From positions 1 through 43,848 of the forward strand of contig CAIXPV010000070.1 of NCBI GenBank assembly GCA_903921405.1: a stretch of DNA of 43,848 nucleotides, read 5' to 3'. The stretch is from an uncultured Actinomycetes bacterium (lineage in GTDB: Bacteria; Actinomycetota; Actinomycetes; Nanopelagicales; Nanopelagicaceae). The translations under genes were made by a program, and so were the position numbers. The notes below the pieces were generated by a model. It had not been told where the DNA came from. It saw only the letters and a list, made by a program, of their open reading frames with translations, and did not search any database. Every line of letters begins with the position of its first letter. Within the stretch, counting starts at the first letter, position 1. Shown piece by piece: positions 1 to 43,848 of the stretch.

Positions 1-433
1 CTATTGCTTGGGCCAGTAATACGCCTGGCGCCAGAGCATCCATAAAGACTGCAAACCGAGCAAGATCAAACTTCTTGCTCAGTGCGCGGTAGCGCCACCA
101 AGCACCAACAGTTCCCAGTGCAATCGCGCCCCAAATTCCAAGCCCACCCTCCCAGATTTTGAAGGCATCGAGTGGATGTCCCCCGCTGCCAAAGTAGGCA
201 TCCGGAGAAGTAATCACATGGTACATGCGCCCACCAATGATTCCGAGTGGAACTGCAGTTATCGCAACTTCAGAGACAATTGAGCGTGAATATGGTGAAG
301 CTGCTTTAAAGCGCCGGTCACCTAACCAGATTGCAAGTGCGATTCCAGAGATGATGCACAAGGCATACATATGAATCGTAAGCGGTCCGATTTCCAAGAC
401 CGAAAAAGTTGGCGATGGAATCGAACGTATCAA
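1..433 (-). CDS. lgt: Prolipoprotein diacylglyceryl transferase (5' part; runs off window)
   Basis: Not in ORF track; manual translation from TTG at 433 gives MIRSIPSPTFSVLEIGPLTIHMYALCII...IIGGRMYHVIT...FKIWEGGLGIWGAIALG, typical Lgt motifs; lgt commonly follows trpA in Actinobacteria. Confidence 0.93.
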   Translation of the reverse strand, partial: MIRSIPSPTFSVLEIGPLTIHMYALCIISGIALAIWLGDRRFKAASPYSRSIVSEVAITAVPLGIIGGRMYHVITSPDAYFGSGGHPLDAFKIWEGGLGIWGAIALGTVGAWWRYRALSKKFDLARFAVFMDALAPGVLLAQAI

Positions 434-436
434 AAT

Positions 437-1156
437 CTATGCAGCCTCTACAGCCAGACGGAACTCGGCAAGATTAAAGTCAGTTGACTTGCGCTCCCAC
501 AATTTTCCATTAATGAATACCGTTGGAGTTCCAGTGACTTTGTAGGTTGTCATTGAATCGTAGTTAGCTTTTACAATATCGAATTTGGTTGCGTTAGTAA
601 CACAATCGGTGAAAGTTTTGGAGTTGAGTCCGATGTAATCACCGATCTTCACCAAATTAGCGTTTGTAAAGAATCCCGAGTTTTCAAGTGCTGGCTGGAC
701 CAAATACACGGCTTTATGGAAATCTAAATAATGACCTTCATCTGCGGCGCAAAATTGGGCGTTTGCAGTTCGAACTGATTCATCACCCAAGAAAGAAAGT
801 ACATGGAAAACTACTGTTGCTTGCTTTGTGCGAACTAATTGATCTAAGTAATCACCGTTGGCCTTTTCAAAACTCCGGCAGACTGGACACTGAGGGTCTT
901 CCCACACATCAATCTGCAGCTTACTTCCAGCGTTGAGAACTAGGCCAGACCCTTGTGCCGGATCAATCGTTCCAGAGATTGGTGCCGCCATTTTATAATC
1001 CTTCAGAGCAGTAAAGGAGGCATTGGCCTTTGTGGATTGACTCATTAATGAGAAGGCAACACCGGTGACAACAACTAGTGCAACCATTCCAATAACTAAC
1101 CAACGCGTAAAATTATCTCCACCTGAAGTTGCTTTGGCCTTAGCTTGCTTTGACAT
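437..1156 (-). CDS. Membrane-anchored DsbA/thioredoxin-fold protein
   Basis: N-terminal TM helix, EDPQCPVC (CxxC) motif, cis-Pro loop GTPTVFING. Confidence 0.88.
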   Translation of the reverse strand: MSKQAKAKATSGGDNFTRWLVIGMVALVVVTGVAFSLMSQSTKANASFTALKDYKMAAPISGTIDPAQGSGLVLNAGSKLQIDVWEDPQCPVCRSFEKANGDYLDQLVRTKQATVVFHVLSFLGDESVRTANAQFCAADEGHYLDFHKAVYLVQPALENSGFFTNANLVKIGDYIGLNSKTFTDCVTNATKFDIVKANYDSMTTYKVTGTPTVFINGKLWERKSTDFNLAEFRLAVEAA

Positions 1157-1653
1157 TACTGCTCCTCATTATTTAGTGATAATTTTTCAATTCCAAACCG
1201 CCCGTATGGGAAAAAGTATAGATAAATAGCGCTTAATGCCAATCCTGCATCCCGCAGAATCTCCAAGAAATATGTTCGGTGAACCGCTGCAGCCTTGGAC
1301 GGGTCTATAGCCCCACCACCACCAAAACAGCCACAATCGATCAATAAACCACGCGCCCATACCGAGATGATGGCAGCGATAAAGAGCACCATGACTATCC
1401 CGCCAGTGATTGCGGCAAAGCGAACAGATACTCCAATAATAAGGAGCAGGCCAATTGCCAGCTCTAGCCACGGCAGCGCGTAGCCAAGAATATGCGCGAT
1501 TTGATTGGGCAAAATCTTGTACGCGGCAACGGCACTTGCCGCATCCGATGGTGAAAACGCTTTTATTGCGCCGGCTACTACAAGAACGCCCCCTAAAATC
1601 AATCGAAAGACGAGGGTGATAAAACCTTGATACCGTGCATTGAAACGACTCAT
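1156..1653 (-). CDS. MauE/DoxX-family membrane protein
   Basis: 4 hydrophobic segments, RLILG..., LPWLEL.IG and DCGCFG motifs typical of MauE family. Confidence 0.85.
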   Translation of the reverse strand: MSRFNARYQGFITLVFRLILGGVLVVAGAIKAFSPSDAASAVAAYKILPNQIAHILGYALPWLELAIGLLLIIGVSVRFAAITGGIVMVLFIAAIISVWARGLLIDCGCFGGGGAIDPSKAAAVHRTYFLEILRDAGLALSAIYLYFFPYGRFGIEKLSLNNEEQ

Positions 1654-2453
1654 CGTCCCTCTCTCACTCCGGCAGCCAGATCTTTAGCTAAAGCCGATAC
1701 TGCGTCCAGGCCTTTTTGCTCACTCTCTGCATTCAACAAAAGCTTGATGAAAGCTGAGCCAACGATGACGCCATCTGCGTACCCGGCAACTTCGCGCGCT
1801 TGTTCGCGCGTTGATACTCCTAGACCAACTGACACCGGCAACTGTGATGTTGAACGGATACGAGAGACTAAGTCTCGTGCATCAACTGAGATTGAACTCC
1901 TCGCACCAGTTACGCCCATAACGCTAGCGGCATAAACAAAACCACCCGTCTTGGCAGTTACTTGTGCAATGCGCTCACTGCTGCTGCTTGGAGCGACGAC
2001 ATATATAGGGTTAATTGCATACTTCTTAGTTGCCTCTAACCACTGCTTTGACTCTTCAATTGGCAAATCTGGAGTAATAACACCTGAGCCGCCGTTATCG
2101 GCAATAGCTTGTGCAAATTTTTCAACGCCAAATTTTTCAATTGGGTTCCAATATGTCATTACAACGCAGGCAACTCCACATTCGCTGGCAGTTTTCAGCG
2201 CAGCAAAAACATCGTGTGCATTAGTTCCCGCTTTAAGTGAAATATCGGCAGCCTCTTGAATTGTTGGTCCATCCATAACTGGATCGCTATAAGGAAAACC
2301 AATCTCAATTGCATCTACTCCTGCTGCTGCAAGTGCTTTGATAGCTTTGTTGCAGCCATCAATAGTTGGAAAACCGGCTGGAATATAAGCAATGAGCGCC
2401 GCACGATTTTCGGCCTTGGTCTTTGCAAATAGTTGTTCCAGCGACGTACTCAT
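1650..2453 (-). CDS. trpA: Tryptophan synthase alpha chain
   Basis: [33 protein letters not shown] motifs. Confidence 0.98.
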
Positions 2454-3646
2454 AGCGGGATCCCAAAATACTCTGCAGCAGTTTGAACATCTTTATCCCC
2501 GCGTCCAGACAAGTTGATTAAGAGTGTGGCATCCGGACCAACTTCTTTACCAATAATCATTGCTCCTGCTAGAGCGTGTGCCGATTCAATTGCCGGGATT
2601 ATTCCTTCGGTTTTACATAGTAGAGCGAAGGCTTCCATAGCTTGATCATCATTTATTGCTCGATATTCGGCACGGCCGATGTCATGAAGGTAGGCATGTT
2701 CTGGGCCAACACCTGGATAATCTAAGCCGGCCGAGATTGAATGCGATTCAATTGTCTGACCATTTGCATCCTGTAAGACATAAGAGCGAGTTCCATGTAA
2801 TACACCGGGTGAGCCACCAGTAATAGTTGCAGCGTGACGGCCAGTTTCAACTCCATCGCCGCCTGCTTCAAAACCGATGAGCCGTACGTCGGAATCTGGA
2901 ATAAAGGCATGGAAAATTCCAATTGCATTTGAACCGCCGCCGATACATGCAAGAACAGCATCTGGCAGTTTTCCAGTCAGCGCTAAGACTTGTTGGCGTG
3001 CTTCTTCCCCGATGATCTTATGAAAATCACGAACCATACTTGGAAAAGGATGTGGTCCGGCAACGGTTCCTAATAAGTAGTGAGTGTCGGCAACATTTGT
3101 CACCCAATCACGCATAGCTTCGTTGATGGCATCTTTTAATGTACGAGATCCAGATGTCACGGGAACTACTTCGGCGCCTAATAACTTCATACGGGCAACA
3201 TTGAGTGATTGTCTGCGCGTATCTTCTTCACCCATATAAACAACGCATTCAAGACCCATGAGCGCTGCAGCAGTTGCTGCTGCCACACCGTGCTGACCTG
3301 CACCGGTTTCAGCGATGATTCGCTTCTTACCCATTCGCTTAGTTAAAAGCGCTTGACCTAAAACGTTGTTGATTTTATGACTGCCCGTGTGATTGAGATC
3401 TTCACGTTTGAGTATTATTCGTGCACCGCCAGCATGCTCGGCAAAACGTGGCACCTCTGTAATGATGCTTGGACGACCCGTATATGTTCGATGCAGTTCG
3501 GCTAGCTGGGCTAGAAAAACAGGATCTTTTTGCGAACTAATGTGAGCATCTTCTAGCTCATTGAGCGCACCAATGAGGGCTTCAGGTACAAAGCGACCAC
3601 CATATTCTCCAAAGTGGCCATCAAAGTCATTGGTCTGGGTGCTCAT
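2450..3646 (-). CDS. trpB: Tryptophan synthase beta chain
   Basis: [16 protein letters not shown] (PLP lysine), [30 protein letters not shown]. Confidence 0.99.
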
Positions 3647-4428
3647 TGTTCAAGCCTATCTAGCCCAAGAAGTTCGCGCACGGCAGTAGCTGGGTCAACT
3701 GCTCGGACCAAGGCCTCCCCCACAAGAATTGCAGTGGCGCCATTGTTTTGCGCAAAATCAACATCCTTGCGATGTGAAATTCCAGACTCAGCCACCCTTA
3801 CCAAGGTATGAGGAATCCGCGGAATTAACTCTGCAAAAGCGCTGGTATCGACATCTAACGTCTTTAAATTTCGTGAGTTAACTCCGATTATTTCTGGCGA
3901 GATTTCCAAAGCACGCTCAAGTTCATCATGTGTATGAACTTCAACAAGTGCGCGCATGCCGAGTTCGCTTGCTAATTGCAAATAGTCATTCAGTTGGTTT
4001 TTACCCAGTGCTGCAACTATTAGTAAGACTACGTCTGCTTCATGAGCGCGTGCTTCAAAAAATTGATACTCATCAATCATAAAATCCTTGCGCAAAATTG
4101 GAATATCTACACGAGAGCGAACCGCATCAAGATCTTCTAGAGACCCGCCAAAACGTCGGCGCTCCGTGAGTACGCTGATCATCGTTGCGCCAGCCTGTGC
4201 ATATTGTTCGGCCAAGGCCGCTGGATCTGCAATGGTCGCTAATGAACCCTTGCTAGGTGAAGATCTCTTAACTTCTGCGATAAGTGACATGTTCGATGAA
4301 AGCATTGTTGGCAAAGGGTCACGTACCGCCGAGGCACGATCAATTGCCTCTTGAATTTGTGCAAGAGGTTTGCGTCGTGACGCTAAATCTTCGCGGACAC
4401 CTTCGATGATGGAATCAAGAACGCTCAT
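3643..4428 (-). CDS. trpC: Indole-3-glycerol phosphate synthase (start re-called to ATG 4428)
   Basis: [30 protein letters not shown] motifs; GGAGG lies 6 nt before ATG 4428 (MSVLDSII). Confidence 0.97.
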
Positions 4429-4597
4429 GATCGGCCTCCGTACTTGGATCAAGACCTTGATCTTGCGCACTCCATGTATTGAGGGTTTTTGTACCTCGCT
4501 CATACTTTGATGAGATGCGAAACCTTTTACCGAGAACTACAACAAGAACATACACCGCGCCAACACTGATTCCGATTGCTAAAGATTGATCCATCAA
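4415..4597 (-). CDS. Small membrane protein resembling the C-terminus of the actinobacterial trp-region membrane protein (Trp_oprn_chp/TIGR02234-like)
   Basis: Fills trpE-trpC gap with overlaps at both ends; one TM helix then SKYER...WSAQDQGLDPS. Confidence 0.65.
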   Translation of the reverse strand: MMDQSLAIGISVGAVYVLVVVLGKRFRISSKYERGTKTLNTWSAQDQGLDPSTEADHERS

Positions 4598-6078
4598 CTC
4601 TTGCGCAATCTATTAGCGGCATCGACTGCGCTCAAAACCGCTGCAGCTTTATTGTGACACTCTTGGTTTTCAGACTCTGGGTCAGAGTCGGCCACAACAC
4701 CTGCGCCAGCTTGCACATAAGCCGTACCGTCATGGATCAGTGCAGTACGTATGGCTATGCATGTATCGATATTTCCCGTGAAATCTATATATCCAACTAT
4801 TCCGCCATAGAGACCTCTGCGCGTTGGCTCTAGTCGTTCAATAATCTCCATGGCACGGGGCTTAGGTGCACCGGATAAAGTTCCGGCAGGAAATACTGAA
4901 AACAAAGCATCAATCGGTGTTGACGTTTCGGCGAGCTGTCCCGTAACCGTTGAAACAATATGCATTACATGTGAATAGCGTTCGATATGCATGAAATCAA
5001 TTACTTCAACACTGCCTGGTTTACATACTCTGCCTATGTCATTGCGACCTAGGTCTACGAGCATGAGATGTTCTGCACGCTCTTTCGGATCAGCAAGTAG
5101 CTCTTCACCTAAACGGTGGTCCTCTTCAGGTGATTCAGATCGTTTTCTAGTTCCTGCAATTGGGTGAATCATCACTTCTTGGCCACTAATTTTTACGAGA
5201 GCTTCTGGGCTAGATCCAACTACTTCGATTCCATCGTTAAAGCGAAACAAATACATGTAAGGGCTGGGATTATTGAGTCGAAGCATTCGGTAGACATCTA
5301 GTGCATCGGCCGAACATGGCATTGAGAATCGTTGCGAAAGCACGATTTGAAAAGCCTCACCAGCCAGGATCTCCTCTTTTGCTGCTAAAACTTTCTCTTT
5401 AAAACTTTCAGAGCTCATATTTGAATGAAACTCAGGTTTAGCATGGGTATCTATCAGTGCAACATCACCAGAGAGCGCCGAATTCAAATCTGCCTGCATA
5501 CGATCCAAACGCTCGTTACATGATTCAAATGCTTCATCGATTCGGTCATCGCTGCCATCCCAGTTAATTGCATTAGCAATTAAGGTGATCGTTCCATCGC
5601 TGTGATCTAACACGGCCAAATCACTAGTTAGCATAAAGCTCAATTCTGGCAACGGCAGATCTTTAGTCGACAGCTCTGGTAGTTTTTCTAATCGGCGAAC
5701 AACGTCGTAGCCCATAAAGCCTACGAGTCCACCAGTGAGCGGCGGTAGTCCAGCAATCTTCGGAGACGTTAAATGCTGCGCTGATAATCGAAGTGCGACT
5801 AATGGATCGATTCCAGTTGGTGCACCAGCGGGCGCTACTCCCTGCCAATAAGCCAGACCATTGGACTCGCTTAACGTTGCCTCACTACGGACTCCAATAA
5901 ATGAGTATCTCGACCAAGCTCCCCCATGTTCGGCCGACTCTAAAAGAAATGTGTTGGGAGCATCTTTAGCTAGTTTTCTATAAACACCTAAGGGAGTTTC
6001 TCCATCTGCTAATAAGCGACGTGATACTGGAATTACATTTGAAATCTTTGCATATGCGCGAAACTCATTTAAATTCAT
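4594..6078 (-). CDS. trpE: Anthranilate synthase component I (start re-called to ATG 6078)
   Basis: [45 protein letters not shown]; ATGA overlap with hisI stop. Confidence 0.97.
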
Positions 6079-6413
6079 AGTGCGTCCAAGGGAGTATGGA
6101 AACATGTTGTGTTTCCAGTATGGCAGGCAACCCCGATTTGTTTCACAATGATCAGCAGAGCATCACCGTCACAATCAAGTGCAACTGATTGCACTTCTTG
6201 AAAGTGTCCAGATGTTGCGCCTTTAATCCATAATTCATTTCGGCTTCTGCTCCAGTACGTTGCCTTGCCTGTTTCAAGTGTCAACGCAAGTGCAACAGTG
6301 TTCATGTAGGCAAGCATCAAAACGTCGCGGCTGGTCACATCTTGCACAATTGCAGGAATCAGTACGCCAGAATCCTTCAGAAGGGATTCGATAGCAGGAT
6401 CTAAAGGCGCCAT
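6075..6413 (-). CDS. hisI: Phosphoribosyl-AMP cyclohydrolase
   Basis: YWSRSR.ELW.KGATSG, DCDGD, ACHTG...CF motifs; stand-alone, not fused to HisE. Confidence 0.97.
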
Positions 6414-6427
6414 GGCTTAATTCTGCC

Positions 6428-7201
6428 TTACCCGATGGTGTTAGTGCGCACGGGATAGTTGTGCTTTGCCAGATATGACTTTACATCGCCAATACGGTGG
6501 ATTCCGAAGTGAAAGACGCTGGCTGCCAACAATGCATCGGCTCCAGCATCGAGAGCGGCAGCAAAATCCTCCAACGCCCCTGCCCCACCACTTGCAATTA
6601 ATGGGACACCTGCAACTGCCCGAACAGCTGTGATCATTGAAATGTCATAACCGGCTCGAGTGCCATCGGCATCCATGGAGTTAAGAAGAATCTCACCAAC
6701 ACCTAAAGCACAGGCTTGTTCAACCCACGCCAATGCATCAATATCTGTGCCCTCGCGGCCTCCATGCGTTGTGACTTCAAAACCCGAAGCAGTACGAGCC
6801 CTACGTGCGTCAACGGAGAGAACTAAAACTTGCGAACCAAAACGGTCTGCGATTTCGGCGATCAATTGTGGCCGTGCAATTGCAGATGTATTGATCGAAA
6901 CCTTGTCGGCACCCGCGCGCAATAGGCGATCTACATCGTCGACGCTACGAATTCCACCGCCCACAGTCAAAGGAATAAAAACCTGTTCAGCCGTGCGCCG
7001 AACAACATCCAACGTAGTCTCGCGTCCTGCACTACTTGCTGAGATATCTAAAAATGTTAGTTCATCGGCGCCTTCAATCCCATATAGCGCGGCCATCTCT
7101 ACTGGGTCTCCAGCATCGACAAGGTTAGTGAAGTTAACTCCCTTTACTACTCGGCCCTCGGTCACATCAAGACAGGGAATTATGCGGACAGAAAGAGTCA
7201 T
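6428..7201 (-). CDS. hisF: Imidazole glycerol phosphate synthase cyclase subunit
   Basis: [38 protein letters not shown]. Confidence 0.98.
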
Positions 7202-7923
7202 GCCGATGCAATCGCTAAAGCTTCTTGAAGAGTAAATGCACCGGCATATAAAGCTTTTCCAACAATTGCACCTTCTATACCTAATGTGCGAATTGCCGCA
7301 AGGGCCGCTATGTCTTCAAGGGAGGAAATTCCACCACTTGCAATCACTGGTTTAGTGGTTGCTGCACTTACTTGGCGCAAGAGTTCAATATTTGGGCCCT
7401 GCAAAGTTCCATCTTTCGTTACATCTGTTACCACGTACCGTGCACACCCATCCCTATCTAGGCGTTCAATAGTTTCAAAGAGTTCGCCACCTTCTTCCGT
7501 CCAACCACGCGCTGCCAATGTATGCCCTCGTACATCTAATCCAACGGCGATCAAATCTCCATATTCGGCAATAACGTGCGCTGTCCACTGTGGGTTTTCC
7601 AGCGCTGCTGTACCTAAGTTAATCCGGCGACACCCAGTCGCAATTGCGCGTTGTAGAGATTCATCATCTCGAATTCCACCAGATAGTTCGACTTTAATAT
7701 CTAGTTTTCCAACAACTTCAGCCAATAACTGCGCATTATCGCCACGACCAAAAGCTGCATCTAGATCAACTAAGTGGATCCATTCAGCACCAGCGGCTTG
7801 AAACTCTAAGGCAACATCAAGTGGTGATCCATAGATGCTCTCCTTGGATAATTCGCCTTGCACCAAGCGAACCGCGCGAGCATCCTTAACATCAACTGCC
7901 GGCAATAGTTCTAAATAGTTCAC
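7198..7923 (-). CDS. priA: Phosphoribosyl isomerase A (HisA, probably bifunctional HisA/TrpF)
   Basis: [40 protein letters not shown]; no separate trpF in the adjacent trp cluster. Confidence 0.92.
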
Positions 7924-8522
7924 AGGGAATTACTCCAATTCTTTATTAAGGCTAAGCCAGCTGCACCGGATTTCTCAGGATGAAACTGAGTTGCACTGAC
8001 GTAACCATCTTCGACTCCTGATAAAAATCTTTCTCCGTAAGTTGTCCACGTCTGGTGAACTCCAACACTCTTTTTAGCTGCAAAAGAGTGCACAAAGTAA
8101 AAGGCTTGATCTTCAATACCCTTGAAAAGTGATGACCCTGGTGCTGCATCTACCGTATTCCAACCCATGTGAGGAAGTATTGGTGCAGAGATCTTTGAAA
8201 CTACTGCATCCCAGACTCCTACCCCGCTATGTGGAACACCATCTGAATGTTCATCACCGTGTGAAAACAAAATCTGCATTCCGATACAAATACCAAGCAC
8301 TGATCGCTCGCTTAAGACACGCTTTCGAATAATCTCTGAACCATCAATGGCATCCAGGCCCTTCATACATGCAGCAAATGCGCCCACACCGGGAACAACA
8401 AGACCGTCGGCTTCAAATGCAATCCGTGCATCTGATGTAACAACTACATCGTGACCAGATGTTGCAAATGCTCGCTCGGCAGAGCGCAAGTTTCCCGATC
8501 CGTAGTCAAGTATTGCGATCAA
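7920..8522 (-). CDS. hisH: Imidazole glycerol phosphate synthase glutaminase subunit
   Basis: [41 protein letters not shown]. Confidence 0.98.
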
Positions 8523-9112
8523 AGAGAGCCCTTAGTCGAAGGGATCCCCGCAACTCGTCCATCCAATGACACTGCATCGCGAAGTGCGCGTGCTACCGCT
8601 TTGAACTGTGCCTCAAATACATGATGGGCATTTCTGCCTTCGAGAACTCTGATGTGCAGTGCAATATGGGCTTCGGCAACAATTGATTCCCAGATATGTT
8701 TGCCAAGTGTTGTATCGAAAGTTCCAATGAGTTCAACAATCTCTGGTTGGCGATGAACTAAATATGGTCGACCAGATAAATCTACTGCGGCCTGCACCAA
8801 AACTTCATCTAACGGAACCATTGAATCGCCAAATCGACGAATGCCAGCCTTATCCCCAAGTGCTTCGCGAAGTGCTTGGCCAAATGCCAATGATGTGTCT
8901 TCAACGCTGTGATGAGAATCAACATCAATATCTCCAGTTGTCTTGACGGTTAAATCAAAACCTGAGTGCTTACCAAGTTGAGACATCATGTGATCAAAGA
9001 ATGGAACACCTGTGCTGACATCGATGACACCTTGTCCATCAAGATTGAGTTGGACTAAGACATGTGATTCTTTGGTCTCTCGTTCAATGCGTGCGATTCT
9101 CATGGTGCTCAC
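8519..9112 (-). CDS. hisB: Imidazoleglycerol-phosphate dehydratase
   Basis: TGVPFFDHM, DSHHSVED, NAHHVFEAQFKA, PSTKGSL. Confidence 0.98.
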   Translation of the reverse strand: MSTMRIARIERETKESHVLVQLNLDGQGVIDVSTGVPFFDHMMSQLGKHSGFDLTVKTTGDIDVDSHHSVEDTSLAFGQALREALGDKAGIRRFGDSMVPLDEVLVQAAVDLSGRPYLVHRQPEIVELIGTFDTTLGKHIWESIVAEAHIALHIRVLEGRNAHHVFEAQFKAVARALRDAVSLDGRVAGIPSTKGSL

Positions 9113-9115
9113 TTT

Positions 9116-10201
9116 CTATAACAGTTGGGCTAAGGCGTCAATAAATCGTTGATTGTCGGCCTCATTGCCGATTGTTACGCGAAGATATCCCGATAATCCC
9201 ACATCTCTAATCAGAACACCCTTTTCTAGAAGACTGGCCCACAATTGTGGCGCGCTTGCACTAAATCCGGTGAAGAGAATGAAGTTGGCGCTGCTTGGCA
9301 GCGTACGTAAGCCAAGGCCGCGCAGAGATAGTTCCATTGCTTCCCGAGCTGCAACCAGAGATGTAACTCCGGCAAGCAACTCGCTTCGGTGGTCTAAAGC
9401 GACCTCGGCTGCAGCTTGGGTTAATGCACTTAAATGATAAGGAAGGCGAACGAGCATCATGGAATCTACAACTTTTGCATCGGCAACTAAATAACCCAAA
9501 CGTGCTCCAGCAAAGGCAAAGGCCTTACTCATTGTACGAATCACTATGACATGGGGATGTTGCGCAATTAAAGTAACCGCTGATATCTCCTGCGAGAATT
9601 CAGCATAGGCCTCGTCAACTATAAGCAGACCGCCATGTTCGGCGACAACACCAGCTAGAGCAGTTATCTCCTGAATAGAGATGGCATCGCCAGTTGGATT
9701 ATTGGGAGTTGTAATAAAGGTTAGGGTCGGTTTAAGTTCGCGAACAGCGGCGATGGCTAAGTCGATATTGAAAGTGAAGTCGGGATTTCTTTGGCCGTTT
9801 GTCCAATTGGTATCCGTAACTTGAGCAATCAATGAGTGCATCGAATACGAAGGAGTGAAGCCGATAGCATCGCCGTCTCCAAATGCTAAAAAGAGAGATT
9901 GGATGATCTCATTACTACCATTTGCTGCCCAGATATTCTTAACTTCAATGTGTACATTCGAAGATTCACTTATATAGGTAGCAAGTTTAGTGCGCAGGAC
10001 TAAGGCATCTCGGTCTGGGTAGCGATTCAAAGTCGATGCAACGAGTGCAACTGATTGAGTAATGGCCTCTTGCAATGCTTGTGAAGGTGAGTATGGATTT
10101 TCATTCGTGTTGAGTGCGGCTTGAGCCGCAAGTTGGGGTGCACCATAAACAGTCATTGACTGTAAATCTTTGCGCAATGGCAGCCAGATTGGCCAGCTCA
10201 T
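9116..10201 (-). CDS. hisC: Histidinol-phosphate aminotransferase
   Basis: [45 protein letters not shown]. Confidence 0.97.
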
Positions 10202-11508
10202 TCTGAGGCCTCTAATCGCACAAGCATCGCTTCTCCATGAGCTGGAAGATCTTCTGAGTTAGCAAGCGTGACTACCGTTGGAACTAAATCGGCGAAAGCG
10301 CTTTCTGCGTATTCAATAAAATGTAGTCCGCGTAGAAAACTCTGCACCGATAAACCACTGGAGTGACAGGCGCATCCTCCCGTTGGTAGGACATGGTTGG
10401 AACCGGCGGAATAGTCTCCTAAAGAAACGGGTGAAAACCGCCCCACAAAAACTGCACCTGCGTTGCGAATTTTCAAAGCGTCTTTACGAGCATTGGCGGT
10501 TTGAATCTCTAAGTGTTCGGCGGCATATGCGTTAACAACATCCAAGCCTTGTGCAATTGAATCGACTAACACTATTGCCGATTGCACGCCGCTGAGAGCT
10601 TCACGTATTCGATCTGCATGTTTTGTAGCAGGTACACGCACTCTTAGCTGGACCATAACTGCATCGGCAAGCTCTTCGCTATCGGTTACCAAAACAGCTG
10701 CCGCTATTACATCGTGTTCGGCTTGGCTAATTAAATCCGCTGCTATATCGGCAGGTAGCGCGCTTTTATCTGCCAAGATGGCAATCTCGGTTGGCCCTGC
10801 CTCTGAATCAATTCCAATCACGCCGCGCAGTGCACGCTTTGCTGCCGCCACATAGATATTTCCAGGACCAGTTACTAAATCGCACTTTTCGCATAGTCCA
10901 TCCATGCCATATGCAAAGAGTGCAATAGCTTGCGCCCCACCCACTGCATAAACCTCGGTGATACCAAGAAGTGCGCAGGTCGCCAAAATTGTTGGATGCG
11001 GAAATCCCGCAAACTCTCTTTGAGGAGGAGATGCAACTGCAATGGACTGTACCTGTGCAATTTGTGCAGGGATAACATTCATCATCACGCTGCTTGGATA
11101 AACGGCGCGACCTCCTGGAACATATAAACCAACACGGTCAACTGGAATCCACTTTTCTGTAACAGTTCCGCCATCTACGACTGTTGTAGTTTTCTCTGAT
11201 CGAATTTGATCTGTATGTACTGTACGAACGCGCTCGATAGAGGTCTCTAAGGCCTTACGAACCTTGGGATCTAGCTCTTTGAGCGCCTTATCTAGCGCCT
11301 GTTGCGGAACCCGAATCGTCTCAGGCCGAACTCCATCAAACTCTTCGGCAAGAGCGATTAAGTCAGCTTCATTTCCAGTTTTTACGCGGTGCAAAATCGG
11401 CTCTATAAGGACCATGGCTTCTGCCACATTTAGAGTGGCCCGAGGAAGTTCTCTGTTGTATTCACTCTTTGACAGAGCACGACCGCGTAGGTCAACGGTA
11501 CGAATCAT
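10198..11508 (-). CDS. hisD: Histidinol dehydrogenase
   Basis: [43 protein letters not shown]. Confidence 0.98.
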
Positions 11509-11514
11509 TGTCCA

Positions 11515-11520
11515 ATTGTA
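11515..11520 (-). promoter_or_regulatory. Putative -10 element (TACAAT) for a leaderless hisD transcript
   Basis: TACAAT-N6-ATG; no Shine-Dalgarno before hisD. Confidence 0.65.
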
Positions 11521-11556
11521 ACTGTAGTCAGAGCTTTCCCGGAGCGTAGTTATTGC

Positions 11557-14500
11557 CTAAACCAAGCAGTTCGGCCCCAAGATCGATTTAAGATCAGCGC
11601 TTAAACTTGGCGAAGACGTGATTAACGCATCAATCTTCATATATGTATCACTGCCATTGTCTTTGATTTGTAGATGAACTTCGCGTTTGCCCGGATGTGA
11701 GCGCAATATCTCTTTGATTCGATCAACAATCGGAGGGGTGCACTGAGCAATCGGTAACGCAATAACTAGAGGGCCAGCTGGACCCGATGAAATATCTGGC
11801 ATCGACATTTCAAGGGCGGTAAATCGAACTGTGTCTTCGCGACGATCTACTCGACCTCTGACGGTAACAATCCGATCTTCAGTTAATGACATTGAATATT
11901 GATTATACGTATTAGCGAAAAAGAGAACTTCCAGTGAACCCTCTAAATCTTCAACACTGACAACTGCCCATGAAGCGCCTTGCCTTGAAACTTTGCGGGT
12001 AACGCTGGTAATTAATCCACCAATTGTGACTATTGATTCGGACTGTGCACCATCATCTAATAACTCACTTATAGTCATGTCAGTATTTGCGCGCAAGACG
12101 TGCTCGACACCTAACAGTGGATGATCTGAAACATATAAACCTAACATCTCCCTTTCATAACTGAGCAGCATGGCCTTATCCCATTCGCCCTTTGGAATAT
12201 CTAAATCAATTGCTGCTACATGACTAATGGATTCGCCACCGAAAAGATCGAACTGACCAATTGCCTCAGCGCGTTTTGTCTCAATAACAGAGTCGATAGC
12301 CTCTAGATATATCGCCATCAAGCCTTTACGAGTTGCATCCATAGAACCAAATGCCCCTGCTTTAATGAGGGACTCAATGGTTTTCTTATTACAGACTTGA
12401 GCATCTACCTTTGCTAAGAAGTCTCCAAATGAGGTGAAGCGTCCCTTTGATTCGCGTGAAGCCTTGATGGAGCCCACAACGCCTTCGCCCACATTTCTAA
12501 TTGCAGCTAAACCAAAGCGGATGTCATTTCCACGTGGGGTGTATTCGGCATCAGATTCATTGACATCAGGCTCAAGAACTTTAATTCCCATTCGTCGACA
12601 CTCGCTTAAATACAGCGCGGATTTGTCCTTGTCATCACGAACGCTCGTTAATAGCGCTGCCATGTATTCAGTCGGATAATTAGCCTTCAAATATCCCGTC
12701 CAATATGAGACGACTCCATAACCGGCTGAGTGAGCACGGTTAAATGCATAGTCAGAGAATGGAATAAGAACATCCCACAGACGTTTAATCGCAGCAGTAG
12801 AAAAACCATTTGCCTTCATTCCAGCTTCAAATGGAACGTACTCTTTATCCAGAATCTCTTTGTTCTTCTTACCCATTGCCTTACGTAACAAATCTGCGCG
12901 CCCAAGTGAGAAGCCCGCAACTTTTTGAGCGATGGCCATAACTTGCTCTTGATAAACGATCAAACCATATGTGTCTCCCAAAATCTCCTGCAACGGCACA
13001 GAGAGCTCAGCGTGAATTGGCTCTACAGGTTTGCGGTGATTCTTTCGATCGGCATAGTTATTATGCGCATTTTCACCCATCGGTCCTGGCCGATAGAGCG
13101 CAATAACTGCAGAGATATCCTCAAATGAATCTGGAGACATAGAGCGCAGCAGGGCTCGCATTGGCCCACCGTCGAGTTGGAAAACTCCGAGTGTATCCCC
13201 GCGGGATAAGAGCTCATATGTTTTCTTATCATCCAAAGTTAAATCTTCAAGCACTACATCGATGCCCTTATTTGCTTTTATGTTTAGTAGCGCATCATCT
13301 AAGACTGAGAGATTTCTTAGGCCAAGGAAGTCCATCTTTAAGAGTCCAATTGCCTCGCAAGCGCCCATATCGAACTGAGTGATGATTGCGCCATCGGCTT
13401 CTCTGCGATGAATGGGGATAACATCTAATAAAGGCTCACGGGACAAGATCACGCCTGCAGCATGAACACCCCATTGGCGCTTAAGTCCTTCTAGACCACG
13501 GGCAGTATCTACAACTCGTTTTGAATCATTATCGGTTTCATAAAGAGAGCGGAACTCCCCTGCCTCGCCATAACGATCATCTTTTGGATCAAAGACGCCA
13601 CTTAAAGAAATATCCTTACCCATTACTGACGGCGGAAGCGCTTTCGTTAATTTTTCACCTACAACATATGGATAACCAAGCACGCGAGTTGAATCCTTAA
13701 TCGCTTGCTTAGATTTAATCGTTCCATAAGTAATTATCTGAGCAACACGATCTTCGCCATACTTAGTTGTTGCATATCGAATCATCTCGCTGCGTCTGCG
13801 CTCATCGAAGTCCAAGTCGATATCTGGCATCGAGATACGTTCTGGATTTAGAAAGCGCTCGAACAACAGACCGTGCTCAAGTGGATCAAGACCTGTGATG
13901 CCTAATGAATAAGCAACCAGTGAACCTGCAGCTGAACCTCGACCTGGACCTACACGAATACCAACATTCTTAGCGTGGGCTACGAGGTCTGCAACTACTA
14001 AGAAGTAGCCCGGAAAACCCATAGTCTGCATAACGCCGAGTTCATATGCCAAACGGTCGATGTGGGCTTGAGTTACCCGTGCACCTAATCTGGCCGTAAG
14101 TCCGCGTTCTGCCTCTTTTTGTAGCCAAGAATCTTCGCTCTCCCCTGCCGGCACAGTGAACTGTGGCAGCAGATTTTCACCTTCGCGCAACGTTACATTG
14201 CAGCGCTCGGCGATTAATAGTGTGTTGTCACAGCTCTCGGGAATCTCTTTAAAGAGTTCGCGCATCTGGGCCGGGGTTTTTACATAGAAACTATCGTTAT
14301 CAAATTTAAATCTCTTAGGATCTGCAAGCGTTGACCCGGATTGAACACATAAAAGCGCCTCGTGTGCACCAGCATCACTTTGTAATGTGTAGTGCAAATC
14401 ATTGGTTGCAAGCAACGGTAGACCCAGATCTTTGCCAAGCTTTAGTAAATCGGCCTTTACTCGAGATTCGATCTCAATTCCATGATCCATGATTTCAAGG

Positions 14501-15054
14501 AAGTAATTGTCTGCACCGAAAATATCACGGTAATCACTGGCCGCTTTTATCGCCTCTTTGTAAGCACCCATTCGCAGACGAGTTTGAATTTCTCCACCCG
14601 GACATCCAGTTGTAGCAATTAATCCCGTTGCATACTGCGCAAGAAGTTCGCGATCCATTCGAGGTTTGTAGTAATAACCTTCAAGTGATGCCAACGATGA
14701 AAGTCTGAAGAGATTTCCTAAACCAACGTTATTTTCAGCAAGAATAGTCATGTGTGTGTATGCCCCACCACCAGAGACATCGTCTTCTCCGCCATCGGCC
14801 CACTTAACGCGCTTCCTATCAAATCGGGATTCAGGAGCCACATAGGCTTCAATTCCAATAATTGGTTTAACCCCGGCTTTTTGCGCACTCTTATAAAAAT
14901 CAAATGCGCCAAAAACATTTCCATGATCAGTCATAGCAATTGCAGGCATACCTTGTCGCGAAACCTCGCTCATTAAATCTGAGACCCGCGCAGCACCATC
15001 GAGCATTGAATACTCGGTGTGTACGTGAAGGTGTACGAAGTTATCTTTAGACAT
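11557..15054 (-). CDS. dnaE: Replicative DNA polymerase III alpha subunit (DnaE1)
   Basis: Intact PHP (HLHVHTEYS, TDHG, NDLH), GRGSAAGS, PDIDLDF, KMDFLGL, clamp motif QFDLF; no intein-sized insert. Confidence 0.98.
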   Translation of the reverse strand: MSKDNFVHLHVHTEYSMLDGAARVSDLMSEVSRQGMPAIAMTDHGNVFGAFDFYKSAQKAGVKPIIGIEAYVAPESRFDRKRVKWADGGEDDVSGGGAYTHMTILAENNVGLGNLFRLSSLASLEGYYYKPRMDRELLAQYATGLIATTGCPGGEIQTRLRMGAYKEAIKAASDYRDIFGADNYFLEIMDHGIEIESRVKADLLKLGKDLGLPLLATNDLHYTLQSDAGAHEALLCVQSGSTLADPKRFKFDNDSFYVKTPAQMRELFKEIPESCDNTLLIAERCNVTLREGENLLPQFTVPAGESEDSWLQKEAERGLTARLGARVTQAHIDRLAYELGVMQTMGFPGYFLVVADLVAHAKNVGIRVGPGRGSAAGSLVAYSLGITGLDPLEHGLLFERFLNPERISMPDIDLDFDERRRSEMIRYATTKYGEDRVAQIITYGTIKSKQAIKDSTRVLGYPYVVGEKLTKALPPSVMGKDISLSGVFDPKDDRYGEAGEFRSLYETDNDSKRVVDTARGLEGLKRQWGVHAAGVILSREPLLDVIPIHRREADGAIITQFDMGACEAIGLLKMDFLGLRNLSVLDDALLNIKANKGIDVVLEDLTLDDKKTYELLSRGDTLGVFQLDGGPMRALLRSMSPDSFEDISAVIALYRPGPMGENAHNNYADRKNHRKPVEPIHAELSVPLQEILGDTYGLIVYQEQVMAIAQKVAGFSLGRADLLRKAMGKKNKEILDKEYVPFEAGMKANGFSTAAIKRLWDVLIPFSDYAFNRAHSAGYGVVSYWTGYLKANYPTEYMAALLTSVRDDKDKSALYLSECRRMGIKVLEPDVNESDAEYTPRGNDIRFGLAAIRNVGEGVVGSIKASRESKGRFTSFGDFLAKVDAQVCNKKTIESLIKAGAFGSMDATRKGLMAIYLEAIDSVIETKRAEAIGQFDLFGGESISHVAAIDLDIPKGEWDKAMLLSYEREMLGLYVSDHPLLGVEHVLRANTDMTISELLDDGAQSESIVTIGGLITSVTRKVSRQGASWAVVSVEDLEGSLEVLFFANTYNQYSMSLTEDRIVTVRGRVDRREDTVRFTALEMSMPDISSGPAGPLVIALPIAQCTPPIVDRIKEILRSHPGKREVHLQIKDNGSDTYMKIDALITSSPSLSADLKSILGPNCLV

Positions 15055-15073
15055 TGTTGCGCAAGGTTATTAC

Positions 15074-16015
15074 TTAAGGCAGAACGGCGTCGGAAAGCAA
15101 CGCCAGTGAGCGTGTGAGATCAGGCGGATATGGAGCGATAAAGCTAAGCGCCTGGCCAGAGATTGGGTGGGCAAATCGCAACTCCTTGGCGTGTAACCAA
15201 GGGCGCGACATTTCTAGGCTCTTTGCTAATACTGGATCTGCGCCATAGGTAGTGTCCCCCACTAGCGGGTGGTTAAGGGCTGAAAAGTGAACTCGGATTT
15301 GATGTGTCCGTCCGGTTTCTAACTCAACTTTTACAAGTGAGACTGCGCGATAAAATTCGATAACCTCATAGTGAGTAATTGATTCCTTGCCCGTGCCAAC
15401 TACTGCAAATCGGTGATCTTCTTTTGGGTGTCGATCAATGGGAGCATCAATAGTTCCAGTCGTTGGATCCATATGTCCCTGAATAAGTGCATGATAAATT
15501 TTTTCTACACTTCTCGTTCTAAACGCATCTTTTAGTACAGTAAATGCACGATCACTTTTCGCCACAATCATCAGTCCGCTTGTTCCAACATCGAGTCTAT
15601 GAACAATTCCTTGCCGCTCTGCAGCTCCGCTAGTTGAAATAATAAATCCAGCAGCACTGAGTGCTCCAACGACCGTTGGCCCTGTCCAGCCTGGGCTTGG
15701 ATGTGCGGCGCAACCTACAGGTTTATTGATAACCACAATGTCGTCATCTTCAAAGACAATCTCTAGGCCATCAAGAGGTGTCAATGGAATAGGAATAGTG
15801 TTAATTGGCGCTGGCATCAAAACATCGATTATCTGCCCCGCTGCAACTCGCTCAGATTTGAGCATCGCATTTCCAGAAGTTGTAATGTCACCATCTTCTA
15901 AGAGCTTTACTACTGCGGTGCGTGATAGTCCTAGAACCCTCGTTAACGCACTATCAATACGTTCACCAGCTACACCTTCTGGAACCGACAGGGTTCGTAG
16001 TTCTCTCTTAGTCAT
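15074..16015 (-). CDS. rluD: RluA/RluD-family 23S rRNA pseudouridine synthase
   Basis: N-terminal S4-like RID motif, GIVHRLDVGTSG, TGRTHQIRVH. Confidence 0.93.
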   Translation of the reverse strand: MTKRELRTLSVPEGVAGERIDSALTRVLGLSRTAVVKLLEDGDITTSGNAMLKSERVAAGQIIDVLMPAPINTIPIPLTPLDGLEIVFEDDDIVVINKPVGCAAHPSPGWTGPTVVGALSAAGFIISTSGAAERQGIVHRLDVGTSGLMIVAKSDRAFTVLKDAFRTRSVEKIYHALIQGHMDPTTGTIDAPIDRHPKEDHRFAVVGTGKESITHYEVIEFYRAVSLVKVELETGRTHQIRVHFSALNHPLVGDTTYGADPVLAKSLEMSRPWLHAKELRFAHPISGQALSFIAPYPPDLTRSLALLSDAVLP

Positions 16016-16497
16016 AGTGGTAGATCCTTTTTCGCAATTGGAGGAATATTCCTTGCGGATAGGACCATCGAAATTGCGGCGGCAATAACGATTGCAGAAT
16101 CAGCGATATTGAATATAGGCCAATGTGGCAGTTGCATCCAATCGATAACATGCCCGCGCAAGAATCCAGGCTCACGGAAGATGCGATCGGAGAGATTGCC
16201 CAAAACTCCCCCCATTACTAGGCCTAAAACCACGGCCCAGCCACGTGATGTGATTCGAGGGGCGAAGGTCGTGATCGCAATCAAGACACAGATTGAGAAG
16301 ATTGAAAAAAGGAGTGTGGCCCCTGTTGCAAATGAAAAGGCTGCACCCGAGTTTCGAACAAACGTAAGTTGGAAAAAAGAGCCGACTATTTTTACAGAGT
16401 CTCGATGAGATAGCTGACTAACTGCCCACGCCTTAGTTGCTAAATCGAGGATCCAGATAGACCAGGCAACACTTAAGAGTGTTCGCCAGCTGCGCAC
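16012..16497 (-). CDS. lspA: Lipoprotein signal peptidase II
   Basis: DLATK, RNSGAAFS, GNLSDR, VIDW, FNIADS. Confidence 0.97.
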   Translation of the reverse strand: MRSWRTLLSVAWSIWILDLATKAWAVSQLSHRDSVKIVGSFFQLTFVRNSGAAFSFATGATLLFSIFSICVLIAITTFAPRITSRGWAVVLGLVMGGVLGNLSDRIFREPGFLRGHVIDWMQLPHWPIFNIADSAIVIAAAISMVLSARNIPPIAKKDLPL

Positions 16498-16499
16498 AG

Positions 16500-17261
<762 letters not shown>

Positions 17262-17332
17262 GACGCGAACCTTATGCCGATTGGGCAATAGATACCAACT
17301 GCGCCACGGGTAATCTTCATCTACTCATGGCG

Positions 17333-17338
17333 TAGACT
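17333..17338 (+). promoter_or_regulatory. Putative -10 element (TAGACT) of the ileS T-box leader
   Basis: TANNNT about 20 nt upstream of T-box stem I. Confidence 0.5.
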
Positions 17339-17357
17339 CTGCTACCTGACATAAACA

Positions 17358-17535
17358 GAGCTATGACGGGGCTATCACCTCACGAGTTCGTTGGAAGAAG
17401 TGAGCATGTAGCTCATGTAGAACCAACAGTCAGGGTTATAAGTGGCGCTAACTATGCGCAAGGCGGGTGGTACCGCGATTTCTGCCAAGCAGCAGAGATC
17501 GTCCCTCCAGAGTTTTATTACCTGGAGGATTTTTT
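17358..17535 (+). ncRNA. Translational T-box riboswitch (Ile, ultrashort stem I type)
   Basis: Specifier ATC at 17374-17376; stem II GTTGG-AAGAA...GTAGAA-CCAAC; T-box GGGTGGTACCGCG (TGGTACC 17468-17474) pairing with CGTCCC; sequestrator CCTCCAG/CTGGAGG covering the SD. Confidence 0.93.
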
Positions 17536-20500
17536 ATGTCATTTCGAGCCATCTCCCCCTCAGTGGATTTGCCCGCTCTCGAGCACTCCATCTTAGATTT
17601 CTGGCGCGATAACCAAATCTTCCACAAGACAGTCAACGCCCGAGAAGGCGCCGCTCCATGGACGTTTTATGAAGGACCACCAACGGCCAATGGAATGCCT
17701 GGCGCTCACCATATTGAGGCCCGTGTATTCAAAGATGTGTTCCCACGTTTTCAGACCATGAAAGGCAGACATGTAACCAGAAAAGCTGGGTGGGATTGTC
17801 ATGGTCTCCCAGTTGAGATCGCAGTTGAAAAAGAGTTGGGCTTTGCTGGAAAAGGTGACATTGAAAAATATGGAGTTGCAGCATTTAATGACAAATGTCG
17901 CGAGTCAGTGCAACGCCACGTAGGTGCATTTACAGATATGACAGATCGCATGGGTTTTTGGGTCGATTTTGATGAAGCGTATTGGACGATGTCGCCAGAG
18001 TATGTGGAAAGTGTGTGGTGGTCGCTCAAAGAGATTTGGAAGAAAGGTCTTCTTGTTCAAGATCACCGAGTCGCACCTTACTGTCCGCGTTGTGGAACAG
18101 GCTTATCTGATCACGAATTAGCGCAGGGGTATGAGACTGTCATTGATCCATCGGTCTTTGTGCGTTTTCCAGTGACATCAGGTGAACTAGCAGATATGCA
18201 CGCATCACTTCTTGTTTGGACTACTACACCTTGGACGCTTGTATCAAATACTGCAATTGCTGTTCATCCAGATGTTGAATACGTCGTCGTGCAGGTTAGC
18301 GTTGATGAAAAGAGTGAAGTTCTCATCGTTGCCAAAGCCTTAATCGAAAGCGTTAAGGGTGAGAAGGTAGTTCTTAAAACTATGCTCGGCAAGGATTTAG
18401 AGCGCACAACATATCTACGACCATTTGATTATGTAGAGATCCCTGATGCGCACTATGTAGTCCTTGCAACATATGTAACAACTGAAGATGGAACTGGTTT
18501 AGTTCACCAATCCCCTGCCTTTGGCGCCGATGACCTTGCAGTCTGCCGTAGTTATGGCCTACCTGTTGTTAATCCGATTGCACCTGATGGAACTTTTCTT
18601 GCTACAACCCCAGTCGTCGGTGGAATGTTCTTTAAAGATGCCGACAAAGTATTAGTTAAAGAGTTGAAAGCCAGTGGCGCGCTCTATAAGCATCAACCAT
18701 ATGAGCACACATATCCACACTGCTGGCGCTGCCATACGGCGCTGATGTATTACGCACAACCATCTTGGTATGTACGAACAACTTCGATAAAAGATGAGCT
18801 TCTTCGCGAAAATGCGGCAACCGATTGGCATCCACAGACAATTAAGGAGGGCCGATACGGTGACTGGCTCAATAACAATATCGACTGGGCGCTTTCTCGT
18901 AACCGCTATTGGGGAACTCCGCTACCAATTTGGCGCTGTGACAACAAACATGAAATCTGTGTCGATTCGCTAAAAGAACTTGGCGCACTTGCCGGACAAG
19001 AGCTATCAAATCTGGATCCGCATAGACCTTTTGTCGATGACATTAGGTTTGCCTGCGCCGAGTGCGCACTTGTTATGACTCGTGTGCCTGAAGTAATCGA
19101 CTGCTGGTATGACTCCGGTGCAATGCCATTTGCTCAATGGGGATATCCGCACAAAGAGGGATCTGTAGAAAAGTTTAACGAGTCATATCCTGCAGATTTT
19201 ATCTGCGAAGCAATCGATCAAACCCGTGGCTGGTTCTATACGTTGATGACTATCGGAACACTTGTCTTTGAAAAATCATCGTACAAAACCGTTTTATGCC
19301 TGGGCCATATCTTAGATAAAGATGGTCGCAAAATGAGTAAGCACGTTGGAAATGTTCTAGAGCCAATGGCGCTCATGGATCAGCATGGCGCAGATGCAGT
19401 TCGCTGGTACATGTTGGCTGCAGGATCACCATGGGCTGCGCGAAGAGTTGGGCATGAGGCAATTAATGAAGTAATTAGAAAGACACTTCTTACTTACTGG
19501 AACACTGTCTCTTTTCATGCACTGTATGCCAACGCATCGAACTTTGATCTCGCACAGTCTCCTCCACTTGCTGAGCGCCAGTTGATGGATCGTTGGATTA
19601 TCTCTGAGCTCAATGTTCTTATTGGAACTGTTGATGATGCACTTGAAGGATTTGACTCACAGATCGCTGGCAAAGCTTTAGCTAGTTTCATCGATGATTT
19701 ATCAAACTGGTACGTGCGTCGCTCTCGACGACGCTTTTGGGATGGTGATGTCGCTGCAATGGCAACACTTCATGAATGTTTGGTTACTTTAACTAAACTA
19801 CTGGCGCCAATGGTCCCTTTTATTACCGAACAAGTCTGGCAAGAACTAGTACGCCCTACTGATTCAACTGCCATGGCTTCGGTCCATCTATCCGATTTTC
19901 CAACTGTTAATACTGATGCAATACATGTAGAACTATCCCAACAAGTAGCTCTCACTAGGCGAATTGTTGAGTTAGGAAGAGCATCTCGTGCTGAATCTGG
20001 AATCAAAATCCGCCAACCACTGCAACGCGCACTTATTGCTGCAACTGGCTGGGCCGGATTGCCTCAAGCCATGCGTGAACAGATCGCCGACGAGCTCAAC
20101 GTAATCGAGCTCGAAGATATCGCTACCGCCGATGGTGATCTTGTAGATATTTCTGTAAAAGCAAACTTCAAGAGTTTAGGTGCACGCTTTGGTGGGGCAG
20201 TTCAAGAGATTGCCAAAGCTATTGCAGCCACTGACCCGACGGTGCTTGTAAAACAGCTGCGAACTCAAGACATCACAACTGTTGGCACCTGGCAGATAAG
20301 CCTTGACGACTTAGTAGTTACTGAGGTTCCAAAGAGTGGCTGGATGGTCTCATCTCATGACGGCGAGAGTGTGGCACTTGATCTAGCGCTGTCTCCAGCG
20401 CTAATTTTGGCCGGCAATGCCCGTGAAGTAGTTCGTTTTATTCAAGAGCGTCGAAAGAGTGATGGCTTTGAAATCTCTGATCGCATTAATATAACCTGGA

Positions 20501-20649
20501 ATGCACACCAAGAAATAGTCGATGCTATTGACAGTGATTTAGTGCGCATACAGGACGAGACTCTGGCCTTATCAATGGTTCGCGATGCATCTCTTGCTTT
20601 AGACCAAGGTGATCTTGGGCTTGCAGTGAAGTTGGTTAAAGCCCTCTAA
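17536..20649 (+). CDS. ileS: Isoleucyl-tRNA synthetase, type 2 (start re-called to ATG 17536)
   Basis: EGPPTANG, GWDCHGLP, WTTTPWT, SRNRYWGTP, DQTRGWF, KMSKH; SD GGAGG 7 nt upstream; Ile T-box. Confidence 0.98.
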   Translation: MSFRAISPSVDLPALEHSILDFWRDNQIFHKTVNAREGAAPWTFYEGPPTANGMPGAHHIEARVFKDVFPRFQTMKGRHVTRKAGWDCHGLPVEIAVEKELGFAGKGDIEKYGVAAFNDKCRESVQRHVGAFTDMTDRMGFWVDFDEAYWTMSPEYVESVWWSLKEIWKKGLLVQDHRVAPYCPRCGTGLSDHELAQGYETVIDPSVFVRFPVTSGELADMHASLLVWTTTPWTLVSNTAIAVHPDVEYVVVQVSVDEKSEVLIVAKALIESVKGEKVVLKTMLGKDLERTTYLRPFDYVEIPDAHYVVLATYVTTEDGTGLVHQSPAFGADDLAVCRSYGLPVVNPIAPDGTFLATTPVVGGMFFKDADKVLVKELKASGALYKHQPYEHTYPHCWRCHTALMYYAQPSWYVRTTSIKDELLRENAATDWHPQTIKEGRYGDWLNNNIDWALSRNRYWGTPLPIWRCDNKHEICVDSLKELGALAGQELSNLDPHRPFVDDIRFACAECALVMTRVPEVIDCWYDSGAMPFAQWGYPHKEGSVEKFNESYPADFICEAIDQTRGWFYTLMTIGTLVFEKSSYKTVLCLGHILDKDGRKMSKHVGNVLEPMALMDQHGADAVRWYMLAAGSPWAARRVGHEAINEVIRKTLLTYWNTVSFHALYANASNFDLAQSPPLAERQLMDRWIISELNVLIGTVDDALEGFDSQIAGKALASFIDDLSNWYVRRSRRRFWDGDVAAMATLHECLVTLTKLLAPMVPFITEQVWQELVRPTDSTAMASVHLSDFPTVNTDAIHVELSQQVALTRRIVELGRASRAESGIKIRQPLQRALIAATGWAGLPQAMREQIADELNVIELEDIATADGDLVDISVKANFKSLGARFGGAVQEIAKAIAATDPTVLVKQLRTQDITTVGTWQISLDDLVVTEVPKSGWMVSSHDGESVALDLALSPALILAGNAREVVRFIQERRKSDGFEISDRINITWNAHQEIVDAIDSDLVRIQDETLALSMVRDASLALDQGDLGLAVKLVKAL

Positions 20650-20917
20650 CGAGACCTAAGAGAAGCTGAACGGCAAAGAAGAGAACGATAAAACTTAGAT
20701 CAAGACTGACTGCGCCAAGTCGTAGAGGTGGAATAAATCTGCCAACAAAACGCATGGGTTGATCTGTGATTGAGTAAATCGCTTCTACAAAATAAAGAGA
20801 TATTCCGCTTGGACGCCAGTTACGCGCAAACATACGGATGTAATCAAGTATGAGCCGACCTAGGAGTGCAAATAAGAAGAGTTGCAGAATGCCCGCTAGG
20901 AGCGAACCGATAGCCAC
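20636..20917 (-). CDS. yggT: YggT/YlmG (SepG) family membrane protein
   Basis: Hydrophobic, TDQP...RFIPPLRLG.VSLDLS motif; follows sepF. Confidence 0.92.
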   Translation of the reverse strand: MAIGSLLAGILQLFLFALLGRLILDYIRMFARNWRPSGISLYFVEAIYSITDQPMRFVGRFIPPLRLGAVSLDLSFIVLFFAVQLLLGLVRGL

Positions 20918-20921
20918 AAAA

Positions 20922-21395
20922 TTAGCTCTGGTTAAAGAAGCTGGCTTGAGCAGCCGCTGATTTATCTTCAGTGCTCACTTGCACGTTAGCAGGTGAGATA
21001 AGAAAAACCTTTTTAGTCACACGTTCAATAGTTCCATGCAAACCAAATGCAAGGCCACTTGCAAAATCTACAAGACGCTTGTGCTCGGATTCATCCATGT
21101 CAGTCAAATTAATGATGACTGGATTGCCCAAGCGGAAATGCTCACCAATCGTTCTGGCCTCGTTATAGAAACGAGGATGCAAAGTGATGATGCGATCTAC
21201 AACTGGAAGATCGAGCTGTGGTGCAAGTTCAACTGTCGATGTATGAACTGAAGAAACCGAACGTGCTGCTCGAGTCTTAATCCGTACATCGCTAGAAGGT
21301 TGAACTGCAGGTACTGATGAAGCCACGTGAGTATCAAACTCCGGGTCATCCATCAAACCAAGATAGTTTGCGACGCGCTTAAGGGCATTAGTCAT
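20922..21395 (-). CDS. sepF: Cell division protein SepF
   Basis: YLGL N-terminus, [25 protein letters not shown]. Confidence 0.96.
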
Positions 21396-21416
21396 AGATA
21401 AAATATACCGATCTAA

Positions 21417-22079
21417 CTACCTAGAACCCAGGATTGAACTGCCAATTCGGACATGTGTCGCACCGTGCAGAATAGCCTCTTCAAAATCCCCGCTCATACC
21501 AGCTGATAAAAAAGTTGCTTCCTTAAACTCAGTAACAAATTCTTGGTGTATCTGTGCCAAAGAAGTAAAGGCTTCAGGAGCACTCTGACCTAGCGGAGCA
21601 ACGGCCATGAGCCCCAATAATCGATGCGTACTAGATGCTTGAACAAGGCTAGCTAATTGATAGAGAGCCTCCCGATTGGCACCTCCACGATTGTCGGCTC
21701 CGTCCAGACTCACTTGCAGAAAGATATCCAACGGGTGTGACGCGAATTTTTCGATGATTTCAAAGTGTCGTGCATCATCTAGTGAGTGGATGACGTGGCT
21801 CCAACTGCAAATTGATTTTATTTTGTTGCTTTGAATCTGACCCTGAAAATGCCATTGCGCTGACACCATTCGTGCCTTCTCGGCACCATCGGCATCTCGA
21901 TTTTCACCGAAATCATGGATACCCAACTCTTTGAGAATTTCAATATCACTGACAGGAAATGTTTTCGTTACGGCAATTAGAGTTATATCTTCCACATTTC
22001 GGCCAGACATCTTTGCGCTTGCATCAATCCGCCCCTGTACTTCGGCAAGGTTTTCAGCGATTTCATTAAATCTGGTCAT
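21417..22079 (-). CDS. yggS: PLP homeostasis protein (YggS/PlpB family)
   Basis: LIAVTK, FGENR, WHFQGQIQSNK, LSAGMSGDF, VRIGS. Confidence 0.96.
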   Translation of the reverse strand: MTRFNEIAENLAEVQGRIDASAKMSGRNVEDITLIAVTKTFPVSDIEILKELGIHDFGENRDADGAEKARMVSAQWHFQGQIQSNKIKSICSWSHVIHSLDDARHFEIIEKFASHPLDIFLQVSLDGADNRGGANREALYQLASLVQASSTHRLLGLMAVAPLGQSAPEAFTSLAQIHQEFVTEFKEATFLSAGMSGDFEEAILHGATHVRIGSSILGSR

Positions 22080-22738
22080 AGCCAGACCACGCCAGCGCTT
22101 CGGCCCGTTATGTTGTGACGTCGGTATGAAAATTGGTGTGAATCTTCTAACGTGCAGACAGTCGAGGCTTCGTAAGTAATTCCTTGTTCAACTAAGTTCG
22201 CAATCAAAGCTTTAGGTAAATCAAGTGCAGGGGTGTGCTCGCGCGTGAGTGAAAAAGCTTGGGGATTTGTTGCACAAACCTCATCGTGCATCACCTGCGA
22301 AACTTCATAACACCGTCCACAAATAGATGCTCCAAGTTTTGCATGAATGTCACCTGCTCCTAAACGCTGCATCTCTGAAATTACTTTTAGTGCGATTCCG
22401 TTGTGCAGACCTTTACGACCAACATGAACGGCTGCAATTACTGACTGCGATTGCAGTAAGAGAGGAATGCAATCTGCCACCATCACTGCAAGGGCGATTC
22501 CCTTAGTCGTCGTAATAAGGGCATCACAGATTGGTTCGACTTCTGTGATGCGATCGACATGGACAAAGACATCTCCATGAACCTGATTCATAAACTGTGT
22601 AGGACCAACCATTGAAGCAAGTAAGGCACGATTTTTGTTAACTGTCAGTACGTCATCTCCAACGTGATGAGCCAGATTAAATGATTCATAAGGCGCCAGG
22701 CTGAACCCCTGACGCCTATCGGTAAAGATTGCTGGCAA
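22076..22738 (-). CDS. pgeF: Purine nucleoside phosphorylase / peptidoglycan editing factor (YfiH/YlmD)
   Basis: NLAHHVGD, QVHG, ADC.P, HVGR.G, CYEV, FSYRR. Confidence 0.93.
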   Translation of the reverse strand: MPAIFTDRRQGFSLAPYESFNLAHHVGDDVLTVNKNRALLASMVGPTQFMNQVHGDVFVHVDRITEVEPICDALITTTKGIALAVMVADCIPLLLQSQSVIAAVHVGRKGLHNGIALKVISEMQRLGAGDIHAKLGASICGRCYEVSQVMHDEVCATNPQAFSLTREHTPALDLPKALIANLVEQGITYEASTVCTLEDSHQFSYRRHNITGRSAGVVWL

Positions 22739-22742
22739 AGCC

Positions 22743-23879
22743 TTACTTCATAAAGTCTGGAACGTCGATCTCATCATCTTGCGCAACGAGCTCTTCAAAA
22801 GTTACTCGGCGCCGAGGTGTTGGCTCATCACCTAGCTCAAGGGCAACTGAGATTGGATCATTAGCGGCGATTGGATCAGCCACTCCGCCCAGGGTCGCTG
22901 CATCTATGACTGGTGTAGAGACCCGCTTAGGCTCTCCCCCTTCAAAGCCAGCTGCTACTACCGTAATACGTACTTCGTCGCCAAGGGCATCATCGATTGT
23001 GGTACCAAAAATAAACTTTGCATTTGGATGAACAGCTGATTGAACCAACTCGCACGCTTCGTTAACTTCAAAGAGTCCTAAATCTGATCCACCAGATACA
23101 GAGAGAAGTACGCCCATTGCGCCATCGATTGATGCCTCAAGAAGTGGCGAAGAGATTGCTAACTCTGCCGCGCGTAATGCACGATTTTCTCCACGAGCAG
23201 AACCAATACCCATTAGCGCTGAACCCGCTCCGGACATTACGGCCTTAACATCGGCAAAGTCTAAATTGATTAAACCTGGCTGCGTAATGATTTCAGTAAT
23301 TCCTTGAACACCCGATAGTAAAACCTGATCAGCGCTCTTGAATGCATCGGCCAATGTAATCGTGCGATCAGAGATTGCAAGAAGTCGATCATTTGGAATA
23401 ACGATTAACGTATCAACTTCAGCACGCAAAGCTTCGATACCTGCATCTGCCTGGCTTGCGCGAAGTTTAGCTTCAAAAGAAAATGGACGAGTGACAACAC
23501 CGATTGTTAAAGCACCAATGTCGCGTGCAATTTTTGCAACGATAGGTGCCGCACCGGTTCCGGTGCCTCCACCTTCGCCTGCAGTTACGAAAACCATATC
23601 GGCGCCGCGCAGGATTTCTTCAATGTCATCAGCATGATCGAGTGCGGCTTCGCGTCCTTTTTCAGGATCCATTCCAGCACCAAGTCCACGTGTTGTTCGT
23701 CTTCCGATATCTAACTTAACATCGGCATCGCTCATTAAAAGATGTTGTGCATCAGTATTAATTGCAATGAACTCAACGCCTTTAAGTCCAACATCGATCA
23801 TGCGATTGATTGCATTTACTCCACCGCCACCAATGCCTACAACTTTGATGACTGCTAAATAATTCTGCGGTGAAGCCAC
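22743..23879 (-). CDS. ftsZ: Cell division protein FtsZ
   Basis: GGGGVNA, GGGTGTG, NLDFAD, C-terminal DVPDFMK; SD AAGGAGGAG before GTG. Confidence 0.99.
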
Positions 23880-23899
23880 GTTTCTCCTCCTTGTGAACC

Positions 23900-23922
23900 A
23901 TAAACCTCAACTTGAGCCTTAT
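23900..23922. promoter_or_regulatory. Dyad ATAA-nn-CTCAA-c-TTGAG-nn-TTAT upstream of ftsZ; candidate FtsR-type operator
   Basis: Inverted repeat seen directly; position just 5' of the ftsZ SD resembles the conserved actinobacterial ftsZ upstream motif. Confidence 0.5.
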
Positions 23923-24014
23923 AATTCAATCTTTATTGATAAGGCGAAAGTAAAGTGCCAGCCCTTCTTAATCAAACACCGACTCGAACTATTTATTGTG
24001 TCGTTGATTATTAT

Positions 24015-24659
24015 TTATTTAACGATTGGTGCATGAGGGGCAGATACATCAATTCGCTTCAATGCAGAGTTCTCGGGTTGAAGCAACAAAGCCTTATAAA
24101 CCTTTGCTTTTAGCGCATTTTCTTCACTGCGACCCCATCGAAGTTCAATGGATCGTGAATTGGCCTGAATCTGCATAATGAATGTATCTGCGCTATGGAC
24201 TTTAAGAACCGTGATTTGCGAGGAGATTTCCACTGGAAGCTGCCTAAAGAAGGCTGCAGCAATAATGGCAGAGTCAACTGATGGTGCTTGTATACGTGGC
24301 AAGTTTGAGACGTTTTGGTTGCGAAGAGTAAAGCTTTTTCCTAAGGCATCGATTGCCATGTCGTTATAAATTGCAATGGGAGTTCGTTCGGTTATTGTGA
24401 TTTCAACCGTGCCATTTATCCAATTCCTAGATACGTCGGCGCCCTTGACCCAGTCATATTTTTCATAGAAGCTCGCAACTACGCGCGGTTCAACGCGGGC
24501 TAGTTTTTCACCCTTATCGATATTTGTTGGCAAGTAGGTGCTTGTGCCTTTTATTATCACGTTGCTAACAGTAAATAATGAGGACCAACCCAATATATAT
24601 GCGGCCCCACTTAGAACCACAAGTGCACCTAATAAATATAAACGTCGTTTTTTCATCAA
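24015..24659 (-). CDS. ftsQ: Cell division protein FtsQ/DivIB (compact)
   Basis: Basic N-terminus + TM, POTRA-like VSRNW..TVEITITERTP, C-terminal IDVSAP; between murC and ftsZ. Confidence 0.9.
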   Translation of the reverse strand: MMKKRRLYLLGALVVLSGAAYILGWSSLFTVSNVIIKGTSTYLPTNIDKGEKLARVEPRVVASFYEKYDWVKGADVSRNWINGTVEITITERTPIAIYNDMAIDALGKSFTLRNQNVSNLPRIQAPSVDSAIIAAAFFRQLPVEISSQITVLKVHSADTFIMQIQANSRSIELRWGRSEENALKAKVYKALLLQPENSALKRIDVSAPHAPIVK

Positions 24660-26044
24660 CTAAAGCGCCGACTTAATCCATCGATAATAATTGGTGCTAA
24701 AGAACTGACATCACCTGCACCAAGAGTAATTATCACATCACCGGGTTGGGCATAGTTAACTATTAGATCCGCTACTTCAATGAAGTTGGGTATGTACTCA
24801 CCTTTTTCCATTGCGTCAGTAATGAGCTGTGAAGTGATACCCGGAATAGGTTTTTCACTTGCGGCATAGATTTCCAAGACGATTACGCGATCTGCAGTAT
24901 CAAGTACCTTTGCAAAAGCTGCTGCAAATGCTTGAGTGCGAGAGTATCTGTGCGGCTGGAAGATAACTAATAATCGCCCATCACCAGCAAATCGTCTCGC
25001 AGCAGCAAGAGTTACATCAATCTCGGTTGGGTGGTGACCATAGTCATCGACAACCCGAATCCCATGAACCGTTCCAACTAATTCAAAGCGGCGCCCTGTT
25101 CCATGGAAAGTTGCAAGTCCTGTTAACAAATCTGTTGGAGCAAAACCTAGTTCGATACCTGTTGCTAAAACGCCGGCAGCATTGAGGAGATTGTGATGAC
25201 CTGGAACTACAAGCTCAATAAAACCAATTGCTTTGCCATGCCAAAGAGCCCGCGCCTTTGATCCAGTTGCACCGAGTTCGATGTGATCTAATCTCAAATC
25301 AGCGTTCTCAGCGACACCATAAGAAATCACCTTCAGATCACCCGTCTTGGTAACAAGGGTGCGTGCACCAGAATCATCGGCGCAATAGGTAAGAAAACCC
25401 TCAGAATTAATTGTTGCTGCAAAGGCTTCAAAAGCGAGTTCCACATCTGCCGGCGTAGCAAAAAAATCTACGTGGTCATGCTCAACGTTTGTCACAATCG
25501 CAGCGAAGGGGTGGTACTCAACAAAAGATCCATCGGATTCATCGGCTTCTGCAACAAATATATTGCCCGTACCACGATGAGCATTTGAACCAGAGGCAGT
25601 GATGGTGCCACCAATCGCAAAAGATGGATCTTCTGCGCAGGCTTGCAAAGCCACTGCCAGCATTGAGGACGTTGTTGTTTTGCCGTGGGTTCCCGCAACT
25701 GCAATCGATTTAGACTCTGACATCAAGATCGCCAAAGCTGCAGCGCGAGTGAGCACCTTCAGTCCAAGCTCGTGCGCACGAATCATTTCGGGATTACTTG
25801 TCCCTATTGCCGTGGAATACACGACAAGGTCTGCTCCATCAACATTGCCGGCACTGTGCATAGTTGATATATGCGCACCCAGTGCTTGAAGTGCCTTCAC
25901 GACGGAAGAGTCTTTAGCATCAGAGCCGCTAACTGTAATTGAGTGCGATAGAGCGATTCGCGCTAATCCGCTCATCCCAGCCCCACCGATGCCTATAAAG
26001 TGAATACGTTTTCCGGTAAGGGAGTTTAATTTAATACGTGTCAC
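24656..26044 (-). CDS. murC: UDP-N-acetylmuramate--L-alanine ligase
   Basis: HFIGIGGAGMSG, AGTHGKTTT, EADESD, DDYGHHPTE, FQPHRYSRT. Confidence 0.98.
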   Translation of the reverse strand: MTRIKLNSLTGKRIHFIGIGGAGMSGLARIALSHSITVSGSDAKDSSVVKALQALGAHISTMHSAGNVDGADLVVYSTAIGTSNPEMIRAHELGLKVLTRAAALAILMSESKSIAVAGTHGKTTTSSMLAVALQACAEDPSFAIGGTITASGSNAHRGTGNIFVAEADESDGSFVEYHPFAAIVTNVEHDHVDFFATPADVELAFEAFAATINSEGFLTYCADDSGARTLVTKTGDLKVISYGVAENADLRLDHIELGATGSKARALWHGKAIGFIELVVPGHHNLLNAAGVLATGIELGFAPTDLLTGLATFHGTGRRFELVGTVHGIRVVDDYGHHPTEIDVTLAAARRFAGDGRLLVIFQPHRYSRTQAFAAAFAKVLDTADRVIVLEIYAASEKPIPGITSQLITDAMEKGEYIPNFIEVADLIVNYAQPGDVIITLGAGDVSSLAPIIIDGLSRRFS

Positions 26045-27120
26045 TGAGCACCCATTGCGAACTCACCTAGGGCCACAATTTTCTCCCCAGCATCTAAATC
26101 TTTCATATCTCCTGCAATTGGTGCCTGACGCGATCGAAGCAATAGCTCATCGATTGAGGAAATTAAATATTCGGCGCTGAAATCAGACTGGGCGATAACT
26201 TTGGCACGTCCGGTTTCTACCAACGTACGAGCATTAAGCAACTGCTCGCCATTTCCAATAGCTAGAGGCACGAAAAGAGCATAACGTCCTAGAGCGCCGA
26301 ACTCGCTACAGGTAACGGCTCCGCTTCGCGCAATTATCAAATCACTCGCTAAATACGCCTGTGCCATGTCATCAACATATGCAACTGGACGATATGTTCC
26401 TTGCGTTGGCGGAAGAGCGTTGAGGCGACCAACGGAGTGAAGAATTGAGATATTTTTCGATAGCAACGCAGCTAATGATTCATTAATAATCGAATTAATC
26501 GCTACAGAACCTTGCGATCCACCCATGACAAGAATTAATGGTGCCTTAGTATCAAAGCCCAGGGCTTGTTTTGCACTCACTCGGGCCGCACTCCAGTCCT
26601 TACTTGATTCCACGAGAGAGATTGCAACATCCGAACGCAGTGGAATGCCAGTGATAAGTGCATCTGTGAACTCTTTACTATCTACTGGGTTAGCAACGGC
26701 TAGGTAAGGAGTCATTAGCGCCCCCAACCTGTTTGCCCAGCCAGGCTTGGCGTTTGCTTCATGAACCAGCGTTGGAACGCCAGCCAATCGTGCGGCTAGA
26801 TAGGCAGGTGCGCTGACGTATCCCCCAAAACCTATTAATAGATCGGCCGATTTTAGGATTGTATAAGAGGCCTTTACTGAATTAACTAAATCAATTGGAA
26901 TCTTTGTCCAAGACAGCGATGGTCTTCTAGATATTGCAACCTTTGGAATAAGAGTGAGCGTAAATCCACTTGCTGGAATTAAAGTATTTTCAAGACCGTT
27001 TTTTGTGCCAAGAAAAATGATGTCATCCTGTGGATGTGCTAACTTCCAGATACGTGCAACTGCTAGCGCAGGTTCAATATGGCCGGCAGTTCCGCCGCCA
27101 GCAAGAACTATCGTAGCCAT
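26041..27120 (-). CDS. murG: Lipid II GlcNAc transferase
   Basis: AGGGTAGH, GFGGYVS, HEAN, GGSQGS, RSGA. Confidence 0.98.
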   Translation of the reverse strand: MATIVLAGGGTAGHIEPALAVARIWKLAHPQDDIIFLGTKNGLENTLIPASGFTLTLIPKVAISRRPSLSWTKIPIDLVNSVKASYTILKSADLLIGFGGYVSAPAYLAARLAGVPTLVHEANAKPGWANRLGALMTPYLAVANPVDSKEFTDALITGIPLRSDVAISLVESSKDWSAARVSAKQALGFDTKAPLILVMGGSQGSVAINSIINESLAALLSKNISILHSVGRLNALPPTQGTYRPVAYVDDMAQAYLASDLIIARSGAVTCSEFGALGRYALFVPLAIGNGEQLLNARTLVETGRAKVIAQSDFSAEYLISSIDELLLRSRQAPIAGDMKDLDAGEKIVALGEFAMGAQ

Positions 27121-28274
27121 GAGATTCCAGATGCTTGCAACTCTTTATAGATTGCAGGATCGCGACGTGCAGCGCCGATGACGAAAGCTATGCCTAAGTA
27201 CGTTGCAATAAGGGCAGATCCACCGTATGAAACCAGAGGCAGAGTCACACCCACAACCGGAAGAATGCTAATAGCCGAACCGATATTGAGGATCGATTGA
27301 ACGGCAATCCAGCAACCTATGCCTGAACTCACATAGCGCACCATGGGATCTGCAGCACGTAGTGCAATCTTAAAAATAGAGAAGAGTAGAACTGAGATCA
27401 GCAATAGCGTTGACAGAGTTCCAAATAAACCTAACTCTTCACCGATGACTGAGAAAATAAAGTCGGTGTGAGCTTCAGGTAGATTTCCCCACTTTTGCCG
27501 ACTAGCTCCCAGTCCAACACCAAATAACCCACCACTTGCTAACCCCAATAAGCTATGGGCTGGTTGCCAACCAATATTCTTATATTGATCGGCGGCAAAT
27601 GGATTGAGGAAAACCGAAAAACGCGCCATGCGATATGGCGCAGAGAGAATCAATGCACCAATGCCTGCAAAACCAAGGCCAAGAATCCCTGAAAATACAC
27701 TTAGACGTACTCCGGATACCCATAAGAGCCCGGCTAAAACAAAGCCAAAGACCGAGGCAGTACCCAAATCCTTTCCGGCCATTACAAGCACAATACATAT
27801 GAAATAGGCAGGTGCAATCAGCTTTACAACATTTCCGTACATATCTCCTGAGCGTTCGCGTTTAGCGAGAACATATCCAGCCCAGAGAATCATTAAAAAC
27901 TTTGCAATTTCACTTGGTTGTACATCGACAAAGCCAAGACTAATCCAGTTGTGATTTCCATTGACGCTCTTGCCTATTACTTGAACGCTGGCTAATAAAC
28001 CAAATGAGATAACAACTCCCAGTCGTGCAATAACTTTCCAGCGAGATAATGAAAACCGCGAAAGTACCCAGGCCATCGGAATCGAAATAACCAGGAAAAT
28101 AAACTGCCTCAAGACAATGGCATATGTAGTGCCCTTGGTCTCAAGTGAGTGGATCGACGAGGCTGAGAAAACCATAATAAGACCAAGCAAACTTAGACCT
28201 AGTGAGCTGAAAATCAACATGTAATAGAGATTGACCGGCTTATTAAAAATCGTCTGCCTAGATTCAGTTTTCAT
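27108..28274 (-). CDS. ftsW: SEDS peptidoglycan polymerase FtsW
   Basis: MVFSAS, QPSE.AK, DLGT, LPEAHTDFIF, LPLVSYGGS. Confidence 0.97.
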   Translation of the reverse strand: MKTESRQTIFNKPVNLYYMLIFSSLGLSLLGLIMVFSASSIHSLETKGTTYAIVLRQFIFLVISIPMAWVLSRFSLSRWKVIARLGVVISFGLLASVQVIGKSVNGNHNWISLGFVDVQPSEIAKFLMILWAGYVLAKRERSGDMYGNVVKLIAPAYFICIVLVMAGKDLGTASVFGFVLAGLLWVSGVRLSVFSGILGLGFAGIGALILSAPYRMARFSVFLNPFAADQYKNIGWQPAHSLLGLASGGLFGVGLGASRQKWGNLPEAHTDFIFSVIGEELGLFGTLSTLLLISVLLFSIFKIALRAADPMVRYVSSGIGCWIAVQSILNIGSAISILPVVGVTLPLVSYGGSALIATYLGIAFVIGAARRDPAIYKELQASGISWLR

Positions 28275-29658
28275 TTGCTACCAATTTCTTAACCGCCTTA
28301 GCAAAGCGATCGCCTCGATCCGCATACGTTACAAATTGATCCATCGATGCACATGCAGGTGCCATTAAAACTGTGTCTCCTTGGGCAACATATCGCTGGG
28401 CTGCCCTAACAATATTCTCCATCAGGGAGTTTGAGGCTCCGCCCTTAACGTAGTCGGGGTCGGGATCAACCATGATAAGAGGAGTCTGTGGAGAATACTC
28501 ATGGAAAGCGGCTTCAATAAGCCCACGGTCTGCGCCAATAAGAATTGCAACTTTGATGCGGCTGGCACAGCGTTGAATCAATTTCGACATGTCCGCACCT
28601 TTAGCTAGGCCGCCAGCAATCCAAATGACACTTAAGTGAGACATCAGTGATGCCGATGCTGCATGCGGATTTGTGGCTTTCGAATCATTTATCCAGCCCA
28701 CTCCATTGGCCTCATGCACAGTCTCAATTCGATGTCGGCCGGGATGAAAGTTAGCTAACGCACTTTGAATCCTCTGGTGCGGTACTCCCACGCTTCGTGC
28801 CAAACCAGCTGCTGCCAATGCATTAGAGACGCTGTGCGGCAACGTGGGTTGAATATCAGTGATTGCGGCAATCATCGCCGCCTCTTGAGGATCATCTACG
28901 AACGCTCTATCGACCAGTAAATCTTCTACAACTCCCAGCTCCCCCGGTGCTGGCGTATCGAGTGAGAAGAAAACCTTACGCCCAGACCAGGTTTGTGCGC
29001 GCTTGAGTATCTCTTCATCCTGAGCATTGAATATTCCAATCTGCGTCCGATCAAGAATTGAAAACTTATCGTCGCAGTAATTCTCAAAACTTCCATGCCA
29101 ATCTAGATGATCATCGGCAATATTGAGAATTGCCGCACTAACAAACTCTGCATCCTTCATCCAATGGAGTTGGAAGGATGAGAGCTCTAAGACCAAATAG
29201 TCAAAGGCATCACTGCGATCGACCGCATCAATTACGGTATCCCCGACATTTCCACATGCAATCGCCTTGAGTCCGGCGCTTTGCAACATTGCTGCTGCCA
29301 TTTCAACTGTCGTTGTCTTTCCATTTGTTCCAGTGAGTGCTAACCATTTCTGGGATGGAGATATTTGTCGCGAGATGTTCCAAGCAATATCAACTTCGTT
29401 ATGAATTTCGATTCCAGCGCCAATTGCCTTGACGATGATGGGGTGTTTTTCATTCCACCCAGGTGAAACCACAACTCTGTCAAAGTTACTTATTTCAACA
29501 CTCTCAGGTGTTAGTAGCGTGAACTCTGATAGAGCATCAGGGTTTTCATCGACAATGCAGACACTGGCCCCGCGCTTAACTATCGCCCTGGCTATTGAAT
29601 TACCGGTCACTCCAGCCCCTAGGACTAAATAACTGTGACCTGCAAAATTTATATCCAT
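28264..29658 (-). CDS. murD: UDP-MurNAc-L-Ala--D-glutamate ligase
   Basis: TGTNGKTT, ELSSFQL, DHLDWH, NDSKATN, APACASMDQF. Confidence 0.98.
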   Translation of the reverse strand: MDINFAGHSYLVLGAGVTGNSIARAIVKRGASVCIVDENPDALSEFTLLTPESVEISNFDRVVVSPGWNEKHPIIVKAIGAGIEIHNEVDIAWNISRQISPSQKWLALTGTNGKTTTVEMAAAMLQSAGLKAIACGNVGDTVIDAVDRSDAFDYLVLELSSFQLHWMKDAEFVSAAILNIADDHLDWHGSFENYCDDKFSILDRTQIGIFNAQDEEILKRAQTWSGRKVFFSLDTPAPGELGVVEDLLVDRAFVDDPQEAAMIAAITDIQPTLPHSVSNALAAAGLARSVGVPHQRIQSALANFHPGRHRIETVHEANGVGWINDSKATNPHAASASLMSHLSVIWIAGGLAKGADMSKLIQRCASRIKVAILIGADRGLIEAAFHEYSPQTPLIMVDPDPDYVKGGASNSLMENIVRAAQRYVAQGDTVLMAPACASMDQFVTYADRGDRFAKAVKKLVANEN

Positions 29659-29663
29659 CGAAC

Positions 29664-30721
29664 TTACTTAGCTACCCATTGTGCGTAAAACAGGCCTAAG
29701 CCGCCGGCCACACTCAAACCAGCAATGATCCAAAATCGAATTACTACAGTGATCTCGGCCCAACCTTTAAGTTCAAAATGGTGATGAAGCGGCGCCATTT
29801 TAAATACGCGCTTTCCGCCGCTGATTTTGAAATACAGGGTTTGAATAACTACCGACATAGTGATTATTACGAATAAGCCGCCTAGCGGAATCAGTAGGAG
29901 CTCCACACGAAGTGTTGCAGCAAGGCCTGCAATGGCAGCACCCAGTGCAAGTGAGCCTGTATCTCCCATAATTATCTTTGCTGGTGCTGTATTCCACCAC
30001 AGGAACCCCGTACACCCTCCAGCAAATGCTGCAGCAAGTACCGCAAGATCTAAAGGATCGCGAACTTGGTAACAGCCACTCGCGGCATTGACCGCACAGC
30101 TTTGCCCGAACTCCCATACTCCAATTAGTACGAAGGACAGGAACGTCATGATCGTGGCGCCAGTAGCTAAGCCATCTAACCCATCGGTGAGATTAACTCC
30201 ATTACTTGCCGACATCACCATAATAATGATCCAGATGATTGCAAGAATTGGTCCTAAGTAAATGCTAGTTTCGCGAACCCCAGATAGATAATGTGAAATA
30301 GGTGTCAATGAATCGGCATCTGCAAACTTTAGACCAGGAAACCAAAAATACCTGCCAACCCCGCTTGGCTCATTAACTTATAGCGACCCTTTAATCCACG
30401 AGAGTTTTGCCGCGAAACTTTTAACCAATCATCGATGAAACCTATAGCGCCTAAACTCACGACTAATCCGATAACTAGGACTGCAGATACCGTGACTGAG
30501 TTCCCCGAAATCACATGTGCTGCGCCATAGCCAACAATGGCAGCAAGAATAAAAATAATTCCGCCCATGGTTGGTGTTCCACGTTTGGTGTGATGACTAC
30601 TTGGTCCATCATCTCGAATTATCTGTCCATAGCCTCTGCCAGCCAAAATTTTTATGAGACCTTTTGTTCCAAAGAGTGAAAAGGCAAGTGCTATTGCCGC
30701 AGCGATTAGGATCTGTCTCAT
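29664..30721 (-). pseudogene. mraY: Phospho-MurNAc-pentapeptide translocase split by an apparent 1-nt deletion near 30333 (likely sequence error; otherwise frameshifted)
   Basis: 30329..30721 has KRGTPTMGG and IGFIDDW; 29664..30308 has [26 protein letters not shown]; the -1 frame reads [12 protein letters not shown] across the junction. Confidence 0.9.
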
Positions 30722-32094
30722 TCATTCACTCCATTCTTTTCGATCCAATAACGTTCTAAAGACTCTGCAAGCTTTTCAAAACCCTCTGAACGTGACGCCT
30801 TCACAAGGGCAACATCACCGGGCGATAAATACTCGAAGAACTCCTCAGCGGCCTCAATCGTTGGAACATGATGTACTGCAAGTTCGCCTGCACCATCTCC
30901 GTATTCAGGGGCATTGACTACAACCAAGTGATCAATGCCAATCTCTTGGGCAAGAGTGCCAATACCTTCGCTCAGAGCCGGGCCTGACTCGCCGAGTTCA
31001 TGCATTTTTCCTATAAATGCCCATGATTGCCCACCCCGCTCTTGGGCAAAAAAGAGTAAGGAGCGAAGGGCCGCTGCCATTGACATCGGATTGGCGTTAT
31101 AAGAATCGTTGATGAGTAGAAGATCCTTTAACTCATGTAACTCCATACGCCATTTGCTTGAACTTTCAGCGCTCGAAAGTGAACTTGCAATGAGCTCGAG
31201 CGGAAGACCTAACGCAGTTCCTACAGCGGCAACAGCCAAGGCATTGCTGATTTGATGTGCTCCAATTAAACGCATACCGACGGCATCACGTCCGGCTGTG
31301 GTGACAAGATCAAAATGTGGTCGTCCTTCGCGAATTTGAATATCGGTCGCACGGACATCTAAATCGGCACTCTCACCAAATCTAATCGTTTGGCCTGAGT
31401 GCAAGCTGGACATAAGAGGTGTGAATTCATCATAACTTCCGAGAATGGCAATGCCCGATTGACCAAGTGATTGGATGAGCTCAGCCTTTGTTTCGGCAAT
31501 TGCTGTGGCTGAGCCAAATTCGCCAATATGAGCCGTACCGACCGAAAGCACAACTCCAATATTTGGTTGTGCGATATCGCAGAGCTTAGAGATATCTCCC
31601 TTGTGCCGAGCTCCCATTTCTAAAATGCAAAACTTCGTTCTCTCATCGCACTCTAACAATGTGATTGGAAGACCTAGGTCATTATTAAATGAACCCGTGG
31701 GTGAAACTGATGGTCCCACTGCTCGGAGCATATGTGCCATTAAATCCTTTGTGCTTGTCTTGCCTTGAGAACCGGTGATGCCAATTACGATTAAGCCTGA
31801 CAATCTCTTTCGTACAAATGTCGCAAGAATTGATAGCGCAACGATTACGTCTTTTACAATAATGCACGGTCCATCGATTAAGCGAGTCGTTAAAGAAAAC
31901 ATCGCTCCCAAACGATATGCCTCGGCCACAAATTCGTGACCATCCTGCTTTTCGCCCTGCAAGGCAAGGAAAAAGCTACCGGGGGTTGAAAGGCGCGAAT
32001 CAAATACTGGTGCCTTTGATATCAAAAGATCTTTATCGCAGTGAAGCTCTCCCCCAACTAGTAGTGCGATTTCACCGGCTGTAAGGGTAATCAT
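30718..32094 (-). CDS. murF: UDP-MurNAc-tripeptide--D-Ala-D-Ala ligase
   Basis: ITGSQGKTSTK, SFNN..G.P, EMGA, NDSYNANP, LVKASR. Confidence 0.97.
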   Translation of the reverse strand: MITLTAGEIALLVGGELHCDKDLLISKAPVFDSRLSTPGSFFLALQGEKQDGHEFVAEAYRLGAMFSLTTRLIDGPCIIVKDVIVALSILATFVRKRLSGLIVIGITGSQGKTSTKDLMAHMLRAVGPSVSPTGSFNNDLGLPITLLECDERTKFCILEMGARHKGDISKLCDIAQPNIGVVLSVGTAHIGEFGSATAIAETKAELIQSLGQSGIAILGSYDEFTPLMSSLHSGQTIRFGESADLDVRATDIQIREGRPHFDLVTTAGRDAVGMRLIGAHQISNALAVAAVGTALGLPLELIASSLSSAESSSKWRMELHELKDLLLINDSYNANPMSMAAALRSLLFFAQERGGQSWAFIGKMHELGESGPALSEGIGTLAQEIGIDHLVVVNAPEYGDGAGELAVHHVPTIEAAEEFFEYLSPGDVALVKASRSEGFEKLAESLERYWIEKNGVNE

Positions 32095-33587
32095 TTTTTA
32101 TCTTCAATAGCTTTTGCTAGCTCTATACGGTCATCGAATTCCGTGATTACACCGCTTATTTCTTGGCCTTTTTCATGGCCTTTTCCTAAAACAATCACTA
32201 CGTCACCAGCACGGGCGGCATTGACTGCCGATCTAATTGCTGTTGCACGATCTGCAATAACTGCGTGAGGTTCACGTACATCTAAATCCAAGACCATTTG
32301 TACAAGGATATCTTCGGGATTCTCACTTCGAGGATTATCACTGGTAAAGATAGCTATATCTGCACCCTCATAGAGGGCCTTACCCATAAGTGCTCGCTTC
32401 GTTGTATCTCGATCTCCGCCACAACCAAGAACTGCTATGACATTTCCATCAGCAATTTCGTGAGCAGTTTCTAAAACTCGAATCACTGCATCAGGTGAAT
32501 GCGCATAATCAACTAGAGCGGTGAAGTTTTGACCTAGCCGAACGGCCTCAAGGCGGCCTGCAGCTCCTGTGAGTCGAGGGATTATCGCTGCGATATCAAT
32601 TGGGTCGATCCCGCTTTCAACGGCAATTGCGATTGCCATCAATAGGTTGTCATAATTAAAAGATCCATGCAAGCAGCTCTTTGCTTCAATCAAGATTCCG
32701 CCACTGCCGCGAATCGAAATTGCTGCTCCAACATAATCCGGGGTAATTGAGGTGAAATGCCAATCAGCATGTACATTGAATCGCGAAAGTGTCACTACTG
32801 CTAGCTCTGTAGTTCGAGAGAGTCTTTCACCATATGCATCATCAATATTGATTACTGCTAAGTCTGCATATTCAAAAGTAAACAGTTTGGACTTTGCTAA
32901 GAAATACTCTTCCATAGTTCTATGAAAATCTAAGTGATCTTGGGATAGATTCGTAAAACCAACTACTGCAAAGTGGCTTCCTCTGATGCGATCTAAAGTA
33001 ATTGCGTGACTGGATACTTCCATGACTAAATTGCGCATATGTCGCTCACGCATCACCGCTGACAAAGCAGCAATATCGCTGCTCTCAGGCGTTGTTCGCT
33101 TACTGGATAAGACTTCATCACCTATTCGAGTTTCGACAGTACCTATTAGCCCGCTCTCTCGGCCGGCAAAGCTCATGATTTGATGCAATAACGTTGTAAC
33201 TGTCGTCTTTCCGTTCGTACCTGTTACTCCCACGCTATATAAATCACGCATCGGTTCACCATAAAACCAGGCACTTATTATTCCTGCTGCACGGCGGGGA
33301 TTTGCGCTCACCAATACTGGTAATCCTTTTATCATTTGCGCTCCCACGGCATCGGTCAGAATTGCAACCGCACCTTTAGCTTTAGCTTCATCTGCAAACT
33401 GCGCACCATGAAACTTCTGCCCTGGAAGTGCAATAAATAGATCTCCCTCGCAGATCGAATCACTTGATTGAGAGATTCCATCGATAAATATCGATTCTAA
33501 TTCTTTGATGCCTACAAGTGAGGTTGCATCGATAACGTTACAGAGAGCAGCCAAACTCCTGCGAGAGCTAGTTAGTGGTCTTAGCAT
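32091..33587 (-). CDS. murE: UDP-MurNAc-dipeptide--diaminopimelate ligase
   Basis: TGTNGKTT, MEVSSH, VDYAH, GCGGDRD, DNPR (DAP-type specificity motif), GKGHE. Confidence 0.97.
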   Translation of the reverse strand: MLRPLTSSRRSLAALCNVIDATSLVGIKELESIFIDGISQSSDSICEGDLFIALPGQKFHGAQFADEAKAKGAVAILTDAVGAQMIKGLPVLVSANPRRAAGIISAWFYGEPMRDLYSVGVTGTNGKTTVTTLLHQIMSFAGRESGLIGTVETRIGDEVLSSKRTTPESSDIAALSAVMRERHMRNLVMEVSSHAITLDRIRGSHFAVVGFTNLSQDHLDFHRTMEEYFLAKSKLFTFEYADLAVINIDDAYGERLSRTTELAVVTLSRFNVHADWHFTSITPDYVGAAISIRGSGGILIEAKSCLHGSFNYDNLLMAIAIAVESGIDPIDIAAIIPRLTGAAGRLEAVRLGQNFTALVDYAHSPDAVIRVLETAHEIADGNVIAVLGCGGDRDTTKRALMGKALYEGADIAIFTSDNPRSENPEDILVQMVLDLDVREPHAVIADRATAIRSAVNAARAGDVVIVLGKGHEKGQEISGVITEFDDRIELAKAIEDKK

Positions 33588-35367
33588 CTGCAGCCCTCTT
33601 AGCTAGTAACGCTTTTTCATTGAGTGCAACTGGAACTATCTTTGTTCCAGTTGGTGGGATGTGGCGACTCTGCAATACGAAGGACATGACCTTTTTAAAT
33701 ACTGGACCACCAAGTGCTCCACCCCAGTGCAAACCCTTGGGATCTTGAATCGTGACGCTTATGACGTAGGCCGGCTTGTCAGCGGGTGCAAAGCCGATAA
33801 AGGATGCGGTGTATCCACGGTAGCAACCGCACGTGTCATCGATACGCATTGCTGTACCTGTCTTACCAGCAACTCGATACCCAGCAATTGCAGCGGTCGG
33901 GGCGGTTCCTGATGCAGAAACAACGCTCTCCATCATGATGCGCATCTGGCGTGCGGTCTCAACACTAATTACATGCTGGCTTGTTCGACCTGCAGCTGGA
34001 GTGAAATTACCGCTTGCATCACTGGTTCCTGCAATAACGGTAGGTGAAACTCGCACACCATCATTTGCAATGGTCGCAAAAATACTTGTTGCCTGCATGG
34101 CAGTTAATGAATAGCCCTGGCCAAATGCAACTGTGGGCGCTGTCGTTCCAGACCAATCTGCAACTTTTGGAAGAATGCCATTTGACTCCCCCGGCAATCC
34201 AGAGCCAGTCTTAGTGCCAACTCCGAACTTTGAAAGATAGTCATGAAGAGTCTCGTGCGATAAGAGCTCACCAATTTGAATGGAGCCTGTATTTGATGAC
34301 TCAGCAAGGATGCCAGATGCAGTTAAACGCTTTGTAGCGTGGCGTTGGTGGTCATGGAAGACCTTTGTGGAGCGCTTAAGTGCATAAGGAACTGTAAAAA
34401 CTGATTCAGGCGTAATCTTCTTTTCTTCAAGGGCGGCCGAAAGTGTCATCACTTTTCCGGTAGATCCTGGCTCATATACATCTTGAACCGAAGGGTTGCG
34501 CATTGCAACGAGTGAAACTTTAGATGTGTGGTTTGGATCAAAAGTTGGAGCAGTTGCATGCGCCAAAATCTCACCAGTCTTAGGATCCATGACTATGACT
34601 GTTCCGCTTATTGCGTGTGAAGCCTTTACTACATCTGAAATTGCTTTCGAAGCTACCCACTGAATATCTCGATCAACCGTTAACCGTACTGTCGTACCTG
34701 TTTGTGCAGGAATAATCTCTGATTGAGATCCTGGAATTTCGGCACCATAACCATTTGCATACGAGTACTGACCATCGACCCCAGAGATCACTGAGTTCAT
34801 GCTCGATTCCAAACCCGTTGCGCCTTTGCCATCATGGTTAACGAAACCAACTAAGGATGCGATTAATGAACCTGATGGATATTCGCGCACATAGCTGCGT
34901 TCGGGGAAGAAGCCAATGATTCGATCCGGACTCATTGCCGGATATTGAAGATTGTATTGTGCGATTGCCGTGCTTAGCTCCTGCCACTTTGCGGGCTTGG
35001 CATTTTGAAAAACCATATTCCATTTTCTTGTTCCGGTAATACTAGCTTTGACTTCAGCAACCGGTAGTCCAAGTATTGGTGCGACGAAATTTGCTGTCCG
35101 AACTGGATTAGAGATTTGTGTTTGATCTACGACGATACTGGTGGCAGCGACACTTCTAGCAAAAGCAACTCCATTGACGTCGGTGATCTCTCCTCGTGGA
35201 GCCAACAATGAACGAGTATTTTCCATCTCAGTTACAGCCCGTGCTCTGTAATCTGCCGCTTGTACCGCTTGAACTTGAACTAGACGAACTCCAAAAATAA
35301 GCATTGCAACGGCAACTAACAAAATCAATAATCTGATTCGATTGTGCGCAATTGCAAAATTACCCAT
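33568..35367 (-). CDS. ftsI: Class B penicillin-binding protein FtsI/PBP3
   Basis: RGEITD, R.YP, EPGSTGK (SxxK), SSN, GKTGTA. Confidence 0.96.
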   Translation of the reverse strand: MGNFAIAHNRIRLLILLVAVAMLIFGVRLVQVQAVQAADYRARAVTEMENTRSLLAPRGEITDVNGVAFARSVAATSIVVDQTQISNPVRTANFVAPILGLPVAEVKASITGTRKWNMVFQNAKPAKWQELSTAIAQYNLQYPAMSPDRIIGFFPERSYVREYPSGSLIASLVGFVNHDGKGATGLESSMNSVISGVDGQYSYANGYGAEIPGSQSEIIPAQTGTTVRLTVDRDIQWVASKAISDVVKASHAISGTVIVMDPKTGEILAHATAPTFDPNHTSKVSLVAMRNPSVQDVYEPGSTGKVMTLSAALEEKKITPESVFTVPYALKRSTKVFHDHQRHATKRLTASGILAESSNTGSIQIGELLSHETLHDYLSKFGVGTKTGSGLPGESNGILPKVADWSGTTAPTVAFGQGYSLTAMQATSIFATIANDGVRVSPTVIAGTSDASGNFTPAAGRTSQHVISVETARQMRIMMESVVSASGTAPTAAIAGYRVAGKTGTAMRIDDTCGCYRGYTASFIGFAPADKPAYVISVTIQDPKGLHWGGALGGPVFKKVMSFVLQSRHIPPTGTKIVPVALNEKALLAKRAADAKTTN

Positions 35368-35767
35368 TTGTCGGACTCGTCTGTGGAGTTAATGCTTCGT
35401 CTACATTAAGAAAGGTTGGAGTCTCTGAAGGCTTCATCCCAAGTCGGACGGCTGCTTTAGCTAAAGCCTCCGGTGAAGATTGCTTGTCGATTTGGCGCGC
35501 AATTGCCTCGCGTTCGTCACTTACCATCTTTGCTTGAAGCTTGAGATGGGTAAGCGTAAATGCATCCTGGGCCAATAGCGTGTTAATAAATAGTAAAAAG
35601 AGAAGACCCGATATTCCGGCGAAAGATACAAAGGTGGCGAAGAACTTACGATTAGCCTGCTTGCCCTCTGAAATATCTGGCACGAGTTTAAGTGCTACTT
35701 GTGAAGATTTCTCGGCAATAATTTCTCGCGAGCGAGCAATTGCTGGAGCGAATGCGGTCATAGCCAT
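35360..35767 (-). CDS. ftsL: FtsL-like cell division protein
   Basis: TM helix + coiled coil, SPEAL...A.RLGM; canonical position between rsmH and ftsI. Confidence 0.8.
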   Translation of the reverse strand: MAMTAFAPAIARSREIIAEKSSQVALKLVPDISEGKQANRKFFATFVSFAGISGLLFLLFINTLLAQDAFTLTHLKLQAKMVSDEREAIARQIDKQSSPEALAKAAVRLGMKPSETPTFLNVDEALTPQTSPTNG

Positions 35768-36714
35768 TATGCGGCCACCCTTTCAATTGCACGAAGTCGA
35801 ACTGATGCAGAACGTGAGTTTTCTTCTAGTTCCTCGTTGGATGGCGTTTCACTGCCACGAATAACAAGAGCAAACTTTGCGGCTAACTCTGGGAGTTCAA
35901 ATGGGAGGTCGCGTGGAGTCCCTGAAGTTGTTGATGCAGTAAAAAGCTCTTTAACAATGCGATCTTCCAGAGATTGAAATGACATAACTACCAAACGTCC
36001 GCCAACACTTAGAAGTTTGAGCGCAGCCGGTAGAGCACGTGTAATTGCGCCCAGCTCATCATTTGTTTCGATTCGTAGAGCCTGAAAAGTACGTTTAGCA
36101 GGATTTCCACCTGTGCGACGTGTAGCTGCCGGAATAGCTGCTTTTACTAAGGTTGCTAAGGCAACAGTTGAGTTCAATGGCGCGATTGAGCGCGCTTTTA
36201 CAATTGATTCAACTACCCGTGTGGCAAATTTCTCTTCGCCATAGGTTCGTAAAATTCGAACTAACTGACCAGGCTCATATGTGTTAACAATTTCAGCGGC
36301 AGTAAGTGTTTGTGTCCGATCCATTCGCATATCTAGAGGCGCATCTTGTGAATATGAAAATCCTCGATCTGCCTGGTCGAGTTGCATCGATGAAACACCT
36401 AAATCAAATAACGCTCCTGCGATAGTGCTATATCCAAACGATCTTACAATCGCATCGATTGAATCAAATGTTGAATGCGCCCCATGGAAGCGATCTGCAA
36501 AAGGAGTCAAGCGATCAGTTGCGCGTTCAAGTGCATCGCGGTCACGATCAATTCCAATAACAGTGAGCTGAGGGAATTGTTGAAGTAACGCCTCTGTATG
36601 CCCGCCTAAGCCAAGGGTTGCATCGACAACTACGGGTTTATCGCATGAATTAATTGCGGGAGCAAGAAGCTCGATGCATCGATCTCGCATCACTGAAATA
36701 TGCGTACTTGTCAT
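35767..36714 (-). CDS. rsmH: 16S rRNA m4C1402 methyltransferase (start re-called to ATG 36714)
   Basis: HISVM, DATLGLGGH, DLGVSSMQLD, PLDMRM, FQALRI, SLEDRIVK. Confidence 0.98.
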   Translation of the reverse strand: MTSTHISVMRDRCIELLAPAINSCDKPVVVDATLGLGGHTEALLQQFPQLTVIGIDRDRDALERATDRLTPFADRFHGAHSTFDSIDAIVRSFGYSTIAGALFDLGVSSMQLDQADRGFSYSQDAPLDMRMDRTQTLTAAEIVNTYEPGQLVRILRTYGEEKFATRVVESIVKARSIAPLNSTVALATLVKAAIPAATRRTGGNPAKRTFQALRIETNDELGAITRALPAALKLLSVGGRLVVMSFQSLEDRIVKELFTASTTSGTPRDLPFELPELAAKFALVIRGSETPSNEELEENSRSASVRLRAIERVAA

Positions 36715-36759
36715 TTCTCCCCCTTTCAATATTGAAAAACTTCAATTTTTTTTACTTCA

Positions 36760-36863
36760 ACTCTCATCTCTGGTCACCGCCGGCCGACGGATCTATTTAG
36801 TAGCGGCGCCGGGGAAGGGGCGCCGATACGTTCGAAGGGTCGGCGGTGGCCACAGATGAGAGT
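36760..36863 (-). ncRNA. mraW RNA motif-like structured element in the mraZ-rsmH spacer
   Basis: 26-bp outer inverted repeat (36760-36785 / 36838-36863, 3 mismatches) enclosing hairpin CGGCGCC-CCUUCCCC-GGCGCCG (36825-36804); a CUUCCCC loop 5' of mraW/rsmH is the hallmark of the actinobacterial mraW motif. Confidence 0.85.
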
Positions 36864-36866
36864 CAT

Positions 36867-37298
36867 TTAGAACAGTCCTGGAAAGACCTCCTCTGAAACA
36901 TCAGCAAAACTCTTTTCGCGATCTGCTAAATATTCATTCCAAGAAGTTGCATCCCAAATTTCAACGCGAGTATTTGCGCCAATAACAACGCAATCTTTTT
37001 CTAATCCTGCATATGTACGAAGACCTTGTGGAATCGTTATGCGACCTTGACGATCTGGAATTTCATCGTGTGCACCGGCAAACATCACACGGCTGTAATC
37101 GCGTGCTGATTTTGCAGTGACTGGCGCTTGTTTTAGCGTCTCTGTAATAACAGTGAATTCATTTGTTGGAAAAACATAAAGGCAACGTTCTTGTCCTTTA
37201 GTTATTACTAAACCTGACGCTAACTCTTCGCGAAATTTCGCAGGAAGAATGAGACGGCCTTTTTCATCAAGGCGCGGTTCGTGGGTGCCAAGAAACAT
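36867..37298 (-). CDS. mraZ: Division/cell wall cluster transcriptional repressor MraZ
   Basis: MFLGT...LDEKGRL.LP..FR, DRQGRI, EIWD; 143 aa. Confidence 0.98.
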
Positions 37299-37350
37299 TT
37301 TTTAGCGCCCCCTTCCCCAGGTTCGCCAGCCGTGTGGATCCTCGGCTTAG

Positions 37351-37430
37351 TTCCCCACTTTACTCCACTTTCCTCCTTTTTCAACCACCTTTCGCCACTT
37401 TTTACCCTTTTCCACCCACTCTCCCCCCAT
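37351..37430 (-). promoter_or_regulatory. Array of MraZ-binding direct repeats (about 10-nt period, AAGTGG-like)
   Basis: + strand CCAC at 37355, 37365, 37385, 37395 with degenerate copies near 37375, 37406, 37416, 37427. Confidence 0.8.
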
Positions 37431-37440
37431 TGTGTGGGCA

Positions 37441-37467
37441 TAAAAAAAGGACCCTGTTACAGGTCCT
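37441..37467 (-). terminator. Intrinsic terminator after DUF3040 gene
   Basis: Minus strand AGGACCTG-TAA-CAGGGTCCT stem (one bulge) followed by a T-run. Confidence 0.65.
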
Positions 37468-37490
37468 CAAAGAGTCAGACTCGCTAGAAA

Positions 37491-37844
37491 TTACTGGTTA
37501 TTGCGCTCATCCCAACGAGATTGCAGCTTGGTATGTAAGCCCTTGCTCTTGCGAGCGCCTTTGGTAGCCGATCGAGGCGAACTGGTGCCAAAGGATGAGA
37601 GTGCAAGGATGATCCCAGCCAAGGCAATAGCAAAGCCAAGGACTCCTACTGGGGTTAGCTTTGCGACAAGGCCCGTAAATAGAACTGTAATCCCCATGAG
37701 AACTAAGCCAAGTGAGGCCAATAATCGTGGTCGCTTAGGTGAGGGACCTGTGCCAGAGAGTGCTGAAAACAGGCGTGGATCCTCGGTTAAGAGGGCAGCC
37801 TCCATCTCTTGGAGCATTCGCTTCTCATGATCTGACAAAGGCAT
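37491..37844 (-). CDS. DUF3040-family membrane protein (start re-called to ATG 37844)
   Basis: MPLSDHEKRMLQEMEAALLTEDPR N-terminus, two TM helices, RWDER tail; usual neighbour upstream of mraZ in Actinobacteria. Confidence 0.88.
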   Translation of the reverse strand: MPLSDHEKRMLQEMEAALLTEDPRLFSALSGTGPSPKRPRLLASLGLVLMGITVLFTGLVAKLTPVGVLGFAIALAGIILALSSFGTSSPRSATKGARKSKGLHTKLQSRWDERNNQ

Positions 37845-37890
37845 AGACAAATAGTAGAAGATTTTATTCGCCCACGCCACTGCTGGGCTG

Positions 37891-39060
37891 CTACTCCTGC
37901 TCGGTCGGCTTAATCAGACGGGCTGGACGCACACTTCCAGCGCCAAAGCGCTCTCTGGCTCTATCTATAGCCCCGTCGGCCTGTCTCCAACCGCTCTCAC
38001 GTGCACCCAGGACCATCTGTTCTGGTGCCCCACTGCTTAGATTCTCAAGACTCACGCCCACCAAACGAAGTCGCGCCCTGTCGATCTTTAACGCTTGGTA
38101 GAGCCCTTTAACGACTTCATAGATTTCATGGGTTCCCTCCACAGGAAGTGAGAGAGTCTTAGATCTATTAATAGTCGAGAAATCTGCAAAGCGCACTTTG
38201 ATGGAGACTGTCTTTGCAAATAAATCTTTATCGCGCAACCTAGCTGATGCGCGTTCCGTTAATCGCAAGAACTCAGTCAGAATCTGAGTTGGATCATCTA
38301 AATCTTGCGGAAAGGTTTCGGCGGCACTAATACTTTTTTCTGCATCTTGAGGTGATACATCTCGGTAGTCCCGACCCCATGCCAATTCATATAACGATGC
38401 ACCGCTTGCTTCCCCTAATGCGCGAATCAGAGTTGTTCGAGGCAGATTGGCGATGTCTTCAATTGTGCGAAGCCCTAAGCGCTCTAATGTTTCGGCAGTC
38501 TTTGGTCCGACTCCCCACATGGCTTTAATTGGTAATGGATGCAAGAAAGTTAGAATGCGGTCGGCAGTGATCTCTAACATTCCATTTGGCTTACAGTGTT
38601 GGGATGCAAGTTTTGCAATGAACTTTGATGGTGCGATTCCAACCGAGCATGTTATTCCCTCTTGAGATTCAATCTTGGCACGAATAGCAGTAGCGATTTC
38701 GCGCGGAGTGCCTAATAATCGTTGCACGCCACTGACATCTAAGAAAGCCTCGTCAAGTGAGATGGGTTCGACCCATGGCGTAAAACTTTCAAAGATCTCC
38801 ATGATGTGACTTGATACCTCTTGATATCTAGCCATATCAACGGGAAGGAAAATCGCATGTGGTGCCAATCGCCGTGCACGTCCTACTGGCATTGCCGCAT
38901 GGATTCCAAATTTGCGAGCCTCGTAATTTGCTGCCGATACAACTCCTCGTACACCCATTCCAATAACAACTGCTTTGCCTTTGAGTTCAGGGTTGTCTCG
39001 TTCGGCCACAGATGCAAAGAATGCATCCATATCCACATGAAGGATTGAGGCCGTTGTCAT
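37891..39060 (-). CDS. dinB: DNA polymerase IV (Y family)
   Basis: HVDMDAFFASV, SAANYEAR.FG, SLDEAFLD, KFIAKLAS, WGVG; catalytic acidic residues intact. Confidence 0.96.
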   Translation of the reverse strand: MTTASILHVDMDAFFASVAERDNPELKGKAVVIGMGVRGVVSAANYEARKFGIHAAMPVGRARRLAPHAIFLPVDMARYQEVSSHIMEIFESFTPWVEPISLDEAFLDVSGVQRLLGTPREIATAIRAKIESQEGITCSVGIAPSKFIAKLASQHCKPNGMLEITADRILTFLHPLPIKAMWGVGPKTAETLERLGLRTIEDIANLPRTTLIRALGEASGASLYELAWGRDYRDVSPQDAEKSISAAETFPQDLDDPTQILTEFLRLTERASARLRDKDLFAKTVSIKVRFADFSTINRSKTLSLPVEGTHEIYEVVKGLYQALKIDRARLRLVGVSLENLSSGAPEQMVLGARESGWRQADGAIDRARERFGAGSVRPARLIKPTEQE

Positions 39061-42000
39061 ATTGCCAGCGTACTTTCTTTAGCTCGCCAACTTTCATATG
39101 CCGCGCGTAAATCCCACGCGCCGGTTCCACGGATTGAAATCCCACGCGCACCCGTGCGGCGGGTTTGGCCTCTAACTAGTAGCAGGGATGTCGAATACAG
39201 CGTGCTGGCGTAATCGCCTTGAACGTCGGTGAAAAATGCCGAGTCACTGCAGCCATATCCATCATCGAGGGTTAGAAAAATAACGCGCTTTCCCGAACGC
39301 ACTGGCGGAGTCTGCAGTGCAACCTTGATGCCGGCTACAAGAACGCTGGAGTTAGAACGCTGGGCTAATAACTGTGACGATCTCACCGCGCCGATTGCAT
39401 TTAGGAAGTCGCTATAGAACTCAATTAAGTGCGCCGACATATCGATACCTAAGCGCTCTATTTCATGGCGCACGATTTCAGCTGAGTTCATATCAGGTAG
39501 ACCGCTACTGATCAGAGCAGGGGCTGGAAAAGCTAAGTTCATCTGTGCACCAGAGATGGCCTTACCCGCAGAGCGCTGCAGATCAGAGAAATGTAATAAC
39601 AGGTCGCGACGATTAACGTCGGTGTGCAGGCGATCAAATGCACCGGTCAAAATCGCACTCTCCGTTACTGGGGCACTACTTCCTGAACGGTGAACAAAAT
39701 CAGCTAAGTCCACATAGGGACGCCCAGCAATAATAGATGTAACTTCACCATCACTGATCTTTGCAATCGTCGATAACGCTATGCGAATCGCAGCGCCTCT
39801 TTCTTCAACGCGATAGAGCGAATCTGATTCATTAATATCTAAGGGAGCAATGGCGATTCCCATGTGGCGTACCTCGTCAACGATCAAACGCTTGGGATAC
39901 ATACCAGGATCGTGCGTAAGAACTCCCGCTAAAAAAGCTGCAGGATAATGTGTTTTAAGCCAGGCCGATTGATATGTAGGCAGCGCAAAGGCTGCAGCAT
40001 GTGCTTTACAAAAACCAAAGGATGCAAAGGCGCGCAGTAGATCCCAGATCTTGGTAATAACTGCAAGCTCATAGCCTTGTGCAGTTGCTGTCGGAAAAAA
40101 CCAATCACATACTTCTTGCTGGCCAACTTTGTCCCCTAATGCGCGACGTTTTTCATCGGCGCTAGCTAGGGATGCACCAGTCATCTGGGCAATGATTTCA
40201 ATGACCTGTTCGTGAAAGACAACAACTCCTTCTGTATCACGCAAAATCTCATGCAGATCAGGGTGAATAACCTGGGCTGGGCTCCACCCGTGACGGGCCT
40301 TTAAAAATGGCGTAATCATGTCGCCTTTAACTGGGCCAGGTCTAAATAGGGAGATATCGATAATTAAATCGGTGAATGTTTTAGGCTCTAGTTTTCCTAC
40401 TAATTCGCGTTGACCCGGACTCTCTATCTGAAACATCCCCAGAGTACGTGTTGATTGAATTAACTCATACGTTGCAGAATCATCTAAAGGCACTGTATCG
40501 ATATCTACTTTTGTATCCTGTGCGCGTTCAATTTCAGTCAGTGCATATGAAATTGCCGACTGCATGCGTACACCTAAAACATCTAACTTTAATAAACCGA
40601 TAGCTTCAACGTCATCTTTATCAAAGACCACCATGGGGTAACCGCTTGCGCTAGCCATGAGCGGAGTGCGATCGAGCAGGCCTCCATCAGATAAAACAAT
40701 GGCGCATGGATGCATCGCTAAATGTCTAGGAAGACCATCAAGGCGTTCGGCAAGAGCGATAGTCATAGCCGTCAAAGGCGCAGAGATATTAAGAGATTTG
40801 AGTTCGGGCAGGTTTTCAAGAGCGCTAGAAATATTGCGCGCGCGCACATGTGGCATTGATTTGGCCAGTAAATCAATCTCCATCGCTGGTAAGCCAAGGG
40901 CTGCTCCTGCATCACGAATTGCATGCCTGGCACGATAGGTATCAACCATTGCAACAGTGGCACATCGTGATTGATTATTAGAGCTATCCCAGTTTGTATC
41001 ACCGTAACGCTTAAAGACCATGTCATAAATTTCAAGGCGACGGTGCGATTCAACATCGATATCGATATCAGGCAAAGCCCTGCGCAACGGTGAACAAAAA
41101 CGCTCCATCAATAGACCATGCTGCATTGGTTCAACACCAGAGATTCCAAGCAAGTGACAGATTAATGAACCGGCTCCGCTGCCGCGCGCGGCAACACGAA
41201 TACCCGCATTTCGTGCCATGTCACAAATATCGGCAACGGTTAAAAAATAGGATTCAAAGCCAAGTGTTGCAACCGTTGCTAGTTCATCATCTAAACGCAT
41301 GCGTGCCTGCTTAATGCTCTTAGAATCGCTATAGCGCCAGTTGATACCGGCCTCACTGCGCGTGCGCAAAAGCGTGCGCATCTGATGCGCTGATTCGGCG
41401 CCGACAACGTGGGGTTCGGGTAAGTGCGCCCCGCCTAATCCAATATCGCGTGCAGGCGATAACAGAGCGCGCTCGGCCCATGCTCTAGTTGTCGCCAATA
41501 GTTCTCGTGGTGTGCGCTCCCCCGCTGCGCGTGCGATTTCAGCAGCTAAGGCGATCATCTCGTCACCGGATTTTAAAAAGCCTTCGGCATTGCTGCGTTC
41601 AACATGGCGTGGATGCAGCGGTACTAATTGACGAGCGCAATCTAAAACATCGGCAACTGGCCCATCGGTGCGATCTCGCATACGAACCGCATTTGTAATA
41701 ACTGCATCGATGTCATGATCACGTGCAAAAATTAATGACTTAGCGGCTTGCGATGTAGAACGTGGGCCGCGACCTGCAGCTAAATGTGAAATACATTCAA
41801 TGGCATTGCCAGCAAATAGATCGCGAGTGATGTTAAATGTTGTAAAAGCTGCATCTATATGGTTATCCGTTAGCAATCTGCCGACAGGTGATTCAGGCCC
41901 GTGCAAGGCATAGAGATTTGAACTGTAATGGCTAAAGCGCTGTAAGAATTCTAGTGTCAGAACAGGATTCCGATTATCGGCAACCATGGTCAGTGAAGTC

Positions 42001-42284
42001 AGCAGGCGACATAGCGAGCGCCATCCTCCATCACTGTGAGCCAATAAAGTAATACGGTTTTTATCGCCACCTATATCAATACCGAGATTGACTCCGATAA
42101 TCGGTGCGATACCAAACTGAACACAGCTCTGCGCAAAGCGAACGGCCCCTGCCAAGCCATCACGATCGGTGAGCGCTAGTGCAGGCATTTCAAACTCTGC
42201 AGCACGAGCTACTAGATCACTTGGTTGGGTCGTGCCGTATTTGAGTGAATACGCACTTGCAACGTTGAGGTGTATAAAACTCAT
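39057..42284 (-). CDS. dnaE2: Error-prone DNA polymerase III alpha paralogue (start re-called to ATG 42284)
   Basis: RGSGAGS, PDIDID, PRHLAMHPC, KLDVLG, FQIESPGQ, FGFCKAHAAAF; degenerate PHP (HLNVASAYS); ATGA overlaps on both sides. Confidence 0.94.
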   Translation of the reverse strand: MSFIHLNVASAYSLKYGTTQPSDLVARAAEFEMPALALTDRDGLAGAVRFAQSCVQFGIAPIIGVNLGIDIGGDKNRITLLAHSDGGWRSLCRLLTSLTMVADNRNPVLTLEFLQRFSHYSSNLYALHGPESPVGRLLTDNHIDAAFTTFNITRDLFAGNAIECISHLAAGRGPRSTSQAAKSLIFARDHDIDAVITNAVRMRDRTDGPVADVLDCARQLVPLHPRHVERSNAEGFLKSGDEMIALAAEIARAAGERTPRELLATTRAWAERALLSPARDIGLGGAHLPEPHVVGAESAHQMRTLLRTRSEAGINWRYSDSKSIKQARMRLDDELATVATLGFESYFLTVADICDMARNAGIRVAARGSGAGSLICHLLGISGVEPMQHGLLMERFCSPLRRALPDIDIDVESHRRLEIYDMVFKRYGDTNWDSSNNQSRCATVAMVDTYRARHAIRDAGAALGLPAMEIDLLAKSMPHVRARNISSALENLPELKSLNISAPLTAMTIALAERLDGLPRHLAMHPCAIVLSDGGLLDRTPLMASASGYPMVVFDKDDVEAIGLLKLDVLGVRMQSAISYALTEIERAQDTKVDIDTVPLDDSATYELIQSTRTLGMFQIESPGQRELVGKLEPKTFTDLIIDISLFRPGPVKGDMITPFLKARHGWSPAQVIHPDLHEILRDTEGVVVFHEQVIEIIAQMTGASLASADEKRRALGDKVGQQEVCDWFFPTATAQGYELAVITKIWDLLRAFASFGFCKAHAAAFALPTYQSAWLKTHYPAAFLAGVLTHDPGMYPKRLIVDEVRHMGIAIAPLDINESDSLYRVEERGAAIRIALSTIAKISDGEVTSIIAGRPYVDLADFVHRSGSSAPVTESAILTGAFDRLHTDVNRRDLLLHFSDLQRSAGKAISGAQMNLAFPAPALISSGLPDMNSAEIVRHEIERLGIDMSAHLIEFYSDFLNAIGAVRSSQLLAQRSNSSVLVAGIKVALQTPPVRSGKRVIFLTLDDGYGCSDSAFFTDVQGDYASTLYSTSLLLVRGQTRRTGARGISIRGTGAWDLRAAYESWRAKESTLAI

Positions 42285-42562
42285 ACCGATCTGATAATCC
42301 ACTGACCGCTGAGTTCGTCGCGTTCGAGTTCAAATGTTGTGAGCGATCCAATGGGTGCGGCCTCTACACGCCAGACTGCACGTGCCTGATCATCGGGGCG
42401 ATACTTGCCATCGCTAATGCGATTCCACCATCCCCCGGCTTCACACCATCTCGATAAAACTGCATGGATGCGAAAGCGTCGGCCTTTGAAAGTAAATTCA
42501 ATCGGCGTTGTAGCCCCATCGATAGTTACATCATGTGCGGGATTAATCTGAGGGACTGACAT
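42281..42562 (-). CDS. Small DUF6504-like / ImuB C-terminal-like protein (93 aa; start re-called to ATG 42562)
   Basis: P.EF.FKGRRF.I..V..RW...GGWW...RAVWRVE...FEL.RD..SGQW pattern; SD AAGGAGG; translationally coupled to dnaE2. Confidence 0.8.
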   Translation of the reverse strand: MSVPQINPAHDVTIDGATTPIEFTFKGRRFRIHAVLSRWCEAGGWWNRISDGKYRPDDQARAVWRVEAAPIGSLTTFELERDELSGQWIIRSV

Positions 42563-42594
42563 CGCTAGCAAAGCCTCCTTCGGGCTGTGGATAT

Positions 42595-42610
42595 TCGAAC
42601 AGGTGTTCGA
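42595..42610. promoter_or_regulatory. LexA (SOS) box
   Basis: TCGAAC-AGGT-GTTCGA, exact match to the actinobacterial TCGAAC-N4-GTTCGA consensus, upstream of dnaE2/dinB. Confidence 0.93.
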
Positions 42611-42633
42611 AAAATAGCCCCAAGGACTGACAA
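42611..42633 (-). promoter_or_regulatory. RecA-independent (PafBC-type) DNA-damage promoter
   Basis: Minus strand tTGTCAG-N10-TATTTT matches tTGTCRG-N10-TA-N3-T and abuts the LexA box. Confidence 0.72.
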
Positions 42634-42723
42634 AAGGCAAGCTCGTGAGCGTGTCGAGATACGAAGTAGTTGAACTTTCAACTATCCTTCTCGTTGTATC
42701 CACCTACTCACCTAAGGAGCTCC

Positions 42724-43137
42724 ATGAACGCAGTACTAGTAATCGGCCGCATCCTATTTGCTCTGATCTTTATTAATTCGGGTCTCAGTCACCTCACAAA
42801 ACTTGAGGCAATGACTGGCTATGCCAAGTACAAGAAAGTTCCAGCTGCAAAACTCGGTGTCATCGTTTCGGGTCTGATGATCCTTGTAGGCGGCCTATAT
42901 ATCGTGTTTGGTGTCTATGCAGATCTAGGCGCACTTCTTATCGCTATCTTCTTGATCCCAACGGCTTTCTTGATGCACGCATTCTGGAAAGAGACTGATG
43001 CAACTGCAAAACAGAATGAAACTATCGGCTTCTTCAAAGATTTAGCTCTTGCCGGTGCAGCATTAATCATCTTCGCCCTAGTTGCTGCAGGTGCTGATTT
43101 TGGTCCAAGCATTACAGGTGCATTCTTTAGCCTCTAA
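42724..43137 (+). CDS. DoxX-family membrane protein (start re-called to ATG 42724)
   Basis: IGRIL...F..SG..H, MHAFWK, FFKDLALAG; SD AAGGAG. Confidence 0.88.
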   Translation: MNAVLVIGRILFALIFINSGLSHLTKLEAMTGYAKYKKVPAAKLGVIVSGLMILVGGLYIVFGVYADLGALLIAIFLIPTAFLMHAFWKETDATAKQNETIGFFKDLALAGAALIIFALVAAGADFGPSITGAFFSL

Positions 43138-43151
43138 GAAATACCGTGACT

Positions 43152-43186
43152 AACCCCCGTAGTTAATAACTGCGGGGGTTTGTTAC
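43152..43186 (+). terminator. Intrinsic terminator-like hairpin after DoxX gene
   Basis: AACCCCCGTAGTT-AAT-AACTGCGGGGGTT followed by TGTTA. Confidence 0.75.
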
Positions 43187-43201
43187 GCCATCATTGCGAC
43201 C

Positions 43202-43848
43202 ATGGAAATACTTGGAGCGCTCGCTAGCGGCGTCTTCATTGGCTCAGTTTTAGGATTCGTAGGCGCAGGCGGAGCAATGCTCTCAGTTCCGATTCTTATC
43301 TATTTTTTTGATTACTCCGCTATCAACGCAACTACTGCGTCGATAGCAGTTGTGATAGCTGCTGCAACTTCAGGCCTGATTCCTAAGTTCAAGAGCAAAG
43401 ATGTTCTTATTAAAGAGGCTATTACTATCAGTGCTATTGGTGCAGTCGCAAATGTTGGATTCTCAACTAACGTGCATAAATTTAATGATCAATTCATTAA
43501 ATCTGGCTTTGCTCTTGTGCTGATTGTTGCCGCAACTTTAATGCTCGTTAAGCCAGTAGTTGGAAGTGAAAGAAAAGTTCCATTTCTCTGGCTATTTATA
43601 ACCTCAATCATTATCGGCACCATGACTGGTTTATTTGGCATAGGTGGAGGTTTTCTAGCGATTCCGATTCTTGTCCTCTTCTTTAAGAATTCGCCGGCAA
43701 AAGCGGCAGGAACATCGCTTCTGATTATCGTACTTAACTTCACCATTGCCTTTATTTCCCGTCATGCAATATGGAGCCAAGTAAATTGGAAAATTCCAAT
43801 AGTCATGGCGCTTTCTGCTGTTGTTATAGCCCGACTAGCTTCGATGAA
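43202..43848 (+). CDS. Sulfite exporter TauE/SafE (TSUP) family transporter (partial; runs off window)
   Basis: Not in ORF track; manual translation MEILGALASGVFIGSVLGFVGAGGAMLSVPIL...GTMTGLFGIGGGFLAIPIL shows the duplicated Gly-rich TSUP motif. Confidence 0.88.
   Translation, partial: MEILGALASGVFIGSVLGFVGAGGAMLSVPILIYFFDYSAINATTASIAVVIAAATSGLIPKFKSKDVLIKEAITISAIGAVANVGFSTNVHKFNDQFIKSGFALVLIVAATLMLVKPVVGSERKVPFLWLFITSIIIGTMTGLFGIGGGFLAIPILVLFFKNSPAKAAGTSLLIIVLNFTIAFISRHAIWSQVNWKIPIVMALSAVVIARLASM

Follow-up and report, generated by a model that had tools for sequence, protein, structure and literature searches.

The C-rich apical loop of a long hairpin between mraZ and rsmH (mraW) in a Nanopelagicaceae genome was found to be complementary to a G-rich loop in the mraZ leader, and within this genome the match is more than chance. 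The analysis was based on a window of 43,848 nucleotides (the whole stretch of DNA under study) from an Actinomycete of 47% GC and a genome size of 1.50 Mb, taken from these traits to be Ca. Planktophila, and on the genomes of its relatives. Our best explanation, which is held tentatively and with slightly more doubt than belief, is that the C-rich loop after mraZ pairs with the G-rich leader loop over 6 to 8 bp, closes the mraZ ribosome-binding region and dampens MraZ translation, with the case being strongest in this family. According to this mechanism: (i) the hairpin after mraZ would display the C-rich loop; (ii) this loop would form a kissing contact of 6 to 8 bp with the G-rich loop of the leader hairpin on the same message; (iii) the loop-loop contact would hold the mraZ ribosome-binding region closed; and (iv) translation of MraZ would be dampened as a result, while the mraZ message, if cleaved at the 3′ foot of this hairpin, would terminate in it. 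We infer both that the two loops meet in vivo with their stems closed and that the outcome would be repression, not a change in stability or processing. The loop-leader contact is thus presented as a family-level candidate, with a switch being unproven.

The features of the locus are summarized in Table 1. Upstream of mraZ, a GTGG-type repeat array is likely to represent the MraZ operator, as judged from its sequence; MraZ boxes have been described with a GTG(T/G) consensus (PMC12957436). The predicted promoter is a consensus match only, with the pattern found once compared with 1.1 occurrences expected in shuffled sequences, and the transcript start was predicted near 37350; the −10 context was present in 53 of 55 Nanopelagicaceae mraZ leaders. 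The G-run of the leader was considered as an additional MraZ box and rejected, as it was out of the 10-bp phase of the operator boxes in 38 leaders and usually had no GT in front. Just ahead of the operator, a terminator-like hairpin with a U-tract (37447-37468, minus strand) closes the upstream polymerase gene cluster. Elsewhere in the window (29664-30721, minus strand), the presumed mraY, so named from sequence features, is split into ORFs of 130 aa and 214 aa, possibly by an assembly frameshift.

Table 1. Coordinates of features in the mraZ-rsmH region, numbered by position in the window.
Feature	Position	Strand	Description
GTGG-type repeat array	37354..37419	-	10-bp phase (37398, 37388, 37368, 37358); overlaps promoter
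Predicted sigma-70-type promoter	37357..37384	-	TTGAAA-16-TAAAGT
mraZ leader hairpin	37303..37328	-	UGGCG-AA-CCU-[GGGGAA]-GGG-GG-CGCUA; G-rich loop 37318-37313; stem buries 3′ part of SD
mraZ leader site GGGGAAGGGGGCGC	37318-37305	-	6 nt ahead of mraZ ATG (37298)
mraZ	36867..37298	-	143 aa; ATG at 37298; two PF02381 domains
mraW-motif hairpin	36751..36868	-	Stem about 36864-36759; begins at mraZ stop codon
Apical loop CCUUCCCC	36811..36818	-	Closed by CGGCGCC/GGCGCCG, a 7-bp GC stem
rsmH SD GAAAGGGGGAG	36727-36717	-	Upstream of ATG 36714
rsmH SD GGGGGAG	36717..36723	-	Second 7-bp loop complement, one G-U
rsmH (mraW)	35767..36714	-	PF01795; ATG 36714 likelier start than TTG 36729

The hairpin after mraZ was compared with the mraW motif (RF01746), which was described from Actinomycetes as a hairpin located between mraZ and rsmH, the CUUCCCC loop of which is invariant (Weinberg et al. 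2010, PMC2864571), and was still reported without a function in 2017 (PMC5640933), in line with the initial annotation of the window. Like the motif, the host structure is a long hairpin with a terminal CUUCCCC loop, is located directly upstream of rsmH in an Actinomycete, and matches the RF01746 model over its full length (31.3 bits, E-value 2.5e-4; folding z = −5.2); its score is nevertheless below the gathering score of 50, and an Rfam scan of the whole window returned nothing at gathering level. When 41 relatives were compared with the same model, 30 matched at an E-value ≤ 0.1 and only 5 scored above the cut-off; for this reason we consider the hairpin to be a divergent RF01746 homologue and not a threshold member. 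The loop was found to be fully unpaired in the local folds of 140 of 181 homologues. In the host genome, only four of 77 CUUCCCC sites reside in loops, with that of the mraW hairpin the most stable; a second CUUCCCC-loop hairpin (−10.1 kcal/mol) was noted at C146 (minus strand). The spacers of two other genomes (L046 of G070 and L100 of G254) were observed to carry two complete CUUCCCC hairpins in tandem. Among relatives with long mraZ-rsmH spacers, 31 genomes (e.g., L098, L067, L133, and L156) have a small ORF between the hairpin and rsmH; this ORF is about 45 to 130 codons as crudely called, encodes a C-terminal hydrophobic segment, is distributed over at least 15 families and in many cases has a GGGTCGAGATG-like context upstream of its start. 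In one family (f17; e.g., L065, L082, and L041), MraZ was found to have a low-complexity N-terminal extension of 10 to 70 residues.

The initial annotation had proposed a duplex of 10 bp, or of 13 bp with one bulge, between the conserved loop region GCGCCCCUUCCCC (36823-36811) and the mraZ leader (37318-37305). Both sites were confirmed on the sequence and their complementarity is real, but the length of the duplex could not be upheld since only the CCUUCCCC part of the loop region is unpaired in the fold and the leader side lies in a hairpin of its own. This leader hairpin was the most stable of 10 GGGG-loop hairpins detected in a scan of 1,249 host leaders; another GGGGAA-loop leader hairpin was observed at C184 (minus strand; −10.0 kcal/mol). 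The sequence GGGGAAGGGG occurs only twice when both strands of the 1.50-Mb genome are searched, with the two occurrences corresponding to the mraZ leader and the mraW loop. When 1,251 host leaders, defined as those of crudely called ORFs, were ranked by pairing with the 8-nt loop, the mraZ leader was first (−15.8 kcal/mol) and the rsmH leader tenth, whereas by pairing with the standard anti-SD the mraZ leader ranked only 56th. A non-standard anti-SD as the origin of the GGGGAAG sequence was ruled out, as the Nanopelagicaceae anti-SD was the standard GAUCACCUCCUUU in three of three complete family genomes (the host assembly being without a 16S gene). With the costs of opening included, the loop-leader hybrid was estimated at about −10.3 kcal/mol for 8 bp, −4.5 for 10 bp and −2.4 for 13 bp, based on simple sums that leave kissing topology and long-range closure out of account. 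When the entire transcript was folded with a nested model, which cannot represent a kissing contact, the loop-leader pairing had a probability of about 1e-12. The 13-bp duplex was rejected on its opening costs and on absent covariation; a loop-loop contact of 6 to 8 bp is favored over it because the GGGG hairpin was found to be separate from the ribosome-binding site and to have a covarying stem in seven genera of the family.

These genera were identified in a survey of the Nanopelagicaceae that included 40 of the 68 family genomes in which mraZ was matched (one of the host genus, the rest from 16 other genera) and a set of 15 genomes from the host genus. A GGGG run was located within 25 nt of the start in all 55 mraZ leaders. 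The GGGGA[AG]G sequence was detected in 27 of the 40 family leaders compared with 1 of 265 neighboring control leaders, a result which, like the loop and anti-SD rankings, supports an mraZ-specific match in excess of that expected of a generic SD. In the host genus, 14 of 15 mraZ leaders had GGGGAAG, with 11 of these 15 loci originally found via the motif. A GGGG-loop hairpin of −4 kcal/mol or lower was predicted for 35 of 53 family leaders (those of the 55 with a recognizable −10) versus 26 of 318 dinucleotide shuffles, with the other 18 leaders failing this test. In seven genera the GGGG-loop hairpin is separate from the SD and near the transcript start, 32 to 42 nt before the start codon (96 nt in one), and pairing there would therefore leave the SD uncovered. 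When this separate hairpin was compared in loop-anchored ungapped windows from 15 genomes of the seven genera, 95 of 105 stem cells were paired with 33 two-sided changes, while slid controls gave 22 to 58 and none of 5,000 row shuffles reached the observed pairing; the 15 genomes were hand-picked and the invariance of their loop is partly due to this selection. One of the seven genera (g330) was devoid of GGGGA[AG]G at the SD, which argues that GGGG is kept as a displayed loop and not only as an SD. A 6C RNA was also considered as the partner of the leader and dismissed, as none was found in six family genomes by a search that was positive in five of five controls.

The initial annotation contained a different account of the loop, in which formation of the 10- to 13-bp duplex would melt the two stems and the loop would act as a two-state switch, alternating between the ribosome-binding sites of mraZ and rsmH. 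The rsmH site was indeed found to be a complement of the loop, although in a better register (GGGGGAG, 7 bp with one G-U) than the AAGGGG originally put forward, and its rank places both sites in the top 1% of host leaders (1 and 10 of 1,251). Furthermore, GGGG[AG][AG]G was present at rsmH in all 15 genomes of the host genus and, within a 35-nt window, in 23 of 40 rsmH start regions of the family versus 4 of 265 controls; the sole genome of the host genus without GGGGAAG in its mraZ leader (G253, locus L120) carries GGGGAAG at the rsmH SD. Outside the family, the rsmH match was limited to 5 of 97 leaders (2 of 97 for GGGGA[AG]G), with the rsmH starts being uncertain, such that this part of the proposal is restricted to the Nanopelagicaceae. 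Extension of the duplex also gains little after opening costs and is not accompanied by covariation, and cleavage at the foot of the hairpin would part the loop from rsmH. Metatranscriptome contigs, which were of relatives only and a small share (one spanning mraZ and the hairpin, none reaching rsmH), were left out of the evidence. Overall, we view the two-state toggle as improbable and the least plausible of the readings that were weighed.

The survey was extended to Actinomycetes at large by use of the best-scoring 130 of 230 rsmH matches and 27 further genomes found via the motif (one of these rows, G030, representing an unpublished genome). The CUUCCCC sequence was found after the mraZ stop codon in 141 of 142 mraZ-positive genomes and in 116 of 117 when genomes were drawn by rsmH alone, and the hairpin had a median distance of 65 nt to the mraZ stop (sd 24), a tighter spacing than the median of 180 (sd 98) measured to the homology anchor in rsmH. 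Outside the host family, the enrichment of the loop complement that had been anticipated in mraZ leaders was evident, with 48 of 123 leaders, distributed over 20 of 39 families, carrying GGGGA[AG]G compared with 9 of 382 other genes and with 3 of 58 mraZ leaders from other classes of the phylum; however, the full 7-nt complement was missing from the other 75 leaders, and these genomes are kin, such that the p-values overstate significance. No CUUCCCC was detected between mraZ and rsmH in the other classes (59 genomes of 200 drawn, 58 of which were scored). The GGGG-loop hairpin was not enriched outside the family (39 of 117 leaders versus 181 of 702 shuffles, p 0.09).

Covariation with loop variants, which had also been expected, was not observed; the loop is invariant and changes in its flanks are mostly uncompensated. 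Cognate flanks were found to pair no better than within-family shuffles (p 0.07 to 1.0). The base immediately 5′ of the loop (position −1) changes repeatedly on the family tree, with most changes uncompensated and matches confined to one subclade (G778 and G766) and two basal genera. The sole core variant (CUUCCCU in G146) was likewise uncompensated, and no compensated CCCC/GGGG core pair was detected in 181 hairpins, all of which were located via the loop itself. The paired core is invariant across homologues, and hence uninformative for covariation, while the flanks are without within-family compensation. This lack of covariation, and the fact that one class amounts to a single phylogenetic event, fit an incidental match in which a strong G-rich mraZ ribosome-binding site happens to have G-rich operator repeats as neighbors and an anti-SD would be mimicked by any C-rich loop. 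Also consistent with an incidental match is the canonical SD (GGAGGT) detected in 82 of 123 mraZ leaders outside the family, where the anti-SD (−14.9) is a stronger pairing partner than the loop (−9.2). In the family the order is reversed, and the loop (−12.5) is the better partner of the non-canonical GGGGAAG compared with the anti-SD (−11.4). In addition, among leaders with GGAGG, a further GG was found ahead of it in 47 of 102 mraZ leaders versus 7 of 76 other genes, the G-loop hairpin is independent of the SD in the seven genera, and the G-run is out of phase with the operator. An incidental match is considered unlikely, and the loop-loop contact is retained as the preferred reading.

Genomes without mraZ were examined next to those with the gene. 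Of 401 genomes of the class, mraZ was missing only in family f26, where 3 of 36 genomes had single weak hits. We take f26 to be the Streptomycetaceae and family f39 to be the mycobacteria, on the basis of genome size, loss of mraZ and loop flanks like those of the seed rows. A FastTree phylogeny of rsmH alone suggests that mraZ was lost two or three separate times within f26 (L251-L279 and L161-L190). In one mraZ-less genus (g26), which retains rsmH, the loop was intact in only 5 of 42 genomes and decayed or absent in 37, with both outer arms retained in 23; this compares with the 116 of 117 rsmH-drawn genomes that have mraZ and the loop, and speaks for a link of the loop to mraZ. The notion that the loop is lost together with mraZ was contradicted by four other genera (g308, g310, g318, and g320), in which mraZ was not found in any of 10 genomes and the loop was intact in all 10 on stems that vary. 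For a clade of nine of these genomes, the mean rsmH rate predicts about 7.3 loop substitutions, and none were seen (P-value 7e-4). The prediction that the signal would vanish without mraZ therefore failed in these lineages. As the ten mraZ-less genomes keep the loop intact, the loop has an mraZ-independent function and silencing of mraZ cannot be its sole role; when their leaders were inspected by eye, no GGGG-loop partner was found.

An mraZ-independent job of the loop could be as (i) a protein or nuclease site for processing at the foot of the hairpin; or (ii) a seed resembling that of 6C, which a released fragment would carry to targets in trans, with the G-rich leader representing a secondary match or the target of another C-rich partner. 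Apart from the selection on the loop in the nine-genome clade and one genome more, this possibility is supported by a second CUUCCCC in 17 of 142 spacers and, often, in the 3′ bulge of the f26 hairpins. Published RNA ends point in the same direction, with the hairpin having 5′ ends at its 3′ foot in Mycobacterium tuberculosis (processed end at 2429340; PMC10641625) and Corynebacterium glutamicum (the observed mraW RNA starting at 2,266,932, which lies within the motif, 16 nt from its 3′ end; PMC3890552), and RNAs of 30 and 60 nt that hybridize with a 3′-arm probe (PMC3526491). The loop itself was considered as an RNase E site and rejected; the C preference of the enzyme would allow it, but among the high-confidence M. 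tuberculosis rows consulted in the same data set, cleavage is recorded at the foot of the hairpin and not within the loop (PMC10641625). On its own, an mraZ-independent role leaves the GGGG-loop leader hairpin of the family and its covarying stems unexplained, and the loop decays in a large genus that keeps rsmH. With regard to action in trans, the other top-ranked host leaders had no obvious common function when their translations were read by eye. We consider such a role alone to be possible, if somewhat less probable than the loop-loop contact, and compatible with this contact as an older function. The contact is best seen as one role of the loop, strongest in Nanopelagicaceae, and not as the sole cause of loop conservation.

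The same RNA ends would be consistent with an mraZ message that ends in the hairpin, by analogy to these other species. In M. tuberculosis, mraZ has its own start site and a leader of 38 nt, no start site is listed for rsmH, and the genes are predicted to form one operon (PMC10641625). RF01746 is filed as upstream of mraW, whereas the spacing and the published 5′ ends tie the hairpin to the 3′ end of mraZ, and the model does not include an mraZ-leader hairpin with a GGGG loop as its partner. A works-like comparison can be made with the 6C sRNA (RF01066), the C-rich loops of which pair with unpaired G-rich stretches of leaders or ribosome-binding sites and repress without a chaperone (PMC6486639). 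Pairing of a C-rich loop with a G-rich leader is common to both; however, 6C acts in trans on many mRNAs through two C-run loops, while the host has a single loop in cis about 490 nt downstream, and the 6C model with its two C-rich loops was not matched by the host genome or hairpin. Control of mraZ at the RNA level in an Actinomycete, similar to that proposed here, is known from C. glutamicum, where RNase III controls mraZ post-transcriptionally (Maeda et al. 2016, as cited in PMC8247434); this cleavage occurs within the coding region, and the citing passage gives the hairpin and leader no role. In the literature searched, which did not cover the original motif discussion or Eraso 2014, no account of leader-loop pairing was found (see PMC4046766 for additional published context).

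A bolder form of the proposal, which we regard as doubtful, is that the mraZ message closes into a ring, with the 5′ GGGG-loop hairpin kissing the CUUCCCC loop at the processed 3′ end. The mraW motif would then be a built-in, 6C-like repressor of MraZ, a protein toxic when overproduced (as cited in PMC13689224), and would uncouple MraZ from the downstream division genes. If this ring were to form, the mraW motif, which heads the division operon in nearly all sampled Actinomycetes, would gain its first function, an intramolecular 5′-3′ RNA contact would be added to the autoregulation of MraZ, and bacteria would be found to use a C-loop/G-loop code in cis. A second and broader role is suggested by the lineages in which the loop persists without mraZ.

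Follow-up and report, generated by a model that had tools for sequence, protein, structure and literature searches.

A likely DNA damage-inducible dnaE2-dinB operon with a stand-alone ImuB-C gene in a streamlined freshwater actinobacterium

The window analyzed here, a 43,848 nt stretch of DNA from an uncultured Actinomycetes bacterium, carries an intact three-gene operon, likely DNA damage-inducible, which in the reading we lean towards likely encodes a translesion complex of the DnaE2B-PolY-[ImuB-C]-RecA type. This putative mutasome of Actinobacteria was described by Timinskas et al. (NAR 2026, PMC12926913) and, as far as the accessible portions of that paper go, was predicted and modelled with no bench test. 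By predicted composition the window operon matches the type: both have a stand-alone ImuB-C, DnaE2, a PolY that looks active and carries a RecA-NT motif, neither imuA nor imuB, and an actinobacterial host. The consecutive gene order is also that of an example given there, Tessaracoccus lapidicaptus VEP41449-51, for which the order ImuB-C, DnaE2 and PolY is read from consecutive accession numbers. The system type is in print, and the gene set is no discovery; an earlier note on this DNA had placed the novelty in a split-ImuB mechanism, a claim that falls since the same composition is already described and modelled in the available parts of PMC12926913. Promoters, PafBC, linkage-dependent DinB residues and a streamlined host are not discussed in those parts, and the additions made here are the PafBC element by the LexA box, a lineage without HEPN and methyltransferase genes, DinB residues kept with linkage, and a modelled DinB-DnaE2 fold.

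Operon layout and genomic setting

All three genes lie on the minus strand, in the order DUF6504 gene, dnaE2 and dinB, and both junctions are ATGA overlaps, which confirms the chain of a 93-aa ORF, dnaE2 and dinB described in the earlier note. The synteny survey suggested there found the three genes adjacent at 17/17 loci of the genus and synteny with a DUF3040 gene across families. In the window, this DUF3040 gene (37491..37844, minus strand) lies 46 nt downstream of dinB, outside the core, with mraZ and the dcw cluster beyond it. Among the terminator-like sites listed, none falls between dinB and the DUF3040 gene and one is at 37468-37447; read-through from dinB is possible. Recent horizontal acquisition is ruled out by the cross-family synteny together with the GC content of the operon (49%), which is near that of the host genome (47%).

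The host genome assembly (94.5% complete, 193 contigs) contains recA, lexA, pafBC and dnaN, and its family matches comprise one RecA-family gene (recA), one Y-family gene (the operon dinB) and two DnaE genes. No imuA was found in it: the sole match of both ImuA models was recA, with scores under the cut-off, and nothing was returned for an ImuB query. The reported lack of imuA and imuB therefore extends to the searched genome, where no canonical imuAB was found elsewhere to partner DnaE2. ImuA' was also absent above cut-off from five single-contig genomes of the genus in one survey and from seven in another. A sample of 151 genomes of the class includes 89 with DUF6504, 48 with ImuA' and two with both; stand-alone ImuB-C is common in Actinomycetia, and it and ImuA' are nearly mutually exclusive. 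The accessible account in PMC12926913 agrees with the earlier expectation of similar gene sets in other Actinobacteria.

Most of the larger relatives sampled have a HEPN gene in the operon, and often a methyltransferase gene, whereas the Planktophila-like lineage of the window has neither. Streamlining appears to have stripped these two genes and a long leader, so that what remains is a three-gene core of 4.7 kb and 49% GC that should be easily expressed. The open-access literature matched contains no mention of Planktophila or of Nanopelagicales, and no use of the name DUF6504 was found in open-access literature.

A LexA box and a PafBC-type element in the promoter

A perfect actinobacterial LexA (SOS) box, TCGAAC-N4-GTTCGA (42595..42610, no strand assigned), abuts the -10 hexamer of the operon promoter. 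It is the single match in the window, and the host genome has just one more perfect box, located between lexA and a divergently oriented gene; host recA is preceded by a 14-bp core LexA box. A box is present upstream of the operon in 20/20 chosen loci, and the support comes from this conservation, the window-level chance figure (mean 1.71) having allowed two mismatches and being uninformative. Next to it is a PafBC-type promoter (42611..42632, minus strand), made up of TGTCAG (42632-42627), 10 nt and the -10 hexamer TATTTT (42616-42611), which fits the PafBC consensus tGTCgg(N10)tA(N3)T (PMC8635444). A degenerate -35-like hexamer, TTGCCT (42635..42640, minus strand), lies 18 nt before the -10 and may serve as the -35 element; this place is occupied by TTGC.. 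in genus loci and by TTGAC in most larger relatives. The operon promoter was not among the sites listed in a sigma-70 scan of the window.

The PafBC element stands beside the LexA box, at the same position, in 17/17 genus loci and also occurs upstream of host recA. The idea that it is genus-specific was dropped, since other families have it at 10 of their 33 operon loci, and a separate survey showed it at 43 of 66 loci that have a LexA box. By itself, the motif has no genome-wide enrichment (12 matches with the 10-nt spacer, against 4-15 with spacers of 7-13 nt). A tandem WYL pair of the host matches the PafB and PafC structures (E 7e-43 and 4e-25). Dual PafBC/LexA control is known for the mycobacterial mutasome, and SOS plus PafBC control would be common to the window operon and mycobacterial ImuA'-ImuB-DnaE2A. 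The operon is likely switched on by these two DNA-damage regulators; of the single SOS promoter proposed earlier, the LexA box stands, but the same promoter also holds a PafBC-type element. Upon damage, LexA would be released from its box over the start site and PafBC, activated by ssDNA, would engage the -26 element, full induction needing both. Translational coupling would then yield near-equal amounts of ImuB-C, DnaE2 and DinB.

The two polymerases and their candidate contacts

The products of dnaE2 and dinB are likely error-prone polymerases. DnaE2 (39057..42284, minus strand; 1075 aa from the ATG) has PHP, HhH and OB domains and no C-terminal domain. Its catalytic residues D408, D410 and D568 are present, the catalytic aspartates being invariant in 20/20 aligned sequences, and it is predicted to lack proofreading because its PHP site matches 0/9 of the DnaE1 metal ligands. 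Identity is 44-51% with DnaE2s linked to DUF6504 in other families and 29-30% with DnaE1 and three further DnaE2s, and the protein is probably of the DnaE2B type; its score against the NCBIfam error-prone DNA polymerase model PRK05672 is 632 bits, below the 939-bit cut-off. A candidate beta-clamp motif, QMNLAF (residues 914-919; 39528..39545, minus strand), aligns close to QFDLF of DnaE1 and follows the pattern Q[LM]x[LFIM]x[FL], with an invariant Q, in 20/20 aligned sequences.

DinB (Pol IV, 389 aa; 37891..39060, minus strand) scores above the cut-off of NCBIfam PRK03858. Alignment with E. coli Pol IV shows its catalytic residues D10, D103 and E104 to be intact, and 24/24 aligned orthologues share them. 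The sequence QMVLG (348-352; 38005..38019, minus strand), in which Q348 is invariant in 24/24, is a candidate clamp motif. A RecA-NT-like motif in the conserved tail (362-377; 37930..37977, minus strand) aligns to the N-terminus of host RecA over 16 residues, with a score of 34 that was reached by 8/2000 shuffles. A catalytically intact Pol IV with candidate clamp and RecA-NT-like motifs, as had been predicted, is borne out at the sequence level. A division of the ImuB jobs between DinB and the small protein had also been envisaged; the DinB motifs and the ImuB-C family assignment (below) agree with it, but DinB need not supply the clamp, because DnaE2 has its own candidate motif.

Certain DinB residues appear to depend on linkage with dnaE2B. 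In 37 linked DinBs, 131 columns are at least 94% conserved; 81 of them are lost in none of seven ImuA'-type families, and the six most often lost are D255, R330, R328, A329, R213 and T210. In this comparison, which began with a residue spotted by eye and rests on about three changes of label on a quick tree that was left unfinished, the thumb residues T210 and R213 (38422..38433, minus strand) are found in 37/37 and 36/37 linked DinBs versus 9/20 and 7/20 of those in ImuA'-type genomes. Among the little-finger residues D255 and R328-A329-R330 (38071..38298, minus strand), also kept when dnaE2B is linked, D255 and R330 each occur in 37/37 linked DinBs versus 1/20 and 4/20. There are exceptions: one ImuA' genome (L073) keeps T210, R213 and 328-330, and a family with dinB unlinked from DUF6504-dnaE2 (f3) keeps D255 in 6/7 and A329 in 0/7. 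The ImuB thumb is named as a DnaE2 contact in the accessible text of PMC12926913, so the position of T210 and R213 in the thumb counts for a DinB-DnaE2 contact. An ESMFold2 model of DinB with DnaE2 572-1075 scored 0.49, against 0.00 for the best of three controls, with 100% contact agreement between runs and a partner pLDDT of at least 79. The mark applied was reached by 116/157 solved complexes and 2/215 mismatches, and at scores of 0.60 or under by 18/157 solved complexes and both mismatches; the model weakly supports DinB touching the C-terminal half of DnaE2.

In the complex that we favor, the dead PHP domain of DnaE2 would be the docking site of ImuB-C, an arrangement also present in the models seen in the available parts of PMC12926913, while DinB would bind RecA with its tail and use its thumb and a little-finger patch to contact the C-terminal half of DnaE2. 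Both polymerases would be held on the clamp by motifs of their own; DinB would perform the insertion step across from the lesion, and DnaE2, without proofreading, the extension step. We regard it as rather doubtful that the products are instead co-regulated but separate machines, with ImuB-C and DnaE2B forming a unit on the DnaE2 clamp motif and DinB an ordinary PolY-RecA pair, sharing the operon merely as an ancestral damage-inducible dcw-adjacent locus. Such an arrangement would suit the candidate clamp motif present in 20/20 DnaE2s, the splitting of dinB from DUF6504-dnaE2 in family f3, the DnaE2B plus ImuB-C-only type (ipTM 0.89) also listed in the accessible part of PMC12926913, and the ImuA' genomes, where the same dinB orthologue stays at the same dcw-adjacent locus beside HEPN and methyltransferase genes. 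It is opposed by the conservation of thumb and little-finger residues with dnaE2B linkage, by the weakly supported DinB-DnaE2 contact, and by the ATGA overlap retained in a streamlined genome.

It is more improbable still that the proteins form a complex that is not a mutasome, with DnaE2B mainly filling gaps (such as those left by excision repair when cells grow slowly or not at all) or serving just as a scaffold for a DinB that makes most induced mutations. UV mutagenesis in S. coelicolor is lowered by loss of dinB1/dinB2 and not by loss of dnaE2 (PMC3273824), and DnaE2 acts with excision repair in non-replicating cells according to the accessible part of a Caulobacter study. The invariant catalytic aspartates (20/20) also suit such a role, and because of them DnaE2 is predicted to act as a polymerase and not just as a scaffold. 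The predicted lack of proofreading, from the 0/9 PHP ligands, and the related imuY-imuB-C-dnaE2 cassette of Deinococcus deserti, in which UV mutagenesis depends on imuY and dnaE2, argue for a mutasome.

The small protein and related systems

The first gene (42281..42562, minus strand) encodes a stand-alone ImuB-C (DUF6504) protein of 93 aa (Pfam PF20114, E 5.3e-10). The DUF6504 profile matches D. deserti ImuB-C, which carries the DUF6504 annotation, at E 1.5e-11 (best decoy 0.75), and the 93-aa protein alone as query does so at E 0.0037. Judged from these matches, DUF6504 is the stand-alone ImuB-C family of the literature, and the family link upholds the earlier suggestion of a free ImuB-C-like protein, which is likely an adapter. 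Its AlphaFold2 model (pLDDT 75) has six predicted beta strands. The DUF6504 profile was not significant by hhalign against four actinobacterial fused ImuB tails (P 0.064 and 0.11) and weak by hmmsearch against fused ImuB C-termini (E 0.13-0.41), and a Pfam search of the same four ImuBs gave no DUF6504 match at E up to 1. Foldseek of the small protein against the PDB returned nothing at E up to 0.001, which accords with the description of ImuB-C as a 'novel fold' in the available text of PMC12926913, and ESM Atlas gave no usable match outside PF20114. The similarity to ImuB-C that had been expected is seen in the D. deserti profile match but not in the hhalign and PDB searches. Among the best 150 of 1438 proteins in the DUF6504 profile search, all are of stand-alone size except one 3874-aa repeat protein; a search restricted to longer proteins brought 10 matches, of which three are HEPN fusions and none includes a Y-family domain. 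The small protein is very unlikely to be a distant look-alike that binds damaged DNA or another target rather than DnaE2, as the weak scores against fused ImuB tails and the DNA binding proposed for ImuB-C by Aravind et al. might suggest, given its membership of the literature's ImuB-C family, the matching strand order of two models, PF20114 above cut-off in the Caulobacter control genome (a genome-level match), and the near-exclusion with ImuA'.

The D. deserti cassette is like the window operon in its SOS control, in its split ImuB with a DUF6504-family ImuB-C and in having no imuA, but its ImuY is predicted to be inactive, lexA lies inside the operon, the gene order is different, and its DnaE2 is just 30% identical to that of the window. 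The canonical ImuA'-ImuB-DnaE2A of mycobacteria and Caulobacter has the same modules (Y-family core, clamp motif, RecA-NT, ImuB-C and DnaE2); there, however, ImuA is needed and ImuB is a fused, catalytically dead protein, whereas both are missing from the host genome, and an ImuA'-linked DnaE2 is 29% identical to the window DnaE2. The Streptomyces dnaE2-dinB2 operon has a 4-bp dnaE2-dinB overlap, like the window operon, and is SOS-induced (PMC3273824), as is likely for the window operon; its DnaE2 falls in the DnaE2B group in the accessible part of PMC12926913, the group to which the window DnaE2 probably belongs. It differs in having a DinB2 classed as inactive and no ImuB-C, and S. coelicolor DnaE2, linked to this DinB2, is dispensable for UV resistance and UV mutagenesis (PMC3273824).

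More tentatively than the complex itself, the operon may be a minimal natural two-active-polymerase translesion machine, in which Pol IV would sit on a non-proofreading DnaE2B via a T210/R213/D255/R328-R330 surface that decays after takeover by ImuA'B, each polymerase having its own clamp motif and the operon a PafBC plus LexA gate; it would represent a working pre-fusion state of ImuAB in streamlined freshwater actinobacteria. The residues and promoter bases named here concern the question of an active Pol IV as a true subunit of a DnaE2 complex, and that question bears in turn on the origin of ImuB by fusion and inactivation, and on how mutations are handled and generated in slow-growing, UV-exposed lake bacteria.

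Operon, promoter and host genome

The three genes lie on the minus strand where the earlier note had placed them: a 93 aa ORF (42562-42281; Pfam DUF6504, E 5.3e-10), dnaE2 (42284-39057; 1075 aa, by Pfam a DnaE-type polymerase without the C-terminal domain) and dinB (39060-37891; 389 aa, Pfam Y-family polymerase, above the NCBIfam PRK03858 cut-off). Both junctions are ATGA overlaps, as described. DnaE2 scored 632 bits against the NCBIfam error-prone model, below its 939-bit cut-off. The genome to which the contig belongs (G000; 1.50 Mb, 46.7% GC) has one gene each for recA, lexA, dnaN and a Y-family polymerase, and two for DnaE. The absence of imuA and imuB was borne out in this 94.5% complete genome, where recA was the sole match to two ImuA models, at a score under the cut-off, and a search with ImuB gave no match. 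Named records at 82–86% DnaE2 identity are Candidatus Planktophila, which suggests a Planktophila-like freshwater actinobacterium as host.

The replicative dnaE1 is also in the window (11557-15054, minus strand; intact PHP site HHDHEHCDH, clamp motif QFDLF), 24 kb from dnaE2, and the surroundings are his, trp, ileS and dcw genes. A frameshift near 30330 splits mraY (29664-30721, minus strand) into ORFs of 130 and 214 aa; the gene is unbroken in 4/4 genus relatives checked, and the split in this essential gene probably stems from misassembly.

The operon was said to stand behind one SOS promoter. A perfect LexA box (sequence match) is present at 42595-42610, but a PafBC-type element, TGTCAG-N10-TATTTT, abuts it directly upstream and fits the consensus tGTCgg(N10)tA(N3)T (PMC8635444). 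The same arrangement precedes recA in G000, where a tandem WYL pair matches PafB and PafC. The element occurs at an identical offset in 17/17 genus loci, in 10 of 33 box-bearing operon loci of other families (8–10 nt further from the box), and in 43 of the 66 box-bearing loci among 80 scanned. The motif alone is not enriched across G000 (12 matches at spacer 10, against 4–15 at spacers 7–13), so the case for PafBC rests on positional conservation. Since mycobacteria are already known to place their canonical mutasome under both PafBC and SOS regulation (bioRxiv 2021.08.05.455301), the element corrects the annotation and adds no new principle.

Other intergenic PafBC-like motifs in G000 (contig and position C32:1892 (-), C182:1727 (+), C83:318 (-), C98:4144 (+) and C58:1284 (-)) precede recA (with a LexA box), DEDD-exonuclease-like and nuclease-like genes and two unannotated ORFs, labeled by eye. 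A second perfect LexA box (G000:C139:1775) is flanked by lexA and by a divergently oriented ORF of 149 aa, upstream of nrdR, that reads, by eye, like a membrane LysM protein.

The small protein and the two polymerases

The 93 aa protein had been likened to a free ImuB C-terminal domain, and by sequence its membership of the stand-alone ImuB-C family is solid, because a 78-protein DUF6504 profile matched the 80-residue D. deserti gene between imuY and dnaE2 (E 1.5e-11; best of 168 decoys, E 0.75), RefSeq labels that gene DUF6504, and the literature names it a stand-alone ImuB-C (PMC8072749). As sole query, the window protein matched its D. deserti counterpart at E 0.0037. While the likeness stands at family level, direct scores against fused ImuB tails were weak (hhalign P 0.064 and 0.11; hmmsearch E 0.13–0.41 in three of five ImuBs, every match at the C-terminal end), and a Foldseek search of PDB with the small-protein model found no match; for this link we draw on the work of Aravind et al. 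(PMC3765255). Six strands are seen in the AlphaFold2 models of both the small protein and an ImuB tail (pLDDT 75 each), their order agreeing around the WW motif when secondary structure, not coordinates, is compared.

Pol IV appears catalytically intact, as claimed: in alignment with E. coli Pol IV, D10, D103 and E104 are kept, and they are invariant in 24/24 sequences. It had also been proposed as the source of clamp and RecA-NT motifs. DinB has candidates for both, namely QMVLG and, in the tail, a stretch that can be aligned to the N-terminus of G000 RecA (a score reached by 8 of 2000 shuffles), but a sole clamp role is weakened because DnaE2 has its own candidate, QMNLAF, with the pattern Q[LM]x[LFIM]x[FL] in 20/20. 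Such hexamers have been noted for some actinobacterial DnaE2s (PMC3919608). DnaE2 keeps D408, D410 and D568 in 20/20, and its PHP domain matches none of the nine metal ligands of DnaE1.

PMC12926913 describes a DnaE2B group that comes with stand-alone ImuB-C, RecA and a PolY that appears active; it gives this type as confined to Actinobacteria and models it for five species (mean ipTM 0.84). Stand-alone ImuB-C, DnaE2, PolY with catalytic residues and the RecA-like tail match are common to both, and the window operon is probably a further example of this predicted, published type. The novelty claimed for the split-ImuB mechanism does not hold, as split variants were set out still earlier (PMC6511836). 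Six Planktophila genomes belong to the genome set of PMC12926913, and its supplement files may already cover the Planktophila-like lineage.

Distribution and gene neighborhood

DUF6504 is present in 51 of 61 relatives, G000 counted. Among 151 class genomes with completeness of 90% or more, whose kin are not independent, 89 have DUF6504, 48 have ImuA' over the cut-off, two have both and 16 neither. The 61-genome tallies (DUF6504, HEPN) take in the unpublished genome G042, and the 151-genome tallies G064 and G071; alignments were made without these three. Loci inspected were 20 of 52 DUF6504 matches among relatives and 60 further chosen regions of class genomes. The order DUF6504-dnaE2-dinB holds in 17/17 genus loci. 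Larger relatives mostly have DUF6504-HEPN-dnaE2-(methyltransferase)-dinB at the same site beside DUF3040 and mraZ, and the HEPN family is found in 0/37 genus genomes versus 21/24 others. Genomes with an imuA'B-dnaE2 type system (ImuA' genomes) retain the same dinB, often with HEPN and methyltransferase genes, without dnaE2; in one family, f3, dinB is unlinked from DUF6504-dnaE2.

The HEPN (SAV_6107) gene, often with a SAM methyltransferase gene, lies inside the operon in larger Actinomycetia (loci L043-L049, L051, L053, L090-L108, L128 and L129), keeps its place with dinB in ImuA' genomes too, and in some cases forms a fusion with DUF6504 (proteins P0276, P0278 and P0279). By a crude pattern, most of the long leaders ahead of HEPN-bearing operons (L043-L047, L049, L051, L053 and others) contain TCGACCC/CGACCCC, a motif present in 0/17 short genus leaders; L109 has the motif without HEPN. 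Mixed states, which may record the swap of one system for the other, comprise an imuA' near a DnaE2 within a HEPN-methyltransferase-dinB locus (L082, genome G142), dnaE2B-dinB in genomes without a DUF6504 match (L089, G166; L127, G124) and the two genomes in which DUF6504 and ImuA' coexist (G073, G099). A single TAA breaks dnaE2 in L052 (G045), dinB is fragmented in L194 and the DUF6504 match is doubled in L169, any of which may be decay or assembly error. L159 is intact and stands out merely as a longer DnaE2 match.

DinB as a possible subunit

Sixty-eight DinB orthologues were compared: 37 with a dnaE2B linkage (4 of the 17 genus sequences were kept, and two members come from genomes without a DUF6504 match), 20 from ImuA' genomes and seven from f3, with four unclassified set aside. 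The linked group has 131 columns with conservation of 94% or more, and 81 of these are not lost in any of the seven ImuA'-type families. The six most-lost columns are D255 (seven families), R330 and R328 (six each), A329 (five), and R213 and T210 (four each), a pattern for which the ImuA' label needs just three changes on a quick, unfinished tree and in which R213 was first spotted by eye. Two short-branch ImuA' clades lack R213, D255, R328 and R330 despite a closeness to the linked consensus (0.71 and 0.74) near that of the linked group itself (0.75). Within family f20, one linked DinB keeps these four residues and five ImuA' sisters do not. L073, from an ImuA' genome, is an exception in retaining T210, R213 and 328-330, and the f3 DinBs are intermediate.

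By Pol IV topology, D255 and 328-330 are presumably neighbors on the DinB little finger. ESMFold2 scored DinB with DnaE2 572-1075 at 0.49, where the best control reached 0.00 (contact agreement 100%, partner pLDDT at least 79), on a mark passed by 116/157 solved complexes and 2/215 mismatches, with 18/157 and both mismatches at 0.60 or under; the score hints that DinB may contact DnaE2.

We favor, with moderate confidence, a joint mechanism, each step of which we infer. Damage would lift LexA and activate PafBC; ImuB-C would dock on DnaE2 at its dead PHP domain; the DinB tail would bind RecA, and the little finger and thumb of DinB would bind DnaE2, the thumb being the ImuB element placed on DnaE2 by the published model (PMC12926913). 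Both polymerases would work with the clamp, with insertion by DinB and proofreading-free extension by DnaE2. Separate machines that are merely co-regulated are a less probable, though credible, reading. That the complex serves gap filling, with mutations made by DinB, is improbable, and draws support from S. coelicolor, where DnaE2 is reported as dispensable for UV mutagenesis (PMC3273824). It is very improbable that the small protein serves some unrelated function. The value added by this operon is modest: it offers a minimal version of the system, along with residues and promoter bases that can be tested.
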